Positions 1-64,000 of a stretch of 64,000 bases of DNA are shown in pieces. The first letter of the stretch is position 1, and each line of letters begins with the position of its first letter. The notes beneath the pieces are model-generated. The model saw only the letters and a program-made list of their open reading frames with translations, did not search any database and was not told the DNA's origin. The stretch is from Opitutaceae bacterium. Lineage in GTDB: Bacteria > Verrucomicrobiota > Verrucomicrobiia > Opitutales > Opitutaceae. A program made the position numbers and the translations under genes. The DNA lies in assembly GCA_036261745.1 (NCBI GenBank), contig DATAKE010000099.1, positions 38,173-102,172 of the forward strand. The letters run 5' to 3'.

Positions 1-650
1 AACATCATCAGCTCGATGTCGTTCGGGTCGCGGCCGAGCGCGGTGAAATTTTTGACGAGGTAGTCGATCTCGTCGTCGGCGAGCGCGAGGCCGAGCGACT
101 GGTTGGCCGACACGAGGGCGGCGCGGCCGGCCGAAAGGATCGGCACGCTGGTCATCGGGCGGGGTTCCTCGTGGCTGAAAAGCGTTTCGCAGGCGGCGAT
201 ATCGCCGAAGACGGCCTGGGTCATGCGGTCGTGCAGTTTCGCGCCGAGGGCCTGAAGCTGTTCCGGGCGGAGAATCGAAAAAGGGAAACGCGTGGCCGTG
301 CCGCCGACGTCGACCGTGTACGCGATGACGCGCTCGATGCGCTTGATTTTCGCCAGGCCGCAGATGTGCGCGATATCCGTCGCCTTCGAGGACCAGGGCG
401 AAATCGTGCCCGGGCGCGGCGCGACCACCTGCAGGCAGCCTTCAACGGCGGCGGCGGCGCGGCTCGGTCCGTAGGTGAGAAGTTTTTCGAGGACGGTCTG
501 CTCGGCGGCAGTCAGGTCGGCGGCGGTTTCCGCCACGTGCACGAATTCGGCGCTGATCGCACGGGCCGGAATGCCGGCGGTGACGAGGCTCTCGAGGAGT
601 TTTTGGAGGCGGAATTGAGAAAGGGCAGGTGAGCCGCGGAGGATCAGCAT
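1..650 (-). CDS. purL: phosphoribosylformylglycinamidine synthase (large single-chain PurL), N-terminal part. The 3' end is cut by the window edge.
   Basis: The minus-strand translation from the ATG at 650-648 reads [22 protein letters not shown]...IELMMF, which matches the typical PurL N-terminus ([14 protein letters not shown]). The ORF runs off the window start. Confidence 0.75.
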
Positions 651-883
651 GGAAGGGAAATCGGGATGGTCACCAAATTGGCGGAGCGGTCAACCAAGCG
701 AAGTGAACCGGCAGGGCACCGGTTTCTTATCATCGCGAGGCCGGCGCGGCCGGTCGTGGCGATCCAGCGGGAGGGATTGCCTCGTCGCCCGCTTTGCGGG
801 GTTCCCGCCATGGCAAACCCTGCGACCCAAGCCGTTATCGGATCGACCACGCTGCGCGATTCCGCCTTGCTGCGCGATCCACC

Positions 884-3532
884 ATGAAGCCGCCACCCGT
901 CCCATGGCAGGAATTCACGAGGCGCGGGTGGCGTCGCCTCGGCTGGGTCGGAGCGATGGCGGCGGCGCTTTTATCTGTCACGCCCGCTCAGTCGGCGGAC
1001 GACGACGAGGAGAAAGAAGAGGTGGAGGAGCTCCCGAAAGAAAGCGCGGAGCTGGCGCGGAAATACGCCGCCGTTGTCGGCTGGCGCGGATTTTTCCAGA
1101 CCTCGGAGACGGGAACGATTTCCTGGACCGGGTTCTACTCGGCCGGAGCGGAAACGGTGGAGTTCGCGTCGCATGGGCAGTTTACCCTTGAGCGTTCCAC
1201 GCATTGGTCCGGCGAGGATGTCCGGCGTGGAGTGCTGACGTGGGGCGGCTCCAGCAACAAAGCCATCTGTGGAGAGCAGGTGGTCAGCTACTACCGGCAG
1301 TTGTCGAATTGGTTCTTCAAGGGCACGGGAAGCGAGAGACGCATGCAGGCGAGTGGTTCGCTGCCGATGACTGCCACCGAGTTTACGATCTGGCTCCCGA
1401 GCAAGAAACGAAACTCCACGCTCGTCCATATTCATCCCGGCGGGGGCGGTTCGAATGGAAAAACGCTCAACTTCACCACGACCGGCCGCTCGGTGTGGGA
1501 TGAAAGCCGCGGCAACGGCACGGATGTGCGGCGCACGCGGTCGCTCGACGAGACCACGCAGTCCGATTCGTTCGTCCATTGGTATGGTCCGGTCGGCGAA
1601 GCCGCGGAAGCCCCGTGGCACCAGGTGATGCGGGCCGGGCCGGGGGTGCTGGTCTTTCCCTTTGAGAGCACGACGCGCGCCGACACCCAAATCTCGACTC
1701 CGCTGCTGACGCGCCGGAGCCGGGTGATTTTGTGTCCCCTCTACGACGACCTTGAGCTGGAGGTGACGATCGACGGGTACGAGACGTGGCGTCCTGAAGG
1801 ATCGATCGCGACCCCGGCGAAGCCCGGCAACAGCTTGGTCGCGCGGGCGACGGTGAAATCGAAAACCGGCGGCGTGAAAACGCTTCCGGACGTGAGGCGT
1901 TTCAAGTTCCAGCTCCTCGACACCTCGCGCGAGCCTGGCATCTGCCTGAACTGGCCGTTGAAAGCGAAGGACGAGGATTACGACCTGCGGCTGACGGCGG
2001 AGCGCGGAGGCAAGCTGAGTGACAAGGATCAAAAACTGATCGTGACCGAGAAGATGACGGACGAGAAACAGCAGCCCTACGCGGAGACGAAGATCGACAG
2101 CTACGATTTTGGCGGGCGGGCGACGCTGCTGGTTGTCTGCGAACTGGAAGACGGTCGCGAACTCATGGGCGTCGTGAAAGGTGCGAAAGGCGAGGACGGC
2201 CTCGTGCGGTTGCCGAAGATGGAGGGCCCCGACTGGATCGCGGAAGCCTGGCGCAAGGAAAAGAAGGCCGAAAAACTTCCCGCGCTCGACGACAACGAGG
2301 AAGTCAAAGAGCAGGAGCACAAGGGCGACGGCTTCACGCTCTACGAGGAATACCGCGGCTGGGTGGAGCAGGGAAAACACATCGAGGGCGATCCGGAGAA
2401 AAAAGATTTCTTTGTGCGCAACACGATTGGCGCGGACGCGAAGGGCGGAATCGCGCTGTTCGAGCGGGCTTCAAAACTCGCCGTGCACTCGCGGCTGCGA
2501 TCCTCGGAATTTTCCCGCGAGGAACGCCTGATGAACGGGAATCGTCGCGATGCGCCGCAGCGGGTGAAGCAACACGGCGTTTACCTGGAAAAAACCGAGG
2601 GCCAGGGAAGTTTCGGCGGCGGCACGTCGGGAATGGCGAAGACGGACGCGGATTATGCGTTTCGACCGGGCAAGGTCTGGCAGGTGAGGGTGGAATACCC
2701 GACGAGTCGCGACGGACTTTTTTCGAAGGGCCGCAGCGCCTCCTATAATCTCAGCGAGCGCGATGCCTCGTTCGCTTACGATCGGGGCGTCGCGCATGAG
2801 CTGCTCCATTCGGTGGGCGTCGATCACCACGGCGTGGCGGGCTACGGCTGGATGCGGTATTTCCAATCGGCGAGCGATCCCGGCAATCCCACGCACCGTG
2901 CCCGCTTCGTCGACAACCCTCCCGGGAAAGACGACAACGATCTCACCTACGGTCCCTATGCCAGGACGATGACCCCGGAAACCCTGGCCAAGGATCTGAT
3001 GCGTGCCCCGTCGGGAACCCTCTTGTGGGAGGACACGGGGCAGGACATCGCCGAGTCGATGGCGGCGGCGTTCGAGCGGGCGCTCGCCGCCCAAAGAGCC
3101 GCGCGGGCGGCGAATCCCCCGAGCGTCGATGCGGGCGAAAGAGCCACGCGTTTCCCGTACTATGGGAAGGACGCGCATTTTTGGAGGGAGTCCGAGATCT
3201 TCGATTCGACGGTGCACTATGGCCCGCAGTTTCAGCTTTATCTCACCGTCGAGGAACCGGGCGGCTCCTGCTCGGGCGACGAACTGTGTTTGATGCGGTA
3301 CTATTTCGCCAATGCCTACCCGGCCAAGGGACTCAAGGACACGTACTACGTGGTTCGTCCCGGCCCCGGAGCGAACCGGGCCGGTCGCGAACTCTGCAAG
3401 GATCCGGCCGGCACATTTCACAACGCTGCGAGCAACAGTCCCCGTCCGCGCTTCGGGGATGCTGCCGACAAGCGCGGCAACTGTTTCAAATATATTTGTC
3501 CGAACGACGCCATCGCCCCCCGCAAACTATGA
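884..3532 (+). CDS. large secreted protein with an HEXXHXXGXXH metzincin-type zinc-binding motif and a Cys-rich C-terminus. Putative metalloprotease, paralog A.
   Basis: This is the ORF 794..3532. The likely start is the ATG at 884, followed by a signal-like segment (RRGWRRLGWVGAMAAALLSVTPAQSA). The motif VAHELLHSVGVDHHG equals HEXXHXXGXXH, followed by a possible Met-turn (GWMRY). The C-terminal ~600 aa are about 90% identical to ORF 5091..7631. Confidence 0.65.
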   Translation: MKPPPVPWQEFTRRGWRRLGWVGAMAAALLSVTPAQSADDDEEKEEVEELPKESAELARKYAAVVGWRGFFQTSETGTISWTGFYSAGAETVEFASHGQFTLERSTHWSGEDVRRGVLTWGGSSNKAICGEQVVSYYRQLSNWFFKGTGSERRMQASGSLPMTATEFTIWLPSKKRNSTLVHIHPGGGGSNGKTLNFTTTGRSVWDESRGNGTDVRRTRSLDETTQSDSFVHWYGPVGEAAEAPWHQVMRAGPGVLVFPFESTTRADTQISTPLLTRRSRVILCPLYDDLELEVTIDGYETWRPEGSIATPAKPGNSLVARATVKSKTGGVKTLPDVRRFKFQLLDTSREPGICLNWPLKAKDEDYDLRLTAERGGKLSDKDQKLIVTEKMTDEKQQPYAETKIDSYDFGGRATLLVVCELEDGRELMGVVKGAKGEDGLVRLPKMEGPDWIAEAWRKEKKAEKLPALDDNEEVKEQEHKGDGFTLYEEYRGWVEQGKHIEGDPEKKDFFVRNTIGADAKGGIALFERASKLAVHSRLRSSEFSREERLMNGNRRDAPQRVKQHGVYLEKTEGQGSFGGGTSGMAKTDADYAFRPGKVWQVRVEYPTSRDGLFSKGRSASYNLSERDASFAYDRGVAHELLHSVGVDHHGVAGYGWMRYFQSASDPGNPTHRARFVDNPPGKDDNDLTYGPYARTMTPETLAKDLMRAPSGTLLWEDTGQDIAESMAAAFERALAAQRAARAANPPSVDAGERATRFPYYGKDAHFWRESEIFDSTVHYGPQFQLYLTVEEPGGSCSGDELCLMRYYFANAYPAKGLKDTYYVVRPGPGANRAGRELCKDPAGTFHNAASNSPRPRFGDAADKRGNCFKYICPNDAIAPRKL

Positions 3533-5094
3533 TCCGTCCTTTTTCCCGCCGTGTTCTTCAAGGTTTCGGAATGGTCGCGGCGCTCGCTTGCGGCCCGGTC
3601 CACGCCGCGGGGGCGGAGGCAACGGCTGCGCCGCCGGAGCTCAGCCTGTCCCTCCGCGGCGTGTCGGGACAGGCCATTGAAGCGGGTGAACCACTGCGTG
3701 TCGCAGTGCGAGTCGACCCGCCAGAGGGCTCGGCGAAAATCGTGCTCGCGCCCGCCAAGGGCTCCTGGATCGACGCCACGACCGTCGAAATTCTTTCCGC
3801 TGACGGAAGCCGCGTCGTTGCCACGGGCAAGCCGGCCGTGACCGCCGCCGAAGCTTCGGTCGTGCTCGATCAGGAGCAGGCGGCGCACGGGTTGTGGTGG
3901 TTTGACGGTGAAAGCATGGCTCCGCTGGCCGCCGGCGAATATTCGGTGCGGGCCCGGCTCGCGATCCGCGACGGCACGGGCTGGAAAGGCGAGAGCGTCT
4001 CGGAGCCGGCGGCGTTTACCGTCGTCGCCGCCTCAAACGATCCGGAGCGCGTCACCCAGCGCGTTCTCGCCCGCGCCCACGCCGCGGTGCTGCAAGACGC
4101 GCCGGCCAAGGCGGCCGGGATCCTCGATGAGGTTCTCAAGCGGGATCCGGATAACATTCCGGTTCTGGAACTGCGCGCGGCACTCTGCCTCAGCGGCGGG
4201 AACCCCGCGTCCGCTTACGTGTGCATCAATCGCGTCCGCACGCTCACCGCGCAACGGGGCGGACATCCTTCGGGGCAGCTGCATGAATTCGCCTCGCGCA
4301 TCGAGGCGGCCCTGGCCGGAAACGAATCCGCCCCGGCGCCGGAAGTTTGGAGCTCGGCGCCACTCAGCGTTTTTACCGCGATCCGCCCGCCCGCCGCGGA
4401 AACCGCCAAGGGTGCAGAGGGCGCTTCGGCGGTTGCGCCGGAACACAGAATCGCTGCGACGGCCCCCGCGAGAGTGGCCGTCCCGTCCGAGCAAAAACAG
4501 GCATCGGCCACTGCATCTCCTCCGTCGCCAACGCCCGTTGCAGTGACCGCAGCGAGTAACGTTTCCCCCGTTGCGCCCGCTGCCAACCCGGGTCCGGGTG
4601 TCGTCGTTCCCGCGGCGGAATTGTCGGACGAAAAAATTATCGCCGACCGGTACGGGCAGTGGGCCTCTGGCGCGACCGCGGGTTCGCAATATGGCCGGAC
4701 GCAATACTCCGCGACGCAGGCGACGGGGGCCCCGAATATTTCGGTGGCGGGCAACAGTCCGCAGGCGTGGTGTCCCGCGGTGAAAGACAAAGGCATGGAC
4801 TGGCTGGAAGTGACCTTTGCGGAACCGGTTCAAGCGACCGAGCTGCGCGTCCGGCAAAACGACGCCAGCGGAGCGATCGTGAAAATCGAGGCGATCGAAG
4901 CCAGCGGCACGGTGCATGTCTGGTGGGAAGGCGTGGATCCGCACAAGCCGGCGGGGGCGCGTGAAATTGTCTGGTTCGCCGTGCGCGTGCCCAAAACGGA
5001 TTACGATGTGGCGCGCGTGAAGCTCACGCTGAACCTCGCGTCCGGTCCCGGCTACAAGGAGATCGACGCGGTGCAACTGGTCGCGGCGCCATGA
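3529..5094 (+). CDS. secreted protein with an Ala/Pro-rich linker and a C-terminal discoidin/galactose-binding-like domain
   Basis: The ATG at 3529 overlaps the upstream TGA (ATGA). It is followed by a signal peptide (MIRPFSRRVLQGFGMVAALACGPVHAAGA). There is a low-complexity A/P/S linker. The C-terminal ~150 aa look like an F5/8-type-C-like beta-sandwich, but that assignment is uncertain. Confidence 0.55.
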   Translation: MIRPFSRRVLQGFGMVAALACGPVHAAGAEATAAPPELSLSLRGVSGQAIEAGEPLRVAVRVDPPEGSAKIVLAPAKGSWIDATTVEILSADGSRVVATGKPAVTAAEASVVLDQEQAAHGLWWFDGESMAPLAAGEYSVRARLAIRDGTGWKGESVSEPAAFTVVAASNDPERVTQRVLARAHAAVLQDAPAKAAGILDEVLKRDPDNIPVLELRAALCLSGGNPASAYVCINRVRTLTAQRGGHPSGQLHEFASRIEAALAGNESAPAPEVWSSAPLSVFTAIRPPAAETAKGAEGASAVAPEHRIAATAPARVAVPSEQKQASATASPPSPTPVAVTAASNVSPVAPAANPGPGVVVPAAELSDEKIIADRYGQWASGATAGSQYGRTQYSATQATGAPNISVAGNSPQAWCPAVKDKGMDWLEVTFAEPVQATELRVRQNDASGAIVKIEAIEASGTVHVWWEGVDPHKPAGAREIVWFAVRVPKTDYDVARVKLTLNLASGPGYKEIDAVQLVAAP

Positions 5095-7631
5095 GCCGGG
5101 CTTTTTTCGCCCGACAGCTTTTCGCCTGTCCCGTCGCCCGCGCCTTTGCGCTCGGCAGCGCGCTGCTGTTTCCCGTTTTCAGTGTCGCGGCGGAAAACGC
5201 CGAGGCTTGGCGCGCGGTCACCCGCGTCCGCGGCGAGGTGAAAATTGAGTATCACAGCTGGGTCGACGAGCAGAGTTCGGACGGCGTCCGGACGACGGCG
5301 GATACGCGCGAGACCGCCCAGGTGCGGTTTCTCCTCGAGTTGGATCGCGTCCCGCCAATGGCGCTGCCTCCGGGTTTGACGCCGGAGATGGCCGCGGCGA
5401 TGCGGGCGCTGATGCCAGCGCCGGAGCCGAATACGCACCTCTCGTGGCGCGGGGAATCCGCGACGATCACGGGTTCCTTTCGCCATCAGTCCGCGACGAC
5501 GAATTACGGCAGCGTTACGGGTGAGGCCGACTTCACGGGTGAGCCGGCGTATCTGAAGGATTTCTTATTCGAACTCACGCCGGCCACCGGGGTGTGGCAG
5601 ATCCTTTCGCCGGGCATTCTCCGCGAACGCTACCAGATTACCTACGTGTCCACGGGTCCCGACGGGCATACCAGTTACGGCACGCACAACGGCGCGCAGG
5701 ATCATCTTTTCAACGGCAAGGTAACGGGCCGGCCGGCGGCGATCAGCGTCGGTGCCCGTTCCGAGGGACAGATCGATAACAAACCCACGCGAGGTTTCAC
5801 CAAGGTTGCGCAGCTCCGGCTCTGGCCCGAGATGGCGGACGTCGAAGTCGAGATCACCCTCGACGGCTACGACAAGTGGCGGCCGGAAGGATCGATCGGT
5901 AAACCCACCGCGCCCGCCAATCACATCATCGCGCGCGCCACGGTGGTGCCGAAGGGTGCCGCGCGGTTGGAAAATTTGCCGGCGGTGAAAAAAATGCGCT
6001 TCGAGCTGGGCAACACCTCCAACGAGCCGGGCGTGTGCCTGAACTGGCCGCTCAACGCGAAAGACGAAGACTACGATCTTCGGCTGGCGGAGAGGCCGCT
6101 TTTTCCGGGGCAGTTGTCGGACAAGGATCAGGCCAGCGAGGTCACCGGGATGTTGACCGACGAGAAAGGGCGCCCGTACGCCGAGTCGCAGATCGACAGC
6201 TACGATTTCGGCGGCCGCACCTCGCTGCGCGTGATTTGCTCGCTCGCCGATGGCCGCGAGATTGTGGGAGTGATGAAGGACGGAGGTGCCGGGCAGGATT
6301 CGGTGCGGCTGCCGAAGATGAATGCGGGCGACTGGATCGCGGACGCCTGGCGGAAGGAGAAAAACGTCGGGAAGCTTCCGGCGTTGCACGACGAGGAAAA
6401 GGTTGAGGATCAGGAGCACAACGGCGACGGCTTTACGCTCTACGAGGAATACCGCGGCTGGGTGGAGCAGGGAAAACACATCGAAGGCGATCCGGAGAAA
6501 AAGGATTTCTTCGTGCGCAATACGATCGGCGCCGATGCGAAGGGCGGGATCGCGTTGTTCGAGCGGGTTTCAAAACTGAAAGTCCACTCGCGGTTGCGGG
6601 CATCCGAACTCTCGCGCGAAAAACGTCTCATGAATGGAAATCGTCGCGACGCACCACAGCGCGTGAAGCAGCACGGCGTTTTTCTGGAAAAAACCCAGGG
6701 TCAGGGAAGCTTCGGCGGCGGCACGGCGGGAATGTCGAAAAAGGACGCGGATTACGCGTTTCGACCGGGCAAGGTCTGGCAGGTAAGGGTGGAATACCCG
6801 ACGAGCCGCGACGGACTTTTTTCGAAGACCCGCAGCGCCTCCTATAATCTGAGTGAGGGCGAAGCAGCCGTGGCCTACGACCGGGGCGTCGCGCATGAGC
6901 TGCTCCATTCGGTGGGCTGCGATCACCATGGTTGGGCGGGTTGGGGGTGGACGCGCTATTTTCAATCCGCGAGCGATCCCGGCAATCCGACGAGGCGCGC
7001 CCGCTTCGTCGACGGCTCGCCGGGCCGAGACGATAGCGATCTGACGTATGGGCCTTACAGCCGGACGATGACCCCGGAAACCCTGGCGAAAGATTTGATG
7101 CGCGAGCCTTCCGGAACGCTGTTGTGGGAAGACACCGGTCAGGACATCGCGGAATCGATGGCGGCTGCCTTCGAACGCGCGCTCGCCGAGCGCAGAGCGC
7201 AGAACGCCGCGAATCCTCCCAGCGTCGATCCGGGCACGCGAGCGACCCGTTTCGCGTACTACGGGAAAGACGCGCATTTTTGGCGGGAGTCGGACCTGTT
7301 CGATTCGACCGTGAAGTACAATCCGCAATTCCAACTCTACCTGACCCGCGAGGAACCGGGCGGGTCGTGCTCCGGGGACGAGCTCTGCTTGATGCGGTAT
7401 TATTTCGCCAACACCTACCCGGCCAAAGGACGCAAGGACACGTACTACGTCGTCCGTCCAGGCGCGGGAGCAAATCGCGCCGGTCTTGAGGTCTGCAAAA
7501 GTCCCACCGGCACGATTCACAATGCCGATTCGCATACCCCGCAGTCGCGTTTCGGCGACGCGGCGCCGCAGCGCGGGAACTGCTTCAAGTATATCTGCCC
7601 GAACGACGCGATTGCCCCGCGCAAACTCTGA
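5091..7631 (+). CDS. large secreted HEXXHXXGXXH (metzincin-motif) protein, paralog B
   Basis: The ATG at 5091 overlaps the upstream stop (ATGA). It has a signal peptide (MSRAFFARQLFACPVARAFALGSALLFPVFSVAA). The motif VAHELLHSVGCDHHG is present. The C-terminal 600 aa are near-identical to paralog A, with long stretches of roughly 90% nt identity. Confidence 0.7.
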   Translation: MSRAFFARQLFACPVARAFALGSALLFPVFSVAAENAEAWRAVTRVRGEVKIEYHSWVDEQSSDGVRTTADTRETAQVRFLLELDRVPPMALPPGLTPEMAAAMRALMPAPEPNTHLSWRGESATITGSFRHQSATTNYGSVTGEADFTGEPAYLKDFLFELTPATGVWQILSPGILRERYQITYVSTGPDGHTSYGTHNGAQDHLFNGKVTGRPAAISVGARSEGQIDNKPTRGFTKVAQLRLWPEMADVEVEITLDGYDKWRPEGSIGKPTAPANHIIARATVVPKGAARLENLPAVKKMRFELGNTSNEPGVCLNWPLNAKDEDYDLRLAERPLFPGQLSDKDQASEVTGMLTDEKGRPYAESQIDSYDFGGRTSLRVICSLADGREIVGVMKDGGAGQDSVRLPKMNAGDWIADAWRKEKNVGKLPALHDEEKVEDQEHNGDGFTLYEEYRGWVEQGKHIEGDPEKKDFFVRNTIGADAKGGIALFERVSKLKVHSRLRASELSREKRLMNGNRRDAPQRVKQHGVFLEKTQGQGSFGGGTAGMSKKDADYAFRPGKVWQVRVEYPTSRDGLFSKTRSASYNLSEGEAAVAYDRGVAHELLHSVGCDHHGWAGWGWTRYFQSASDPGNPTRRARFVDGSPGRDDSDLTYGPYSRTMTPETLAKDLMREPSGTLLWEDTGQDIAESMAAAFERALAERRAQNAANPPSVDPGTRATRFAYYGKDAHFWRESDLFDSTVKYNPQFQLYLTREEPGGSCSGDELCLMRYYFANTYPAKGRKDTYYVVRPGAGANRAGLEVCKSPTGTIHNADSHTPQSRFGDAAPQRGNCFKYICPNDAIAPRKL

Positions 7632-7893
7632 CCCCCATAACGTAGCAGCCGAGGTAACGAGGCGGGAGGCGGATCATCTTGAACCAGCCTCGTCACCCCG
7701 GCTGCTCCTCCGCGAATTTCCACGAAAGAAATCGGAGACGACGGGGAAGGGTGGGAATTCCAGAAAGCCGTTGACCATTGGCACCCGGTCTTCGGAATGA
7801 GCGGTCTTTATCGCCTGTGACGATCAACGCCACTCCAACGCCCACCCGGAACCATTTCCCGCTCTGCGGAACCCGGATGGCCCGCACCCGCTG

Positions 7894-9846
7894 ATGAACG
7901 AGACCGAGCCGCGCCCCGAAAACGAATATGAAGAGCGGCGGGACGCCCTGCTCACCCACGAATGCGGCATCGCCCTCGTGCGCCTGCTGAAGCCGCTGTC
8001 CTACTACCAAGAAAAATACGGCACGCCGCTCTGGGGCTTCACCAAGCTTTTCCTCCTGATGGAGAAGCAGCACAACCGCGGCCAGGACGGCGCCGGCGTC
8101 GCCTGTGTGAAACTCGATGTGCCGGCCGGCGATCCGTTCATGTTCCGCGAGCGGAACGTGAAATCGAACCCGCTCGACAAGATCTTCAAGACGCTCCTTT
8201 CCCAGTACAACGAGAAGGTCGACTCCGGGATCATCCACCCGGAATTCGCCGACACGGTGAAGAAGCATTTCGATTTCGGCGGCGAGCTGCTCCTCGGCCA
8301 CCTGCGCTACGGGACCAGCGGCGGCTACAACCTGAGCTCCTGCCACCCGTTTTTCCGGCGCAGCCCGTGGCCGACGCGCAATCTCGCGCTCTGCGGAAAT
8401 TTCAACCTCACCAACACCACCGAGCTGAACGAGTCGCTGACGGCAATGGGCCAGCATCCGATCTACGCGACGGACACGCAGGCCATCCTCGAGAAAATCG
8501 GCTTCTTCCTCGATGAGGAACACGAGGACATCTACCGCTTCCTCCGCAAGCGCGACCTGGCCGGCGAGGCGCTCTCCCGCAGCATCAGCGAGGACCTCGA
8601 TGTCACCCGCGTGATCACCCGCGCCTCCCAGAAATGGGACGGCGGTTACACGCTCTGCGGCATGATCGGCAACGGCGACGCTTTCGTCGCCCGCGATCCC
8701 TCGGGCATCCGTCCCTGCTTCTGGTTCCAGAACGACGAGGTCGTGGCCTTCGCCTCGGAGCGCGCGCCGTTGATGACGGTGTTCGATCTCGCGGTGGAAG
8801 ACGTCCAGGAAGTGAAGCCCGGCCACGCGGTCGTGATCAAACGCCGCGGCACGATCACGCAGAACCAGTTCACCGCCCCGCTGCCGCGCACCTCGTGCTC
8901 GTTCGAGCGGATTTATTTTTCGCGGGGCAACGACGTCGACATCTACCGCGAACGCCAGGCGCTCGGCGGCGGGCTCGCGGACCAGGTGATCAAGTCCATC
9001 GGCCACGACTGGGCGAACACGGTTTTCAGTTTCATCCCGAACACCGCCGAGGTGGCCTACTACGGTTTGATGTCAGCGCTCCGCACCCGCCGGCGCGATG
9101 AGGTGAAGGCGGCAATTCTCAAAGCCAGCGCGGCGGGGAAACTTGACGAGGCCCTGCTCGACGACCTCATCCTGCGCAACTGGCCGCGCGGCGAGAAGGT
9201 GGTGAGCAAGGACATCAAGATCCGCACCTTCATCGGACAGGAATCGATGCGGAACCAGCTCGCGAGCCACGTCTACGACATCACCTACGGCTCGGTGAAG
9301 CCCGGCGACAACCTCGTGTGCGTCGACGACTCGATCGTCCGCGGCACCACGCTGCGCAAATCGATCCTGCGCATCCTCGCACGGCTGAACCCGAGGAAGA
9401 TCGTGATCGTTTCGACGGCGCCGCAGATCCGCTATCCGGATTGCTACGGCATCGACATGTCGGAGCTCGGAAAATTCATCGCGTTCGACGCGGCCGTCGA
9501 ACTGCTCCGCGAGCGCGGGCAGGGCGAGGTGTTGAAGGAAGTTTACCAGCTCTGCCGCGCCGAGATCGCGAAAGGCGGCCCGGTGAACCACGTGCGGAAA
9601 ATCTACGAGTCGTTCACGCCCGAGGAAATTTCCGCGAAGATCGTCGAGCGCGTGCGCCCGAAGGGCATCGAGTGGAAGGGCGAGATCGAAATCATCTTCC
9701 AGACGATCGAGAACCTCCACGCCGCCGTGCCCCAGCACACGGGCGACTGGTACTTCACCGGAAAATATCCGACGCCCGGCGGCTACCGGGTCGTGAACCA
9801 GGCGTACGTGAATTATTTCGAGAAGAGCGAAGGCCGGAGCTACTGA
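7894..9846 (+). CDS. purF: amidophosphoribosyltransferase, long (~650 aa) form
   Basis: The N-terminal nucleophile context reads THECGIALV. It looks like a class-II glutamine amidotransferase plus a PRTase. The context is purine genes (purL, purM-like). Confidence 0.75.
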   Translation: MNETEPRPENEYEERRDALLTHECGIALVRLLKPLSYYQEKYGTPLWGFTKLFLLMEKQHNRGQDGAGVACVKLDVPAGDPFMFRERNVKSNPLDKIFKTLLSQYNEKVDSGIIHPEFADTVKKHFDFGGELLLGHLRYGTSGGYNLSSCHPFFRRSPWPTRNLALCGNFNLTNTTELNESLTAMGQHPIYATDTQAILEKIGFFLDEEHEDIYRFLRKRDLAGEALSRSISEDLDVTRVITRASQKWDGGYTLCGMIGNGDAFVARDPSGIRPCFWFQNDEVVAFASERAPLMTVFDLAVEDVQEVKPGHAVVIKRRGTITQNQFTAPLPRTSCSFERIYFSRGNDVDIYRERQALGGGLADQVIKSIGHDWANTVFSFIPNTAEVAYYGLMSALRTRRRDEVKAAILKASAAGKLDEALLDDLILRNWPRGEKVVSKDIKIRTFIGQESMRNQLASHVYDITYGSVKPGDNLVCVDDSIVRGTTLRKSILRILARLNPRKIVIVSTAPQIRYPDCYGIDMSELGKFIAFDAAVELLRERGQGEVLKEVYQLCRAEIAKGGPVNHVRKIYESFTPEEISAKIVERVRPKGIEWKGEIEIIFQTIENLHAAVPQHTGDWYFTGKYPTPGGYRVVNQAYVNYFEKSEGRSY

Positions 9847-9860
9847 CGGCGGAAATTTTC

Positions 9861-10967
9861 ATGGCCCTCAGCTACGAATCCTCCGGTGTCCGGTACGATC
9901 AACTCGATGCGTTCAAGCGCGCGTGTCAGCAGGCCGCGCGCACGACCGCCGGCGCGCTGCAGGACCACGGTTACGCCGAGCCGGCGACCACGCGCGGCGA
10001 GAGCGCCTACCTGATCGAGGCGGCGGATCACTTCCTCGCCCACGTCGAGGAAGGCCTCGGCACGAAGAATCTCGTGGCCGACGCCGTCTATGCGGCAACG
10101 GGCAAATGTTTCTACCGCGAGATCGCGATCGATACCGTCGCGACGATGGTGAACGACCTGATCACCTGTGGCGCGCTGCCGATCTCGGTCGCCATGCACG
10201 CGGCGGTGGGCGACTCGGGCTGGTTTGCCGACGAAAAGCGCACGAAGGACCTCGTCGCGGGTTTCGCCGAAGGCTGCAAGGCGGCCGGCGCGGTTTGGGG
10301 CGGCGGCGAAACGCCCACGCTCGGCGGCGTGGTGGAGCCGGAGGCGATCGTGCTGGCCGGTTCGGCGATCGGGAAAATCTCGCCAAAAAATCTCCGCATC
10401 GTCGGCGATGTGCGCGAAGGCGACGCGATTATTTTCCTCGCGAGCTCCGGCGTGCAGACGAACGGGCTTTCGCTTTGCCGGAAAGTGGCGGTGCAGTTGC
10501 CGCAGGGCTACCAGACTCCCATTGGCTTCGGCGATTCGCGGACCTATGGGGAGGCGTTGCTCGCACCCTCGGTGATTTACGTGGCGTTCGTGCGCGAATG
10601 CCAGCGGCGCGGACTGAAGCTGAACTATGTCGCCCACGTGACCGGACACGGCTGGCGGAAACTGATGCGGCTCGAGGAGCCGTTCGTCTACGAGATCACG
10701 ACCCCGCGTCCCGCTCCGGCGCTGTTTCAATTTCTGGAAAAGTCCGGGCCGATTGATCGCCGTGAGATGTACGCGACATTCAACCAGGGCGTCGGCTTCG
10801 CGGCCTACGTCGATCCGAAGAACGTCGAAGCGGTGCTCGCGGCGGCGAAAACCACCGGCTACGACGCCTGGCTCGCGGGCCGCGTGAAAAAAGAAGGCGG
10901 CCGCAAAGCCGTCGTCGTGCCCTCGCTCGGAATCACCTTCGAGGGCGATACGCTGCAGGTGCGGTAG
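9861..10967 (+). CDS. purM: AIR-synthase-related protein (PurM-family; likely phosphoribosylformylglycinamidine cyclo-ligase variant)
   Basis: PurM-family motifs are present: GTKNLVA, MVNDLITCGALP, GFAEGCKAAGAVWGGGET, SSGVQTNGLSL, HVTGHGW, MYATFNQGVG. It lies immediately downstream of purF. Confidence 0.65.
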   Translation: MALSYESSGVRYDQLDAFKRACQQAARTTAGALQDHGYAEPATTRGESAYLIEAADHFLAHVEEGLGTKNLVADAVYAATGKCFYREIAIDTVATMVNDLITCGALPISVAMHAAVGDSGWFADEKRTKDLVAGFAEGCKAAGAVWGGGETPTLGGVVEPEAIVLAGSAIGKISPKNLRIVGDVREGDAIIFLASSGVQTNGLSLCRKVAVQLPQGYQTPIGFGDSRTYGEALLAPSVIYVAFVRECQRRGLKLNYVAHVTGHGWRKLMRLEEPFVYEITTPRPAPALFQFLEKSGPIDRREMYATFNQGVGFAAYVDPKNVEAVLAAAKTTGYDAWLAGRVKKEGGRKAVVVPSLGITFEGDTLQVR

Positions 10968-10971
10968 GGCA

Positions 10972-11043
10972 CTGTAGGAGCGGCTTTACGCCGCGACTGG
11001 AATCCGCAAACGCTGCGGTCGCGGCGTAAAGCCGCTCCTACAG
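10972..11043. repeat. REP-like palindromic element, family A (CTGTAGGAGCGGCTTTACGCCGCGA-loop-TCGCGGCGTAAAGCCGCTCCTACAG), copy 1
   Basis: It has 25-bp perfect inverted arms with a ~22-nt loop. It sits between convergent genes (purM-like + and pectate lyase -). Confidence 0.85.
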
Positions 11044-11062
11044 CTCGGAGGATTCCGACCGG

Positions 11063-12403
11063 TCAGGCCGGTTTCTTCGCGAGGCTGTTGATGTATTCCT
11101 CGACGTTCGTGTAGCCGTCGCTGTCGCGGTCGGCGTTGTTGTCGGAAGCGTCGTGCGGATTCAGGCGGTGGGCGGCTTCCCAGGCGTCGGGCATGCCGTC
11201 GCTGTCGGTATCGACCGGCGGCGTCGCTGCCTTCAACACGGGCCAGCCGCCGACTTCGGTTTGGGAGTCGATGATCTGGCCGTTGCGGTTGGTAACGTGA
11301 CCGACGAGGCGGGCGTCGACCGCATCGCGCACCGGGAGCGATGCGCCGACGGAGGCGAGCACGGCGGCGAAAGCGGATTTCGCGGACGAGGTCGTCACGG
11401 CGGGGGCGGCGAAGGGAGTGTCGGTGGTTTCCACCTGCTTTTTCCCGCTGAGCTCGTAGGCACTCACAAATTTCCGGTTGTCGGCGGTCATCGCCTCGTC
11501 GCCGTCCAAAATGTTGTCGCGGATGAAAAAGGTGATTTCCGAATTGTCGCCGATGGTGATCGGCGTCTTCGCGCGGCTGCTCGGACCGGCGCGGAGGTAG
11601 TTGGCCACGTAGTTGATCTTGAGCTTTCCCTGGGTCAGGCCCGAGGCGGTGGCGCCGAAATCGTAGATCACGTTGTTGCGCACATCGAAGGTGGGAAACG
11701 TCGTCCCGCGGCCGTAGTTGTCGCCCATCCGCGGATTGCGGGAGTCATTGTGGATCCAAAGATTGTGGTGGAGCGTGATCGGTCCGTTGGCGCGGGCGAG
11801 GGAGCCGTAGCCGTGCGGACCCTTGGTGTGTTTGCTCTTGTTCAGCGATTCACCGATGAGGCACCACTGGACGGTGCAGTTTTGCACGTCGCCGGACAGC
11901 GACAGGCATTCATCGACCGACCACGTCGCGGAACAGTGATCGAGCACGCAGTTCCGCGCGGTGTTGAGCAGGTCGATGCAGTCGGACTGCGTGCCGGATT
12001 CGTCGCCGAGCCGGCTGCGCAGGTAGCGGACAACGACGTCGTGGGTCGCGATGCTGAACGTTTGGTCGCGGAGACAAATCCCGTCGCCCGGCGCCGTCTG
12101 GCCGGCGACGGTGAGAAACGGCTCGGTGACGGTGAGCCCCTTTTTCAAAGCAATGGTTCCGCTGACGCGGAAGACCACGATCCGCGGGCCCTTCGCCTCG
12201 CACGCTTCGCGGAAACTGCCCGGCCCCGAATCGTCGAGCGTGGTGACGAAAATCACTTTGCCACCGCGGCCGCCGGGGGTGGTGGTGCCGAAACCCTCGG
12301 CGCCCGGGAAGGCGGGCAGCGGGGCCGGTTCGGCGGCCGATGCGTTTAAAGCGAGACTGGCGGCCGCGAGGAGACTGAGGCGAAGCAAGCGGAGGGAGGA
12401 CAT
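11063..12403 (-). CDS. secreted PL1-family pectate-lyase-like protein with C-terminal Asp-rich calcium-binding (thrombospondin-type-3/dockerin-like) repeats
   Basis: The likely start is MSSLRLLRLSLLAAASLALNASA (signal peptide). PL1-like motifs are present: VLDHCSATW (vWiDH-like) and SRNPRMG (RxPxxR). The C-terminus reads DTDSDGMPD...DRDSDGYTNVEEY. Confidence 0.6.
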   Translation of the reverse strand: MSSLRLLRLSLLAAASLALNASAAEPAPLPAFPGAEGFGTTTPGGRGGKVIFVTTLDDSGPGSFREACEAKGPRIVVFRVSGTIALKKGLTVTEPFLTVAGQTAPGDGICLRDQTFSIATHDVVVRYLRSRLGDESGTQSDCIDLLNTARNCVLDHCSATWSVDECLSLSGDVQNCTVQWCLIGESLNKSKHTKGPHGYGSLARANGPITLHHNLWIHNDSRNPRMGDNYGRGTTFPTFDVRNNVIYDFGATASGLTQGKLKINYVANYLRAGPSSRAKTPITIGDNSEITFFIRDNILDGDEAMTADNRKFVSAYELSGKKQVETTDTPFAAPAVTTSSAKSAFAAVLASVGASLPVRDAVDARLVGHVTNRNGQIIDSQTEVGGWPVLKAATPPVDTDSDGMPDAWEAAHRLNPHDASDNNADRDSDGYTNVEEYINSLAKKPA

Positions 12404-12528
12404 GTTTGGGGGCGCGTCGTGGTGGGAGGCGGAGCAAAACGGACACGCATCCGGAATGACGCGGGAACCCGGGCGGGGTTGCGAGAAAATCACGCAACCC
12501 CTCCGCCGGGCCATGAACGGAGACCGGC

Positions 12529-12891
12529 TTACTTTTCCGGGCGGGAGAGGAGGAGCAGTTCCACCCGCTTCACTTCGCGCAGCACCCGATTCGTGGACAT
12601 TTCGAGCCAGAACCAGATTTTCAGCATCGTGATCATGAGCAGCAGCACCAGCGCGAGACCGCCCCAGCGCAGTTGGGCCGTCACCTCGGCCGATCCGTCG
12701 AATCGCACCACCGCGAAAACGAGCGCGGCGAAAATCGCGAGGTTGAGGATGATGAGCAGGGACGATTGCCAGCGCTGGCGACCGCGAAAGGCGATGAGGA
12801 TTTCCTCCGCCAGGTTGGGTTCGCTGCCGAGTAAATCGGCGGGTTGATCGCGCCGAAGCGCCGCTTGGATTTTTTGATCGAGGTCATTCAT
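12529..12891 (-). CDS. putative anti-sigma factor / small two-TM membrane protein
   Basis: The start ATG overlaps the stop of the ECF sigma gene (ATGA), so it is translationally coupled. It has two hydrophobic segments. Confidence 0.45.
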   Translation of the reverse strand: MNDLDQKIQAALRRDQPADLLGSEPNLAEEILIAFRGRQRWQSSLLIILNLAIFAALVFAVVRFDGSAEVTAQLRWGGLALVLLLMITMLKIWFWLEMSTNRVLREVKRVELLLLSRPEK

Positions 12892-13448
12892 GGGAGTTTC
12901 CTTTCGAGGAGGTGTTTGAGCGTTTCACGGACGGAAAAAAGACGGGATTTCACCGTGCCGGCCGGGAGGGCGAGCACCGCGGCGATTTCGGCTACGCTGC
13001 GTTCGAGCAGGTAGTACAGGTTTACCAATTCCCGTTGCTCAGCGGGCAATGCGACAATCGCGTCACGCAGCTGCTGTACGGCTTCCGGCGTTTCGGCTGG
13101 CAGCGGTTCCGCCGGAGCCAGGCGCTCCGCTTCATTGGCGGCGACGGCTTCGCGCCGGCGCAGGTGGGCCCGGTTTCGAATCCAGTCGGCGCCGCGGCGT
13201 TCGACAATGCGGAAGGCCCAACGCGGAAAACAAGCCGGGTCGTCCAACCGGTGCAGGCCACGGGCGATGGCGAGCCAGGCGTCGTTGGCGATTTCGTCTG
13301 CACCATCCGGTCGCTGCACCCGGGCCAGCGCCAGACGGCGAAGATCGGCCCGCCAGAGATCGTGCAGATCTTTAAACGCGGATTCGCTGCCGCCCTGGGC
13401 CTGGAGCACCAGCCATTCGGTGAGGACCTGTTTGGAATCCCGGTTCAT
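12888..13448 (-). CDS. ECF-type RNA polymerase sigma-70 family factor
   Basis: Region 2 (DAWLAIARGL...) and region 4 (RELVNLYYLLERSVAEIAAVLALPAGTVKSRL) signatures are present. It is 186 aa. Confidence 0.8.
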   Translation of the reverse strand: MNRDSKQVLTEWLVLQAQGGSESAFKDLHDLWRADLRRLALARVQRPDGADEIANDAWLAIARGLHRLDDPACFPRWAFRIVERRGADWIRNRAHLRRREAVAANEAERLAPAEPLPAETPEAVQQLRDAIVALPAEQRELVNLYYLLERSVAEIAAVLALPAGTVKSRLFSVRETLKHLLERKLP

Positions 13449-13817
13449 CGGTTTGCCTCCAAAGGTCGCGGGCCGCGGGGGCTCGGTTCAGACAATCGCA
13501 ATCGTTGACCTTCTAATTGGTCACGCGGATGGGCAGGACGACGAAGGGCAGGTTCGCGAGGAAGAAGCGGCGCTGGAGCGCAAACGCGGTGTGGTTGTGG
13601 AGCAGGCGGGTGAGCCTGGTTTCACGGGCGAAGAGCAGCTGGCCGGCGAAAAAGACGCTGTTGGGAAATCTGGCCCGCGCGGTTTCCGCGAGTTTCGTCG
13701 CTTCGCCGACGACATCGTGTCCGATACGTCGGGTGTGCGCCGGCAATGAGTGGGGTGAAGCGGGAGACGAACACTCTGGATTGACGCGGTAGGGCTCGGA
13801 GGTTGCGGGGAATTGAA

Positions 13818-14516
13818 TCAACCGATCTCCAGGAAACGATAGCCAATCCCGGATTCGGTTTTCAGGAAAACGGGTTTGTCGGCAGCGGTTTCCAGTTTCT
13901 TGCGAAGGTTGGCCATGTGGACCCGAAGATAGTGAGTGTCCGCTTCATGGCCGGGTCCCCAGACATCACGCAGGAGCTGTCGGTGCGTGACCACTTTTCC
14001 GCGGTGCTGAAGGAGGAGACGAAGGAGCGCGTATTCCTTCATCGTGAGATGCATATCGGCTCCGGCTCTGGTCACGGTGCGTTTCGCGAAATCCACCTCG
14101 ACGTCGCCAAATTTCACGATGCTGACTTCGCCCGCCGGTTGGGCGCGGCGGAGGAGGACCCGCATGCGTGCCAGCAATTCGCCTCCGCTAAATGGTTTTG
14201 AAAGATAGTCGTCCGCCCCGGCGTCAAGCGCGGCAATTTTGTCCTGCTCCTCGCTGCGCACCGACAGGATCAGCACCGGAATCTGGCTCCACTCGCGCAG
14301 ACGGCGCAGGATCTCCAAACCGCTGAGGTCGGGAAGGCTGAGGTCGAGGATGACCGCGTCGGGACGTTGGACGGCTGCTTCGTTGAGGCCGAGCGTTCCG
14401 GTTTCTGCTTCGCGCACGCGATACCCCGCTGCTTCGAGGGTAATGCGCAGGAGGCGGCGGATTTGCCGTTCGTCGTCGACGACCAGGATGTCGGGTTTCG
14501 CGGGGACGGCACTCAT
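13818..14516 (-). CDS. kdpE: OmpR-family response regulator KdpE
   Basis: It has a REC domain (ILVVDDERQIRRLL...DLSLPDLSGLEIL) plus a winged-helix C-terminus. It overlaps kdpD by 4 nt. Confidence 0.85.
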   Translation of the reverse strand: MSAVPAKPDILVVDDERQIRRLLRITLEAAGYRVREAETGTLGLNEAAVQRPDAVILDLSLPDLSGLEILRRLREWSQIPVLILSVRSEEQDKIAALDAGADDYLSKPFSGGELLARMRVLLRRAQPAGEVSIVKFGDVEVDFAKRTVTRAGADMHLTMKEYALLRLLLQHRGKVVTHRQLLRDVWGPGHEADTHYLRVHMANLRKKLETAADKPVFLKTESGIGYRFLEIG

Positions 14517-17218
14517 TCGCTCGGAACATTACCGTGCGGGGTGAATGGAAGGTAAACGGTAAACACCGCACCGCCGCCCGGGTTTTCGCCGGCGACGATT
14601 TCGCCACCCTGGGCGACGACAAAACCACGGATGATGGAGAGTCCGAGCCCGAGTCCGCCGGCGCGGGCTGCATCACCACGCTGGAATTTTCGAAAGAGCC
14701 GGTCACGCATGGCGGTGGGCAGGCCGGCGCCGCGATCGGCGACGGTCCAGAATATCCGTTCGCGGGGTTGATCGACGCCCGAGGCGAGGAAGATCGGCGT
14801 GCCCGCCGGGGTGTGGTGCGCAGCGTTGAGCAGGAGATTCGCGATCACCTGTTCCATCAACGCCGTGTCGGCGCGGAAGAGCGGCATGTCGTCCGGTACC
14901 GCCGTCTCCAGCGGATGTCCCTCGAGCGAATCGCGCACGCCATCGATCGCGGCGTTGACCAGATCGTGGGCGTCGCACCAATCGAGCTTGGGTTTGAGCG
15001 CTCCGGATTCGAGGCGCGTCTGATCGAGGAGATTGTTCACCAGGCGATTCAGCCGGCGCGTGGCCGTCCTGATTTCGCTGGCGAGTTTCGCGCGCGTGGC
15101 GGTGTCGGCGGTGCCGATGCTTTCGGCCGCGGCACTGAGGACCGACAGCGGCGTTTTCAACTCGTGGGAGACGCCATCGAGCAAGACGCGGTGCAGTTTC
15201 TCGGATTCAGCGAGGAGCTTTTCGCGTTCCCCGGCGGCGCGAAGCTGCTCGCGCTCCACCACCAGTGCCAGCTGGGTGGCAAAACTCTCGGCGAGGTCGC
15301 GTTGCGCGAGGGTGAGGGATGTTTCACGGGAGACACACACCACGAGCACGCCGACCGATTTGTCCTCGCGCACCAGCGGAACGTGGAAGCCTTCAGCTGA
15401 TGGAAGCGTGTCGGTGAACCTCCCGGCTTTCCGGCGATTGCGCCAGGCCCAGTCGGCGACCCCCCGCTCTTTTTCCGTGAGGGTAAACGAGCTGGCGAAG
15501 TGCGGTGCGAGCGCATCGCCACCCGTGGCATCGAAGAGCAGAGCGGTTTGCCCGCCAAAGATTCGATCGGCTTGGCGAAGGGCAGCAAACACGGCGTCGT
15601 CGAGCGTACGCGCCGCGCTCAGCGCCTGCGTGAGATGGAAAAGCGCGGTGGCGCGTTCTTCGCGCAGCCGCTCGTGCCGCTCCTGGGCGCGGATGCGGGC
15701 GGTGAGTTGCCCGGCGATCAGCGCGACGGCGAAGTAGGTGGCGAACATCATGCCATCCTCGAACTTCGCGATAACGAACGTAAACAGCGGCGGAATGAAG
15801 ACGAAATTCCAGGTGACTGCGCTGAGCACGCCGGCGGCGAACACGGGACCGCGCCCCACGCGCAGGCTCAGCGCGATCACCGCCAGCAGATAACACAGGC
15901 CCACTGCGATGTAACCGATGTAGGCCACGATAAACCAGGCCGCGAGCGTGAGCACGGCGAGGAGCGCAGCGACTTCGCCGTATTCGTGCAGCGGGGAGTA
16001 GAGGGCCGGCTGCAGGTCAATCCACGGCCGCGCTTTTTCGGCGGCCCGTTCGGCGGGCACGACATAGATGTCGATCGGACCACTGCGACGGAGGAGCCGG
16101 GTTACGAGGCTGCCACCGTGGAGCAGGTCGAGCCAGGGCGGGTTCCGCGACTGGCCGACGACGATCTGGGTGGCGTTGTTTTGCAACGCGACGCGAACGA
16201 GCGCCTCGGAAACATCATCGTCGTGCGTGACGACCACCTCGGCGCCAAGTTCCCGCGCCAGGGAAAGGTTCTGCTCAACGCGTCGCTGCGCGCCGGCGTC
16301 GAGCGGCCGTGAGTTTTCCACGCTGACGGCGATCCATGCGGCGCCTTGCGCGGCCGCCATGCGGCGCGTCCACCGGACGAGCTGCGTGGACGACGGACTC
16401 GGGCCGACGGCGACCAGGAGACGTTCGCCCGAACGCCAGACGGTTTTCGCGGCGCCGGCGCCGCGAAGTTCGCGGAGGCGTTTGTCGACGCGTTCGGCGA
16501 CGAAGCGCAGGGCGAGCTCGCGCAGCGCGGTGAGATGGGTGTCCTTGAAAAATCCTTCCGCTGCAGCGGCGGCGCGCTCACCGAGATAGACTTTTCCCTC
16601 CCGCAACCGTTCGAGGAGCGTCTCGGGTGGGAGATCGATGAGCTCGATTTGGTCGGCGAGTTCGAAGACGGAGTCGGGCAGGGTCTCGTGAACGGTGGCG
16701 CCGGTGATCTGGCGAACGGCATCGGCGCGGCTTTCGAGATGCTGGACGTTGAGCGTCGTGAACACGTCGAGCCCGGCGTCGAGGAGTTCGATCACATCCT
16801 GGTAACGTTTCGGATGACGGGAGCCGGGGGCATTCGTGTGGGCAAACTCGTCAACGAGGACGAGTTTTGGACGGCGCGCGAGGATGGCTTCGAGGTCCAT
16901 TTCGCCGAGCTGCGTCCCGCGGTATTCGACCTGTTTGCGCGGGATGACGGGCAGCCCGGCGAGGAGCGCTTCGGTTTCGGCGCGGCCATGAGTCTCGACA
17001 ATCCCGACGACCAGATCGACGCCGTCCTTCAACTCCTGCTGCGCGGCGCGAAGCATGGCGTAGGTTTTGCCCACGCCCGGGCACATGCCGAAAAAAACCT
17101 TGAGTTGGCCGCGTCGCGACTGGACCTCCGCGCGCTTCAACGAAGCGAGCAGGGCATCGGGATCGGGACGGGGATCAGCCATGAACAGCGAGGATGTGAG
17201 GGGCGGGGGGGGGCGCAA
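14513..17218 (-). CDS. kdpD: sensor histidine kinase KdpD
   Basis: The N-terminal KdpD domain carries a P-loop (GMCPGVGKTYAML). There is a USP-like region, a TM block, GAF, HisKA (HELKTPLS) and HATPase. The start could alternatively be the internal Met at 17182. Confidence 0.9.
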   Translation of the reverse strand: MRPPPPLTSSLFMADPRPDPDALLASLKRAEVQSRRGQLKVFFGMCPGVGKTYAMLRAAQQELKDGVDLVVGIVETHGRAETEALLAGLPVIPRKQVEYRGTQLGEMDLEAILARRPKLVLVDEFAHTNAPGSRHPKRYQDVIELLDAGLDVFTTLNVQHLESRADAVRQITGATVHETLPDSVFELADQIELIDLPPETLLERLREGKVYLGERAAAAAEGFFKDTHLTALRELALRFVAERVDKRLRELRGAGAAKTVWRSGERLLVAVGPSPSSTQLVRWTRRMAAAQGAAWIAVSVENSRPLDAGAQRRVEQNLSLARELGAEVVVTHDDDVSEALVRVALQNNATQIVVGQSRNPPWLDLLHGGSLVTRLLRRSGPIDIYVVPAERAAEKARPWIDLQPALYSPLHEYGEVAALLAVLTLAAWFIVAYIGYIAVGLCYLLAVIALSLRVGRGPVFAAGVLSAVTWNFVFIPPLFTFVIAKFEDGMMFATYFAVALIAGQLTARIRAQERHERLREERATALFHLTQALSAARTLDDAVFAALRQADRIFGGQTALLFDATGGDALAPHFASSFTLTEKERGVADWAWRNRRKAGRFTDTLPSAEGFHVPLVREDKSVGVLVVCVSRETSLTLAQRDLAESFATQLALVVEREQLRAAGEREKLLAESEKLHRVLLDGVSHELKTPLSVLSAAAESIGTADTATRAKLASEIRTATRRLNRLVNNLLDQTRLESGALKPKLDWCDAHDLVNAAIDGVRDSLEGHPLETAVPDDMPLFRADTALMEQVIANLLLNAAHHTPAGTPIFLASGVDQPRERIFWTVADRGAGLPTAMRDRLFRKFQRGDAARAGGLGLGLSIIRGFVVAQGGEIVAGENPGGGAVFTVYLPFTPHGNVPSE

Positions 17219-17411
17219 GCACCCGGGGCCACCGCGTCCTCCTCATGGCATGATGGATCGCGACGGGCCCGAGCTGTGGGCGGAATCGTGGCGCCGGCAG
17301 GACGGGTCGGAAAGGGCGAGCAGAAGCGTCAGCGCAACCAGCGCGAAGAACGTGGTCGAAAAAAGCCGGTTCCGATCCGCGAGGGGCTTCATCGTCGAAG
17401 GCATCGGAGGT

Positions 17412-18014
17412 TTATCGTCCGCTGACGCGGGGGGCGATTTGATCGAGCGCGCGGTTGAGCAGAAGGACATTTACGGTCGGTTCCCCCAGGACTCCGAGGT
17501 TGCGGGCCTGCGTGTATTTTTCGACGAGAGCGCGAACTTCACCTGTCGTGAGCGTCCGGGCGCGTGCGACGCGGGCCAGTTGGAGGCTGGCGTTCTCGAG
17601 GCTGATGTGCGGGTCCAAGCCGCTGCCCGAAGCGGTCACGGCATCGGCGGGGACAGGTGCGCCGGCCGATAGGAAGTTGGCGGTGCGGTAGGCCGCCACG
17701 CGCTCTTTGATGCTGTCGGCCAGTTTCCGGCTCGTGGGGCCGAGATTGGTACCCGAGGAACTCGTCGCATCGTAACCGGTGCCGGCGGCGGACGGGCGCG
17801 GGTGAAAATATTTTTCGGACGTGAAGGATTGAGCAAGCAGACTAGAGCCGCGTACCACGCCATCCTTGTCGGTGAGGAGACTGCCGCTGGCTTTGTCGGC
17901 AAACAGCGCCTGACCGCCGGCCCACACAGCGAGCGGATAAACGCCGCAGAACAGCCCGGCGAGAACGAGCGTGAGGGCGACGGAGGTTTTGATTTCGGCG
18001 AGGAAGGTTTTCAT
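17412..18014 (-). CDS. kdpC: K+-transporting ATPase subunit C
   Basis: 200 aa; N-terminal TM then the typical KdpC periplasmic domain (GSGLDPHIS motif). Confidence 0.9.
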   Translation of the reverse strand: MKTFLAEIKTSVALTLVLAGLFCGVYPLAVWAGGQALFADKASGSLLTDKDGVVRGSSLLAQSFTSEKYFHPRPSAAGTGYDATSSSGTNLGPTSRKLADSIKERVAAYRTANFLSAGAPVPADAVTASGSGLDPHISLENASLQLARVARARTLTTGEVRALVEKYTQARNLGVLGEPTVNVLLLNRALDQIAPRVSGR

Positions 18015-18169
18015 GGGCGGGAAAAAGAGGAAAAATCAGGGGGACACCGGGAGCACAGAACGCGGACACAGAGTCCGGAATGGAATGGAGTGGAATGACT
18101 GGAATTTTGACTCCGTGATCTCTGAGGCTGAGCTCGGTGTCCTCAGTGGCGAAGATCGAAGGATTGAAC

Positions 18170-20209
18170 TCAGACGAGGTGGGCGGCGTTGATGAGCACA
18201 TCGATCAGCTTGATGCCGGCGAAGGGGATGATGATTCCCCCCACTCCGTAGATGAGCAGGTTGCGGCGGAGCATCGCGGCGGCGCCGACCGGACGATATG
18301 CGACACCGCGCAGCGCGAGCGGGATCAGGGCGATGATGACGAGCGCGTTGAAGATGACGGCGCTGAGAATCGCGCTCGAAGGTGAGGCGAGATGCATGAC
18401 ATTGAGCGGCGAGATCGCAGGGAAAACGCCGACCAGCATCGCGGGAATGATCGCGAAGTATTTCGCGATGTCGTTCGCGATGCTGAACGTCGTGAGCGAG
18501 CCGCGCGTGATCAGCATCTGTTTCCCGATCTCGACGATTTCGAGGAGCTTCGTCGGGTTGCTATCGAGGTCGACCATGTTGCCGGCTTCCTTGGCGGCTT
18601 GCGTGCCGGTGTTCATCGCGACGCCGACATCGGCCTGGGCGAGTGCCGGCGCGTCGTTGGTGCCGTCGCCGGTCATGGCAACGAGATGACCTTTCGCCTG
18701 CTCTTCCCGGATGCGCGCGAGTTTCATTTCCGGCGTGGCCTGAGCGAGGAAGTCGTCGACACCCGCCTCGGCGGCGATGGCCGCGGCGGTGAGCGGGTTG
18801 TCGCCCGTGATCATCACGGTGCGGATGCCCATGGCGCGGAGCTGGGCGAAACGTTCCTTGATGCCGCCTTTCACGACGTCTTTCAGATGGATCACGCCCA
18901 GCACGATCCGGCCATCCGCGACGACGAGGGGCGTGCCGCCGTTGCGGGAGATGGCATAAACGGCGTCGTTCACCGCGATGGGGTAGCTCCCACCCTGCGA
19001 TTCCACCCAGGCTTTCACATTGTCGGCGGCGCCCTTCCGGATGGAGCGGGCGGCTTGACCGGCGCTGGCCTGGAGATCGACACCGCTCATGCGGGTTTGC
19101 GCCGTGAAGGGAACGAAGGCCGCGTGGGCCGGCGCCATCTCGCGTCCGCGGAGGTTAAATTTTTCCTTCGCCAGGATCACAATGCTGCGGCCCTCGGGAG
19201 TGTCGTCGGCGAGCGACGCCAGTTGCGCGGCATCGGCGATGCGAACGCTCGTGATTCCCGGCGCCGGCATGAAGTCGCTGGCCTGGCGGTTGCCGAGGGT
19301 GATCGTGCCAGTCTTGTCGAGGAGCAGCACATCGATGTCGCCCGCGGCCTCGACCGCCCGGCCGGAGGTGGCGAGCACGTTGCGTTGCAGGAGCCGGTCC
19401 ATGCCGGCGATGCCGATGGCGCTCAGCAAACCACCGATCGTCGTCGGAATGAGGCAGACAAGCAGAGCCACCAGCGTGGTGACGGAGAACGCGACGTTCG
19501 CGTAATTGCCGAACGGCTTCAGCGTGACGATGACGAGCAGGAAAATAATCGTGAGCGCGGAGAGCAGGATCGTGAGCGCGATTTCGTTGGGGGTTTTCTG
19601 GCGCGTCGCGCCCTCGACCATGGCGATCATGCGGTCGATAAAAGTGTTGCCCGGCTCGGAGGTGACGCGGATGACGACGCGATCGCTCAGGATGCGCGTG
19701 CCGCCCGTGACGGCGCAGCGGTCGCCGCCGCTTTCGCGTACGACGGGCGCGGATTCGCCGGTGATGGCCGATTCGTCGACGGAGGCGATGCCGTCGATGA
19801 TGTCGCCGTCGGCGGGAATGATGTCACCGGTTTCGCAGACAACGAGATCGCCCTTGCGGAGATCGGTGGCGGAGATTTTTTCCTCGCGGTCGTCGCGCAG
19901 GCGGCGCCCGAAGGTTTGGGTGCGGGCGCGCTTGAGCGTGTCGGCCTGGGCCTTGCCGCGGCCCTCGGCGACCGCTTCGGCAAAATTCGCGAAGAGCACG
20001 GTGAAGAGCAGCCACAGCGCGATCTGGAGCACGTAGCCAAACGGCTCCTGCGAGGTGAGGAGCTGCTGAAACGTGAGCAGCGCGCCGATCAGCGTGACGA
20101 ACATGACCGGGTTCTTGAGCTGGGCGCGCGGGTGGAGCTTCTTGAATGAATCAACCACGGCCTGCCGCAGAATCTGGCGGTCGAAAAGGGAGACGGCTTT
20201 GGTGCTCAT
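18170..20209 (-). CDS. kdpB: K+-transporting P-type ATPase subunit B
   Basis: Motifs [15 protein letters not shown] and [12 protein letters not shown] are present. 679 aa. Confidence 0.95.
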
Positions 20210-20264
20210 GGAAGGAGCCGCGAGGCGCGGCAGATGAAAATTGAGGGATGAGAGTTGAAAGAAC

Positions 20265-22082
20265 TTAGAACCGCGTGCCGGAGCCCATGAGGAAGTGTTC
20301 GGCGACCGGTCCGATCGCGAGGGCCGGCAGGAAAGTCAGCGCACCCACGAGCAGAACCGTGCCGATGAGCAGCACGATGAAGGTGAAGCCCTCGACCTTG
20401 AACGTGCCGGCGCTGGCGGGGACGAGTTTCTTGCCGGCAAGGTTTCCGGCGAGCGCGAGGATCGGGACGATCATCAGGAAACGGCCGGCGAGCATCGCGA
20501 GGCCGAGCGTGGTGTTGTAGTGCGGATCACCGCCGGAGGGATTGGCCGTGAGGCCGGCGAAGGCCGAGCCGTTGTTGCCCACGGCTGAACTGAAGGCGTA
20601 GAGAATTTCGCTGAAGCCGTGTGGTCCTGCATTGTTGAGTCCGGCCTGGCCCCAGCCGGAAACGCTCGCCCATGCGGTGAAGGTAAGCGTAGCGGCGGAC
20701 GTGACGATGAGGACGAGCATCACGAGCTTCACGTCGTAGGCCTGGATTTTTTTGCCGAGATATTCGGGTGTGCGGCCGACCATCAGCCCGGCGATGAAGA
20801 CGGCGAGAATCACGAAGATGAGCATGCCATAGAGGCCGGCGCCGACGCCGCCGAAGATGACTTCGCCGGTTTGCATGTTGAAGAGCGGCACCAGCCCGCC
20901 GATCGGAGTGAACGAATCGTGCATGGAGTTGACGGCACCGCACGAGGCGGCGGTCGTGATCGTGGCGAAGAGGGCGGAGTTGAAGACGCCGAAGCGGGTC
21001 TCCTTCCCCTCCATGTTTCCGTCCGCAGCTGCGACTCCGAGATTTTGGTGGATGGGATTCCCGGCAGCCTCGGCGTTCCAGGCGACGAGTGTGCCCGCGA
21101 CGAACATCGCAAACATCGCGCCCCACACCGCCCAGCCGTGACGCGGGTTTTTTACCGTCCGGCCCAGCCAGTAGGTGAGCGCGCTCGGGATCGCGAAGAT
21201 CGAGAGCATCTGGAAAAAATTGGAGAGCGGCGTGGGATTCTCGAAGGGATGAGCGGCGTTGGCGTTGACGTAGCCACCACCGTTCGTGCCGAGCATTTTG
21301 ATCGCGACCTGCGAGGCCATCGGGCCCTGGACGATCGTCTGCGTGTCGATCGATTTATCGACCATGACCGGAGTTTTGCCGTCGGCTGCGAGGACCGGAG
21401 CGCCGGCGTCGTCGGTTTTTGGAACCTGGATGGAGTAGGGCTCAAATGTTTTCGCGACGGCGTAGGGCCGGAAGTTTTGAATCATGCCTTGCGAAACGAG
21501 AAACAACGCGAAGACGACGGAGAGCGGCGCGAGCAGGTAGTAAGTGACGCGCACCACATCGACCCAGAAGTTGCCGATGGTCTGCGCGCTCTGACGGGCA
21601 ATGCCCCGGACAAGGGCCGCGGCGATGCCGATGCCGGCGGCGGCCGACGTGAAGTTGTGCAGCGTCAGACCGACCATCTGGGAGAAATACGACAGCGTCG
21701 ATTCGCCGCCATAGCTCTGCCAGTTGGTGTTGGTGGCGAAACTGGCGGCGGTGTTGAACGCGAGCGCCGGCGACAGTCCGGCGAAGCCCTGCGGGTTCAG
21801 TGGCAGGAGGTGTTGAAAGCGCAGGATGAAATAGGTGACGAGCAGACCGACGCTGCTGAACGCCAGCAGGGCGAACGTGTAGCCGAGCCAGCCCTGCTCT
21901 TTTCCGGCGTCGATTCCGCACACGCGATACGTGAGCCGCTCGACGGGACGGATCACCGGGTCGAGAAACGTCCGCCCGCGCGGATCGAGCACACGCACGA
22001 GATAAAGCCCGAGCGGCTTCGTGACGAGCAGCAGTGCGCCGACGAAGAGGGCGAATTGAAACCAGGCGTTCGCGTTGTTCAT
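20265..22082 (-). CDS. kdpA: K+-transporting ATPase subunit A
   Basis: 605-aa polytopic protein of the KdpA family. Its ATG directly abuts the kdpF stop. Confidence 0.95.
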
Positions 22083-22166
22083 TTAGAATTTCTCCGGGCG
22101 CAAGACTGCCACGACGAGATAGGCGAGGAGACCGAGGGCGATCAGGCCGATGATGATATTTTCCAT
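22083..22166 (-). CDS. kdpF: K+-transporting ATPase subunit F (27 aa)
   Basis: Manual translation gives MENIIIGLIALGLLAYLVVAVLRPEKF, a single TM helix. The stop is TAA, immediately followed by the kdpA ATG. It is below the cutoff of the supplied ORF track. Confidence 0.7.
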   Translation of the reverse strand: MENIIIGLIALGLLAYLVVAVLRPEKF

Positions 22167-22191
22167 GACAGTTGAAGAGTCGGAGGGAAGC

Positions 22192-22284
22192 TCAACGGAC
22201 GGTCTCGCAGAAGCGGGCGTAGGCAGCGCTGAAAAGGAAAAAGGCGATGGCGGCCGCGACAAAGATGAGGTCTTGCAGATTCAT
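22192..22284 (-). CDS. possible 30-aa hydrophobic peptide upstream of kdpF
   Basis: Manual translation gives MNLQDLIFVAAAIAFFLFSAAYARFCETVR. There is no clear Shine-Dalgarno sequence and it could be a chance ORF. Confidence 0.2.
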   Translation of the reverse strand: MNLQDLIFVAAAIAFFLFSAAYARFCETVR

Positions 22285-22390
22285 GCCGCCACTATGGCAG
22301 CGATGTGACCGCGCGCCTAATCAAGTGAAAGCGCCTGGACGTTAAGAAAACATCAAGTCCGATGCGACCGGACGAGTTTAGGCTCTCCTT

Positions 22391-24217
22391 TTGGCGTCAG
22401 CACCCGCACGGTGGGGCATGGAAAAACGTTTGTTTACCGAACTCGGCCTTTCACCGGAAATTCTCAAGGCCGTCGACAAGATGGGCTTTGAGGAGGCGTC
22501 GCCGATTCAATCCGCGGTGATCCCGACCATCATGGAGGGCCGCGATGTCGTCGGCCAGTCCTCCACGGGCTCGGGCAAGACCGTGGCCTTCGCCATCCCG
22601 GCGATCGAGAAAGTGGACCCGAAGATTCGCGCGGTGCAGGTCCTGATCCTCTGTCCCACGCGCGAACTCGCCGTGCAGGTCGCGGAGGAAACCGGGAAGA
22701 TCGCCCTCTTCAAACGCGGCGTGATGGGCGTGCCGATCTACGGCGGGCAGAGCTACGAGCGCCAGTTCCGCGCGCTGGCTGCGGGTGCGCAGGTCGTCAT
22801 CGGCACGCCCGGCCGCGTGATGGATCACATGGAGCGCGGCACGATGAAGCTCGACCAGCTCAAGCTGGTGATCCTCGACGAGACCGACCGCATGCTCGAC
22901 ATGGGCTTCCGCGACGACATCGAGCACATCCTGAAATCCGTGCCGGCGACGCGCCAGCTGCTGTTCTTCTCGGCGACCATCCCGCGCGCGATTCAGGATT
23001 TGATCAGCCGCTATTCGAAGGATCCGGCGTGGATCAAGATCGAGTCGGTGGCGCAGAACGCGCCGCAGGTGGAGCAGACCTATTTCGAAGTGGACCGACG
23101 CTCGAAGATCGAGGCCCTCACGCGGCTCATCGATGTGCACGATTTCCGCTACGGGATCATTTTCTGCAGCACGAAGATCATGGTCGACGACCTCGACGAG
23201 CACCTGCACTCGCGGGGCTACATGACCGACCGCCTCCACGGCGACATCACGCAGGCGCAACGCGATCGCGTAATGGACAAGTTCCGGCGTCGCGGCTTCG
23301 AGTTTCTCGTCGCGACCGACGTCGCGGCGCGCGGACTCGACGTCGACGACCTCGAGGTCGTGTTCAACTTCGATCTGCCGAACGACGCCGAGGACTACAC
23401 GCACCGCATCGGCCGCACCGGTCGCGCGGGGCGGAAGGGGCAGGCGTTCACCTTCGTTTCCGGCCAGGAGATCTACAAACTCCAGAGCATGGTGCGCTGG
23501 GCGAAGCTGAACATTCAGCGCGGAAAAATCCCGTCGCTGGATGAAGTGGAGGAGGCGCGCTCGAGTGTGTTCGTGGAGAAGATCCGCGCGACGCTGGATG
23601 CGAAGAAGTTCAAGCCGCACGACCAGATGATCGACCGCCTGCTCGACCAGGGCTACGCAAGCACCGACATCTGCTCGGCCTTGATCCACATGTTGCAGCA
23701 GGGCGCCGGTGCGCCAGCCGCCGCGGCGAAGCCTGCGACCGCGCCGGTGAAACCCGCGTTTGGAAAAACGGTGACCACCGTCGTGCCTCCCGCCAAGCCC
23801 GCGCCCGCGTGGGCCAAGCCTGTGGCGACACCCAAGGTCAAAGCCGAACCTGAACGCGCAGCTCCCGCAGCCGCCGCCGAACCCGTTGCCGAGGCTCCCG
23901 CCGCCGAGACGGATGACCGCCCCCGCAAAACAAAATACGAACGCCCCGCGCGCACCGGCCGTGAACCCGGCAAGGCGACGATCTTCCTGAACGTCGGCCG
24001 CAAGGATCTCGTGACCCCCGCGGACATCGTCGGGAAGATCGCGGGCGTGACGCGGCTGCCCGCCGCGATTGTGGGCGCGATCGATATTCACCAGCGACAC
24101 GTTCTGGTCGACGTCGATGCCGACAGTGCTCCGCTCGTCGTGGAAAAACTCGCAGGCATAAAACTGAAAGGCGTGGCGCTCGCTCCCGCAATGGCGGACG
24201 AGGCGCCGAAGGAGTAG
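22391..24217 (+). CDS. deaD: DEAD-box ATP-dependent RNA helicase (DeaD/CsdA-like) with a C-terminal DbpA-type RNA-binding extension
   Basis: Motifs GQSSTGSGKT, PTRELA, DEAD (ILDETDRM), SAT, ARGLDV and HRIGRTGRAG are present. The start may be the internal MEKRLFTELGL (22418). Confidence 0.9.
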   Translation: MASAPARWGMEKRLFTELGLSPEILKAVDKMGFEEASPIQSAVIPTIMEGRDVVGQSSTGSGKTVAFAIPAIEKVDPKIRAVQVLILCPTRELAVQVAEETGKIALFKRGVMGVPIYGGQSYERQFRALAAGAQVVIGTPGRVMDHMERGTMKLDQLKLVILDETDRMLDMGFRDDIEHILKSVPATRQLLFFSATIPRAIQDLISRYSKDPAWIKIESVAQNAPQVEQTYFEVDRRSKIEALTRLIDVHDFRYGIIFCSTKIMVDDLDEHLHSRGYMTDRLHGDITQAQRDRVMDKFRRRGFEFLVATDVAARGLDVDDLEVVFNFDLPNDAEDYTHRIGRTGRAGRKGQAFTFVSGQEIYKLQSMVRWAKLNIQRGKIPSLDEVEEARSSVFVEKIRATLDAKKFKPHDQMIDRLLDQGYASTDICSALIHMLQQGAGAPAAAAKPATAPVKPAFGKTVTTVVPPAKPAPAWAKPVATPKVKAEPERAAPAAAAEPVAEAPAAETDDRPRKTKYERPARTGREPGKATIFLNVGRKDLVTPADIVGKIAGVTRLPAAIVGAIDIHQRHVLVDVDADSAPLVVEKLAGIKLKGVALAPAMADEAPKE

Positions 24218-24287
24218 GCGCGGTTGCGGGCTAGACTGCACGAGCCGCAACCCGGTTGGTCCCAATCACCCTGTTGGGCAAAGAGCC

Positions 24288-24605
24288 ATGCCAAGAAAGC
24301 CTGAGCGCATTTTGCCGTTTCGCGACACGCCTGACGTGCGAGAGAGTTTTGGCGCGATGTTGAATTTAGGACCAAAGTCGTCCGCTTGGCTCATTGAAGC
24401 TGGAATCAAATCGATGGACGAAGTGCGGCGATTGGGTCCCATCGAGGTCTGCCGCCAACTTCGGGCTAGGGGACATCCGGTTTCGGTCGTGATGGCTTAT
24501 GCGCTCGAAGGTGCACTCGCGGGTTGTCATTGGAATGCGATTCCATGGGAGACAAAAGACGAGTTGCGTCTGAGATTCGCCAAGATGAAAGCAGCGGAAG
24601 CATGA
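24288..24605 (+). CDS. TfoX C-terminal-domain-like small protein
   Basis: The 105-aa sequence LGPKSSAWLIEAGIKSMDEVRRLGPIEVCRQLRARGHP...AIPWETKDELR resembles stand-alone TfoX_C proteins. Confidence 0.4.
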   Translation: MPRKPERILPFRDTPDVRESFGAMLNLGPKSSAWLIEAGIKSMDEVRRLGPIEVCRQLRARGHPVSVVMAYALEGALAGCHWNAIPWETKDELRLRFAKMKAAEA

Positions 24606-24676
24606 AGGGCCCAGAGCCCACCCAGGCGCTACAGCCCACGAGCACATCCGTCACGTCTCGTGCTGGCTGATCTTTA

Positions 24677-25135
24677 ATGTTCGGCAAAATGAACCGGGTG
24701 CTTCCCATCCTGCTTTCGGCGCTCGCGTTTTGTTTGGTGGCTTGCAGCCCCAGTGAACGCTTGAGGCGGGATGTTACCATTCAGAACGACTCAAAAAATC
24801 AGCTGGACTGGGTGTCAGTGAAATGGGGTGGGAGGGTGTTCGGGGCGGGCATAATGCCACCGGGCAAAGGTGCGACGATCATCGACGCCAGCCTGCCCGC
24901 CAACGTGACCGCGAAGGTGGCCATCATCGAGTTCATCGACGAAGATGCGCCTGGATTGAATTGGAAGTCAGGCTCGAATGAGGAAGTGCGGGCACGGAGA
25001 GCAGAGTCGTGGACGCGTGTGCCGGTCGACATCACCCAGCTGTCACAGATTAGCGGCCAATCCTGCCATATTACGTTTCGAATTCTCAGCCTCACAGACG
25101 CGGAGGTCCGGGTCGAAAGAACAGCGGGAAAATGA
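24677..25135 (+). CDS. hypothetical lipoprotein
   Basis: Lipoprotein signal with lipobox (LSALAFCLVAC|S). No recognisable domain. Confidence 0.45.
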   Translation: MFGKMNRVLPILLSALAFCLVACSPSERLRRDVTIQNDSKNQLDWVSVKWGGRVFGAGIMPPGKGATIIDASLPANVTAKVAIIEFIDEDAPGLNWKSGSNEEVRARRAESWTRVPVDITQLSQISGQSCHITFRILSLTDAEVRVERTAGK

Positions 25136-25336
25136 AACGCCCTCGCCAGCCGCCAGAGGCAACCACGAGGCTGCGCGCTGGCACACTTCACCTCTGACGT
25201 CAGCGAAACCTGATGGGGGTGCCGCCCGTTGCGGCGGGTCAGCTGACACCTCTCGCGACAGTTGTCTGAAATCCCGTCCTCACTGACTTTTTTTGTCCGG
25301 TTTTTCCGGGGAGCGGGTAACTAGAGGGGAAAGGTC

Positions 25337-26860
25337 ATGACGAATGATGCCCAACTTTTACGCCGCTATCTCGACGAACGCTCGCAGGAGGCGTTTGCCG
25401 AGTTGGTGCGGCGTCACATCGGCTGGGTTTATCAGGCCGGATTGCGCCGGACCGGCGGCCGTCACGCTCTGGCGCAGGACGTGGCGCAGTATGTTTTCTC
25501 CGCAGTCGCGAATCACGCCGATGCTCTCTCGCGCCGCGAGTCTCTCGCCGGATGGCTCTATGTTACGGCGCGCTATGCGGCCAGCCGGGCGCTGCGCTCG
25601 GAAATTCGACGGCGCAAACACGAGACGGCGGCCCACGTCATGACGGAGCTGGAGCAGAGCAGTGAGGATCCCGAGTGGGACCGGATTCGTCCGGCGTTGG
25701 ATAAGGTGATGGACACATTGTCCGCGCGCGACCGCGAGGCGTTGCTGCTGCGTTTTTCCGACGGACTTGGCTTTGCCGGAATCGGCGCCGTCCTGGGCGT
25801 TTCCGAGGATGGGGCGCGCAAACGAGTCGAACGTTCGCTCGAAAAAATGCGCGTCCTCCTCGCGCGGCGTGGCGTGACGTCGACGGCGGCCGCGCTGGGC
25901 GGTTTGCTCGCAGCGCAGTCAACGGCTGCGGTGGCCGGCGATGTCGTGGCGGCGGTGACGAGCGGCGCATTGTCCGGTGCGGCTGTGCCGGGGGCATCGA
26001 TGCTGGGAGTTTTTCAATTTATGAACGCAACCAAAGCCACCCTCGGCGGCCTCGGTGCCGTCGCCGCCCTGTTGTGCATCGGCACGATGGGCATCGCGAT
26101 CGATCAAACCATGAAGGCGCGCGACGCCGAGGCGGCGTTGGCGCTCGCGGTGGGATCGCGCGAAAATGAAAGGCCGGCGCGACTCGACCCGCCGGAATCC
26201 GGCGCCACGGTTGCTCCGCGGGGGCGTGCGACCTCGCAGGCGGCGGCGGGCGTCACGGCGCGCGCCGATGCCAAGGCATTTCTCGCGGCGTTTGGCGGAA
26301 CGCTGGGTGCGCAGTACCGCGTGCGCAGCCAGCGTGAGATCGAGCAGCGGCATGCGCTGTTCTTTCGTCTCGCCAATCTTCCCGAAGAAAAACGGCGGGC
26401 CTTCGTCGCGCGCACCGTGCAGCTCTGGGAGGATTCCCTGGAAGTCACGCCGGGCAGCATCCTCGCGCGGGTCGACACACTCGACGAAGCCGCGTTGCGG
26501 GAGACTCTCGGCGAGGACGGATTCCGGCAGTGGAACGATCTGGTCACCCGGGCCGAGGTCGCAAAAACCTGGTCGATGGAAGTCGCGAAAGCGGCCAGCG
26601 CCGGATCGGAGCCGCTGACGCTGGATCAAATCGTCGAGTTGCATCAGATCGTGCGTGAGGAGAGTCGCGAGTACGGCGCCGGCGGAAAGATCAACGAACG
26701 GACGGTTGATTGGGAAGCGGTCGCACAGCGGGCGAGGGCCGTGTTGAACGGACCGCAGTGGGAACATGCGCAGTCCTATCTCTCGATGCGCGAGGCCATG
26801 CGTGCGTTGGAAAAACTTGCCGCGGCCGGCCCCGGTGTCGCGGCCGCCAACCCGCGATGA
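25337..26860 (+). CDS. ECF-sigma-like protein (sigma-70 regions 2 and 4) fused to a TM segment and a ~250-aa C-terminal domain
   Basis: The N-terminal 190 aa carry sigma region 2 (HIGWVYQAGLRRTGGRHALAQDVAQYVF) and region 4 (DREALLLRFSDGLGFAGIGAVLGVSEDGARKRVERSL). A hydrophobic stretch follows (VTSTAAALGGLLAA...). It is a paralog of the N-terminus of ORF 54403..55755. Confidence 0.65.
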   Translation: MTNDAQLLRRYLDERSQEAFAELVRRHIGWVYQAGLRRTGGRHALAQDVAQYVFSAVANHADALSRRESLAGWLYVTARYAASRALRSEIRRRKHETAAHVMTELEQSSEDPEWDRIRPALDKVMDTLSARDREALLLRFSDGLGFAGIGAVLGVSEDGARKRVERSLEKMRVLLARRGVTSTAAALGGLLAAQSTAAVAGDVVAAVTSGALSGAAVPGASMLGVFQFMNATKATLGGLGAVAALLCIGTMGIAIDQTMKARDAEAALALAVGSRENERPARLDPPESGATVAPRGRATSQAAAGVTARADAKAFLAAFGGTLGAQYRVRSQREIEQRHALFFRLANLPEEKRRAFVARTVQLWEDSLEVTPGSILARVDTLDEAALRETLGEDGFRQWNDLVTRAEVAKTWSMEVAKAASAGSEPLTLDQIVELHQIVREESREYGAGGKINERTVDWEAVAQRARAVLNGPQWEHAQSYLSMREAMRALEKLAAAGPGVAAANPR

Positions 26861-27717
26861 ACCGTCACCGCCGCTTCTTTTTCGCGACCATCGCCGTCGT
26901 GTGCGCGCTGGGAATTTTTCAGATCTCCCGTGCGGTTCGCGCGAGACACGAGGCCGAGGCCGCCTTGACGAAGCTCCTCGGGCCGCCGTCGGTTGCTTAC
27001 GCCGGGACTTCTGCTCGCGCCACGAATCCGGCGGGGGCGAAAGCGCCGAGTCAGGGGACACTCGAAGCGCCGCCGCCCGCGGCGGTCGCGCGTCCCGACG
27101 CGAGCCAGCTGATCGCAGCGCATCCGGAGGTGCTGGCACTTTTCCAAACGGCGTTTCTCGCGCGTTTCGAGTCGGAGTATCGGACTTATTTCGATCAGGT
27201 CGCGCTCGCTCCGGAGGGGGTTGCCCGTTTCAAAGCGAGACTGTTTCGGGACAAGGTTGACCAGCTCGATCTGCGTTGGACCGGCGAATCGCAGGGGGCG
27301 AAACGAAACGACCCCGTTTATCAGGCGCTGCGGAAACAGCAGGAGGAATCCCTGCGTGCGGACCTCCAGGCGATCGTGGGGCAGGCGGGCTACGAGGCGC
27401 TGGAGCAGTTCCGCCGCGCGAATGGCGTGCGTGGTTTCGTCGATGAGCTGGCGACGGGAATGACGTTTGCCGGCCAGCCGATGACGCTCGATCAGCAGGA
27501 TCAGCTGGTGCAGACGATCGCGGAGGCGAGCGCACGTTTTCAAAAAGGCGGGAGCGCGATGCCGTGGGATGCGAACTGGGATGCGATCATGGCGCAGGCG
27601 CCGTCGTTTCTGTCCGATGCGCAAGTCGCCGCCTTGCGGGAAAATGGCGACGAGCGGGTGCGGTTTGTGTGGCGGTTGCCGGAGTTCTACGCGCAGCACC
27701 GGGCGGAAGTGAAGTGA
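26856..27717 (+). CDS. membrane-anchored hypothetical protein, co-transcribed with the ECF-sigma-like gene
   Basis: The ATG overlaps the upstream TGA. There is one N-terminal TM (FFFATIAVVCALGIFQI). No recognisable domain. Confidence 0.45.
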
Positions 27718-27733
27718 GGGATGGATGCTCTAT

Positions 27734-27821
27734 TTGTCATTGCGAGGAGTCCCGCTCCGCGGGACGACGAAGCAATCCAGCTGGATCGCCACGGCGCGCT
27801 TCGCGCACCTCGCGATGACAA
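27734..27821. repeat. palindromic MITE-like element, family B (TTGTCATTGCGAGGAGTCCCGC...ATCCAGCTGGAT...CCTCGCGATGACAA), copy 1
   Basis: It is an imperfect ~88-bp palindrome centred on CCAGCTGG. A second copy lies at 33841..33927, and the two are near identical. Confidence 0.8.
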
Positions 27822-27898
27822 TTCAAATTGGGCGTCAAGATCGTCACGGCGCGCTTCTTGACACGCGCGCGCCGGCGCCCTTATGCCATCGGCCCCGT

Positions 27899-28516
27899 AT
27901 GGAGATCGCATTGGATCAACCCGTGCTGGTTTTGAACCGCTTGTGGCAGGCGGTGAATGTCATCGGCGCGCGTCGCGCTTTCGGGCTCCTGGCCCGCGGG
28001 CACGCGCAGGTCGTGCATCACCACGACGACGATTTCCGGACCTTTGCCCTGCTCGACTGGCTGGATTTCTCGGTGAACAACCCGCCGATCGCGGAGATGG
28101 AAACGGTGCGGACGCCGAGCCGCACGATCCGGCTGCCGCGGGTGATCCTGCTGACATTTTTCGACAAGCTGCCGTGCAAGGAGCTGAAGCTGACGCGCAA
28201 CAATGTTTTCCAGCGCGACAAGTCGACCTGCCAGTATTGCTCCCGCGTGCTGCCGCGCGAACAGCTCAATCTCGATCACGTGATCCCGCGCGACTACGGT
28301 GGGAAAACCACTTGGGAAAACATCGTGTGCTCGTGCATCAAATGTAATTCGCGCAAGGCGAACCGGCTCCCCCACGAGGCGGGCATGCGGCTCGTCCGCA
28401 AACCCATCCGCCCGAAATGGCGTCCGGTTATTTCGCTGGTGCTCGGCAAGCAGCACCACGAAGTTTGGAAGGACTTCCTCGACGTCGCGTACTGGAACGT
28501 CGAGCTCGAGGAATAG
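27899..28516 (+). CDS. HNH endonuclease family protein
   Basis: Two CxxC pairs and an HNH core are present (CQYCSRV...LNLDHVIPRDYGGKTTWENIVCSCIKCNSRK). The upstream in-frame extension of the ORF runs through repeat B and is not part of the gene. Confidence 0.75.
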   Translation: MEIALDQPVLVLNRLWQAVNVIGARRAFGLLARGHAQVVHHHDDDFRTFALLDWLDFSVNNPPIAEMETVRTPSRTIRLPRVILLTFFDKLPCKELKLTRNNVFQRDKSTCQYCSRVLPREQLNLDHVIPRDYGGKTTWENIVCSCIKCNSRKANRLPHEAGMRLVRKPIRPKWRPVISLVLGKQHHEVWKDFLDVAYWNVELEE

Positions 28517-28529
28517 GCCGTCGGCTCGG

Positions 28530-28601
28530 CTGTAGGAGCGGCTTTACGCCGCGATGGCTTTTCGACCCCGGTGAGATCGCGGCGTAAAGCCGCTCCTACA
28601 G
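28530..28601. repeat. REP-like palindromic element family A, copy 2
   Basis: Same 25-bp arms as copy 1. It sits between convergent genes (HNH + and small membrane protein -). Confidence 0.85.
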
Positions 28602-28614
28602 CACAACCGGAGGC

Positions 28615-28845
28615 TTACTTCCCGCTGAATTTCTGGCGGGCGACCAGCCAGAGGACGGCGGCGATGACGACGTCGCCGGCGGCGACCATCGCGCGGATCG
28701 GGAACGGAACCTTGTTCAACGGCAGAGTGACGAGGGCGATGGCGCTCAGCACGAGCAACCCGCAGGCCAGCAGCACGGAGGTTTTCTGACGGGCCCGCTG
28801 CTGGGTGAGAAGCGGGTCGTTCGACGGCGGAAGTTCAGAGGACAT
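28615..28845 (-). CDS. small two-TM membrane protein
   Basis: 76 aa with two hydrophobic helices. No further support. Confidence 0.35.
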   Translation of the reverse strand: MSSELPPSNDPLLTQQRARQKTSVLLACGLLVLSAIALVTLPLNKVPFPIRAMVAAGDVVIAAVLWLVARQKFSGK

Positions 28846-28963
28846 GGCGAAGAGTTTTTGAGCCGCGAATGGATGCGAATGAAGGCGGATGGAAAACAGA
28901 CTCGGACGATTTGCCCGGGGATTTGCGTCGGTTTGCGTGCATTTGCGGTTCGATCGTTCCGGC

Positions 28964-30727
28964 TCAGCGGGCGAGGGGAAGGGTGAGACGCATGGTCGTG
29001 CCCTCGGGCGAAGAGTGGAGGAGGATGATGTCGCCGTGGTGGCTGATCAGGATGCGTTTTGCGATCGCCAGTCCGAGGCCGGTGCCGTCGGGACGGGTGG
29101 AGAGAAACGAATCGAAGATGCGGTCGCGGATTTCCGCCGGGATGCCGGAGCCGGTGTCGGCGAGATCCAGGCGGGCGTAGTGGGCGGGGCCGCGTTCTTC
29201 GCTGCTGGCGGTGAGGGTGATCGTGCCGCCGTCGGGCATCGCGTGCGTGGCGTTGATGATCAGGTTCAGCAGGACCTGTTGCAGCTGGCCCTTGTGGGCC
29301 TCGACGATGAGCGGCAGCGGCGGAGGATCGAACCGCACGTGGATTTTGCTCTGCGTCAGTTTCAGTCGGACGAGAACCAGCGTGTCTTCGATGATGTCGG
29401 CGAGAGACCAGCGCGAATGCAGGCTCGAGGGGGCTTTCGCGAAATTCAGCACGCGGCTCACGATGGCCTCGAGCTGGTCGAGCTTTTCGCGGATCACCCG
29501 CATGTCGGTTCGCCGCGGATCGTTTTCCGGAAAATCCAGGCCGATGCCGCCGTGGAGCAGTTTCAGGACGGTGAGGGGGTTGCGGATTTCGTGGGCAATT
29601 TCGGCGGCGAGGAGGCCGAGCGTGGTGAGGCGCTCGTTTTTGCGCAGCGAGTCCTCGCTTTTGAAAACGCGCGCGTAGAGCCGCGCGTTTTGCAGCGCGA
29701 CGGCGCCAAGGCTCGCGAGCGCGGCGCAGAGGCGCTTCTCGTCGTTGTCGAAGCGATGCACGTGGTTCGTGAACATCGCCAAAACGCCCAGCACCTCGCC
29801 TTCGTAGAGCACCGGCGTGGCGAGAAGGGAGCGGAGTTTTTCGTCGGGAGGGATGTCCGCGAGTTCGCTGAACTCCGGCGAAAGGATGTTGTTGAACGCA
29901 ACCTGCCGGCGCGTGTGGATCGCGGCGGCCACGAGACAGGAGTCGAGCGGCAGCTCGGGAGCGGGGAGTGCGAGCACGCTTTCGCTTTCACTGGCGAGCG
30001 AGACGAAGCGGATGGTGCCGTTGCCGCCGTCGTAGAGGTAGAGGGCGCAGGCGTGGGTCTGCGTCATCGCGCGCGCATCGCGGGTGAGCGTGTCGAACAG
30101 CTCCTGCTGCTCGAGTTTCGAGACGAGCGACTGTCCGGTGCTGATGAGGGCTTCGAGCTGGCGGGCTTTGCCGCGAAGATGAGCGAGTTGCCAGAGGCGC
30201 TGCATGACGCGCGCGGCTTCGTCGGCGAGTTGTTGTAACAGAGCGAGGTCGGCTTCGTCGAAGCCGCCGACGCGGTCGCATTCGAGGTCGATCACGCCGA
30301 GCATCTGATCGCCGTCGCGCATGGGTGCGGCCATCTCGCAGCGCGCCGAGGCGCGCACGGCGATGTAGCGCGGTTCCTCCGCGACGTCGCGCACGAGGAC
30401 GGCGCGACCGTTGAGGACGCACCAGCCGGTGATGCCGTGGCCGGGTTTGAGACCGAGGTCGCCATCGCCATCCACCGGGGTTTCCGTGGAGACCTCGGTT
30501 TCGAGGCGGTCGGTACTGGGGTTGAGGAGGGAGATTGAGCCGGCGTCGGCCTTAAATGTCGTGACCAGTTCGTTCAGGATCAGGGTAAGCGCGCTGTGCG
30601 GATCCTCGTCACGGCCGACCAAGGAGGACAACCGGTAGAGCGCGGGGATGGCGCGGGGATCCGGGGAGACCGGATTGGGGATACCGGAAACCTGAGAGGC
30701 AGAGCGGGAAAGGCGACTATTTGCCAC
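28964..30727 (-). CDS. GAF-domain sensor histidine kinase
   Basis: Two GAF-like regions are followed by HisKA (HEIRNPLTVL) and HATPase_c (GTGLGLAIAKRIL). Confidence 0.85.
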   Translation of the reverse strand: MANSRLSRSASQVSGIPNPVSPDPRAIPALYRLSSLVGRDEDPHSALTLILNELVTTFKADAGSISLLNPSTDRLETEVSTETPVDGDGDLGLKPGHGITGWCVLNGRAVLVRDVAEEPRYIAVRASARCEMAAPMRDGDQMLGVIDLECDRVGGFDEADLALLQQLADEAARVMQRLWQLAHLRGKARQLEALISTGQSLVSKLEQQELFDTLTRDARAMTQTHACALYLYDGGNGTIRFVSLASESESVLALPAPELPLDSCLVAAAIHTRRQVAFNNILSPEFSELADIPPDEKLRSLLATPVLYEGEVLGVLAMFTNHVHRFDNDEKRLCAALASLGAVALQNARLYARVFKSEDSLRKNERLTTLGLLAAEIAHEIRNPLTVLKLLHGGIGLDFPENDPRRTDMRVIREKLDQLEAIVSRVLNFAKAPSSLHSRWSLADIIEDTLVLVRLKLTQSKIHVRFDPPPLPLIVEAHKGQLQQVLLNLIINATHAMPDGGTITLTASSEERGPAHYARLDLADTGSGIPAEIRDRIFDSFLSTRPDGTGLGLAIAKRILISHHGDIILLHSSPEGTTMRLTLPLAR

Positions 30728-30937
30728 GTCGCGCAGTGTGGGGCGGGCGAGTGCGATGGCCAGTATTTCTGAGGATAGGACGGGACCGCTTGTGCTTCCT
30801 CTGGTGTAGCAGCCGAGGTGACGAGGCTGGGCGGCGCAGGGAAAACAGCCTCGTTACCTAAATCAGCCTGCCTAAAACAGCCTCGTTACCTCGGCTGCTA
30901 CGGAGCGCGACGAGGCGGGCCCAGGTCCCGCTTTACT

Positions 30938-33760
30938 TCATTTGCCGACCGTCACCGGCACGGGCGCGGGGGCGATGACTTCGTTCAGGGCTTCGCGCAA
31001 CGCCACCAGCCGGTCGCTCGTCTCGAGGGTCTCGTGGTTGGCGCTTTCGATGTAGAAGGTGTCGATCGCGACGCCGCGCTCGGTGCCGATGCGGGCGAAC
31101 GTGATGTCGAAGCCGTGATCGGAAATGATTTTTGCCAGCCGGTAGAGGAGACCGATCTGGTCGCGCGCCTGGATCTCCACGATGGTGCGCTGCATCGAGA
31201 GCTCGTTGTAGACGTCCACCGTGGGAGGAAACGAGCTGTGCAGGGCCTCGCCGGTGGGCGACGAGAGATAGCGGCTCGAGGCGATCTTTTTGGCCTGCGC
31301 GAGAATCTCGGGATAAAGGTCGTTGTTGCCGACGAGGGCGGCCTCGATCGTCTTGGCGAATTTTTCCTGGGCGGTCGCGCTCTGCACGACACCGCGGCCG
31401 GGCTCGACGACGTAGAAGGTGTCGATCGCGATATGGTCGGTGCGGGAAATCACCTTCGCACCGAGGATGCTCAGCCCGGCGACGCTGAAGGCGCCGGCGA
31501 GTTTGTAGAAAAGGCCGGCGCGGTCCCACGTGACGACGTTCACCACGGTCAGCGAGCGGTTCAGGTCGTCCTTCCATTCGATCACCGGACGCAGCGTCCC
31601 GACGGAATCGGCGGTGGTGATCGATTTGAACAGCTGGTTCACCATCTGGATGTGGAGCGAAATTTCGTTCGCGTCCGTGTGGATGAAGTAACGGTCAGGG
31701 AGGAGACCGAAGTGCGCATTAATCTCATCCGCACTGATGCCGGGGATGCTTTTCGCGATGAGTTCCTGTTGGGTCATTGTCTTCTTTTCGTCGTAACTGG
31801 CGTCCAGCGCAGCGCCGAGATTCAGGCGCTCGAGGGTGGATCGGTAAAGGGTCGTGTGGAGGGTGTCCTTGTAACTGTTCCAGAGGTCGGCAGCGGTGCC
31901 GCGGGCATCGCAGAAGGTGTGGACGTAGAGATGACGCAGTTTCTCCGCATCGCAAACGAGTTCGGCAAAAGCTGTGGCGGTCTTTGGGTCATCGACATCC
32001 CGCTTCTGCCAGAACCGTGCCATCACCAAATGATTTTTAATCACGAACAGGACGATTTCCCGTCCCTCGGCGGAAACGCCGAAGCGTTCGAGCAGCGGAG
32101 CCGCCAGCCGCACGCCGCTCTCGGCGTGGCCCTGAATCGCCTCCGCCTTGCCGATATCGTGGAGCAGGAGCGTGAGATAAAGCAGCGCCGGGTCGGACGT
32201 CTCGTGGAGCACGCCGCGGTATTTCAGGGTGATGGGCTCGGCCTCCGTGAAAATCCGGTCAAGTTCGCGGATGGCGTTCAGCGTGTGCACGTCCGCGGTG
32301 TAGCGATGATAATATTCGTGCTGCACCAGACAGGTGAGTCCTTCGAACTCCGGGATGTAGCGGCCGAGGACCCCGAGCTCGTGCATGCGGGCCAGGACGG
32401 GCTGGACCGCCCCGACCTCGGAGAGGATCGCGCGGAAACTCACGGCGGCATCCTTCGACTGGGCGACTTCCGGGGTGAGGAGAGGGAGCGAATCCCGAAT
32501 CAGCTCCGAAAGGTGGAAATCGAGCGTGCACTCGAGCTGCTGGCAGTGGCGGAAAACGCGGATGAGCCGGACCGGGTCGTCCCGGAAGACCTCGGGTTTT
32601 TCCGCGGCGAGTTCGCGGCCGCGCAGGATGAAACCGTCGATGCGCTTGGTGCGCTGAAACCGCGCGGCCCGCAGTGCATCGCGAAAGGAAGTGCCGCCGG
32701 AATTTCCGTCTGCGCCGCCGCGGCCGATGCTGAGCGCCAGCCGGTCCTCGACGAGTTTCGAGACGCGGAAAATGGCCTGCGCGCACCGGTAGTAATCCTG
32801 CATGAAGTGCTCCACGCGCGGCAGGAGCTCCTTCTCGGTATACCCGAGGTTTTGCGCGAGCCGGGGCTGGGTATCGAGGTTGAGCACGTCGGTCGCGCGC
32901 GTGCTCATGAAATGCAGCTCGTTGCGCACGCGCAGGAGAAAATCATAGCTGCGCCGGAAGGCGGCGAGGTCGTCGGCGCGCAGGTAGCTCTGCGCGGCGA
33001 GCTCGTCGATCGTGGTGATGCCGAGCTTCACCCGCGCCATCCACACGGCGTTCTGGTAATCGCGCAGGCCGCCGACGCCATTCTTGATGTCGGGCTCCTG
33101 GTTGAAAACGGTGTTGGCGTGTTTCGCCCGGCGCTGTCCCTGGTCGTCGAGCCGCGCCGCGATGTAACCCTTCGGGTCCTCGCTCGTGTAATAGCTGCGG
33201 TAGGCGAGGGCGAAGGTTTCGTAGAGCTTGCTGGAGCCGGCGACGAGCCGCGACTCGAGAAGCGCCGTCTTGGTCTGGATGTCTTTGCGCGCCTCGACGA
33301 ACACCTCGTCGACGGTGCGCGTGGAGTGGCCGACCTTCAGGCCGCAATCCCAGAGCAGATAAAGAATTTCCTTCGTCAGATGCTCCTGCAGCGGCTTCGC
33401 GACCGCCGGTTTGGTCTTCGAGGGGAAGAGGAACATCACATCGATGTCGCTGAGCGGACTGAGTTCGCCGCGGCCGTAGCCACCGAGCGCAACCAGCGAA
33501 ACCGGCGCCGGCATCGGCCCGTGCATGCGCGCATAACTCTCGGTCGCGTAGTCGAAAAGATGTCCGAGCAGCCGGTCGATCGCCGCGGCCCGCTCATGCG
33601 TAACCATGAGGCCGGACGCTCCCGCGGCATGTCGCTCGCGCAAGGCGGTGGTCTCGGTTTTGAGATAGTCCTTGCAGGCGGCCAGCCGCTCAGCCGTCGG
33701 GACGTCTCCCACGAAATTGAGCGGTGAATCGTTGGCTGAAAGCAGCGTGGCCTCGGGCAT
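30938..33760 (-). CDS. glnD: [protein-PII] uridylyltransferase / uridylyl-removing enzyme GlnD
   Basis: The start is MPEATLLSANDSP. It has a nucleotidyltransferase domain (GGYGRGELSPLSDID), an HD domain (HRYTADVHTLN...LLHDIGK) and two C-terminal ACT domains. The 1313-aa ORF in the track is an artefactual 5' extension. Confidence 0.9.
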   Translation of the reverse strand: MPEATLLSANDSPLNFVGDVPTAERLAACKDYLKTETTALRERHAAGASGLMVTHERAAAIDRLLGHLFDYATESYARMHGPMPAPVSLVALGGYGRGELSPLSDIDVMFLFPSKTKPAVAKPLQEHLTKEILYLLWDCGLKVGHSTRTVDEVFVEARKDIQTKTALLESRLVAGSSKLYETFALAYRSYYTSEDPKGYIAARLDDQGQRRAKHANTVFNQEPDIKNGVGGLRDYQNAVWMARVKLGITTIDELAAQSYLRADDLAAFRRSYDFLLRVRNELHFMSTRATDVLNLDTQPRLAQNLGYTEKELLPRVEHFMQDYYRCAQAIFRVSKLVEDRLALSIGRGGADGNSGGTSFRDALRAARFQRTKRIDGFILRGRELAAEKPEVFRDDPVRLIRVFRHCQQLECTLDFHLSELIRDSLPLLTPEVAQSKDAAVSFRAILSEVGAVQPVLARMHELGVLGRYIPEFEGLTCLVQHEYYHRYTADVHTLNAIRELDRIFTEAEPITLKYRGVLHETSDPALLYLTLLLHDIGKAEAIQGHAESGVRLAAPLLERFGVSAEGREIVLFVIKNHLVMARFWQKRDVDDPKTATAFAELVCDAEKLRHLYVHTFCDARGTAADLWNSYKDTLHTTLYRSTLERLNLGAALDASYDEKKTMTQQELIAKSIPGISADEINAHFGLLPDRYFIHTDANEISLHIQMVNQLFKSITTADSVGTLRPVIEWKDDLNRSLTVVNVVTWDRAGLFYKLAGAFSVAGLSILGAKVISRTDHIAIDTFYVVEPGRGVVQSATAQEKFAKTIEAALVGNNDLYPEILAQAKKIASSRYLSSPTGEALHSSFPPTVDVYNELSMQRTIVEIQARDQIGLLYRLAKIISDHGFDITFARIGTERGVAIDTFYIESANHETLETSDRLVALREALNEVIAPAPVPVTVGK

Positions 33761-33840
33761 GAAGCGGCAGAGTGAACGTAAAAAGCCGCGGCGGGCGAGG
33801 GGGATTTTTCCACCGGGGAAAGCGGTAGCAGTGGCACAGT

Positions 33841-33927
33841 TTGTCATTGCGAGGAGTCCCGCGAAGCGGGACGACGAAGCAATCCAGCTGGATCGCCACG
33901 GCGCGCTTCGCGCACCTCGCGATGACA
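33841..33927. repeat. palindromic MITE-like element family B, copy 2
   Basis: Near-identical to 27734..27821. It lies in the glnD / valS divergent intergenic region. Confidence 0.8.
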
Positions 33928-34006
33928 GAGCAAACGGCCGGTGCTTAAACCACTTGCTTCGCAGCGGGGCCGGCGGTTTTCTCGGCGGTTCAGAATTTGA
34001 CTGACC

Positions 34007-36847
34007 ATGCCCGAAATCACCAAGAGCTACGAATCGCGTGACGTCGAAAAGAAGTGGTACGCCGCCTGGCAGGCCGCCCACGCGTTCGCCGGCAAGGTCG
34101 TGCCCGGCAAGGAGCCGTACAGCATCGTCATCCCGCCCCCGAACGTCACCGGCGTGCTCACGATGGGACACGTGTTGAACAATGCGATCCAGGACATCCT
34201 GATCCGCCGCGCCCGGCTCGAGGGCAAATCCGCCCTTTGGATTCCCGGCACCGACCACGCCGGCATCGCCACGCAGAACGTCGTCGAGAAACAGGTCCGG
34301 AAGGAAAAGAAGACGCGTCACGACTTCGGCCGCGAAAAGTTCGTCCAGAAAATCTGGGAGTGGCGCGAGGAAAAGGGCGGCATCATTTTGGAACAGCTCC
34401 GCCGGCTGGGCGCCTCGTGCGACTGGGACCGCACGCAGTTCACGATGGACGAGCACTACTCGAAGGCGGTGCTCACGGTGTTCGTCGACCTGTTCAACAA
34501 GGGCAGCATCTACCGCGGCAAGCGGATGGTGAACTGGTGCCCGGCGTCGCAGACGGCGCTGTCCGACGAAGAGGTCAACATGAAGCCCGTCAACGGCACG
34601 ATCTACCGTGTGCGTTACGAGCTCGTGGATTTGCCCGGACAATTCATCGAGGTGAAAACCACGCGGCCGGAAACGATTCCCGGCGACGTGGCGATTGCCG
34701 TTCATCCGGAGGATCCGCGTTACACCGCGCTGCTCGGGAAAAAAGTGCGGCGCCCGCTCGGGCCGGTCGCGGAGATTCCGATCATCGCCGACACGGCGGT
34801 CGACAAGGAGTTCGGGTCCGGCGCGCTGAAGATCACGCCGGCGCACGACAAGGTGGATTTCGAGATCGGTGCGCGGCACAAGCTGCCGATCGTCGACGTG
34901 CTCAATGCCGACGGCACGCTCAACGACTTCGCCGGCGCCGAGCTCGCCGGGATGGAGCGTTTCGCCGGGCGGAAAAAGGCGGCGGAACTATTGAAGGCTT
35001 CGGGCGCGCTGGTGGCCGAGGAGCCTTACGCGAACAACGTCGGTTATTCCGAGCGCGCCGACGTGCCGATCGAGCCGCGCCTCACGTGGCAGTGGTGGCT
35101 GCGTTATCCGCGGATCGAGGAGGCGAAAACGGCGGTGCGCGACGGACACATCAAGTTTTACCCGGCGCGCTGGAGCAAAGTTTACCTGCACTGGCTCGAG
35201 AACATTCAGGACTGGTGCATCAGCCGCCAGCTCTGGTGGGGGCACCGGATTCCGGTCTGGTACCGCAAGGGTCTCGACAAGGAGAAACTCACCGAGGCCG
35301 ATCTGCGCGATCCAACGAAGGTGCACGTTTCGCTCGCCGGTCCCTCCGATCCCGCGAATTGGATCCAGGAAGAGGACGTGCTCGATACGTGGGCGTCCTC
35401 GTGGCTGTGGCCGTTCGCGACGATGGGCTGGCCGGATCAGGCCGGGATGAAGAAGGCGGCCTTCGATTATTTTTATCCGACGACGACGCTCGTGACCGGG
35501 CCTGACATCATTTTCTTCTGGGTCGCGCGCATGATCATGGCGGGGCTGGAATTCACCGGCGGCGCCGCCGCCGGCGAAAGCTTAGAGTCTAGAGCTAAGA
35601 GTCTAGAGCCGGAAAAAGGCAAAGCTCCTGAGTCTGGCTCTCAGCTCTCAGCTCTTAGCTCTCAGCTTTCCGAAAAGGAAATCGCGAAGCGCATCCCGTT
35701 TCGGAACGTTTACTTCACCGGCATCATTCGCGACCAGCAGGGCCGCAAGATGTCGAAGTCGCTCGGCAACTCGCCCGACCCGCTCGACCTGATCGACACG
35801 TACGGCGCGGACGGACTGCGCTTCGGCATCATCTCGATCGCGCCGCAGGGACAGGACATCCGCTTCCAGGAAGACCGCATCGAGAGCGGCAAAAACTTCT
35901 GCAACAAGCTCTGGAACGCCTGCCGGTTCCGCCAGATGAGCGGCGAGGCGGGCGACAACCGCACGCTCGGGGCGATCATGGCCCGGCTTGAGCCGGGGAA
36001 GTTCGACGCGGACGACCACGCGATCCTCGACCGGCTGTTTGCCACGACGCGCGAGGTGGATCGTTGCTTTGTCGAATTTGAATTCAGCGCGGCGGTGCAG
36101 GCGCTCTACGGATTTTTCTGGAACGACTTTTGCGACTGGTACGTGGAGGTCTCGAAATCGAAGCTCCTCACGCCCGACACGAAGGCGAACTGCCTCGCGA
36201 TCCAGGATCTCGTGTTGCGGCAGACACTGCTCCTGTTGCATCCGTTCATCCCGTTTATCACCGAGGAACTCTGGCAGCTGCTCGGGTACGGCCAGCCCGG
36301 CACGTTCATCGAGGACGCGCCGATCGAAAACCCCTCGCAGCTCGCGACGAATGCCGGCGGAAATGTGCTGATCCTCGATCGCGATGCCGTGGCGGTCGTC
36401 GAGAAACTCAAGACTGCCGCCTCGCTCGCCCGCGCGTTGAAGGCCGACCACAATCTCGCGAGCCGGCGTGACGTGCGCTTCTTCGTGACCACGAGCGAAG
36501 CCGACTGGAAGGTCCTCGCGGCGAATCTCGCCAAGCTCACCCGCATGGTGGGCGCATCCGAAATCGTGCGGAAGGAGGCGGTCGATGGCGCGCCGGCGGC
36601 GGTGACGCCCCTCGGCACGCTCTATCTCGATCTCGCGAGCACGATTGATCCGGCGGCGGAAAAAGTGCGCCTCACCAAGGAACTCGATCAGCTGGCCAAA
36701 CACATCGCCGGCACCGAGGCGCGGTTGTCCAACGAAGCGTTCGTCAGCAAAGCCCCGCCGGCCGTGCTCGAGGGTGCGCGGAAGCAGCTCGCCGACCAGA
36801 AGGCGAAACGCGTCGAACTCGAACGGTTGCTGAAATCGCTGGGTTAG
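34007..36847 (+). CDS. valS: valine--tRNA ligase, carrying an in-frame ~31-aa insertion encoded by a palindromic repeat
   Basis: HIGH-type (PPPNVTGVLTMGHVLN) and KMSKS (KMSKSLGNSPDP) motifs are present, with a C-terminal coiled coil. The insertion ESLESRAKSLEPEKGKAPESGSQLSALSSQLSEKE lies between FFWVARMIMAGL and the KMSKS region. Confidence 0.95.
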   Translation: MPEITKSYESRDVEKKWYAAWQAAHAFAGKVVPGKEPYSIVIPPPNVTGVLTMGHVLNNAIQDILIRRARLEGKSALWIPGTDHAGIATQNVVEKQVRKEKKTRHDFGREKFVQKIWEWREEKGGIILEQLRRLGASCDWDRTQFTMDEHYSKAVLTVFVDLFNKGSIYRGKRMVNWCPASQTALSDEEVNMKPVNGTIYRVRYELVDLPGQFIEVKTTRPETIPGDVAIAVHPEDPRYTALLGKKVRRPLGPVAEIPIIADTAVDKEFGSGALKITPAHDKVDFEIGARHKLPIVDVLNADGTLNDFAGAELAGMERFAGRKKAAELLKASGALVAEEPYANNVGYSERADVPIEPRLTWQWWLRYPRIEEAKTAVRDGHIKFYPARWSKVYLHWLENIQDWCISRQLWWGHRIPVWYRKGLDKEKLTEADLRDPTKVHVSLAGPSDPANWIQEEDVLDTWASSWLWPFATMGWPDQAGMKKAAFDYFYPTTTLVTGPDIIFFWVARMIMAGLEFTGGAAAGESLESRAKSLEPEKGKAPESGSQLSALSSQLSEKEIAKRIPFRNVYFTGIIRDQQGRKMSKSLGNSPDPLDLIDTYGADGLRFGIISIAPQGQDIRFQEDRIESGKNFCNKLWNACRFRQMSGEAGDNRTLGAIMARLEPGKFDADDHAILDRLFATTREVDRCFVEFEFSAAVQALYGFFWNDFCDWYVEVSKSKLLTPDTKANCLAIQDLVLRQTLLLLHPFIPFITEELWQLLGYGQPGTFIEDAPIENPSQLATNAGGNVLILDRDAVAVVEKLKTAASLARALKADHNLASRRDVRFFVTTSEADWKVLAANLAKLTRMVGASEIVRKEAVDGAPAAVTPLGTLYLDLASTIDPAAEKVRLTKELDQLAKHIAGTEARLSNEAFVSKAPPAVLEGARKQLADQKAKRVELERLLKSLG
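35577..35669. repeat. palindromic element built from CTNAGAG / CTCTNAG heptamers, located inside the valS ORF in frame
   Basis: The left arm AAGCTTAGAGTCTAGAGCTAAGAGTCTAGAGCC is the imperfect reverse complement of the right arm GGCTCTCAGCTCTCAGCTCTTAGCTCTCAGCTT. The same element family is at 63891..63992. Confidence 0.8.
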
Positions 36848-36871
36848 GCCTGCGTCTTTTCAAAACCCGAG

Positions 36872-36942
36872 CTGTAGGAGCGGCTTCACGCCGCGACCGC
36901 AGCGGGTCCGTTGCCCGTCGCGGCGTAAAGCCGCTCCTACAG
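36872..36942. repeat. REP-like palindromic element family A, copy 3
   Basis: Same arms with one mismatch (CTTCACG). It is immediately 3' of valS. Confidence 0.85.
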
Positions 36943-36991
36943 TTGGGGCATCGTGCGGCGGATACTTGCTGATTCCGCCGTCTCGATTTGA

Positions 36992-37567
36992 GTGTCGGCC
37001 ATCATGCCCACCCCGCCTCGTGTCCTCGCGTTCTCCGGCAGTGCACGCCGGGAGTCGCTGAACAGGAAATTACTCGCGGTCACCGTCGACGCCGTCCGCA
37101 ATGCCGGCGCCGAGGTGACGCTGATCGACCTCAACGCCTACACGCTTCCGCTCTACCACGGGGATTTGGAAGACGCGGAAGGTTTGCCGGAAAACGCGAA
37201 AAAGCTCGTCGAGCTTATCACCCAGCACGCGGGACTGCTGATCGCGTCGCCGGAATACAACTCGATGTTCACGCCGCTGGTGAAGAACACCCTCGATTGG
37301 TGCACGCGCGCGGAGGAGAACCCGTTTACCGGCAAGGTCGCCGCCATCGTGTCGGCTTCGCCGGGGCAGCTGGGGGGTGTCCGCTCACTACAGCACCTGC
37401 GGCACCTGCTCCTTCATCTGGGCTGCCATGTCGTGCCGGCGCAGTGCACCCTGCCCAAGGCCCACGAGGCGTTCGATCCCGCGGGCAAACTCAAGGATCC
37501 GCGGAGCCAGAAAGCCGTGGAGGGAGTAGCCGCGGGTTTGTTCCAGCTTCTTAGCCGGATGGCCTGA
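36992..37567 (+). CDS. NAD(P)H-dependent FMN reductase family protein
   Basis: Flavodoxin-like NADPH-FMN reductase signature (VLAFSGSARRESLNRKL...LIASPEYNSMFTPLVKN). Confidence 0.75.
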   Translation: MSAIMPTPPRVLAFSGSARRESLNRKLLAVTVDAVRNAGAEVTLIDLNAYTLPLYHGDLEDAEGLPENAKKLVELITQHAGLLIASPEYNSMFTPLVKNTLDWCTRAEENPFTGKVAAIVSASPGQLGGVRSLQHLRHLLLHLGCHVVPAQCTLPKAHEAFDPAGKLKDPRSQKAVEGVAAGLFQLLSRMA

Positions 37568-37672
37568 TCCATTAGGCCGGCGGCCGTAAAAGTTTAGGAT
37601 GCCGACTGCGTAGGACTTCCCATGCCTGAGGGCTTGCCCGGCTAGCGTCGGCCTCTCAACGTCCTCCCTTTC

Positions 37673-38689
37673 ATGAAAAAAGCGCTCATCACCGGCATCA
37701 CGGGACAGGACGGTTCATATCTCGCCGAGCTGTTGCTCGACAAGGGTTACGAAGTGCACGGCGTCATTCGCCGCGCCTCGACCTTTAATACGAGCCGGAT
37801 CGACCATCTCTACCGGGATCCGCACGTAAACGGCGTGCGCCTGCATCTTCACTACGGCGATCTGGCCGATTCGGTTCAGATGGTAAAGTTGCTCTATCAG
37901 CTTCAGCCGGACGAGATTTACAACCTGGGCGCGCAGTCCCACGTCCGCGTGTCGTTCGATGTCCCGGAGTACACGGGCGATGTGGTCGGTCTCGGCGCCC
38001 AGCGCATTCTCGAGGCCATCCGCGAGGCGGGTTTGGTGAAGAAATGCCGTTACTACCAGGCCTCGTCGTCCGAGATGTTCGGCAAGGTGCAGGAAATTCC
38101 GCAGACAGAAAAGACGCCTTTCTGGCCCCGCTCGCCCTACGGTTGCGCGAAGCTTTACGCCTACTGGCTGACGGTGAACTACCGCGAGAGCTACAATCTC
38201 CATGCGAGCAACGGCATCCTCTTCAATCACGAGAGCCCCCGCCGCGGCGAAACGTTCGTGACGCGCAAAATCACCCGCGCCGCCACCCGCATCAAGGTCG
38301 GCCTCCAGGACTCGCTTTACCTCGGCAACCTCGATGCGCAGCGCGACTGGGGCTATGCGAAGGAATACGTCGAGATGATGTGGATCATGCTCCAGCAGGA
38401 TAAACCCGACGATTACGTGGTTGGCACGAACGAGACCCACAGTGTGAAGGAATTCTGCCAGGTGGCGTTCGGCCGTCTCGGCCTGGACTGGGAGAAATAC
38501 GTGAAGTACGACCAGCGCTACGAGCGCCCCGCCGAGGTGGAACTCCTTATCGGCGATTCCGCGAAGGCGAAGAAGCAGCTCGGCTGGGAGCCGAAAGTGA
38601 AGTTCAAGGAGCTCGTCGAACTCATGGTCGATCACGATCTCGAGCTCGCGAAGCAGGAGCTCCAAATCAGCAAGCTGCCGAAGGCCTGA
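37673..38689 (+). CDS. gmd: GDP-mannose 4,6-dehydratase
   Basis: [36 protein letters not shown]...; the classic Gmd SDR-family sequence across the full length. Confidence 0.95.
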
Positions 38690-38763
38690 GAACAATTTTC
38701 GCGTGGGCGGCCCGCGCGGCAGTTTCGCAAAATCGCGCGAGTTGGCTTAGTTCTCGTTCAAGC

Positions 38764-39699
38764 ATGAAACTTTTCATCGCAGGTCACAATGGCATGGTGG
38801 GCGGCGCACTCGTGCGGCGCTTCTCGAGCGAGCCGGGCACCACGCTGCTGTTGCGCACGCGCAAGCAACTCGACCTGACGTCGCAGACCGCCGTCGAGAC
38901 GTTCTACGGCGCGGAGAAGCCGGATGTCGCGATCATCGCGGCGGCCAAAGTCGGCGGCATCCACGCGAACAACACCTACCCGGCGGAATTTCTCTACGAG
39001 AACCTCGCGATCGCCGCGAACTGCATCAACGGCGCCTTCAAGACCGGCGTGAAGCGGCTGCTCTTCCTCGGCAGCTCGTGCATTTATCCGAAGCACGCCC
39101 CGCAGCCGATGCCCGAGGATTCGCTGCTGACCAGCGCGCTCGAGCCGACGAACGAAGCCTACGCGATCGCGAAGATCACCGGGCTGAAGCTCGCCCAGGC
39201 GTACCGCAAGCAGTACGGCGTGATGTTTCACTCGGCGATGCCGACGAATCTCTACGGCCCGGGCGACAATTACCACCTGCAGAATTCGCACGTGCTGCCG
39301 GCCCTGATCCGCAAATTTCACGAGGCGAAGGAAGCGGGCCGCGATGAAGTCGTCGCCTGGGGCACGGGTACGCCGAAGCGCGAGTTCCTCCACGTCGACG
39401 ATCTCGCCGACGCCTGCGCGTTCCTGCTCAACCTCGAGAACCCGCCCGACTGGATCAATGTCGGGACCGGCACGGACGTAACCATCAAGGAGCTCACGGA
39501 AACCGTGGCCACCGTGACGGGTTTCACCGGAAAAATTGTCTGGGACGCCACCAAGCCCGACGGCACGCCGCGCAAGCTCATGGACGTCTCGCGCCTGGCA
39601 AAACTCGGCTGGAAGGCGCGCATCGCCCTCCGGGAAGGCGTGGACAAGACCTACGCCTCGTTCCTGAAGGAAAAAGCCGACGGCACCCTGCGCGGCTAG
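38764..39699 (+). CDS. fcl: GDP-L-fucose synthase (GDP-4-keto-6-deoxymannose 3,5-epimerase/4-reductase)
   Basis: [19 protein letters not shown]...; an SDR directly downstream of gmd. Confidence 0.9.
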
Positions 39700-39722
39700 G
39701 ACTGAATCCGTCTTCTGCTCAG

Positions 39723-39793
39723 CTGTAGGAGCGGCTTTACGCCGCGATCGGAACCGGTCCGTCTTCGGGTCGCGGCGTAAAGCCGCTCCTACA
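39723..39793. repeat. REP-like palindromic element family A, copy 4
   Basis: Same arms. It is immediately 3' of fcl and upstream of prfB. Confidence 0.85.
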
Positions 39794-39868
39794 ATGGAAA
39801 ACATGGAGCGCCGCTTCTGTCTTTTCCCTTGCGCCATCCCCGCGTCTTTGCGGCCATTGCCCCTCACC

Positions 39869-41012
39869 ATGATCGCACCCGAGACTTTCAATCACATCGA
39901 GAACATCAAGAAGCGCGCCGGGCATCTCTGGAGGTTTCTTTGACGTCGAACAAAAGCAGCGTGAGATCGAGGCGATGGATGCGCAGCAGGGCGCTCCCGG
40001 TTTCTGGGACAGCAACGAGCGCGCGCAAAAACACATCGCGAAGCTGAACAGCCTGAAGCGTTCGGTCCTCCCGGTCGTCGCGTTTCACCGGAAAGTCGAG
40101 GACCTCGGCGTGATGCTCGAGCTCGTCGAGGCGGCCTCGGCCGGCGAACGCGAGACCTACGAGAAGGAAGTCGAGAGCAGCGTCGCGGCGATGTCATCGG
40201 AACTCGACGAACTCGAGATCGCGTCCTTCCTCACCGGGCAGTTCGACAAGAACAACGCCATCCTCTCGATCCAGTCCGGCGCCGGCGGCACGGAGGCCAA
40301 CGACTGGGCGGATATTTTATTCCGCATGTACAACCGCTGGGCCGAGCGGCGCGGTTTCACGATCGAGGTGCAGGATGTCCAGGTCGGCGACCAGGCCGGC
40401 ATCAGCAAGGCGACGATTCTCATCAAGGGCGAAAACGCCTATGGCTACGTGAAGGCCGAGCGCGGCGTGCACCGGCTCGTGCGCATCAGCCCGTTCGACT
40501 CGAACAAGCGGCGGCACACGTCGTTTTGCGCGATCGACGTCGTCGCGGAGATCACCGACGAAATCGAGATCGAGATTCCGGAAAGCGAGATTCGCGTGGA
40601 TGTCTACCGCTCCTCCGGCAAGGGCGGGCAGGGCGTCAACACCACCGACTCCGCGGTGCGCCTCACGCACATCCCGACGAACATCGTGGTGGTCTGCCAA
40701 AACGAGCGTTCGCAGATCAAGAACAAGGCGACGGCGCTGAACGTGCTGAAGTCGCGCCTCTACGAAAAGAAACTCGACGAACAGCGCAGCGAGATGGAGC
40801 GGTTCTACGGCGAGAAGGGCGAGATCGGCTTCGGCAGCCAGATTCGCAGCTACGTCCTGCAGCCGTATCAGATGGTGAAGGATCTCCGCACGGGCGTGAG
40901 CACGAGCGACACGCAGGGTGTGCTCGACGGCGACATCGATCGTTTCGTGACGGGCTGGCTGCGCGCGGGCTCTCCGCGTCATCGCAACAAAGACATCCAG
41001 ATGGAGGATTAA
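39869..41012 (+). CDS. prfB: peptide chain release factor 2, requiring a programmed +1 ribosomal frameshift at 39938-39944
   Basis: Frame 0 reads [24 protein letters not shown] and then hits TGA at 39941. The +1 frame continues [13 protein letters not shown]...SPF...[19 protein letters not shown]...SYVLQPY to 41012. Confidence 0.85.
39931..39944 (+). promoter_or_regulatory. prfB autoregulatory +1 frameshift site (SD-like GGAGG, then CTT TGA C)
   Basis: The sequence ctGGAGGtttCTTTGAC has the canonical RF2 architecture. An internal Shine-Dalgarno sequence sits 3 nt upstream of the CUU-UGA-C slippery stop. Confidence 0.8.
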
Positions 41013-41086
41013 TTCGGAAGCCGTGAAATCAGGAATCGACCGAAGGCGTTTTGCGCTTCCCGGCTTTCTGGCTTCTGAATAACACC

Positions 41087-42499
41087 ATGCCCGATCTTCC
41101 CTACGAAACGATCCACGCCGCGCTCGGGGCGCAGTCGTTGTTCGAGGACAAGAGCTGGCAGCTCTCGCCCGAGGCGTGGCCGGTCACCCCGGAGCAGCAC
41201 GAGCAGCTTGCGGCGATCGGCACCGCCTGCTTCGAGTTTCACCAGGCGCTGGAGGCGCTTTATCTCCGCTCGGCCGCCGGAAAAAATCTCCTGCGCAACA
41301 AGCCGCTGGTCGCGCCGTGGGTTGCCGAGTATCTCGACCGCGGCAAACCGGCGGCGTTGATCGCGCACGCGCGCGACGCAAAAAACCGCGGGGCATTCCC
41401 AACCGTGCTCCGACCCGATCTCCTGCTGACGGACGAGGGTTTCGTGATGACCGAACTCGACTCGGTGCCGGGCGGCATCGGGCTCACGGCGTTCCTGAAC
41501 CGGCTTTACGGCAGCGAAACCGATTCCGCGGTGCTCGGTCACGGCGATGCGATGGTGAAGAATTTCCACGCATCGCTCGCGGCGTTGCGGCCGGGCACGC
41601 GCAATCCCCTGATCGCGCTGGTCGTGAGCGACGAAGCCGCAACCTACCGGCCCGAAATGCAGTGGCTCGCGCACCAGCTCCAGTTGCAGGGCAAGCGGGT
41701 GTTCTGCCTGAAGCCCGAGGATATTTTTCCGCTCGAGAGCTCGCTCTTCTTCGACGCGGAGGGGAATCCCGAGAAGATCGACATCCTTTACCGCTTTTTC
41801 GAGCTCTTCGATCTCGCGAACGTGAAGACGGAGAAATTTTTCTTCGAGGCGTGGAATGCGGGCGAAGTCGCGATCGCCCCGCCGATGCGCGCGTTTCAAG
41901 AGGAGAAGCTGACCTTCGCGCTGTTCCATCATCACCTGTTGCAGGACTACTGGGCCGAGGCCTTGAGCGGCCGGGCGCTGAAACTGCTTCGTTCGCTGAT
42001 TCCGCCGTCGTGGGTAATCGATCCCGCGCCGCTGCCGCCGGGAGCGGTGCTGGATGGTCCGCGGGTGAACGGCCGCTCGTTGAATGACTGGCGGGATCTC
42101 GCCGGCGCCTCGCAGAAGGAACGCGACCTCATCATCAAGATCAGCGGCTACCACGAGACCGCCTGGGGCGCGCGCAGCGTGGTGCTCGGCAGCGATTGCT
42201 CGCGCGAAGAATGGCAGCAAGGCATCGAGCGCGCCGTGCAGCTCGCGCCGACGAACCTGCACGTTCTGCAGACCTACAAAAAGCCGCGCCGCGTCCGCCA
42301 TCGCATGTACGATCGCACGACGCCCCCGACCGCGCGCGAAGTCGACGGCCGCCTGCGGCTCTGCCCGTATTACTTCATCCTCGAAGGCCAGGCGCGCCTC
42401 TCCGGTGCGCTCGCAACCTTCTGTCCGCCTGACAAAAAAATCATCCACGGCATGCAGGACGCGGCGCTGCTTCCAAGTCGCATGGGACTGCCGGTTTGA
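41087..42499 (+). CDS. hypothetical protein, possibly circularly-permuted ATP-grasp-like
   Basis: The ORF itself is solid at ~470 aa. The family assignment is weak and rests on motifs such as RPDLLLTDEGFVMTELDSVPGGIG. The start could be the TTG at 41051. Confidence 0.4.
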   Translation: MPDLPYETIHAALGAQSLFEDKSWQLSPEAWPVTPEQHEQLAAIGTACFEFHQALEALYLRSAAGKNLLRNKPLVAPWVAEYLDRGKPAALIAHARDAKNRGAFPTVLRPDLLLTDEGFVMTELDSVPGGIGLTAFLNRLYGSETDSAVLGHGDAMVKNFHASLAALRPGTRNPLIALVVSDEAATYRPEMQWLAHQLQLQGKRVFCLKPEDIFPLESSLFFDAEGNPEKIDILYRFFELFDLANVKTEKFFFEAWNAGEVAIAPPMRAFQEEKLTFALFHHHLLQDYWAEALSGRALKLLRSLIPPSWVIDPAPLPPGAVLDGPRVNGRSLNDWRDLAGASQKERDLIIKISGYHETAWGARSVVLGSDCSREEWQQGIERAVQLAPTNLHVLQTYKKPRRVRHRMYDRTTPPTAREVDGRLRLCPYYFILEGQARLSGALATFCPPDKKIIHGMQDAALLPSRMGLPV

Positions 42500-42504
42500 A
42501 ATTC

Positions 42505-43983
42505 ATGTTTCAGCTTCAGAAAATCTTTGCACCGTGCCTGGCTGGCATGGCGTGGTGCTTGATCTTCGCGGTTGGTGCGAGCGCTGCCGCAGTGGTGGCC
42601 GACTCGGCCTATGACCTTTCCGGTTTCGGCCGGCTGACCACGGGCGGCGGGGAAATTCCCGAGACGGATCCGCATTACCGGAGGGTTTCCACGCCCGCGG
42701 AGTTTCGCGCCGCGATCACCGATCCCAAGACAAAGGTGATCGAGATCATGAACGACCTGAATCTCGGCTGGAACGAGATCCCCGCCGCCGAGCGCAAGGG
42801 CCGGTTCCGCCAGAACACGCCGCCGAAACTGCACCCGGTGCTGCTCGTCACGGGGGTCGGGCAGATCGACCTGCAGGATTTCAAGGGACTCACGATTTTT
42901 TCCGCGAACGGCGCCCGGATCCGCCATGCCGGCCTCAACATCAAACGCTGCCACCAGCTGATCATTCGCAACCTGGCCTTCGACGAGCTCTGGGAGTGGG
43001 ACGAGGCGACCAAGGGCAACTACGACAGCAACGACTGGGACTACATCGCGGTCGACAACGCTTCGAGCAACGTGTGGATCGACCACTGCAGCTTCGGCAA
43101 GGCTTACGATGGCGTGCTGGAGGTGAAAGGCGGATCGAACAACGTGACGGTTTCCTGGTGCCGGTTCCTCGAGGACGACGGCGGAACGAACAGCTGGGTT
43201 CGCCAGCAGATCGTCGCGCTGGAATCGAATCCCGGCGCCCATCCGATGTACGGCTTTCTGCGGGCGGGCGGTTTCAGCGTCGAGGAGATCGTGGCCATTT
43301 CGCGCCCCCAGAAAAAAGGACATCTCATCGGCGCGACGGCGTTTTCGTCCGCCAATGCCGGTCTCAGTGTGACGCTGCACCACAATCTCTACGTCGGGAT
43401 GCAGGATCGGATTCCCCGTCTCCGCGGCGGAAATGTCCATGTGTTCAACATCCAGGTCGACAACCGCAACGCGTACGCCGCGAAGCTGCGCTACGACGCG
43501 AGACTCGCCCGGATGTCCGCGGAAAATGCCGCCAAACTCACCAACGGCACCTATCACTTCGGCGTCACGCTGAACGGCGCGATCGCGACCGAGGGTGGGG
43601 CGGTGTTGGTCGAGAATAGTTGTTTCGAGGGCGTGCGCAGCGTCCTGCGCAACAATCAGGGCGACGCGGGAAATCCGGCGCACACGGGAAAAATTCGCGC
43701 GATGGATGTGAGGTACGTTTATGGAGCGGCGAAATTCCGGGGCGACAGCGACACGCCGGATCATCCGCTGGGGCCGGTGCAGGCGCCGGCTTTGCCGTTT
43801 GCATGGACCGGTTTCGAAGCCCTGCCGTACGACTATGCCCGGGATGAAACGGAACAGGTCCCTGTGTTGCTGGCGGCGGGGGCCGGCGCGGGGCGGATCG
43901 TCTGGCCGAAAAGGAACTGGCTGAAGACGCGCTACCCGAAACCCGCCGCCCTGCCGCCGGAAAGGCCGGCGGTGCTGCGTTAA
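42505..43983 (+). CDS. pectate lyase, polysaccharide lyase family 1, secreted
   Basis: It has a signal peptide. Motifs WIDHCSFGKAYDGVLEV (vWiDH) and DRIPRLRGGNVHVFN (RxPxxR) are present. Confidence 0.8.
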   Translation: MFQLQKIFAPCLAGMAWCLIFAVGASAAAVVADSAYDLSGFGRLTTGGGEIPETDPHYRRVSTPAEFRAAITDPKTKVIEIMNDLNLGWNEIPAAERKGRFRQNTPPKLHPVLLVTGVGQIDLQDFKGLTIFSANGARIRHAGLNIKRCHQLIIRNLAFDELWEWDEATKGNYDSNDWDYIAVDNASSNVWIDHCSFGKAYDGVLEVKGGSNNVTVSWCRFLEDDGGTNSWVRQQIVALESNPGAHPMYGFLRAGGFSVEEIVAISRPQKKGHLIGATAFSSANAGLSVTLHHNLYVGMQDRIPRLRGGNVHVFNIQVDNRNAYAAKLRYDARLARMSAENAAKLTNGTYHFGVTLNGAIATEGGAVLVENSCFEGVRSVLRNNQGDAGNPAHTGKIRAMDVRYVYGAAKFRGDSDTPDHPLGPVQAPALPFAWTGFEALPYDYARDETEQVPVLLAAGAGAGRIVWPKRNWLKTRYPKPAALPPERPAVLR

Positions 43984-44008
43984 GCGCTGCTGCAAGGCCC
44001 CCGCCCAC

Positions 44009-44095
44009 TGTCATTCTGAGCGGAGCGAAGAATCCATGCATTCGCTCCTGGCACGGTGTTCGAAACCTTGGATTTTCGCTCCGCTGAGAATGACA
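44009..44095. repeat. REP-like palindrome, family C (TGTCATTCTGAGCGGAGCGAA...TTCGCTCCGCTCAGAATGACA)
   Basis: It has 21-bp perfect arms and a ~45-nt loop that carries a nested hairpin. It shares the TGTCATT terminus with family B. Confidence 0.8.
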
Positions 44096-44151
44096 AAAGG
44101 GGGAGAGTAAGGAGGAGGAGGAGAGAGCGGCGAAGATATCTTCAGACTCGT

Positions 44152-44406
44152 TTACGCGGCGATCCGCTTGCCCGCGTCGAGGGTTTGTCGAAACACGATG
44201 CCGGATCGGGCGAAGAAAATGTCGCGGCGTTGCCGGGCGATTTTCAGATCCTTCGTGCCGAGTGAGCGGCGAACCCGGCCCTTGGTGAGTGGCGTCGGAT
44301 AGAACGTGTAGTGGAGGAACCACGTGCCGTGGTTGTTCCAGAGGTGGTGGTTGGGATTGGCCGCGCGGAGGCGGACCCCGAGGAGGAGTGGTGTGACGGA
44401 GGACAT
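44152..44406 (-). pseudogene. possible truncated REP-associated tyrosine transposase (RAYT / IS200-like) remnant
   Basis: The 84-aa ORF contains NHGTWFLHYTF, which resembles the RAYT N-terminal GGTWFFTV motif. No HuH or catalytic-Tyr region follows. It abuts the family C palindrome. Confidence 0.25.
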
Positions 44407-44809
44407 GTTGCGTGATTTCGGTTGGGAGTTATCGCGCAGCAGGTGAAAACAAAAAACCGATCTGGGCATCAGATCGGTTCGTCTTCGGGAGCGTTCTTGG
44501 TTCGAGACTCAGATGAGCCTCGCACATCCGGATCCCGCGGTTGCGGGACCCGATCCACCGTGGCCGCTCCCGGCCCGGTTGGCTGAACCAGCTTTTAAGG
44601 GCTGATTCATTCCTGATGCAGGGGCGAACGTGGCGATTCCGCGGCTACGGTCCAGACTTTTTCTCCGGCCTCTTTGTCATAAACGCCAAGTTCAGTCCGC
44701 TGTGATCGAGTTGGATAAACCACCGGGGTTCAGAGGACACGGAGGTCGAAAAATTCGGTTCGGAATCGCTGTGTCCTCGGTGCCTCTGTGGTTAACGCGA
44801 ATCTTCAGC

Positions 44810-45832
44810 CTACTTTTTGTGCTCGCGCGCGTAATGCTCGGCGAGCAGGTCGTGGCCGAAGTCTCCCTTGAAATCGCGGACCGTCGAGTGGATGTGGTTC
44901 GCGTTATTTTGGGTGTTGTCGAATTCGATGAGAAACGTCGGTCCCTGGATCCGGTAGTAATTCGCGGTGCCGCGTTCGACGGCTCCGGCCCAGGCGAAGG
45001 TGATCTTGTCCGCGTCGGCGGCGTTGATTTTGGCGAGGGTTTCCTCGGCCAGTTCGGGCCGCCAGCGGGCGAGATAAACTTTCACGAGTTCGAGCAACTG
45101 CCCGCGCTGGGCCGGCGTGAGGCGCGACGCGGCGATGCCAGTGGGTGTGAGCGGTTCGGCGCGCTTGTGATTGAGCGTGATGATTTCCGCGGGGGCTTTT
45201 TCCGCGATCGTCGCTTCCTTGCGCTGCGCGTCGTCGAGCGATTTCAGGAGGGCGCGGCCGAGATCGTCCTCCTCGCCCAGCACGCGTTCGCCTTTGCGCG
45301 GACCGGCGAGCACCTCGGCGGGATTGCTGCCGATGAACGACGGTGCAAAAAACACATGCGAGCCATCCACGACGGTGAAGTTAAACGAGAGATGGTGTCC
45401 CTCGAAGCGCCAGCCCCAGGATTGGCTGGCGGACGGCGTTCCAAAGACCGTGACGAAGTAGAGCGTGGGATCGCGTCGCGCGGCGCCATTCTCGAGTTCC
45501 TTGAGGACGAGTTCCATCGACATGATCGCCGTGGCGCGGGCGATGCCGCGCTGGCCGAGTCCGGTGCGAAGCAGCGCGAGGGCGAGGTCGTGTTGCGCGG
45601 GATTCATCTGCTTGAAGGGCAAACCCTGGCGCGCGAGGGGGACGAAATTCCAGTTTTCGCGCTCCGGATCCGTGAGGGGATAGGTGGCCTGTTTCGCCTG
45701 CTCCGGTGCAAGCGAGCCGAGGAACTTCTGCGCGGCGTCGAGCATGTCGACCGCGGGGGCATGGGCGAACGCCGGCGTGGCGGCAAGCAACAGGCCAAGC
45801 GCGACGGAAACCAGACGGAGGGTAGGGGTCAT
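44810..45832 (-). CDS. secreted DUF3500-family protein
   Basis: It has a signal peptide. The C-terminal signature reads YYRIQGPTFLIEFDNTQNNANHIHSTVRD. Confidence 0.65.
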   Translation of the reverse strand: MTPTLRLVSVALGLLLAATPAFAHAPAVDMLDAAQKFLGSLAPEQAKQATYPLTDPERENWNFVPLARQGLPFKQMNPAQHDLALALLRTGLGQRGIARATAIMSMELVLKELENGAARRDPTLYFVTVFGTPSASQSWGWRFEGHHLSFNFTVVDGSHVFFAPSFIGSNPAEVLAGPRKGERVLGEEDDLGRALLKSLDDAQRKEATIAEKAPAEIITLNHKRAEPLTPTGIAASRLTPAQRGQLLELVKVYLARWRPELAEETLAKINAADADKITFAWAGAVERGTANYYRIQGPTFLIEFDNTQNNANHIHSTVRDFKGDFGHDLLAEHYAREHKK

Positions 45833-45906
45833 CGGCTGGTTAAGGAACGAACCCTTCCCGCCGGCAAGTCGTCAAAATATCTGCCAGTGCGATGACGAGG
45901 CCCGGA

Positions 45907-46341
45907 CTACTTGAAACTCGACCGCGACACGACGCCGTTGCGGAAAACGATTTCGTTTTCCTCGGCGACCCCGCCCGAGCCGCCCACGCCGCTGCTGCCC
46001 ACGCTGACGCCACCCACGCCACCGCCGATCGAGACGCCGCTCAACAAACCGCCGCCGCCTCCTCCGGTCCGGTAGACCCAGACCTCGTCGTCACCGCTCT
46101 GCACGGAACGGGTGATGACCTGGGTGGGTTTGCCGACGGCCATCTGCACCATTTCCGGCGTCATGCCGACGATGACCTTTTTGCTGAGGATGGCCTCCTG
46201 AACCTCGATCGGCCACGACTCATAGAGGGCGCGGTTGGAATCGATGCGCGAAAGCGGCGAGGTCGAGCACGCTGCCAAAAACGACACGGCCGAAACCAGC
46301 AGCGGGATGCGGAGGCGAAGCAGAAAGTTCATCGCGCGCAC
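45907..46341 (-). CDS. small lipoprotein with a Gly-rich segment
   Basis: It has a lipobox (FLAACS). The run GGGGGGLLSGVSIGGGVGGVSVGSSGVGGSGG is low-complexity. Confidence 0.45.
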   Translation of the reverse strand: MRAMNFLLRLRIPLLVSAVSFLAACSTSPLSRIDSNRALYESWPIEVQEAILSKKVIVGMTPEMVQMAVGKPTQVITRSVQSGDDEVWVYRTGGGGGGLLSGVSIGGGVGGVSVGSSGVGGSGGVAEENEIVFRNGVVSRSSFK

Positions 46342-46535
46342 CGTAGTTAAACGATCTCACATGGCAAATGGCTCGTGCGACGAACTGGGTTCAGGAAAAC
46401 ACGCTGCCGAACACCACCCGCCTTCGTCGACCAGGGAACAGGCAGGGCAGGCCCCCGGAATTTTCCGCAAACTCCCACGCCGGGGCTGCGCGCGCCTCCC
46501 GTTTCCGTCCCAAGGCACGGCCCCCAAAAAAGTGT

Positions 46536-46612
46536 CATCTATTAGATGACACTTTTGCCATGCGGCAGAGGGAGAGCTGAATTTTTTTAGTGTCGTCTAA
46601 TAGATGACACTT
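46536..46612. terminator. two inverted copies of an AT-cored palindrome (AAAAGTGTCATCTAWTAGATGACACTTTT), likely a bidirectional intrinsic terminator pair
   Basis: Each has ~10-bp stems flanked by A/T runs. They lie just 3' of the hybrid kinase and 5' of the lipoprotein gene. Confidence 0.5.
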
Positions 46613-46621
46613 TAAGCGGCG

Positions 46622-49435
46622 CTAACTCGCGATCACTTCGGCGAGGCGGGCGAGGAGGACGTCGTGGGTGAAAGGTTTTCGCAGCACGGGCACGGGGCCC
46701 TGATCGCGGATGCGGGCCAGCACATCCTGCTCGCTGTAGCCGCTCATGAGCAGCACGCGGACGTGGGGGTTGATGCCGCGGATGATTCGGAGGGCTTCGG
46801 CGCCATCGATGCGCGGCATGGTCAGGTCGAGCAACACCGCGGCGAAGCCATTCGGGTTGATCCTGAACTGCTCCACCGCTTCCTGGCCATCGGAGGCCAG
46901 CACCGTTTTATACCCGCAGCGCCGCAGCAATTGATCCGCGGTGGCCAGCACCACGGGTTCATCGTCGGCCACGAGGATGGTCCCCTCCGCATCCGCCACC
47001 GGAATGGGTGGCCGCGTGCCTTTGGTGGCTCTTTCCACCGCCGGGCTGGTGGCGGGAAGATAGAGGCTGAACCGCGAGCCCTTTCCGGGCGTGCTTTCCA
47101 CGGTGAGGGCGCCGTGATGCGCGCGAACGATGCCGAGGACCGCGGCGAGACCGAGTCCGCGTCCGGCAAATTTTGTCGTGAAGAAGGGATCGAACACCCG
47201 GCTCAACGTGGCGGGCGACATGCCGTGCCCCGTGTCGGCAACTTCGAGGCAAACGCATTCGCCCTCGGGCAGGTCGAAGGAGTGAACGACACCGTCCAAG
47301 TTGGGTTTCGGGCGGCCGCGCCGCGTGCTGAGGGTGATTTCGCCGGGCGTGTCGCCGAGCGCGTCCGAGGCATTGATGACCAGATTCATCACGACCTGCT
47401 GAAGCTGCGCGATGTCCGCCTCGACCGGCGGGAGGTCGGGCGTGGGCTTGAGGGTGAGACGCGCTTTCTTGCTGATCGAAACCTGGAGGAGCTGCGCGGT
47501 GTCGGTGAGAAATCTTCCCAGGTCGACCCGATCCACGACGAAGCTGCCGCGGCCGGCGTAGGCGAGCATCTGGCGGCAGAGGTCGGCGGCGCGCCGCGCG
47601 GCGGTTTCCACGTGGGCGAGGTGTTGCGCGCGGGCGTGCGGATCGTTCACCTCGCCGCGGATCATGCTGGCGTTCGCCAGGATCACGGTGAGGAGGTTGT
47701 TGAAATCGTGCGCGATGCCGCCCGCCAGCACGCCGAGGCTCTCGAGCTTTTGCGAATCGAGCATCTTGAGCTGCAGCTTCTCGCGCTCGTCGACGGCGGT
47801 TTTCAGGGTGGTGATGTCGACCAGCGTGGTGACTTCCTGCGGTTCCTTGGTGACCGGGTCGCGGTAAAGGTGCGTCGACATCATTGCCCAAACCGTGCGG
47901 CCGTCGGGATGAACGTAGCGTTTCTCCAGCGAGAAATGCTCGATTTCGCCACGATAGAGCCGTTCGAGCAGTACGCGCTGCGGCTCGCGATCCTCGGGGT
48001 GGGTGGCGGCGACGTAGTTCTGGGTGTCGCGGGATTTTGCGGCGGAGACGCCGGTGATGCGTTCGTGTGCGGCGTTAACCATGCGGGTGTCCGCCTCGCG
48101 TCGCCGCACCCAGGAAAGCCCCACCGGCGCCTGCTCGTAGATAAAACGAAACTGCGCTTCCTGGCGGGTGAGCTCGGTTTGGGCGCGTTTGAGATCGGTG
48201 ATGTCGGTGTGCGTGCCCGCGACCCGCAGCGGTTTTCCATCCGGCGTGCGCGCGACTACTTTGCCGCGGTTGAGAATCCAGCGCCATTCGCCGGATTTCG
48301 TCCGCATCCGAAACTCGATGTTGTCGCGGCCGGATTTTTGCATGTGATCCGGCGACCGGAAATTTTCGCAAAGCCAGCGATCGTCCGGATGAACCAGTTT
48401 GAGCCCGCCGGCGAGGGTGGGTTCGATCTCGGAGAGACGGTAGCCCAGCATCTCGGCCCACCGTTCGCTGCGTTCGATGCGGCCGGTCTGGAGGTCCCAG
48501 TCCCAGAATCCGTCCTCACTGCCTTTCAGCACCAGCGTGAGGCGTTCCTCGCTTTGATGCAGGGCCGCGGCCTGTCCCGCCATGCGGCGCAACAGCCGGC
48601 GCTGCCACACCAGCGCGCCGAGGACCGCGATCAGGACGAGCGAGGCGGGAAGCAGGAAGGGTTGCAGATCGCGGAGGCGGACGCGGGGGGTGCCAAGCGG
48701 CCCCATCCATTTTTCGTAGATGCGATGGTAGGTTCCATTCGCCCGGATGCGCGCGAGTCCGTCATTCAACAGGGCGAGCCGCTCGGAATCCCCGGCGCGA
48801 ACGCCCATCCGCAGTTCATAAAAAAATCCGGGAAGAACCACCGGGCTCACTTCGATCGACCGCTGGTAGTTTTCGCGGAGAAAACTGTTCGCGATGATCG
48901 CGGTGGCGGCGACGACGTCGCATTCGCCCTTGTCCAGGGACTGGAGCGCGGCGGCCAGGGACGGCACAAAAACGAAATGCTGGTTCATCCCCTGTTTGGT
49001 CAGGTATTCCTCGGTGAAGCCGCCGCGCGGCAGCGCAATCCGCCGGTTCCGGACATCGGCGAGGGTTCGGGTCGTGCGGTCGCCCTTGCGCACGTAGAGC
49101 GCTCCATCGAGCCGCAGGTGGGCGATCGAGAAGTCGATGAACTGGTCGCGCTCCGGGCTGTAGGCGAGGCTCGCCATCGCATCGATCTCGCCGGCTTTGA
49201 AACGGGCGAACACCTCGTCCCACTTTCCGATCACCGGTTCGACGGTGAGGTTCACCTCCTTCGCCGCGGCTTCCACCACGTCGACAATGAAACCCGCCGG
49301 GCGCCCGTCCTTCTGCGCGAATGAAATCGGATCGTTGTTCGTTTCGAAGCCCACCCGGAGCGAGGCGGCGGCGGAACGATGGGGATTCGCGATCAGCGCA
49401 AGGCAGAGAAATACCACGCAAGAACACGGACGCAT
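46622..49435 (-). CDS. hybrid sensor histidine kinase: periplasmic solute-binding (SBP family 3-like) domain, TM, 2 PAS, HisKA, HATPase and a C-terminal receiver
   Basis: The signal peptide is followed by a PBPb-like domain. PAS regions are present, then HisKA (HDFNNLLTVI), HATPase (GHGMSPATLSRVFDPFFTTKFAGRGLGLA) and REC (ILVADDEP...LDLTMP). Confidence 0.9.
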   Translation of the reverse strand: MRPCSCVVFLCLALIANPHRSAAASLRVGFETNNDPISFAQKDGRPAGFIVDVVEAAAKEVNLTVEPVIGKWDEVFARFKAGEIDAMASLAYSPERDQFIDFSIAHLRLDGALYVRKGDRTTRTLADVRNRRIALPRGGFTEEYLTKQGMNQHFVFVPSLAAALQSLDKGECDVVAATAIIANSFLRENYQRSIEVSPVVLPGFFYELRMGVRAGDSERLALLNDGLARIRANGTYHRIYEKWMGPLGTPRVRLRDLQPFLLPASLVLIAVLGALVWQRRLLRRMAGQAAALHQSEERLTLVLKGSEDGFWDWDLQTGRIERSERWAEMLGYRLSEIEPTLAGGLKLVHPDDRWLCENFRSPDHMQKSGRDNIEFRMRTKSGEWRWILNRGKVVARTPDGKPLRVAGTHTDITDLKRAQTELTRQEAQFRFIYEQAPVGLSWVRRREADTRMVNAAHERITGVSAAKSRDTQNYVAATHPEDREPQRVLLERLYRGEIEHFSLEKRYVHPDGRTVWAMMSTHLYRDPVTKEPQEVTTLVDITTLKTAVDEREKLQLKMLDSQKLESLGVLAGGIAHDFNNLLTVILANASMIRGEVNDPHARAQHLAHVETAARRAADLCRQMLAYAGRGSFVVDRVDLGRFLTDTAQLLQVSISKKARLTLKPTPDLPPVEADIAQLQQVVMNLVINASDALGDTPGEITLSTRRGRPKPNLDGVVHSFDLPEGECVCLEVADTGHGMSPATLSRVFDPFFTTKFAGRGLGLAAVLGIVRAHHGALTVESTPGKGSRFSLYLPATSPAVERATKGTRPPIPVADAEGTILVADDEPVVLATADQLLRRCGYKTVLASDGQEAVEQFRINPNGFAAVLLDLTMPRIDGAEALRIIRGINPHVRVLLMSGYSEQDVLARIRDQGPVPVLRKPFTHDVLLARLAEVIAS

Positions 49436-50119
49436 GTGCTGGGTAGAAAAGGTTATCGGCCGGTTTACGCAAAGACTTAAGCACTTCGTCGGCGTAGCAG
49501 AATTGCTGATCCCGACAGTGCGCCTTCAGTCCCCGGCCGGCTGACCCACCGCGCCCACCCTTCGAAGCCCCTCCCACGCGCAACGTAACAAGAATTTGCA
49601 GACTGATCGTTACCGGTTGCCTGGTGGCCGCCCCTTGCGGCGCGACACAGGAGGGCGGCGAGGTTAGCAATGTTTAGATCGGCGACGGAGAAGCGGGAGA
49701 CCGGCATTTCGCGGGCGATTCCCGTCTCGAAAAAGTTCGCGCGGCGGTTCCCACCCACCCCGGGGTGAAACTGAATTTGGGACTGGCCTGTGCCGCGGCC
49801 GATCGCCCGGAAGACGCTCTCGGATGTTGGGAACGCCTCGCCCAGCTCGAGCCGCGAAATTCCCACACCACGTCCAAAATCGGGCAGGCGTTACAGGCGC
49901 TTGGGGGCGAGAGGGAGCGCGACCGGGCGATCGCCCAACTGCTCAACGAGCGCAAACCGACCAAGGAACCCACAGCTCGCAAAAATCCCGTGGCTTTGTC
50001 GCGAGCGATTCGAGGCGGATGCCGAAAATTCACGGCCACCGAATACTTCGATCCCGCCACCGCGGCACCGCGTGCGGTCTGCGTGGCGTTTTTAGCCGCC
50101 GGACGCGGAAGCCCCAAAC

Positions 50120-50150
50120 AAACATGTCACTTATTAAGTGACATGTTTGT
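50120..50150 (-). terminator. perfect 31-bp palindrome CAAACATGTCACTTATTAAGTGACATGTTTG, a likely intrinsic terminator of the sucCD operon
   Basis: On the minus strand the hairpin is followed by TTTGTTT. It is the same motif family as 46536..46612 (GTCAyyTAWTArrTGAC). Confidence 0.55.
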
Positions 50151-50174
50151 TTGGCCGGGGCCGGGGGGCGGTTC

Positions 50175-51098
<924 letters not shown>

Positions 51099-51136
51099 GG
51101 GAGGGAAAGAGGTTTCGAAAGGAGAAAGAAGCGCGT

Positions 51137-51511
51137 TCAGGATTTGCGGCGGTGGATCATCAGGCTGTTGCCATCGGGATCGGAGATCATGGCCATGTGG
51201 CAGACGGGCGTCTCGAACGGCCCCATGCGGAATGGCACGGCGTGGGTGCGCAGGTGGGCGACGGCGGCGTCAAAGTCCTCGACCTCGAACGCGACCGAAC
51301 AGCCATCGGGGCTGGGTTTCATTCCCGGTGCGCCCGCGCCGATCGCGAGCGTGCCGGAGCCGATGTCGTATTCCGCCCATTGGGGGCCGCCGGGCTTGCC
51401 GTACAACATGGTGTTCTTCAGTCCGAGGGCGGTTTCGTAGAACGCGCGCGCCCGCTCGAAGTCGGTGACGACGTAGCAGCTGTAGGCGATTTCCTTGATC
51501 TTGATGCTCAT
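51137..51511 (-). CDS. VOC (glyoxalase/bleomycin-resistance) family protein
   Basis: 124-aa glyoxalase-like fold ([13 protein letters not shown]...[10 protein letters not shown]). It is inserted between sucC and sucD. Confidence 0.7.
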
Positions 51512-51528
51512 GGTCCGTTGCCGTCGCT

Positions 51529-52710
51529 TCAGGCGACGAGCTTCACGATCTTCTGCGCGGCGTCGGCCATCGTGTCGCCCGAGACGAGCGCGAGGCCGGA
51601 GTTGGCGAGGGTGGCTTTGCCGGCGGCGACGTTGTTGCCTTCGAGGCGGACGACGAGCGGAAGCTTGAGGCCAACCTCCTTCACGGCGTCGACGATGCCG
51701 GTCGCGATGACGTTGCAGTCCATGATGCCGCCGAAAATATTCACCAGGATCCCCTTCACGTTTTTGTCGCCGAGGATGATCTTGAAGGCCGCGATCACCT
51801 GTTCCTTCGAGGCGCCCCCGCCGACGTCGAGGAAGTTGGCCGGCGTGCCGCCGAAATGCTGGATGATGTCCATCGTGCTCATCGCGAGGCCCGCGCCGTT
51901 GACGAGGCAGGCGATGTTGCCGTCGAGCGCGATGTAACTGAGGGAGTATTTTGAGGCTTCGATCTCCTTCGGGTCCTCCTCGTTGAGATCGCGCAGCGCG
52001 ACGAGCTCGGGGTGGCGGAAGAGCGCGTTGTCGTCGAACGAGACCTTGCCATCGAGGGCGAGGACCTCACCCGTCGGCGTGGTGATGAGCGGGTTGACCT
52101 CGATCATGGCCGCGTCGGTTTCCCAATAGGCGTTGTAGAGGCTGCGGATGAGCTTGCCGGCGTTCTTCGCCTCGGCGCCGGTGAAGCCGAGTTTGAAAAT
52201 CAGTTCGCGCACCTGGAAATCCGCCAGGCCGTAAGCGGGATCGACGATGATCTTGAAAAGTTTTTCCGGCGTGTCGTGGGCAACTTTCTCGATGTCCATG
52301 CCGCCCTCGGTGGAAGCGACGATGACCGGCTTCGAGGACACGCGGTCGAGGAGGATCGCGAGGTAGTATTCCTTTTTGATGTCGCTCGCGACGGTGAAGT
52401 AAATCGTCTGGACCTTGCGGCCGGCGGGGCCGGTTTGCAGCGTGACCAGCGTGTTGCCGAGCATTTTGCCGGCGATCTCCTTCGCCTCGGCTTTGGTTTT
52501 GCAGAACTTCACGCCGCCCTTGAAGCCGTCGGTGAACGTTCCCTTGCCGCGGCCGCCGGCGTGGATTTGCGATTTCACCATCGTCGGACCTTCGGGGAGC
52601 GTGGCGAGCGCGGCGTCGAAATCGGCGCCGGACTTGGCGGCGGCACCCTTGGGAACGGGAACGCCGAATTTTTCGAAGAGCGCTTTGGCCTGATACTCGT
52701 GAATGTTCAT
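51529..52710 (-). CDS. sucC: succinate--CoA ligase [ADP-forming] subunit beta
   Basis: MNIHEYQAKALFEKFGVPVPKG...; the canonical ATP-grasp SucC. Confidence 0.95.
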   Translation of the reverse strand: MNIHEYQAKALFEKFGVPVPKGAAAKSGADFDAALATLPEGPTMVKSQIHAGGRGKGTFTDGFKGGVKFCKTKAEAKEIAGKMLGNTLVTLQTGPAGRKVQTIYFTVASDIKKEYYLAILLDRVSSKPVIVASTEGGMDIEKVAHDTPEKLFKIIVDPAYGLADFQVRELIFKLGFTGAEAKNAGKLIRSLYNAYWETDAAMIEVNPLITTPTGEVLALDGKVSFDDNALFRHPELVALRDLNEEDPKEIEASKYSLSYIALDGNIACLVNGAGLAMSTMDIIQHFGGTPANFLDVGGGASKEQVIAAFKIILGDKNVKGILVNIFGGIMDCNVIATGIVDAVKEVGLKLPLVVRLEGNNVAAGKATLANSGLALVSGDTMADAAQKIVKLVA

Positions 52711-52761
52711 GGGAAAGAGTGGGGAGCGCGCAGTAAGTCAGAGTCCGGGCGGAGGACGCAC

Positions 52762-52800
52762 GAAAAAAACGAGGCCGGAACGCGATGTTCCGGCCTCGTT
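52762..52800 (-). terminator. rho-independent terminator downstream of the flotillin gene
   Basis: There is a 13-bp perfect stem (ACGAGGCCGGAAC / GTTCCGGCCTCGT). On the minus strand it is followed by TTTTTTT. Confidence 0.7.
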
Positions 52801-52837
52801 GCGGTCTGAAAAGGCGGCCTAATGCGCCCGGCCCGGC

Positions 52838-54358
52838 TCAGTCCAGTTTCTTATCCATCGCGTTTCTCAGCGCGGGAACCTGCTCGAGGAGCTTGTCGAA
52901 TTTCACGCCGGTCAGCGCTTCCAGCACGGGAGGCAGCTGGCTGAGGATGGTCGTGACGTCGCTGGTGAGCTTGCTGGCGCCGCCGCCGGGGCCGGAGCCG
53001 CCGCTGATGATCACCATCTTTTCGGTCTTGGCCAGAGGCGCGGAAATCTGGGCGGCGATCTCGGGCAGCGCGCGGACAATGAGTTCGATGATGGCGGCCT
53101 GGTTGTACTCCTTGAACGACTCGGCTTTTTTCCGCATCGCCTCGGCGGTCGCGAGACCCTGCGCCTCGATGACCGACGCTTCGGCGAGACCGCGCGCTTT
53201 GTTGGCGTCGGCCTCGGCCGCACCCGTGGCCCGTTCGACGTCGGCGGCGGCGAAACCGGTTGCCTTGGTCGCGGCAGCGGCGCCGGCCGCCTCGGTTTCG
53301 AGCTGGAATTTCCGGGCGGCGGCGAGTGTCTCGAGCTTGTAGCGCTCGGCGTCGGCGGGCTTCTGGACGTTGGCCTCGAGTTCGCGCTGCTTGCGGCGGA
53401 TTTCCTGTTCCTGCAGTTCGATCTGCTTCTGTTTCTCGATGATGTTGACCTGCACCTCCTCGGCTTTGACGAGCTGGTTGGTCTTGAATCGCTGGAGATC
53501 GTAGGCGAGTTCGGACTCGGCCTTCTTCTGGTTCACCGAGGCGTTGTAGCCGGCGAGGTTCATTTCGAAATCGCGCTTGGCCTCGGCGATTTTCGAGTCG
53601 GCGGCGTATTTCGCCTCCTGGCCGGCTTGGGAGGCCTGCGCGGTGCGGATCGCGGCGTCGCGGTCGGCCTCGGCCTGGGCGATTTGTGCGTCCCGCTTCA
53701 CCTGTGCGATGCGGGGCTTGCCCAAGGCATCGAGGTAACCCTGCGTGTCCCGGATGTCGCGGATGGTGAAGCTGACGATGCTCAGGCCCATGTTCGCCAT
53801 GTCGCCGGCGGCGACCTCCTGGACCTTCGAGGCGAACGCGTCGCGGTTCTGGTAGATTTCCTCGACGGTCATCGTGCCCAGGATGGCGCGGAGGTGACCC
53901 TCGAGGGTTTGCATCGCGATGTTCTTGATGTCGTCGACGCCCTTGCTGAGGAACTGCTCGGAAGCGGTGGCGATGGAGATGTCGTCGCCCTTCACCTTGA
54001 TTTGCGCGACACCGTCGACTTTCACGGGCACGCCCTTGCTCGTGTAAACCTCGGGCGTCTGCACATCGATCGTGAGCAGTTCCAGCGAGAGGATGTCGGC
54101 TTTTTCGACGACGGGGATGATGAAGGTACCGCCGCCTTTCACGACGCGGAAGCCGCGGACGGAGGTCGTGCCGTCCGCGGCGATCACGCGGTGCTGGCGG
54201 CCGGAGACGATGAGCACCTGGTTGGGGCCGACCTTCGTGTAGCGGCTGGCCCAGACCATCGTGAAGAGGAAGACGACGAAAACGACGCCGACGACGGTCA
54301 TGGCACTTAAGCCGAAACCGCCGACTTGAAACTGGGCGAGGAGGAGGGGAGAGGTCAT
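52838..54358 (-). CDS. flotillin (SPFH/band-7 family) protein
   Basis: N-terminal TM, then an SPFH domain, then a long Ala/Glu-rich coiled coil with repeats (AEADRDAAIRTAQASQAGQEAKYAADSKIAEAKRD...). Confidence 0.8.
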   Translation of the reverse strand: MTSPLLLAQFQVGGFGLSAMTVVGVVFVVFLFTMVWASRYTKVGPNQVLIVSGRQHRVIAADGTTSVRGFRVVKGGGTFIIPVVEKADILSLELLTIDVQTPEVYTSKGVPVKVDGVAQIKVKGDDISIATASEQFLSKGVDDIKNIAMQTLEGHLRAILGTMTVEEIYQNRDAFASKVQEVAAGDMANMGLSIVSFTIRDIRDTQGYLDALGKPRIAQVKRDAQIAQAEADRDAAIRTAQASQAGQEAKYAADSKIAEAKRDFEMNLAGYNASVNQKKAESELAYDLQRFKTNQLVKAEEVQVNIIEKQKQIELQEQEIRRKQRELEANVQKPADAERYKLETLAAARKFQLETEAAGAAAATKATGFAAADVERATGAAEADANKARGLAEASVIEAQGLATAEAMRKKAESFKEYNQAAIIELIVRALPEIAAQISAPLAKTEKMVIISGGSGPGGGASKLTSDVTTILSQLPPVLEALTGVKFDKLLEQVPALRNAMDKKLD

Positions 54359-54402
54359 GAGGAGTTGGAGTGGGACGGAGGAAAGGGAGGGTGGCAGGGT
54401 GT

Positions 54403-55755
54403 TCAGCCGTTTGTCACATAGAACTGGGTGCCGACAATGCGGGTGATTTTCACGGTCGCACCGTTGGCGAGCGCCGAGCCGTCCTCGGCGCGGGCGGGTG
54501 CGGAGTAACGCGTGCCGGCCTGAACGTAGGCGATTTCGCCGACGGCGCCGGCCGGAATGGGGGTGATGACGGTCGCGGTCAGCCCGGTGACTTCGGCGAC
54601 GCGTCCTTCGCTCGAGCCCTGGGCCCAGCGAAACACCACCGCGAAGCCCCAGCCGACGACCGCCGCGATCGCAAAGGCGCCGACGACGGCGAAGACGCCG
54701 CTGAGCCGGTGCATGCTCGGGCTTTCGTTCATGACCATGCCGATGCCGCCGAAGGCGGTGATGAACGTCGCGATGGTGGTGGGACCCACCGGTTCGAAGC
54801 CGGGCATGTCACTGGTGCCGAAACCGGCTTCGGCGTGCCCTTGGGCGCCTGCGCCGTGATCCATGTCCGCGTGACTGCCGTGGCCGAGGTGGCCGAAAAT
54901 CACGCTCAGCAATGCGAACAGCAGGCCGACCCCAAAGCACACCGCATAGATGAAGAACGCGGTGGAGCGGGAGCCTTCGTCGACTTCGAAGGAGGCGACG
55001 CTGGCAGCGGCGACGGTGACGACCGCGGCGACGCCCGTGGAGATTTTTTTCATGGCGTAGACTTTGTAGGCTTTGAGAAGCAGGCCGGCTCCGCCGCCCA
55101 CGACGGCTGACTTGGCGAGGGCGCCGCCGGCGAGCGTCGTGGCCAGGCCGGCGGGAGCGGCGGCAACGGCGTTGGTGGTAAGGACCAAGGCGAGGGCTGT
55201 CGCGGTTGAAGTGATGCCTTTTTGGGCGAGGACGCCGCGGAGTTTGTCGAGCGCGCGTTCGGCGCGCATGCGGGCCGAGCTTTCGCCGATGCCGAGTTTT
55301 TCCCCCATCGCGGCGAAAGGCTGGCTTTCGAAGTAGCGCATCAACACGGCGGAGCGGTCCTGCTCAGGCAGGTCGCAGAGGGCGGAGTCCAGCAGCGGAC
55401 GGATTTTCTCCCAGTCGGCTTCGGTCACCGGTGACCGTTCGATTTCTTGCATGATATGGGCCTCGATTTCGCGGATTTGACGGCGGTGTTTTTCGCGCAG
55501 GGCGTTGAGGGCGGCGAAGCGCGTGCTGGTGTAGAGCCAGCTCGTCAACTCCGCGCGGCCGGTGAGCTCGCGGGCTTTGCGAGCGAGGTCGATGAACACG
55601 CTCTGGCTCACATCCTGGGCGAGCTGCGTATCGCCGCCGGCCTGGCGCAGGGCGGCGGAATAGACGAGGCCCGCCTTGCGTTGCACGAGTTCGGCAAAGG
55701 CGGTCTCCGACCGCTCCCTGACGTAGCGGCGTAGCAATTCGGAATCGTCGATCAT
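54403..55755 (-). CDS. fusion protein: ECF-sigma-like N-terminus (sigma-70 regions 2 and 4), multi-TM segment, and an NfeD-like C-terminal beta-barrel domain
   Basis: The N-terminus is paralogous to ORF 25337 (LLRRYVRERSETAFAELVQR...). A 3-4 TM block sits in the middle. The C-terminus (GRVAEVTGLTATVITPIPAGAVGEIAYVQAGTRYSAPARAEDGSALANGATVKITRIVGTQFYV) matches the short NfeD OB-fold pattern. It lies 45 bp upstream of flotillin on the same strand. Confidence 0.55.
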   Translation of the reverse strand: MIDDSELLRRYVRERSETAFAELVQRKAGLVYSAALRQAGGDTQLAQDVSQSVFIDLARKARELTGRAELTSWLYTSTRFAALNALREKHRRQIREIEAHIMQEIERSPVTEADWEKIRPLLDSALCDLPEQDRSAVLMRYFESQPFAAMGEKLGIGESSARMRAERALDKLRGVLAQKGITSTATALALVLTTNAVAAAPAGLATTLAGGALAKSAVVGGGAGLLLKAYKVYAMKKISTGVAAVVTVAAASVASFEVDEGSRSTAFFIYAVCFGVGLLFALLSVIFGHLGHGSHADMDHGAGAQGHAEAGFGTSDMPGFEPVGPTTIATFITAFGGIGMVMNESPSMHRLSGVFAVVGAFAIAAVVGWGFAVVFRWAQGSSEGRVAEVTGLTATVITPIPAGAVGEIAYVQAGTRYSAPARAEDGSALANGATVKITRIVGTQFYVTNG

Positions 55756-55942
55756 CGGACGGTTACACCCGCGAAAACGGAAATGGCACACGTCCGGAAG
55801 AAAAAGCCGGATTTTTTTTCCGTCGTGGGCCGGCGAAGCGGAGGGGAGGGGCGTTCACGGGGCGGCGGAGCGAAGCAGTTCCGCCGGGCCAAATCACTTC
55901 CAATGTTGCGCCGCTTTCCGAAGCCCGCAGCATCGCCGCTCC

Positions 55943-56431
55943 ATGGACTCACACGAGGTGATGCGGGAGGTGCTCAAGAAAACGAGCGCGAAACAGATCG
56001 CGGCGGATCTCCAGCTTTCGCTTTCGTTGATCTACAAATGGGCCGAACCGCCCGAGAACGACAGTGGCAGCGGCGCGAGCAGTCCGCTGGAGCGGGTGGG
56101 CCAGCTCCTCCGCAGCACCGGTGACACCCGGATCGCGCAGTGGGTGTGCGAACAGGCCTACGGGTTTTATATCCGCAACCCCCAACATCTCCCGCCGGGC
56201 CTGCCCCTGATTCCGATCACCAACGATATTGTGAAGGAGTTTGCCGACATGCTGGCAACGATTGCGGTTTCGTCGTCGGACAGCGTGATCACCAAGGAAG
56301 AGGCGAAAAAAATCCGGGCCCGCTGGGAAGAGCTGAAAAGCGTGACCGAGGGATTTGTGCAGGCGGCTGAGAGCGGGAATTTCGGTCCGGCCAGGCTGGC
56401 GGCGCCGGATAAAGAACCGCCGAAGATTTAA
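55943..56431 (+). CDS. putative HTH DNA-binding regulator (phage CII-like)
   Basis: A probable HTH reads SAKQIAADLQLSLSLIYKWAE. It is 162 aa and divergently transcribed from the sigma-NfeD gene. The family call is weak. Confidence 0.35.
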   Translation: MDSHEVMREVLKKTSAKQIAADLQLSLSLIYKWAEPPENDSGSGASSPLERVGQLLRSTGDTRIAQWVCEQAYGFYIRNPQHLPPGLPLIPITNDIVKEFADMLATIAVSSSDSVITKEEAKKIRARWEELKSVTEGFVQAAESGNFGPARLAAPDKEPPKI

Positions 56432-56627
56432 ACCTTCCGGCTCTCCGGGAGGGCGATCAGCGCGGCTTCGGGCGCGTTTTTCATGCTGGGCGTGAATGCG
56501 ATTTATCATGAACCCGCGGTTTTGTTCATTCTGGCAAGGCACCTGCTAACGTAGGGGTCAGTTTCGTTTTATCCCGGCCAGTCGGATGGGAGCGAAACCA
56601 CGTTACAAAACCTACATACACAAGCCC

Positions 56628-57614
56628 ATGACCAAGCATGTCTCAAAGTTCGCCATGACGGCCACGTTGCTCGCCCTCGCTGCAACCGCCTCGGCGGACG
56701 TCAAGGTGACAGAAAACCTCTCGATCGCGGGTTACGCGGTCGGTTCCTACACGAATACCTCGAACGATCCCGGCACGGACACCGATCGCCTCGATATCGA
56801 TGCTGTGAAGACTACCTTCATTGGTAACTTCAAGCCGGTAACGGGCACGATCAGTCTCTTCTACCCGGGCATCGATGGCCAGGACGTCACCGTCCTCGAT
56901 GCCTTCGCGACCTACGACATGGGTGGCGGTTATTCGATCACGGGCGGCAAATTTTTGAGCTACCTCGGGTACGAGGCGTTCGACCCGATCAACATGACGC
57001 AGATCACGTACGCGCCGGTCACGATCGGCACGTTGTCCGCGATTCCCGCCTACCACTCCGGCCTTCGTCTCGATTACAGCGACGCCGCGCACTCGTTCGG
57101 CGTGGCGCTGCTCGATTCCGTTTACGGCCCGAACATCTTCAAGGGTGACGGCGAGCTGAAGAAGAGCGCCGGTTTCGAAGGTTTCTACAAATACACCGGC
57201 ACGGCTGACTTCACGCTGTGGGCGGGTTTCGCCTACAACACGGCCGGCAACGGCATGAAGGACTCGCTCCTCGTGCTGGATGTCTGGGCGCAATACGTGC
57301 TCAGCAAACAGCTCACCATCGCGGGTGAAGTCAGCACCAAGGACGGCGGCGACGCGGCCAAAGGCTGGACCTGGCTGGCCTACGCCAACTATTCGACGAC
57401 CGACAAGGTTTCCTGGGTCTTCCGCGTCGGCGGTGAGCAGCTCGACGACAGCACCAAGAAGCTGACGGGCGCTTCCGACTTCGTGCAATACACGGTCGCC
57501 CCGACCTACAAGGTCACCGAGAACCTCTCGGTTCGCGCTGAATACTCCTACTACGACTACGACAACGGCGGTTCGAAGTCCTTCTTCGGCGTCCAGGGTC
57601 TGTTCAAGTTCTAA
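56628..57614 (+). CDS. outer-membrane beta-barrel porin (possibly a short-chain amide/urea FmdC-like porin)
   Basis: It has a signal peptide ([23 protein letters not shown]). Amphipathic beta-strand composition with alternating aromatic residues, and a C-terminal ...GLFKF terminal Phe. It is immediately upstream of urtA. Confidence 0.5.
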
Positions 57615-57799
57615 TCGCCTGGCGATTCGCTTTCGGCAGGCGGTCCCGCGCCCGCGGGACCGCCTGCACTTCGCGCCGTCTGTCCCGACGGCGATCCCCC
57701 CTTCAACTTCCTCCTCTCCTCCTGCTTCCCATTTTGCGGGTTGGCCAGCCACTGCTGTGGCCATCCGGCCCGTTGCTTCGGTTCCCCTCCACACAAGTC

Positions 57800-59068
57800 A
57801 TGACAAATAAACTGAAAAAACTGCTCGGCGTCGGGGCTTTCGCCCTGAGCGCTTTCACCAGCTGCGCTCTCGCCGCTGATACGATCAAGGTCGGCGTGCT
57901 CCACTCGCTCAGCGGCACCATGGCGATCAGCGAAACTTCGCTGCGCGATGTGCTGCTCTTCACCTTCGATGAAATCAACGCCGGCGGCGGCATCAAGGTC
58001 GGCGGCAAATCCTACATGATCGAGCCCGTCGTCGTTGACGGTGCGTCGAACTGGCCGCTCTTCGCCGAAAAGGCGACGCAGCTGGTCAAGCAGGACAAGG
58101 TCGCCGTGACCTTCGGCTGCTGGACGTCCGTTTCCCGCAAATCGGTCCTCCCGGTTTACGAGAACAACAACGCGCTGCTCTTCTACCCGGTCCAATACGA
58201 GGGCGAAGAAGAGTCCAAGAACGTCGCTTACACCGCCGAGGCCGTTAACCAGCAGGCCACGCCTGCGGTCGACTACTACCTCAAGGAAGGCAAAAAGAAG
58301 TTCTACCTCCTCGGTACCGACTACGTTTATCCGCAGACCACCAACCTCGTCCTTCTCGAATACCTCCTCAGCAAGGGCGTGAAGCTCGAGAACATCGGCG
58401 GCGGCTACCGCAAGGACGACGCCGGCAAGATCATCTCGGCCGGTAAGTACACGCCCTTCAGCCACACCGACTACCAGCAGATCGTCGCCGAGATCAAACA
58501 GTTCGCCGCCTCCGGCGACGCCTGCGTGATCTCGACGCTGAACGGCGACACCAACGTTCCTTTCTTCAAGGAATACGCCGCTTCCGGCCTCACCGCCGAA
58601 ACCTGCCCGGTCGTTTCCTTCTCGATCTCCGAGGACGAATTCCGCGGCCTGCCCGCCGACAAGCTGGTTGGCCAGCTCGGCTGCTGGACCTACTTCCAAT
58701 CGATCAACACGCCCGCGAACAAAAAGTTCGTCGCCAACTTCCAAGCCTGGCTCGCGAAGAGCACGGTCCCCGGAATCGTGAAGACCGGCCGCGTGACCTG
58801 CTCCCCGATGGTGCTCAGCTATGACGGTGTTTACCTCTGGAAAGCCTGCGTCGAGAAAGCCGGCACGTTCGACGTGGACGCGGTCCGCACCGCCTGGCAG
58901 TCGGGCATCTCGTTCGACGGTCCCGGTGGCAAGGTCACCACGCAGAAAAACATGCACCTCACCAAGAACGTCTACATCGGCGAAACCAAGGCCGACGGTC
59001 AGTTCAAGATTCTGCAGACGTTCAACGGCGTCTACGGCGAGCCCTGGCTCAAGGGTAAGTTCAAATAA
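57800..59068 (+). CDS. urtA: urea ABC transporter substrate-binding protein
   Basis: Signal peptide. It is of the Leu/Ile/Val-binding-protein family with typical UrtA sequence ([14 protein letters not shown]...[15 protein letters not shown]). Confidence 0.9.
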
Positions 59069-59107
59069 GCCGCGCCCGCTCCGGCTCGCAGCTCGCATTA
59101 ATTAATC

Positions 59108-59144
59108 GCGGGCGGGCGCCTAAACAGCGCCCGCCCTTTTCGTT
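59108..59144 (+). terminator. intrinsic terminator / attenuator after urtA
   Basis: The GC hairpin GCGGGCGGGCGC-ctaaaca-GCGCCCGCCC is followed by TTTTCGTT. Confidence 0.5.
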
Positions 59145-59177
59145 GGCACGAGTCTAGCATTCATAACTCGCATCCGA

Positions 59178-60962
59178 ATGATGAATTTTTTCTATCGTGT
59201 CCTCGGCGCCCTCGCGTTTCTGGCGCTTTGCACCCCACCGCTTCGCGCGGCCGACACGCCCCGGCAGATCATCGGCAAGGCCGCCGTCACCGAAGACGCC
59301 GCGGAACAGCGCGCTTTGATCGCATCCCTGATCGGCCAGGCGGACGATGCCATCCCCACGCTCTTCGACGCGTGGAAGAAGGACGCCCTCTTTTTTTATG
59401 CACCCACGGATGGCGCGAAAATTCCGGTGCAGCTCACCGGTGACAAGGACGAGGCCGGCACCCAGGCCGCCCTGCGCGTCGATTCCGGGGCGCCCCTGAC
59501 TGATCCGGCGGGAAAACCGCTCCGCCTCACCGGCGCCGACCTCACCGCGGTCGACCACAATCCCTCTCTCCGCCGCGCCATGAAAGCGGTGCTCGACTTG
59601 CTCGATCTCGGCGCGTCCGACCCGGCCAAGCGCATCCGCGCGATCGAAACCATCGGCAAGACGCAGGACGCCGAAAAACTTTTCGCGCTCGAGGCGCGGC
59701 TCAAAAACGAAACCGACGCGAAAGTGGTGCGGAGCCTCCGCGAAGCGGTCGCGCTCATCCACCTCAAGGACGCGAAACGCGAAGTGCGGCTCGCGGCGCT
59801 CGGTGAACTCAAGGAGCTGCACACGCTCTCCAGCACCGATTTCCTGCGAAAGACCCTCGCGGACGCCGAGGAGCAAAAGGACACGGCAATCGCCGCGGCC
59901 GCGAAACGCGCCCTGATCGAGGTCGAGAGCCACCGCGCCGCCGTCGATTTCTTCGGCACGATTTTCCGCGGCATCAGCACGGGCAGCATCCTGCTGGTCG
60001 GCGCGCTGGGCCTCGCGATCACGTTCGGCCTGATGCGCGTGATCAACATGGCGCACGGTGAGATGATCGCGATCGGCGCCTATACGACTTATCTCGTGCA
60101 GAATATTTTCGGGACCGGCATTACGATTCCCTTCTTCGGGCTCAACCTCCGGCTGGGCGGGATGAACCTCGATGGGAATGCCTACCAGTGGTATTTCGTC
60201 GTCGCCGTGCCGCTGAGTTTTCTCACCGCGGCCCTGGCCGGCATCGCGCTCGAGCGCGGGGTGATCCAATTTCTCTACCGCCGGCCGCTGGAGTCGCTGC
60301 TCGCCACCTGGGGCGTCTCCCTGGTGATGCAGCAGCTGCTGAAACTGATGTTCGGTTCGAACAACGTGCAGGTCAGCAGCCCGCTGTATCTCAGCGGCAA
60401 CTGGACCGTGAACGATGTGCTCCTCGGCTGGAATCGCGTCTTCGTGATCGGCTTCGGCATCGTGATCGTTTTCGGCATGTGGCTGGTGCTCACGAAAACG
60501 CCGCTGGGGTTGCTCATTCGCGCCGTGATGCAGAATCGCGGCATGGCCGCCTGCATGGGTGTCCGCACCACGCGCGTGAACATGCTGACCTTCGGCCTCG
60601 GCAGCGGCCTCGCCGGCCTCGCGGGCGCGTTTCTCAGTCAGATCGGCAATGTCGGTCCGTCGCTCGGACAGAACTACATCATCGACTCATTCATGGTCGT
60701 CGTGACCGGCGGGGTGGGGAGCATCGTCGGCACGGTGATCAGCGCCTTCACGATCGGCGGCGTCGACCAGGTGCTGCAGCAATATCTTCCCGCGGTCGCC
60801 CCCGGCCTCGGCTGGGTGCCCGGCATCGGCAGCTTCCTGCAGAATCTGGCGCAGGACGCCGCGGTTTTCGGCAAGATCATGGTGCTCGGCGCCATCATCC
60901 TTTTCCTGCAATGGAAACCCTCCGGCCTCTTCACCACGCGGAGCCGAACCCTGGACGAATGA
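59178..60962 (+). CDS. urtB: urea ABC transporter permease UrtB with a ~230-aa N-terminal periplasmic extension
   Basis: The C-terminal 330 aa are a branched-chain-amino-acid-type permease (LivH-like). The N-terminus has a signal peptide plus a helical-repeat domain. Confidence 0.85.
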
Positions 60963-62170
60963 CGCGAATGACTTCCGACGACCAAACGTCCACCCCCGCG
61001 CCCGCTGCCGAATCCGGGGCAACGGTGCAGCCCTTCAAAGTGAACGCGGCGATCGCCGATGCGCACCGTGCCAGGCAGCGGAACGGGCGCATCGAGTGGA
61101 TCTGCATCGCCGTCGCGGCGCTGCTGCTGATCGTCGTTCTCCCGCTGCTCCACTCCACCGGACACGTGAGCACATTCCGGATCAGCCTCTGGGGAAAATA
61201 TCTCTGCTACGCCCTGCTCGCGATGTCCGTGAACATCCTCTGGGGCTACACCGGCCTGCTCAGCCTGGGACAGGCGCTGTTCTTCACCTTGGGCGGCTAC
61301 ATGCACGGCATGTATCTCATGCGGATGATCGGGGATCTCGGGCAGTATCATAAGCCGATCCCGGACTTTCTCGTGTTTCTCGGCTGGACGCGGCTGCCGG
61401 CGTTCTGGGAGCCGTTCGCGAATTTTCCATTCGCGCTCACGATGGTGTTTCTCATCCCCGGCCTCGTGGCCTACGTCTTCGGTTACCTCGCGTTCCGCTC
61501 GCGCATCCGCGGCGTCTATTTTTCGATCCTCACGCAGGCGCTCACCTACGCGGCTTCGATTCTGTTTTTCCGCAACAACCTGCTCCTCGGCGGCAACAAC
61601 GGGTTCACCGATTTCAAGTTCATCCTCGGGCATTCGCTCGTGGACCGCGTTCAGGGCCCGGTCACGATGCGCGGGCTTTATATCGCGACCGCCGTTTGCC
61701 TGCTGCTGGTCTATCTCCTGTGCCGCTGGTTGAACGGCACCAAGTTCGGACTCGTGCAACAGGCGATCCGCGATGGCGAGAACCGCGTGCTTTTCAGCGG
61801 CTACGCGACGACGCACTACAAACTTTTCGTCTTCGTGCTCGCCGCCTTGATCGCGGCGCTGGGCGGCGCGCTCTTCGTCCCGCAGGCCGGCATCATCAAC
61901 CCCGAGGAAATGAAGGCGCAAAACTCCCTCGAAGCCGTCGTGTGGGTGGCGGTCGGCGGACGCGGGACGCTCATCGGACCCATCCTCGGCGCCGTCAGCA
62001 TCAACGTCTTGAAGAGCTGGGCCTCGCAGGCGTTTCCCGATCTCTGGCTGATCATCCTCGGCGGGCTTTTCATTCTCGTCGTGCTCTTTCTGCCGGGCGG
62101 ACTGGTCAGTCTGCCGGAACGGCTCGCGCCGTTGTGGAAAAAATTCCGCCGCCAGGAGGGCCGGTCATGA
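60959..62170 (+). CDS. urtC: urea ABC transporter permease UrtC
   Basis: The ATG overlaps the urtB TGA. LivM-like permease. The longer ORF 60188..62170 in the track is an out-of-gene extension. Confidence 0.85.
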
Positions 62171-62955
62171 GCGTCACGAGCAACCACGCGCTCCTCACGG
62201 TCGAGGATGTCTCGAAGACCTACGATGGCTTCAAGGCCATCACGAATCTCAACTTCTACCTGTTCGCCGGTGAACTGCGCACGGTCATCGGCCCGAACGG
62301 CGCGGGGAAATCCACCTTCTTCGATCTCATCACCGGTCGCGCGAAACCCGACAGGGGCAAGATCGAGTTCGGCTCCCACTCGGCCGCGAGCCACGATCTC
62401 ACCGCGCTGAACGAATACGAAATCAACCGCCTCGGCATCGGCCGGAAATTCCAGACCCCGAGCGTCTACGTCGAGCACACCGTCTGGAACAACCTCGTGC
62501 TCTCCCTCAAGGGACCGCGCGGGGTTTTCCCCTCGTTGTTCCGGAAACTCTCCTCGACGGACCGCGACCGGCTCGACGAACTGCTCGCGCTCATCCGCCT
62601 GTCCGACAAACGCGACTGGAAGGCCGGCCTGCTCGCGCACGGCGAGAAGCAGTGGCTGGAGATCGGCATGCTCCTCGCGCAGGACCCGAAGGTCCTGCTC
62701 GTCGACGAACCCGCCGCCGGCATGACCGACGAGGAAACCCACCGCACCGGCGAACTCCTCATCAGCCTCGCGGGCAAGCACAGCATCGTCGTCGTCGAGC
62801 ACGACATGACGTTCGTGAAACAGATCGCCCGCGACAACAAGGTCACGGTCCTCCACCAGGGTACGGTGCTCTGCGAGGGAAAATTTGACGAGGTGCAGGC
62901 GGACCCGAAGGTCCGCGAAGTCTACCTCGGCCGCGGCAAACACGGGACACGCTAA
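62167..62955 (+). CDS. urtD: urea ABC transporter ATP-binding protein UrtD
   Basis: The ATG overlaps the urtC TGA. Walker A reads GPNGAGKST, with an ABC signature and Walker B ([10 protein letters not shown]). Confidence 0.9.
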
Positions 62956-63091
62956 ACACTCGCCTCGATCTCTCCGACATGCCCTCCACCAATTGCCAGT
63001 TACCAACTACTGATTACCTGCAGCGTCGCGTGCGTAGTTGGTAGTTGGAAATTAGTAATTGGTCCCGAGCGCTCAGATCCGTTCACCCTCC

Positions 63092-63886
63092 ATGTCCGCC
63101 TTACTTCAGCTGCAGTCGGTCGAAACCTTCATCGGCGGCTCCCGCATCCTCCGCGGCGTCGATCTCGAGATCAATGCGGGCGAGGTCGTCGCCCTCATGG
63201 GCCGCAACGGCGTCGGCAAAACCACCACGCTGCGGGCGATCACCGGCGTGCTGCCGGTGCGCGCGGGCTCAATCACCTTCGACGGCAAACGCATCGACCG
63301 GCTCGCTTCCGATGTCCGCGCCCGCGCCGGCATCGGCTATGTGCCGCAGGGGCGCGATATTTTTCCGCATCTCACCGTCGAGGAAAACCTGCACGTCGGC
63401 CTCGTCGTTCACAACCGCAAGGGCGCCGACGCCCGCGCCGCGCTCGAGCGGGTCTACGCGCTGTTCCCCGTGCTGAAAGACATGCTCTCCCGCAAAGGCG
63501 GCGTGCTGTCCGGCGGACAGCAGCAGCAGCTCGCGATCGGCCGCGCGCTGCTGACGAATCCCAAGCTCCTGATCCTCGACGAACCCACCGAGGGCATCCA
63601 GCCGTCGATCATCGACCAGATCGGCGACACGTTGAAAAAATTGAAGGCGCCGCGCGCCCCGGAGGAGGTTTTCGAACGCGCCGCCAAGGACGTCCGGGAA
63701 ATCACGAATGCGGTGAAGCAGCTCAAGCAGGAGCACGCGCTCGCGATCCTGCTCGTCGAGCAATACGTGGATTTCTGCCGCGAGGTCGCCGACCGCTACT
63801 ACGCGATGGACCGCGGCGTCGTGGTCGTGTCCGGCCCGATCGCCACCCTCACCGACGAAGTCGTGAAACAACATCTGCAAGTCTGA
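63092..63886 (+). CDS. urtE: urea ABC transporter ATP-binding protein UrtE
   Basis: Walker A reads GRNGVGKTT. Also SGGQQQQLAIGRAL and LILDEPTEGIQPSII. It carries an extra ~25-aa segment before the conserved LLVEQ motif. Confidence 0.9.
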   Translation: MSALLQLQSVETFIGGSRILRGVDLEINAGEVVALMGRNGVGKTTTLRAITGVLPVRAGSITFDGKRIDRLASDVRARAGIGYVPQGRDIFPHLTVEENLHVGLVVHNRKGADARAALERVYALFPVLKDMLSRKGGVLSGGQQQQLAIGRALLTNPKLLILDEPTEGIQPSIIDQIGDTLKKLKAPRAPEEVFERAAKDVREITNAVKQLKQEHALAILLVEQYVDFCREVADRYYAMDRGVVVVSGPIATLTDEVVKQHLQV

Positions 63887-63890
63887 CCCG

Positions 63891-63992
63891 AAGCTGAGAG
63901 CCAAGAGTCCAGAGCTGAGAGCAAGAACCAGAAAATAAATCCCCGCTCGCCTCCGATCCTGCTCTCAGCTCTAGACTCTCAGCGCTTAGCTT
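63891..63992. repeat. CTNAGAG-heptamer palindromic element, copy 2 (intergenic, 3' of urtE), followed by a T-run
   Basis: The arms AAGCTGAGAGCCAAGAGTCCAGAGCTGAGAGC and GCTCTCAGCTCTAGACTCTCAGCGCTTAGCTT are imperfect reverse complements. It is the same family as the element inside valS. It is followed by TTTTTCTTTT, so it likely also acts as a terminator. Confidence 0.8.
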
Positions 63993-64000
63993 TTTCTTTT

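Follow-up and report, generated by a model that had tools for sequence, protein, structure and literature searches.

The stretch of DNA analysed here (64,000 nucleotides, called the window below) carries a valS gene, which encodes a valine--tRNA ligase (ValRS) of 946 amino acids. The gene was taken from the open reading frame list and matched the NCBIfam equivalog PRK05729 with 1064.9 bits. Its product is 100% identical to P0001, which is recorded as 'MAG TPA: valine--tRNA ligase [Opitutaceae bacterium]', and this record contains tRNA-synthetase domains only, an intein domain being absent. Inside valS and further downstream we found hairpin repeats, and the features concerned are the following:

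34007 to 36847, forward strand: valS, the host gene
35552 to 35578, forward strand: short G+C-rich palindrome (TTCACCGGCGGCG / CGCCGCCGGCGAA) directly 5' of the valS element (inverted repeat, 92% complementary)
35555 to 35689, forward strand: whole 'long-type' loop cassette, T517-K561, in place of the 9-residue short-type sequence [M/T]-[R/H]PGE-PLER (alignment of 120 orthologues)
35576 to 35670, forward strand: AGAG-type heptamer hairpin (the valS element), in frame, codons E524-S555 (ESLESRAKSLEPEKGKAPESGSQLSALSSQLS) (inverted repeat, fold, pattern enrichment)
35576 to 35613, forward strand: left arm of the valS element, GAAAG + CTTAGAG TCTAGAG CTAAGAG TCTAGAG + CCGGA, with four heptamers
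35614 to 35632, forward strand: apical loop of the valS element, which differs between copies (inverted-repeat call)
35633 to 35670, forward strand: right arm of the valS element, TCTGG + CTCTCAG CTCTCAG CTCTTAG CTCTCAG + CTTTC (inverted repeat; TRF)
35668 to 35706, forward strand: small hairpin 3' of the valS element, in which the SEKEIA codons pair with the RIPFRN codons (inverted repeat, 78% complementary)
62990 to 63062, no strand assigned: third heptamer hairpin (CAATTRC x4 / GYAATTG x4) in the urtD-urtE spacer (TRF period 7 at 63034-63063; fold)
63891 to 63992, no strand assigned: second AGAG-type heptamer hairpin, intergenic

The valS element forms an imperfect palindrome, the two arms of which (38 nt each) are 76% complementary and separated by a 19-nt spacer. 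Its arms consist of tandem YYNAGAG heptamers with 14-nt direct repeats of 93% identity, and for the right arm TRF reported a period of 7 (4.4 copies, 91% matches, 35637-35667). The left arm ends in AGAGCC(A/G)GA, the inner-end motif of the repeat family described below, and the outer ends of the element read GAAAGCT.../...AGCTTTC. When the RNA of positions 35570-35680 was folded, we obtained -53.2 kcal/mol as compared with -36.7 +/- 3.9 kcal/mol for 200 dinucleotide shuffles (z = -4.2; 0/200 as good). The pattern CTNAGAGNNNAGAGCT was matched seven times in the window with no more than one mismatch (0.13 matches expected), and all of these matches were confined to 35581-35665 and 63901-63982. 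These data confirm an earlier, sequence-only reading of the window insofar as a palindrome was placed at this position of the valS frame. However, that reading had given its length as 93 nt and the arms give 95 nt. It had also pointed to a length divisible by three and an open frame. The element is indeed open, exclusively in the valS frame, but the divisibility varies with the ends that are drawn.

The second AGAG-type copy, which had also been noted 3' of urtE, was recovered as well. It begins 5 nt past the stop codon of an ORF matching UrtE, its arms (63891-63926 and 63957-63992) are 83% complementary and it folds with a z-score of -6.7. The arms of the two copies are alike and their loops are unrelated; the single open frame of the intergenic copy is the continuation of urtE. 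Directly after this hairpin we found TTTTTCTTTT, and a consensus terminator scan gave no call at this copy. The hairpin in the urtD-urtE spacer is built from another heptamer family, and thus the source genome contains several heptamer families.

In a protein alignment of 120 close ValRS orthologues, 89 sequences (74%) lack the insert and have a 4-residue loop (RPGE) at this site. The remaining 31 have 14-57 residues at the insert site and nowhere else, and apart from N-terminal extensions in two sequences there were no other indels of more than three residues. The two closest relatives are P0003 and P0007, with 85-86% identity when the loop is left aside; both are of the short type, P0007 with the same synteny, and P0003 (L084) served as insert-free relative for the comparison at the DNA level. 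None of the loci compared matched the window at more than about 89% identity. In the alignment to the Thermus thermophilus enzyme (1GAX), window residues 519-563 (45 residues) face residues 509-510 (2 residues). The earlier statement that the segment is absent from typical ValRS sequences is borne out by these comparisons. The size of the added peptide, put at about 31 residues, had to be revised, since the peptide quoted for it comprises 35 residues and the window enzyme exceeds its short-loop orthologues by 36 codons net. The loop follows the helix FFWVARMIMAGLEF and is followed by the strand RIPFxNVYF, which precedes KMSKS. An AlphaFold2 model of ValRS (36 close orthologues aligned) was poor, with a mean pLDDT of 59.8 and values below 50 for residues 456-625, and thus the placement of the insert rests on the sequence alignment to 1GAX, and the surface position of the loop, as proposed earlier, is putative.

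It had been expected that an orthologue alignment would reveal a precise indel of about 93 nt bounded by the repeat arms, but long and short alleles also differ in the codons to the left and right of the indel (G...L[ST]xxEIxxRIPF versus RPGEPLERRIPF). For L203/L204, the closest pair, the 56 alignable nt beside the indel contain 20 mismatches as compared with 4 in the neighbouring ~350 nt. These differences suggest that short and long loop cassettes were swapped by recombination. P0037 and P0087 are 96.9% identical and differ in the whole loop block, two allele types are recombined in the ValRS of P0076, and the 5' piece GESPVNSKPQ is common to L016 and P0021, which represent lineages with 64% and 80% ValRS identity to the window. 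On an unbootstrapped NJ tree, the insert-bearing sequences are scattered. The G+C-rich palindrome 5' of the valS element belongs to the long-type cassette; in RNA folds, small hairpins also precede the inserts of L009 and L005, and 3' hairpins comparable to that of the window are found in L009, L082, L083 and L208. Distant Verrucomicrobia that have no hairpin at all (L021-L029) share the long-type 3' flank L[ST]xxEIxxRIPF, and a long loop may therefore predate the elements.

At the DNA level, at least six heptamer-hairpin families occupy the ValRS loop across Opitutaceae, and the hairpins consist of AGAGCTN, GAATGAC, GGAGCAN, GCAGATC, GGARACC and AGAGGCR units. One of these heptamers, GAATGAC, was also found elsewhere in the same genome (L058). 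The loop is hypervariable among proteins that are 96-98% identical (inserts of 27-53 residues). Most inserts fold far better than their shuffles (z = -3 to -8.5), but the hairpin is decayed in L082, L203 and L206 (z = -1.4 to -1.9 versus -8.5 for the window). All long ValRS alleles examined, including seven from tblastn that are independent of gene calls, are in frame and stop-free. The notion of an insertion into an essential gene is therefore sustained in the sense of an in-frame loop insert, but not in the sense of a single event, since at least six hairpin families share the loop.

When GTDB genomes were scanned with a palindromic two-unit pattern, at least 118 stretches were obtained, and by inspection nearly all of those listed are multi-unit heptamer hairpins with the shared inner end AGAGCC(A)GA(A). 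Together with the second copy in the window, these hairpins support the earlier claim of a dispersed repeat and rule out an artefact of codon usage. Among the matches listed, the hosts of AGAG-type hairpins are Planctomycetota, Verrucomicrobiota, Gemmatimonadota, Acidobacteriota and other phyla, with 3-6 copies in several genomes and up to 6 loci in one MAG. The arms are tandem arrays of usually 4-5 heptamers (NAGAGYY in one arm, RRCTCTN in the other) around a non-conserved loop, and the inner-end consensus was derived from 116 copies (232 arm ends) in other genomes. The elements have a median length of 81.5 nt, and a median of 26 nt separates the innermost AGAG and CTCT cores.

Heptamer-hairpin elements normally sit just outside genes. 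For 76 of 120 copies, a long ORF ends no more than 60 nt away, a number that is confounded by stops inside the element, and the 12-nt tails following the copies contain 2.7 T on average. At least 12 of the 120 sampled copies (at least about 10%) are located inside Pfam-verified genes, always in frame. With Pfam domains spanning or flanking the element, such copies were assigned to DnaE (HHH_6; L115, L092, L116), LeuRS (L173), an SNF2 helicase (L193), PSD1 (L120), an exosortase (L096) and others; a UvrA copy was found in L145, and the UvrA of L192 carries two full and at least five half copies. No open forward frame was present in 37 of the 120 family members. A hypervariable DnaE loop of Opitutaceae likewise exists in a short form (10 residues) and a long form (12-52 residues) with AGAG-type and AATGAC-type hairpins, and the long alleles (about 58) are in frame and stop-free.

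For 115 copies, we compared the left and right 20-nt flanks and found that the longest direct match was 3.77 nt on average versus 3.65 nt for shuffled pairings of flanks, which gives no sign of a target-site duplication, although the fuzzy ends leave room for very short ones; at valS, none is visible. A conserved terminal sequence outside the heptamer arrays was not found in the family copies, a parent IS with matching ends was not seen in loci of 8-22 kb, and no mobility machinery was found. The previously suggested MITE/REP-type nature is thus correct as far as a small dispersed repeat is concerned, but it is not backed by a target-site duplication, a conserved outer terminus or a known parent IS. 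Rfam searches of the window gave no match at the gathering thresholds, and under permissive thresholds the element drew mainly look-alikes of eukaryotic miRNA hairpins, all of them far below the cut-offs. Neither in Rfam nor in the searched literature did we find a counterpart of the family. A profile of 16 AGAG-type insert peptides gave five weak matches (E > 0.01) in a collection of 5.8 billion proteins, because the insert peptides are too short and too low in complexity for such a census.

We consider it probable (roughly 0.7) that the valS palindrome is a tolerated, translated in-frame copy of a dispersed hairpin-repeat family. Its translation is predicted from the sequence. As the analysis revealed neither mobility machinery nor target-site duplications nor a conserved terminus, we infer the mobility of the heptamer hairpins solely from their distribution. 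The valS copy may have arisen by insertion or by import of a ready-made cassette, and the difference to short alleles is no clean insertion. The repeats would spread as DNA by a process that needs the hairpin or heptamer structure and not a fixed target sequence, and a site occupied by a hairpin would be used again and reshaped as units slip, elements nest and parts are deleted. Homologous recombination would carry whole loop cassettes between lineages via the very conserved flanking codons. Selection would retain those copies that keep the frame and avoid the stops carried by many AGAG-type units, and the retained copies would be situated in loops that accommodate a flexible Ser/Glu/Leu-rich stretch without harm. 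Neither the peptide nor the mRNA hairpin would have a required function in ValRS.

An origin in situ, in which a lineage-specific low-complexity linker grew by 7-nt slippage and template switching between the arms and no copy moved from elsewhere, appears unlikely to us. It would explain why unit number and loop content change fast at fixed sites, as seen in the ValRS proteins of 96-98% identity and between intergenic elements in L009 and L205, why neither a target-site duplication nor a conserved terminus was found and why long and short valS alleles do not differ by a clean insertion. In addition, these genomes harbour period-7 arrays of many sequences (40 tandem-repeat regions as compared with 0-14 at periods 5, 6, 8, 9 and 10), and an over-representation of heptamer repeats in bacteria, reported in PMC4692102, points in the same direction. 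However, heptamer, inner-end motif and similar unit number recur at unlinked loci in one genome and across phyla, in a second gene, dnaE, the same families share one loop, and an orthologous intergenic site that is filled by a hairpin in L135 and L198 is empty in the window. Independent slippage is not expected to converge on AGAGCC(A)GAA...TTCTGGCTCT. Still less probable is that the hairpin or the peptide is kept for valS as a functional module, either as mRNA structure (translation, decay) or as flexible interaction arm. The persistence of long-type alleles in several deep Opitutales lineages, the good folding of most inserts and the two small extra hairpins that flank the valS element would be compatible with such a role. 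The same holds for L082, in which both arms deviate from those of the remaining AGAG-type alleles (TCGAGAG / CTCTCGA) and the pairing is kept, but this change may equally well reflect a different source copy, AGAGTCG units being common in the family. A function of this kind is difficult to reconcile with the large majority of close orthologues that do without the insert, with unrelated heptamer families whose peptides and lengths differ between near-identical proteins, with the loss of the hairpin in some alleles and with the presence of the same elements in unrelated genes and between genes.

Strong hairpins in coding sequence are known from translational bypass. Nevertheless, it is very improbable that the segment is excised or bypassed (intein-like, by mRNA processing or by ribosomal hopping) to yield a canonical protein. 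The 31 long ValRS alleles and the about 58 long DnaE alleles keep the frame and have no stops, whereas every frame is interrupted by stops in many members of the family, and bypass or excision would not filter in this way. Moreover, no intein domain is recorded for this ValRS, and an mRNA cut at the hairpin would destroy an essential message. The window originates from a MAG and palindromes can cause misassembly, but homologous inserts with intact flanks were seen at the same codon in dozens of assemblies made independently (NCBI, JGI and ENA), so that an assembly or binning artefact has a negligible probability.

In-frame palindromic repeats in housekeeping genes have reportedly been regarded for the most part as a speciality of Rickettsia, apart from scattered cases elsewhere. 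Our data suggest the same phenomenon in free-living Verrucomicrobiota, Planctomycetota and Gemmatimonadota, with the heptamer array as a distinct element type. Central enzymes such as ValRS, LeuRS, DnaE and UvrA are affected, and different element families recur at the same loops. Together, these observations provide a natural chart of the loops in essential proteins that accept insertions, a tractable case of selfish or structural DNA turning into protein sequence and a concrete approach to the excess of heptamer repeats that has long been noted in bacterial genomes and is unexplained. In phylogenetic marker genes, such inserts inflate the apparent divergence and create recombination mosaics. 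The occurrence of several unrelated heptamer families with one architecture in one genome might point to a mechanism that is specific for periodicity or form rather than for sequence. Tentatively, and with more doubt than confidence, we propose that heptamer-array hairpins form a cross-phylum repeat class, the mechanism of which is specific for 7-nt periodicity plus hairpin form, preferentially re-enters sites already carrying hairpins and gives rise to exchanged loop dimorphisms. If this were true, a so far unrecognised hairpin mechanism would produce long-lived short/long dimorphisms in surface loops of ValRS, DnaE and probably other proteins, and it would be a general and ongoing supply of new peptide segments in the core proteins of free-living bacteria.

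Rickettsia palindromic elements (RPEs; Ogata et al. 2000, 2002) are, according to PMC10969869, short dispersed palindromes, a large share of which is in frame and translated. The elements studied here are similar in that they lie in frame in unrelated housekeeping genes (valS, DnaE, LeuRS, UvrA, SNF2), the fold of which apparently tolerates the extra peptide. They differ in their hosts (free-living Verrucomicrobiota, Planctomycetota, Gemmatimonadota and others), in arms composed of tandemly arrayed heptamers, of which one genome contains several families, and in the re-use of one loop by different families with alleles apparently exchanged by recombination. By description, the valS element with its Opitutaceae host may be called an RPE analogue at most. 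Bacterial tandem heptamer repeats have been described as cyanobacterial STRR, Nostoc GGGGAYT and Xanthomonas GGGAATC arrays (PMC4692102) and as TAACTGA repeats of Beggiatoaceae, Cyanobacteria and Bacteroidetes (PMC4679880). These repeats share with our elements the 7-nt tandem units, the mostly intergenic location, the many copies per genome and the patchy distribution across phyla, and some Xanthomonas arrays form inverted repeats. The valS element is itself a head-to-tail 7-nt array (TRF period 7). However, most of the published arrays are direct repeats, for which a role as G-quadruplex or protein-binding sites is discussed, whereas here an inverted pair makes up one long hairpin. In-frame copies within essential genes, as described here, did not come up in the consulted sections of these papers. 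The units found here (YYNAGAG; GAATGAC, GGAGCAN, GCAGATC, GGARACC, AGAGGCR, CAATTRC) match none of CCCCAGT, TTGGTCA, CAACAGT, GGGAATC, GGGGAYT and TAACTGA.

In-frame coding inverted repeats are further represented by Coxiella QMITE (PMC5896051), PARCEL (PMC2996958), mitochondrial genes of Nematomorpha (PMC6649704) and intragenic ERIC; they are translated inverted-repeat DNA as well and provide a precedent for protein tolerance, but their architecture and taxa are other than those of the heptamer hairpins. The whole valS element is an inverted repeat and shares the small size and the many copies of MITEs, but terminal inverted repeats distinct from the body, a target-site duplication or a parent IS were not found here. 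REPs and BIMEs are mobilised by RAYT transposases, and REPs are extragenic sequences of 20-40 nt with a GTAG or CGTC head (PMC3733652). Like our elements, REPs and BIMEs are small imperfect palindromes with conserved arms, variable loops and high copy number, which lack a target-site duplication and are often located at gene 3' ends (PMC3733652). In contrast to REPs, the elements described here are 60-110 nt long, built of heptamers, without head and often intragenic. A GTAG/CGTC-headed REP was excluded for the valS element, which measures 95 nt and has other ends, and the outer-end consensus of the family contains neither GTAG nor CGTC. Separately, a true GTAG-type REP family is also present in the window (e.g. 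36866-36948) and is clearly distinct from the heptamer hairpins.

The element within valS is best described, from nucleotide and protein sequence, as a heptamer-hairpin repeat that is translated as part of an essential enzyme, in a loop that has been colonised recurrently. The surrounding gene matches an NCBIfam equivalog and its product is 100% identical to a deposited protein of an Opitutaceae metagenome-assembled genome. The valS gene, its element and a second AGAG-type copy are located as follows:

34007-36847, + strand: valS, valine--tRNA ligase, 946 aa (PRK05729, 1064.9 bits)
35576-35613 and 35633-35670: inverted-repeat arms of the valS element, 38 nt each, 76% complementary, 19-nt spacer
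63891-63926 and 63957-63992: arms of the second AGAG-type copy, which starts 5 nt past the urtE stop (fold z = -6.7)

The left arm in valS consists of the 7-nt tandem units CTTAGAG TCTAGAG CTAAGAG TCTAGAG and the right arm of CTCTCAG CTCTCAG CTCTTAG CTCTCAG. TRF reported 4.4 copies with a period of 7, and RNA folding of a 111-nt piece yielded -53.2 kcal/mol (z = -4.2 vs dinucleotide shuffles). When the window was scanned with a 16-nt two-unit pattern (1 mismatch), we obtained 7 matches vs 0.13 expected, and these were confined to the valS element and to 63901-63982. The second copy has similar arms and an unrelated loop. Thus, the sequence-only reading was right about an in-frame palindrome within valS and about a second copy of the same family 3' of urtE. 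The size given for the palindrome needs a minor correction, since the element is real but measures 95 nt by its arms and not 93, and the peptide, said to comprise 31 residues, counts 35 as quoted. The element occupies codons E524-S555.

We aligned the 120 best ValRS relatives (77-83% overall identity) and found that 89 of them carry a short loop of 4 residues, nearly always RPGE, in a protein of 910 aa, while 14-57 residues are present at this position in 31 of the 120. The nearest relatives, P0003 and P0007, whose sequences beyond the loop are 85-86% identical to the window protein, are both of the short-loop type, and for P0007 the gene order matches that of the window (glnD-valS-flavodoxin-gmd). 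The alignment with T. thermophilus ValRS (1GAX) breaks at the loop, where residues 519-563 of the window protein have only two counterparts, located between G508 and P511. Apart from extended N-termini in 2 sequences, no other indel of more than 3 aa was seen in ValRS among the 120 relatives. Several peptide families can be distinguished among the 31 inserts, and the predicted insert-encoded peptides of long-loop ValRS include SLEPEK and SGSQLSALSSQLSEK. A hairpin of tandem heptamers was present in the DNA of each insert that was fetched, and the heptamer varies. The loci came from independent assemblies, and an assembly artefact is an unlikely explanation.

Heptamer types of the valS inserts (L-numbers are DNA loci from other assemblies)
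AGAGCTN/AGAGTCN: window, L081, L082, L083, L207
GAATGAC: L009, L058, L205
GGAGCAN: L005, L006
GCAGATC: L203
GGARACC: L206
AGAGGCR: L208

Most of these inserts outfold shuffled sequence (z = -3 to -8.5) and a few are decayed (z = -1.4 to -1.9). Inserts of 27, 32, 34, 41 and 53 aa occur in proteins that otherwise share 96-98% identity, and one of these proteins (P0076) is a recombinant between two allele types. The ValRS loop is therefore hypervariable, and it is a recurrent acceptor of such inserts.

A clean ~93-nt indel bounded by the repeat arms, as had been predicted, was not what the comparison revealed. The flanking codons differ too, with long alleles reading G...[hairpin]...L[S/T]xxEIxxRIPF vs RPGEP(L/M/I)ERRIPF in short ones. 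For the orthologue pair P0037/P0087 (96.9% protein identity outside the loop, DNA ~92%), 20 mismatches were counted in the 56 alignable nt beside the indel vs 4 in the neighbouring ~350 nt, and they include synonymous changes in the RIPF codons. In a neighbour-joining tree (loop columns omitted; unbootstrapped) the insert-bearing ValRS are scattered, and the short/long dimorphism recurs in a deeper clade, at 63-65% identity to the window. The 5' piece GESPVNSKPQ is common to L016 of this deeper clade and to P0021, with ValRS identities to the window of 64% and 80%, respectively. Distant Verrucomicrobia (56-58% identity) carry a loop of 10-13 aa that ends in L[ST]xxEIxxRIPF and lacks a hairpin. 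We read these patterns as two old loop haplotypes, of which the long one would be the hairpin acceptor. Loop cassettes may then have been swapped between lineages by homologous recombination via the extremely conserved flanks.

The valS insert belongs to a dispersed family of hairpin repeats that spans several phyla. Scanning GTDB (one genome per species) for two AGAG units, a 15-45 nt gap and two CTCT units yielded at least 118 stretches with the palindromic pattern, and on inspection almost every one of the 120 matches listed proved to be a true multi-unit hairpin. Among these, the modal arm has 4 or 5 units, a conserved motif marks the inner end (AGAGCC(A)GA(A)...TTCTGGCTCT), loops vary (median 26 nt) and the median total length is ~82 nt. 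Outer sequences showed no conservation, no signal of a target-site duplication was detected around these copies, and their tails are not T-rich. For about two-thirds of the copies listed, a long open frame ends no more than 60 nt away, a figure that is confounded by element-internal stop codons. Hosts among the matches listed include many Planctomycetota (Pirellulales, Planctomycetaceae, Bythopirellula, Schlesneria), Verrucomicrobiota (Opitutaceae, Oleiharenicola, Rariglobus, Lacunisphaera, Chthoniobacterales), Gemmatimonadales, Acidobacteriota, NC10, Nitrospirota, Latescibacterota, Lentisphaeria and a few others, with up to 6 loci from one MAG. Rfam contains no family matching AGAG-type heptamer hairpins, a literal literature search for the two-unit string gave no match, and within these resources and the literature searched we found no description of them. 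The assignment as a MITE/REP-type element stands only as regards a dispersed repeat: the defining tests for GTAG/CGTC REPs failed, and so did those for MITEs as far as testable.

Long open frames span 26 of the 120 copies listed, and at least 12 are located inside real genes, as shown by Pfam domain matches across or beside the element. Other essential genes thus have such copies as well.

Intragenic copies of the family
L115, L092, L116: DnaE helix-hairpin-helix domain, one shared site in three Opitutaceae genomes
L173: LeuRS, edge of the editing domain, Gemmatimonadaceae genome
L145: UvrA (Pfam)
L192, 24-6077, - strand: UvrA-like protein, 2018 aa, Opitutaceae MAG; two complete AGAG-type hairpins plus 5 or more solo right (CTCT) arms, all in frame
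L193: SNF2 helicase (Pfam)
L120: PSD1/DUF1553 protein (Pfam)
L186: type II secretion ATPase (Pfam)
L187: PQQ-repeat protein (Pfam)
L096: exosortase (Pfam)
L107: T2SSF protein (Pfam)

All Pfam-confirmed intragenic copies read ...E-S/L-R-A-x-S...S-x-L-S-x-L..., and the UvrA-like protein of L192 shows recurring ...SQLSALxSQL... segments. Its solo arms and multiple hairpins indicate that half elements exist and that one gene can be colonised many times. Pure AGAGCTG, AGAGCTA or AGAGCTT arrays have stops in all frames. For the 120 copies listed, we counted 1.04 open frames per copy vs 0.97 in shuffled sequence, which is no excess, and 37 copies lack any open frame; the coding copies are therefore a filtered subset and not the purpose of the family. 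In DnaE, about half of 118 Opitutaceae orthologues carry the 10 aa RE(M/N)FTPVGDK between PDVNES and IRFGLAGIKGVG, whereas in the others the stretch is 12-52 aa long, its flanks are distinct (PVFR...AA), and the peptides are of AGAG and AATGAC type. The corresponding DNA forms AGAGCTN hairpins in L115 and L092 (z = -5.5 and -4.3) and a [C/G]AATGAC heptamer hairpin in L209 (z = -5.8). Thus, the ValRS case is one instance of a general Opitutaceae pattern.

Two genomes with ~95% identical DNA (L009, L205) carry intergenic heptamer hairpins at the same sites that differ in unit number and loop content, and an orthologous spacer contains an AGAG-type element in L135 and L198 and none in the window. 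In all fetched loci, 40 arrays of period 7 were counted vs 0-14 for periods 5, 6, 8, 9 and 10. Pure in-situ slippage with template switching is the main rival explanation. It accounts for the local dynamics and for the missing target-site duplications, but it fails on the heptamers and the inner-end motif that are shared by unlinked loci across phyla. We favour instead a DNA-level process that would recognise structure or periodicity, spread the elements, and re-use and remodel occupied sites. Selection would keep just frame-preserving, stop-free copies in permissive loops. The valS insert is in frame and missing from most orthologues, and ValRS probably needs neither the insert peptide nor the mRNA hairpin; a functional role of the insert is unlikely, as is its bypass or excision. 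The core proposal of a repeat-family palindrome in essential valS, where it is probably tolerated, has held, with family copies elsewhere and a predominance of short-loop relatives.

Among known elements, the Rickettsia palindromic element, with its in-frame insertion into housekeeping genes, comes closest (Ogata et al. 2000, 2002, as summarised in PMC10969869). Coding palindromes are also known as PARCEL (PMC2996958), in Nematomorpha mitochondrial genes (PMC6649704) and as Coxiella QMITE (PMC5896051). Tandem heptamers are a recognised, unexplained feature of some bacterial genomes; examples are Xanthomonas GGGAATC (in part arranged as inverted repeats), Nostoc GGGGAYT and heptanucleotide repeats of Calothrix (PMC4692102), and the TAACTGA repeats, which are distributed patchily across phyla (PMC4679880). 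The AGAG-type elements unite these two themes. Their significance lies in the breadth of the family, in the way ValRS and DnaE act as hot spots, and in the question of what generates 7-nt-periodic hairpins.

Several further repeats were observed. In L205 (~21300-21480) an AAGTAAC heptamer hairpin has a GTAG-type REP-like palindrome (GGTAGGGCGA...TCGCCCTACC) nested within its loop, and the same element in L009 (19740-19810) is without it. L009 (~4290-4465) has a structured insert of ~175 nt, with repeats of the CACTAAT / ATCAGTG type, that is cleanly missing in L205; this presence/absence polymorphism involves one more type of repeat. In L001 (6545-7020) two inverted arrays, (GGATTGC)x4 and (GCAATCC-like)x4, flank the gene for a 117-aa 'four helix bundle protein' (TIGR02436, 23S rRNA intervening-sequence / Avd-like family), so heptamer arrays can also form a long stem around a small gene. 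AT-rich arrays (e.g. AAACATT, GGTTTGA, AATTCAT, AATTGAG) are frequent around valS in distant low-G+C genomes (L062, L067, L071, L075, L077, L079; ValRS identity 41-42%).

The window itself holds additional structures:

62990-63062: CAATTRC-family heptamer hairpin between urtD and urtE, immediately ahead of the urtE start (CAATTGC CAGTTAC CAACTAC TGATTAC ... TAGTTGG TAGTTGG AAATTAG TAATTGG)
~28860-28950: hairpin of tandem 10-nt units (GCGAATGGAT GCGAATGAAG GCGGATGGAA ... GATTTGCGTC GGTTTGCGTG CATTTGCGGT)
10972-11043, 28507-28624, 36866-36948, 39724-39793: separate palindromic family, arms CTGTAGGAGCGGCTTTACGCCGCGAC / GTCGCGGCGTAAAGCCGCTCCTACAG
30806-30901: strong inverted repeat, 24-nt arms, 96% complementary, around internal AAAACAGCCTCGTTACCT repeats
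46529-46613: strong inverted repeat, 25-nt AT-rich arms, AAAGTGTCATCTATTAGATGACACT

The 10-nt-unit hairpin has the architecture of the heptamer hairpins with a period of 10 instead. The separate palindromic family looks like a classical GTAG-headed REP, and its copy at 36866-36948 lies 19 nt past the valS stop. The urtE-side AGAG-type copy (63887-63999) has a single open frame, which continues urtE beyond its TGA stop (PEAESQESRAESKNQKINPRSPPILLSALDSQRLAFS...; chance 1 in 3). The match of UrtE to its NCBIfam profile is split in two, and the protein appears to have ~30 extra residues (KKLKAPRAPEEVFERAAKDVREITNAVKQLKQE; ~63630-63730, within urtE) that do not consist of heptamer repeats.
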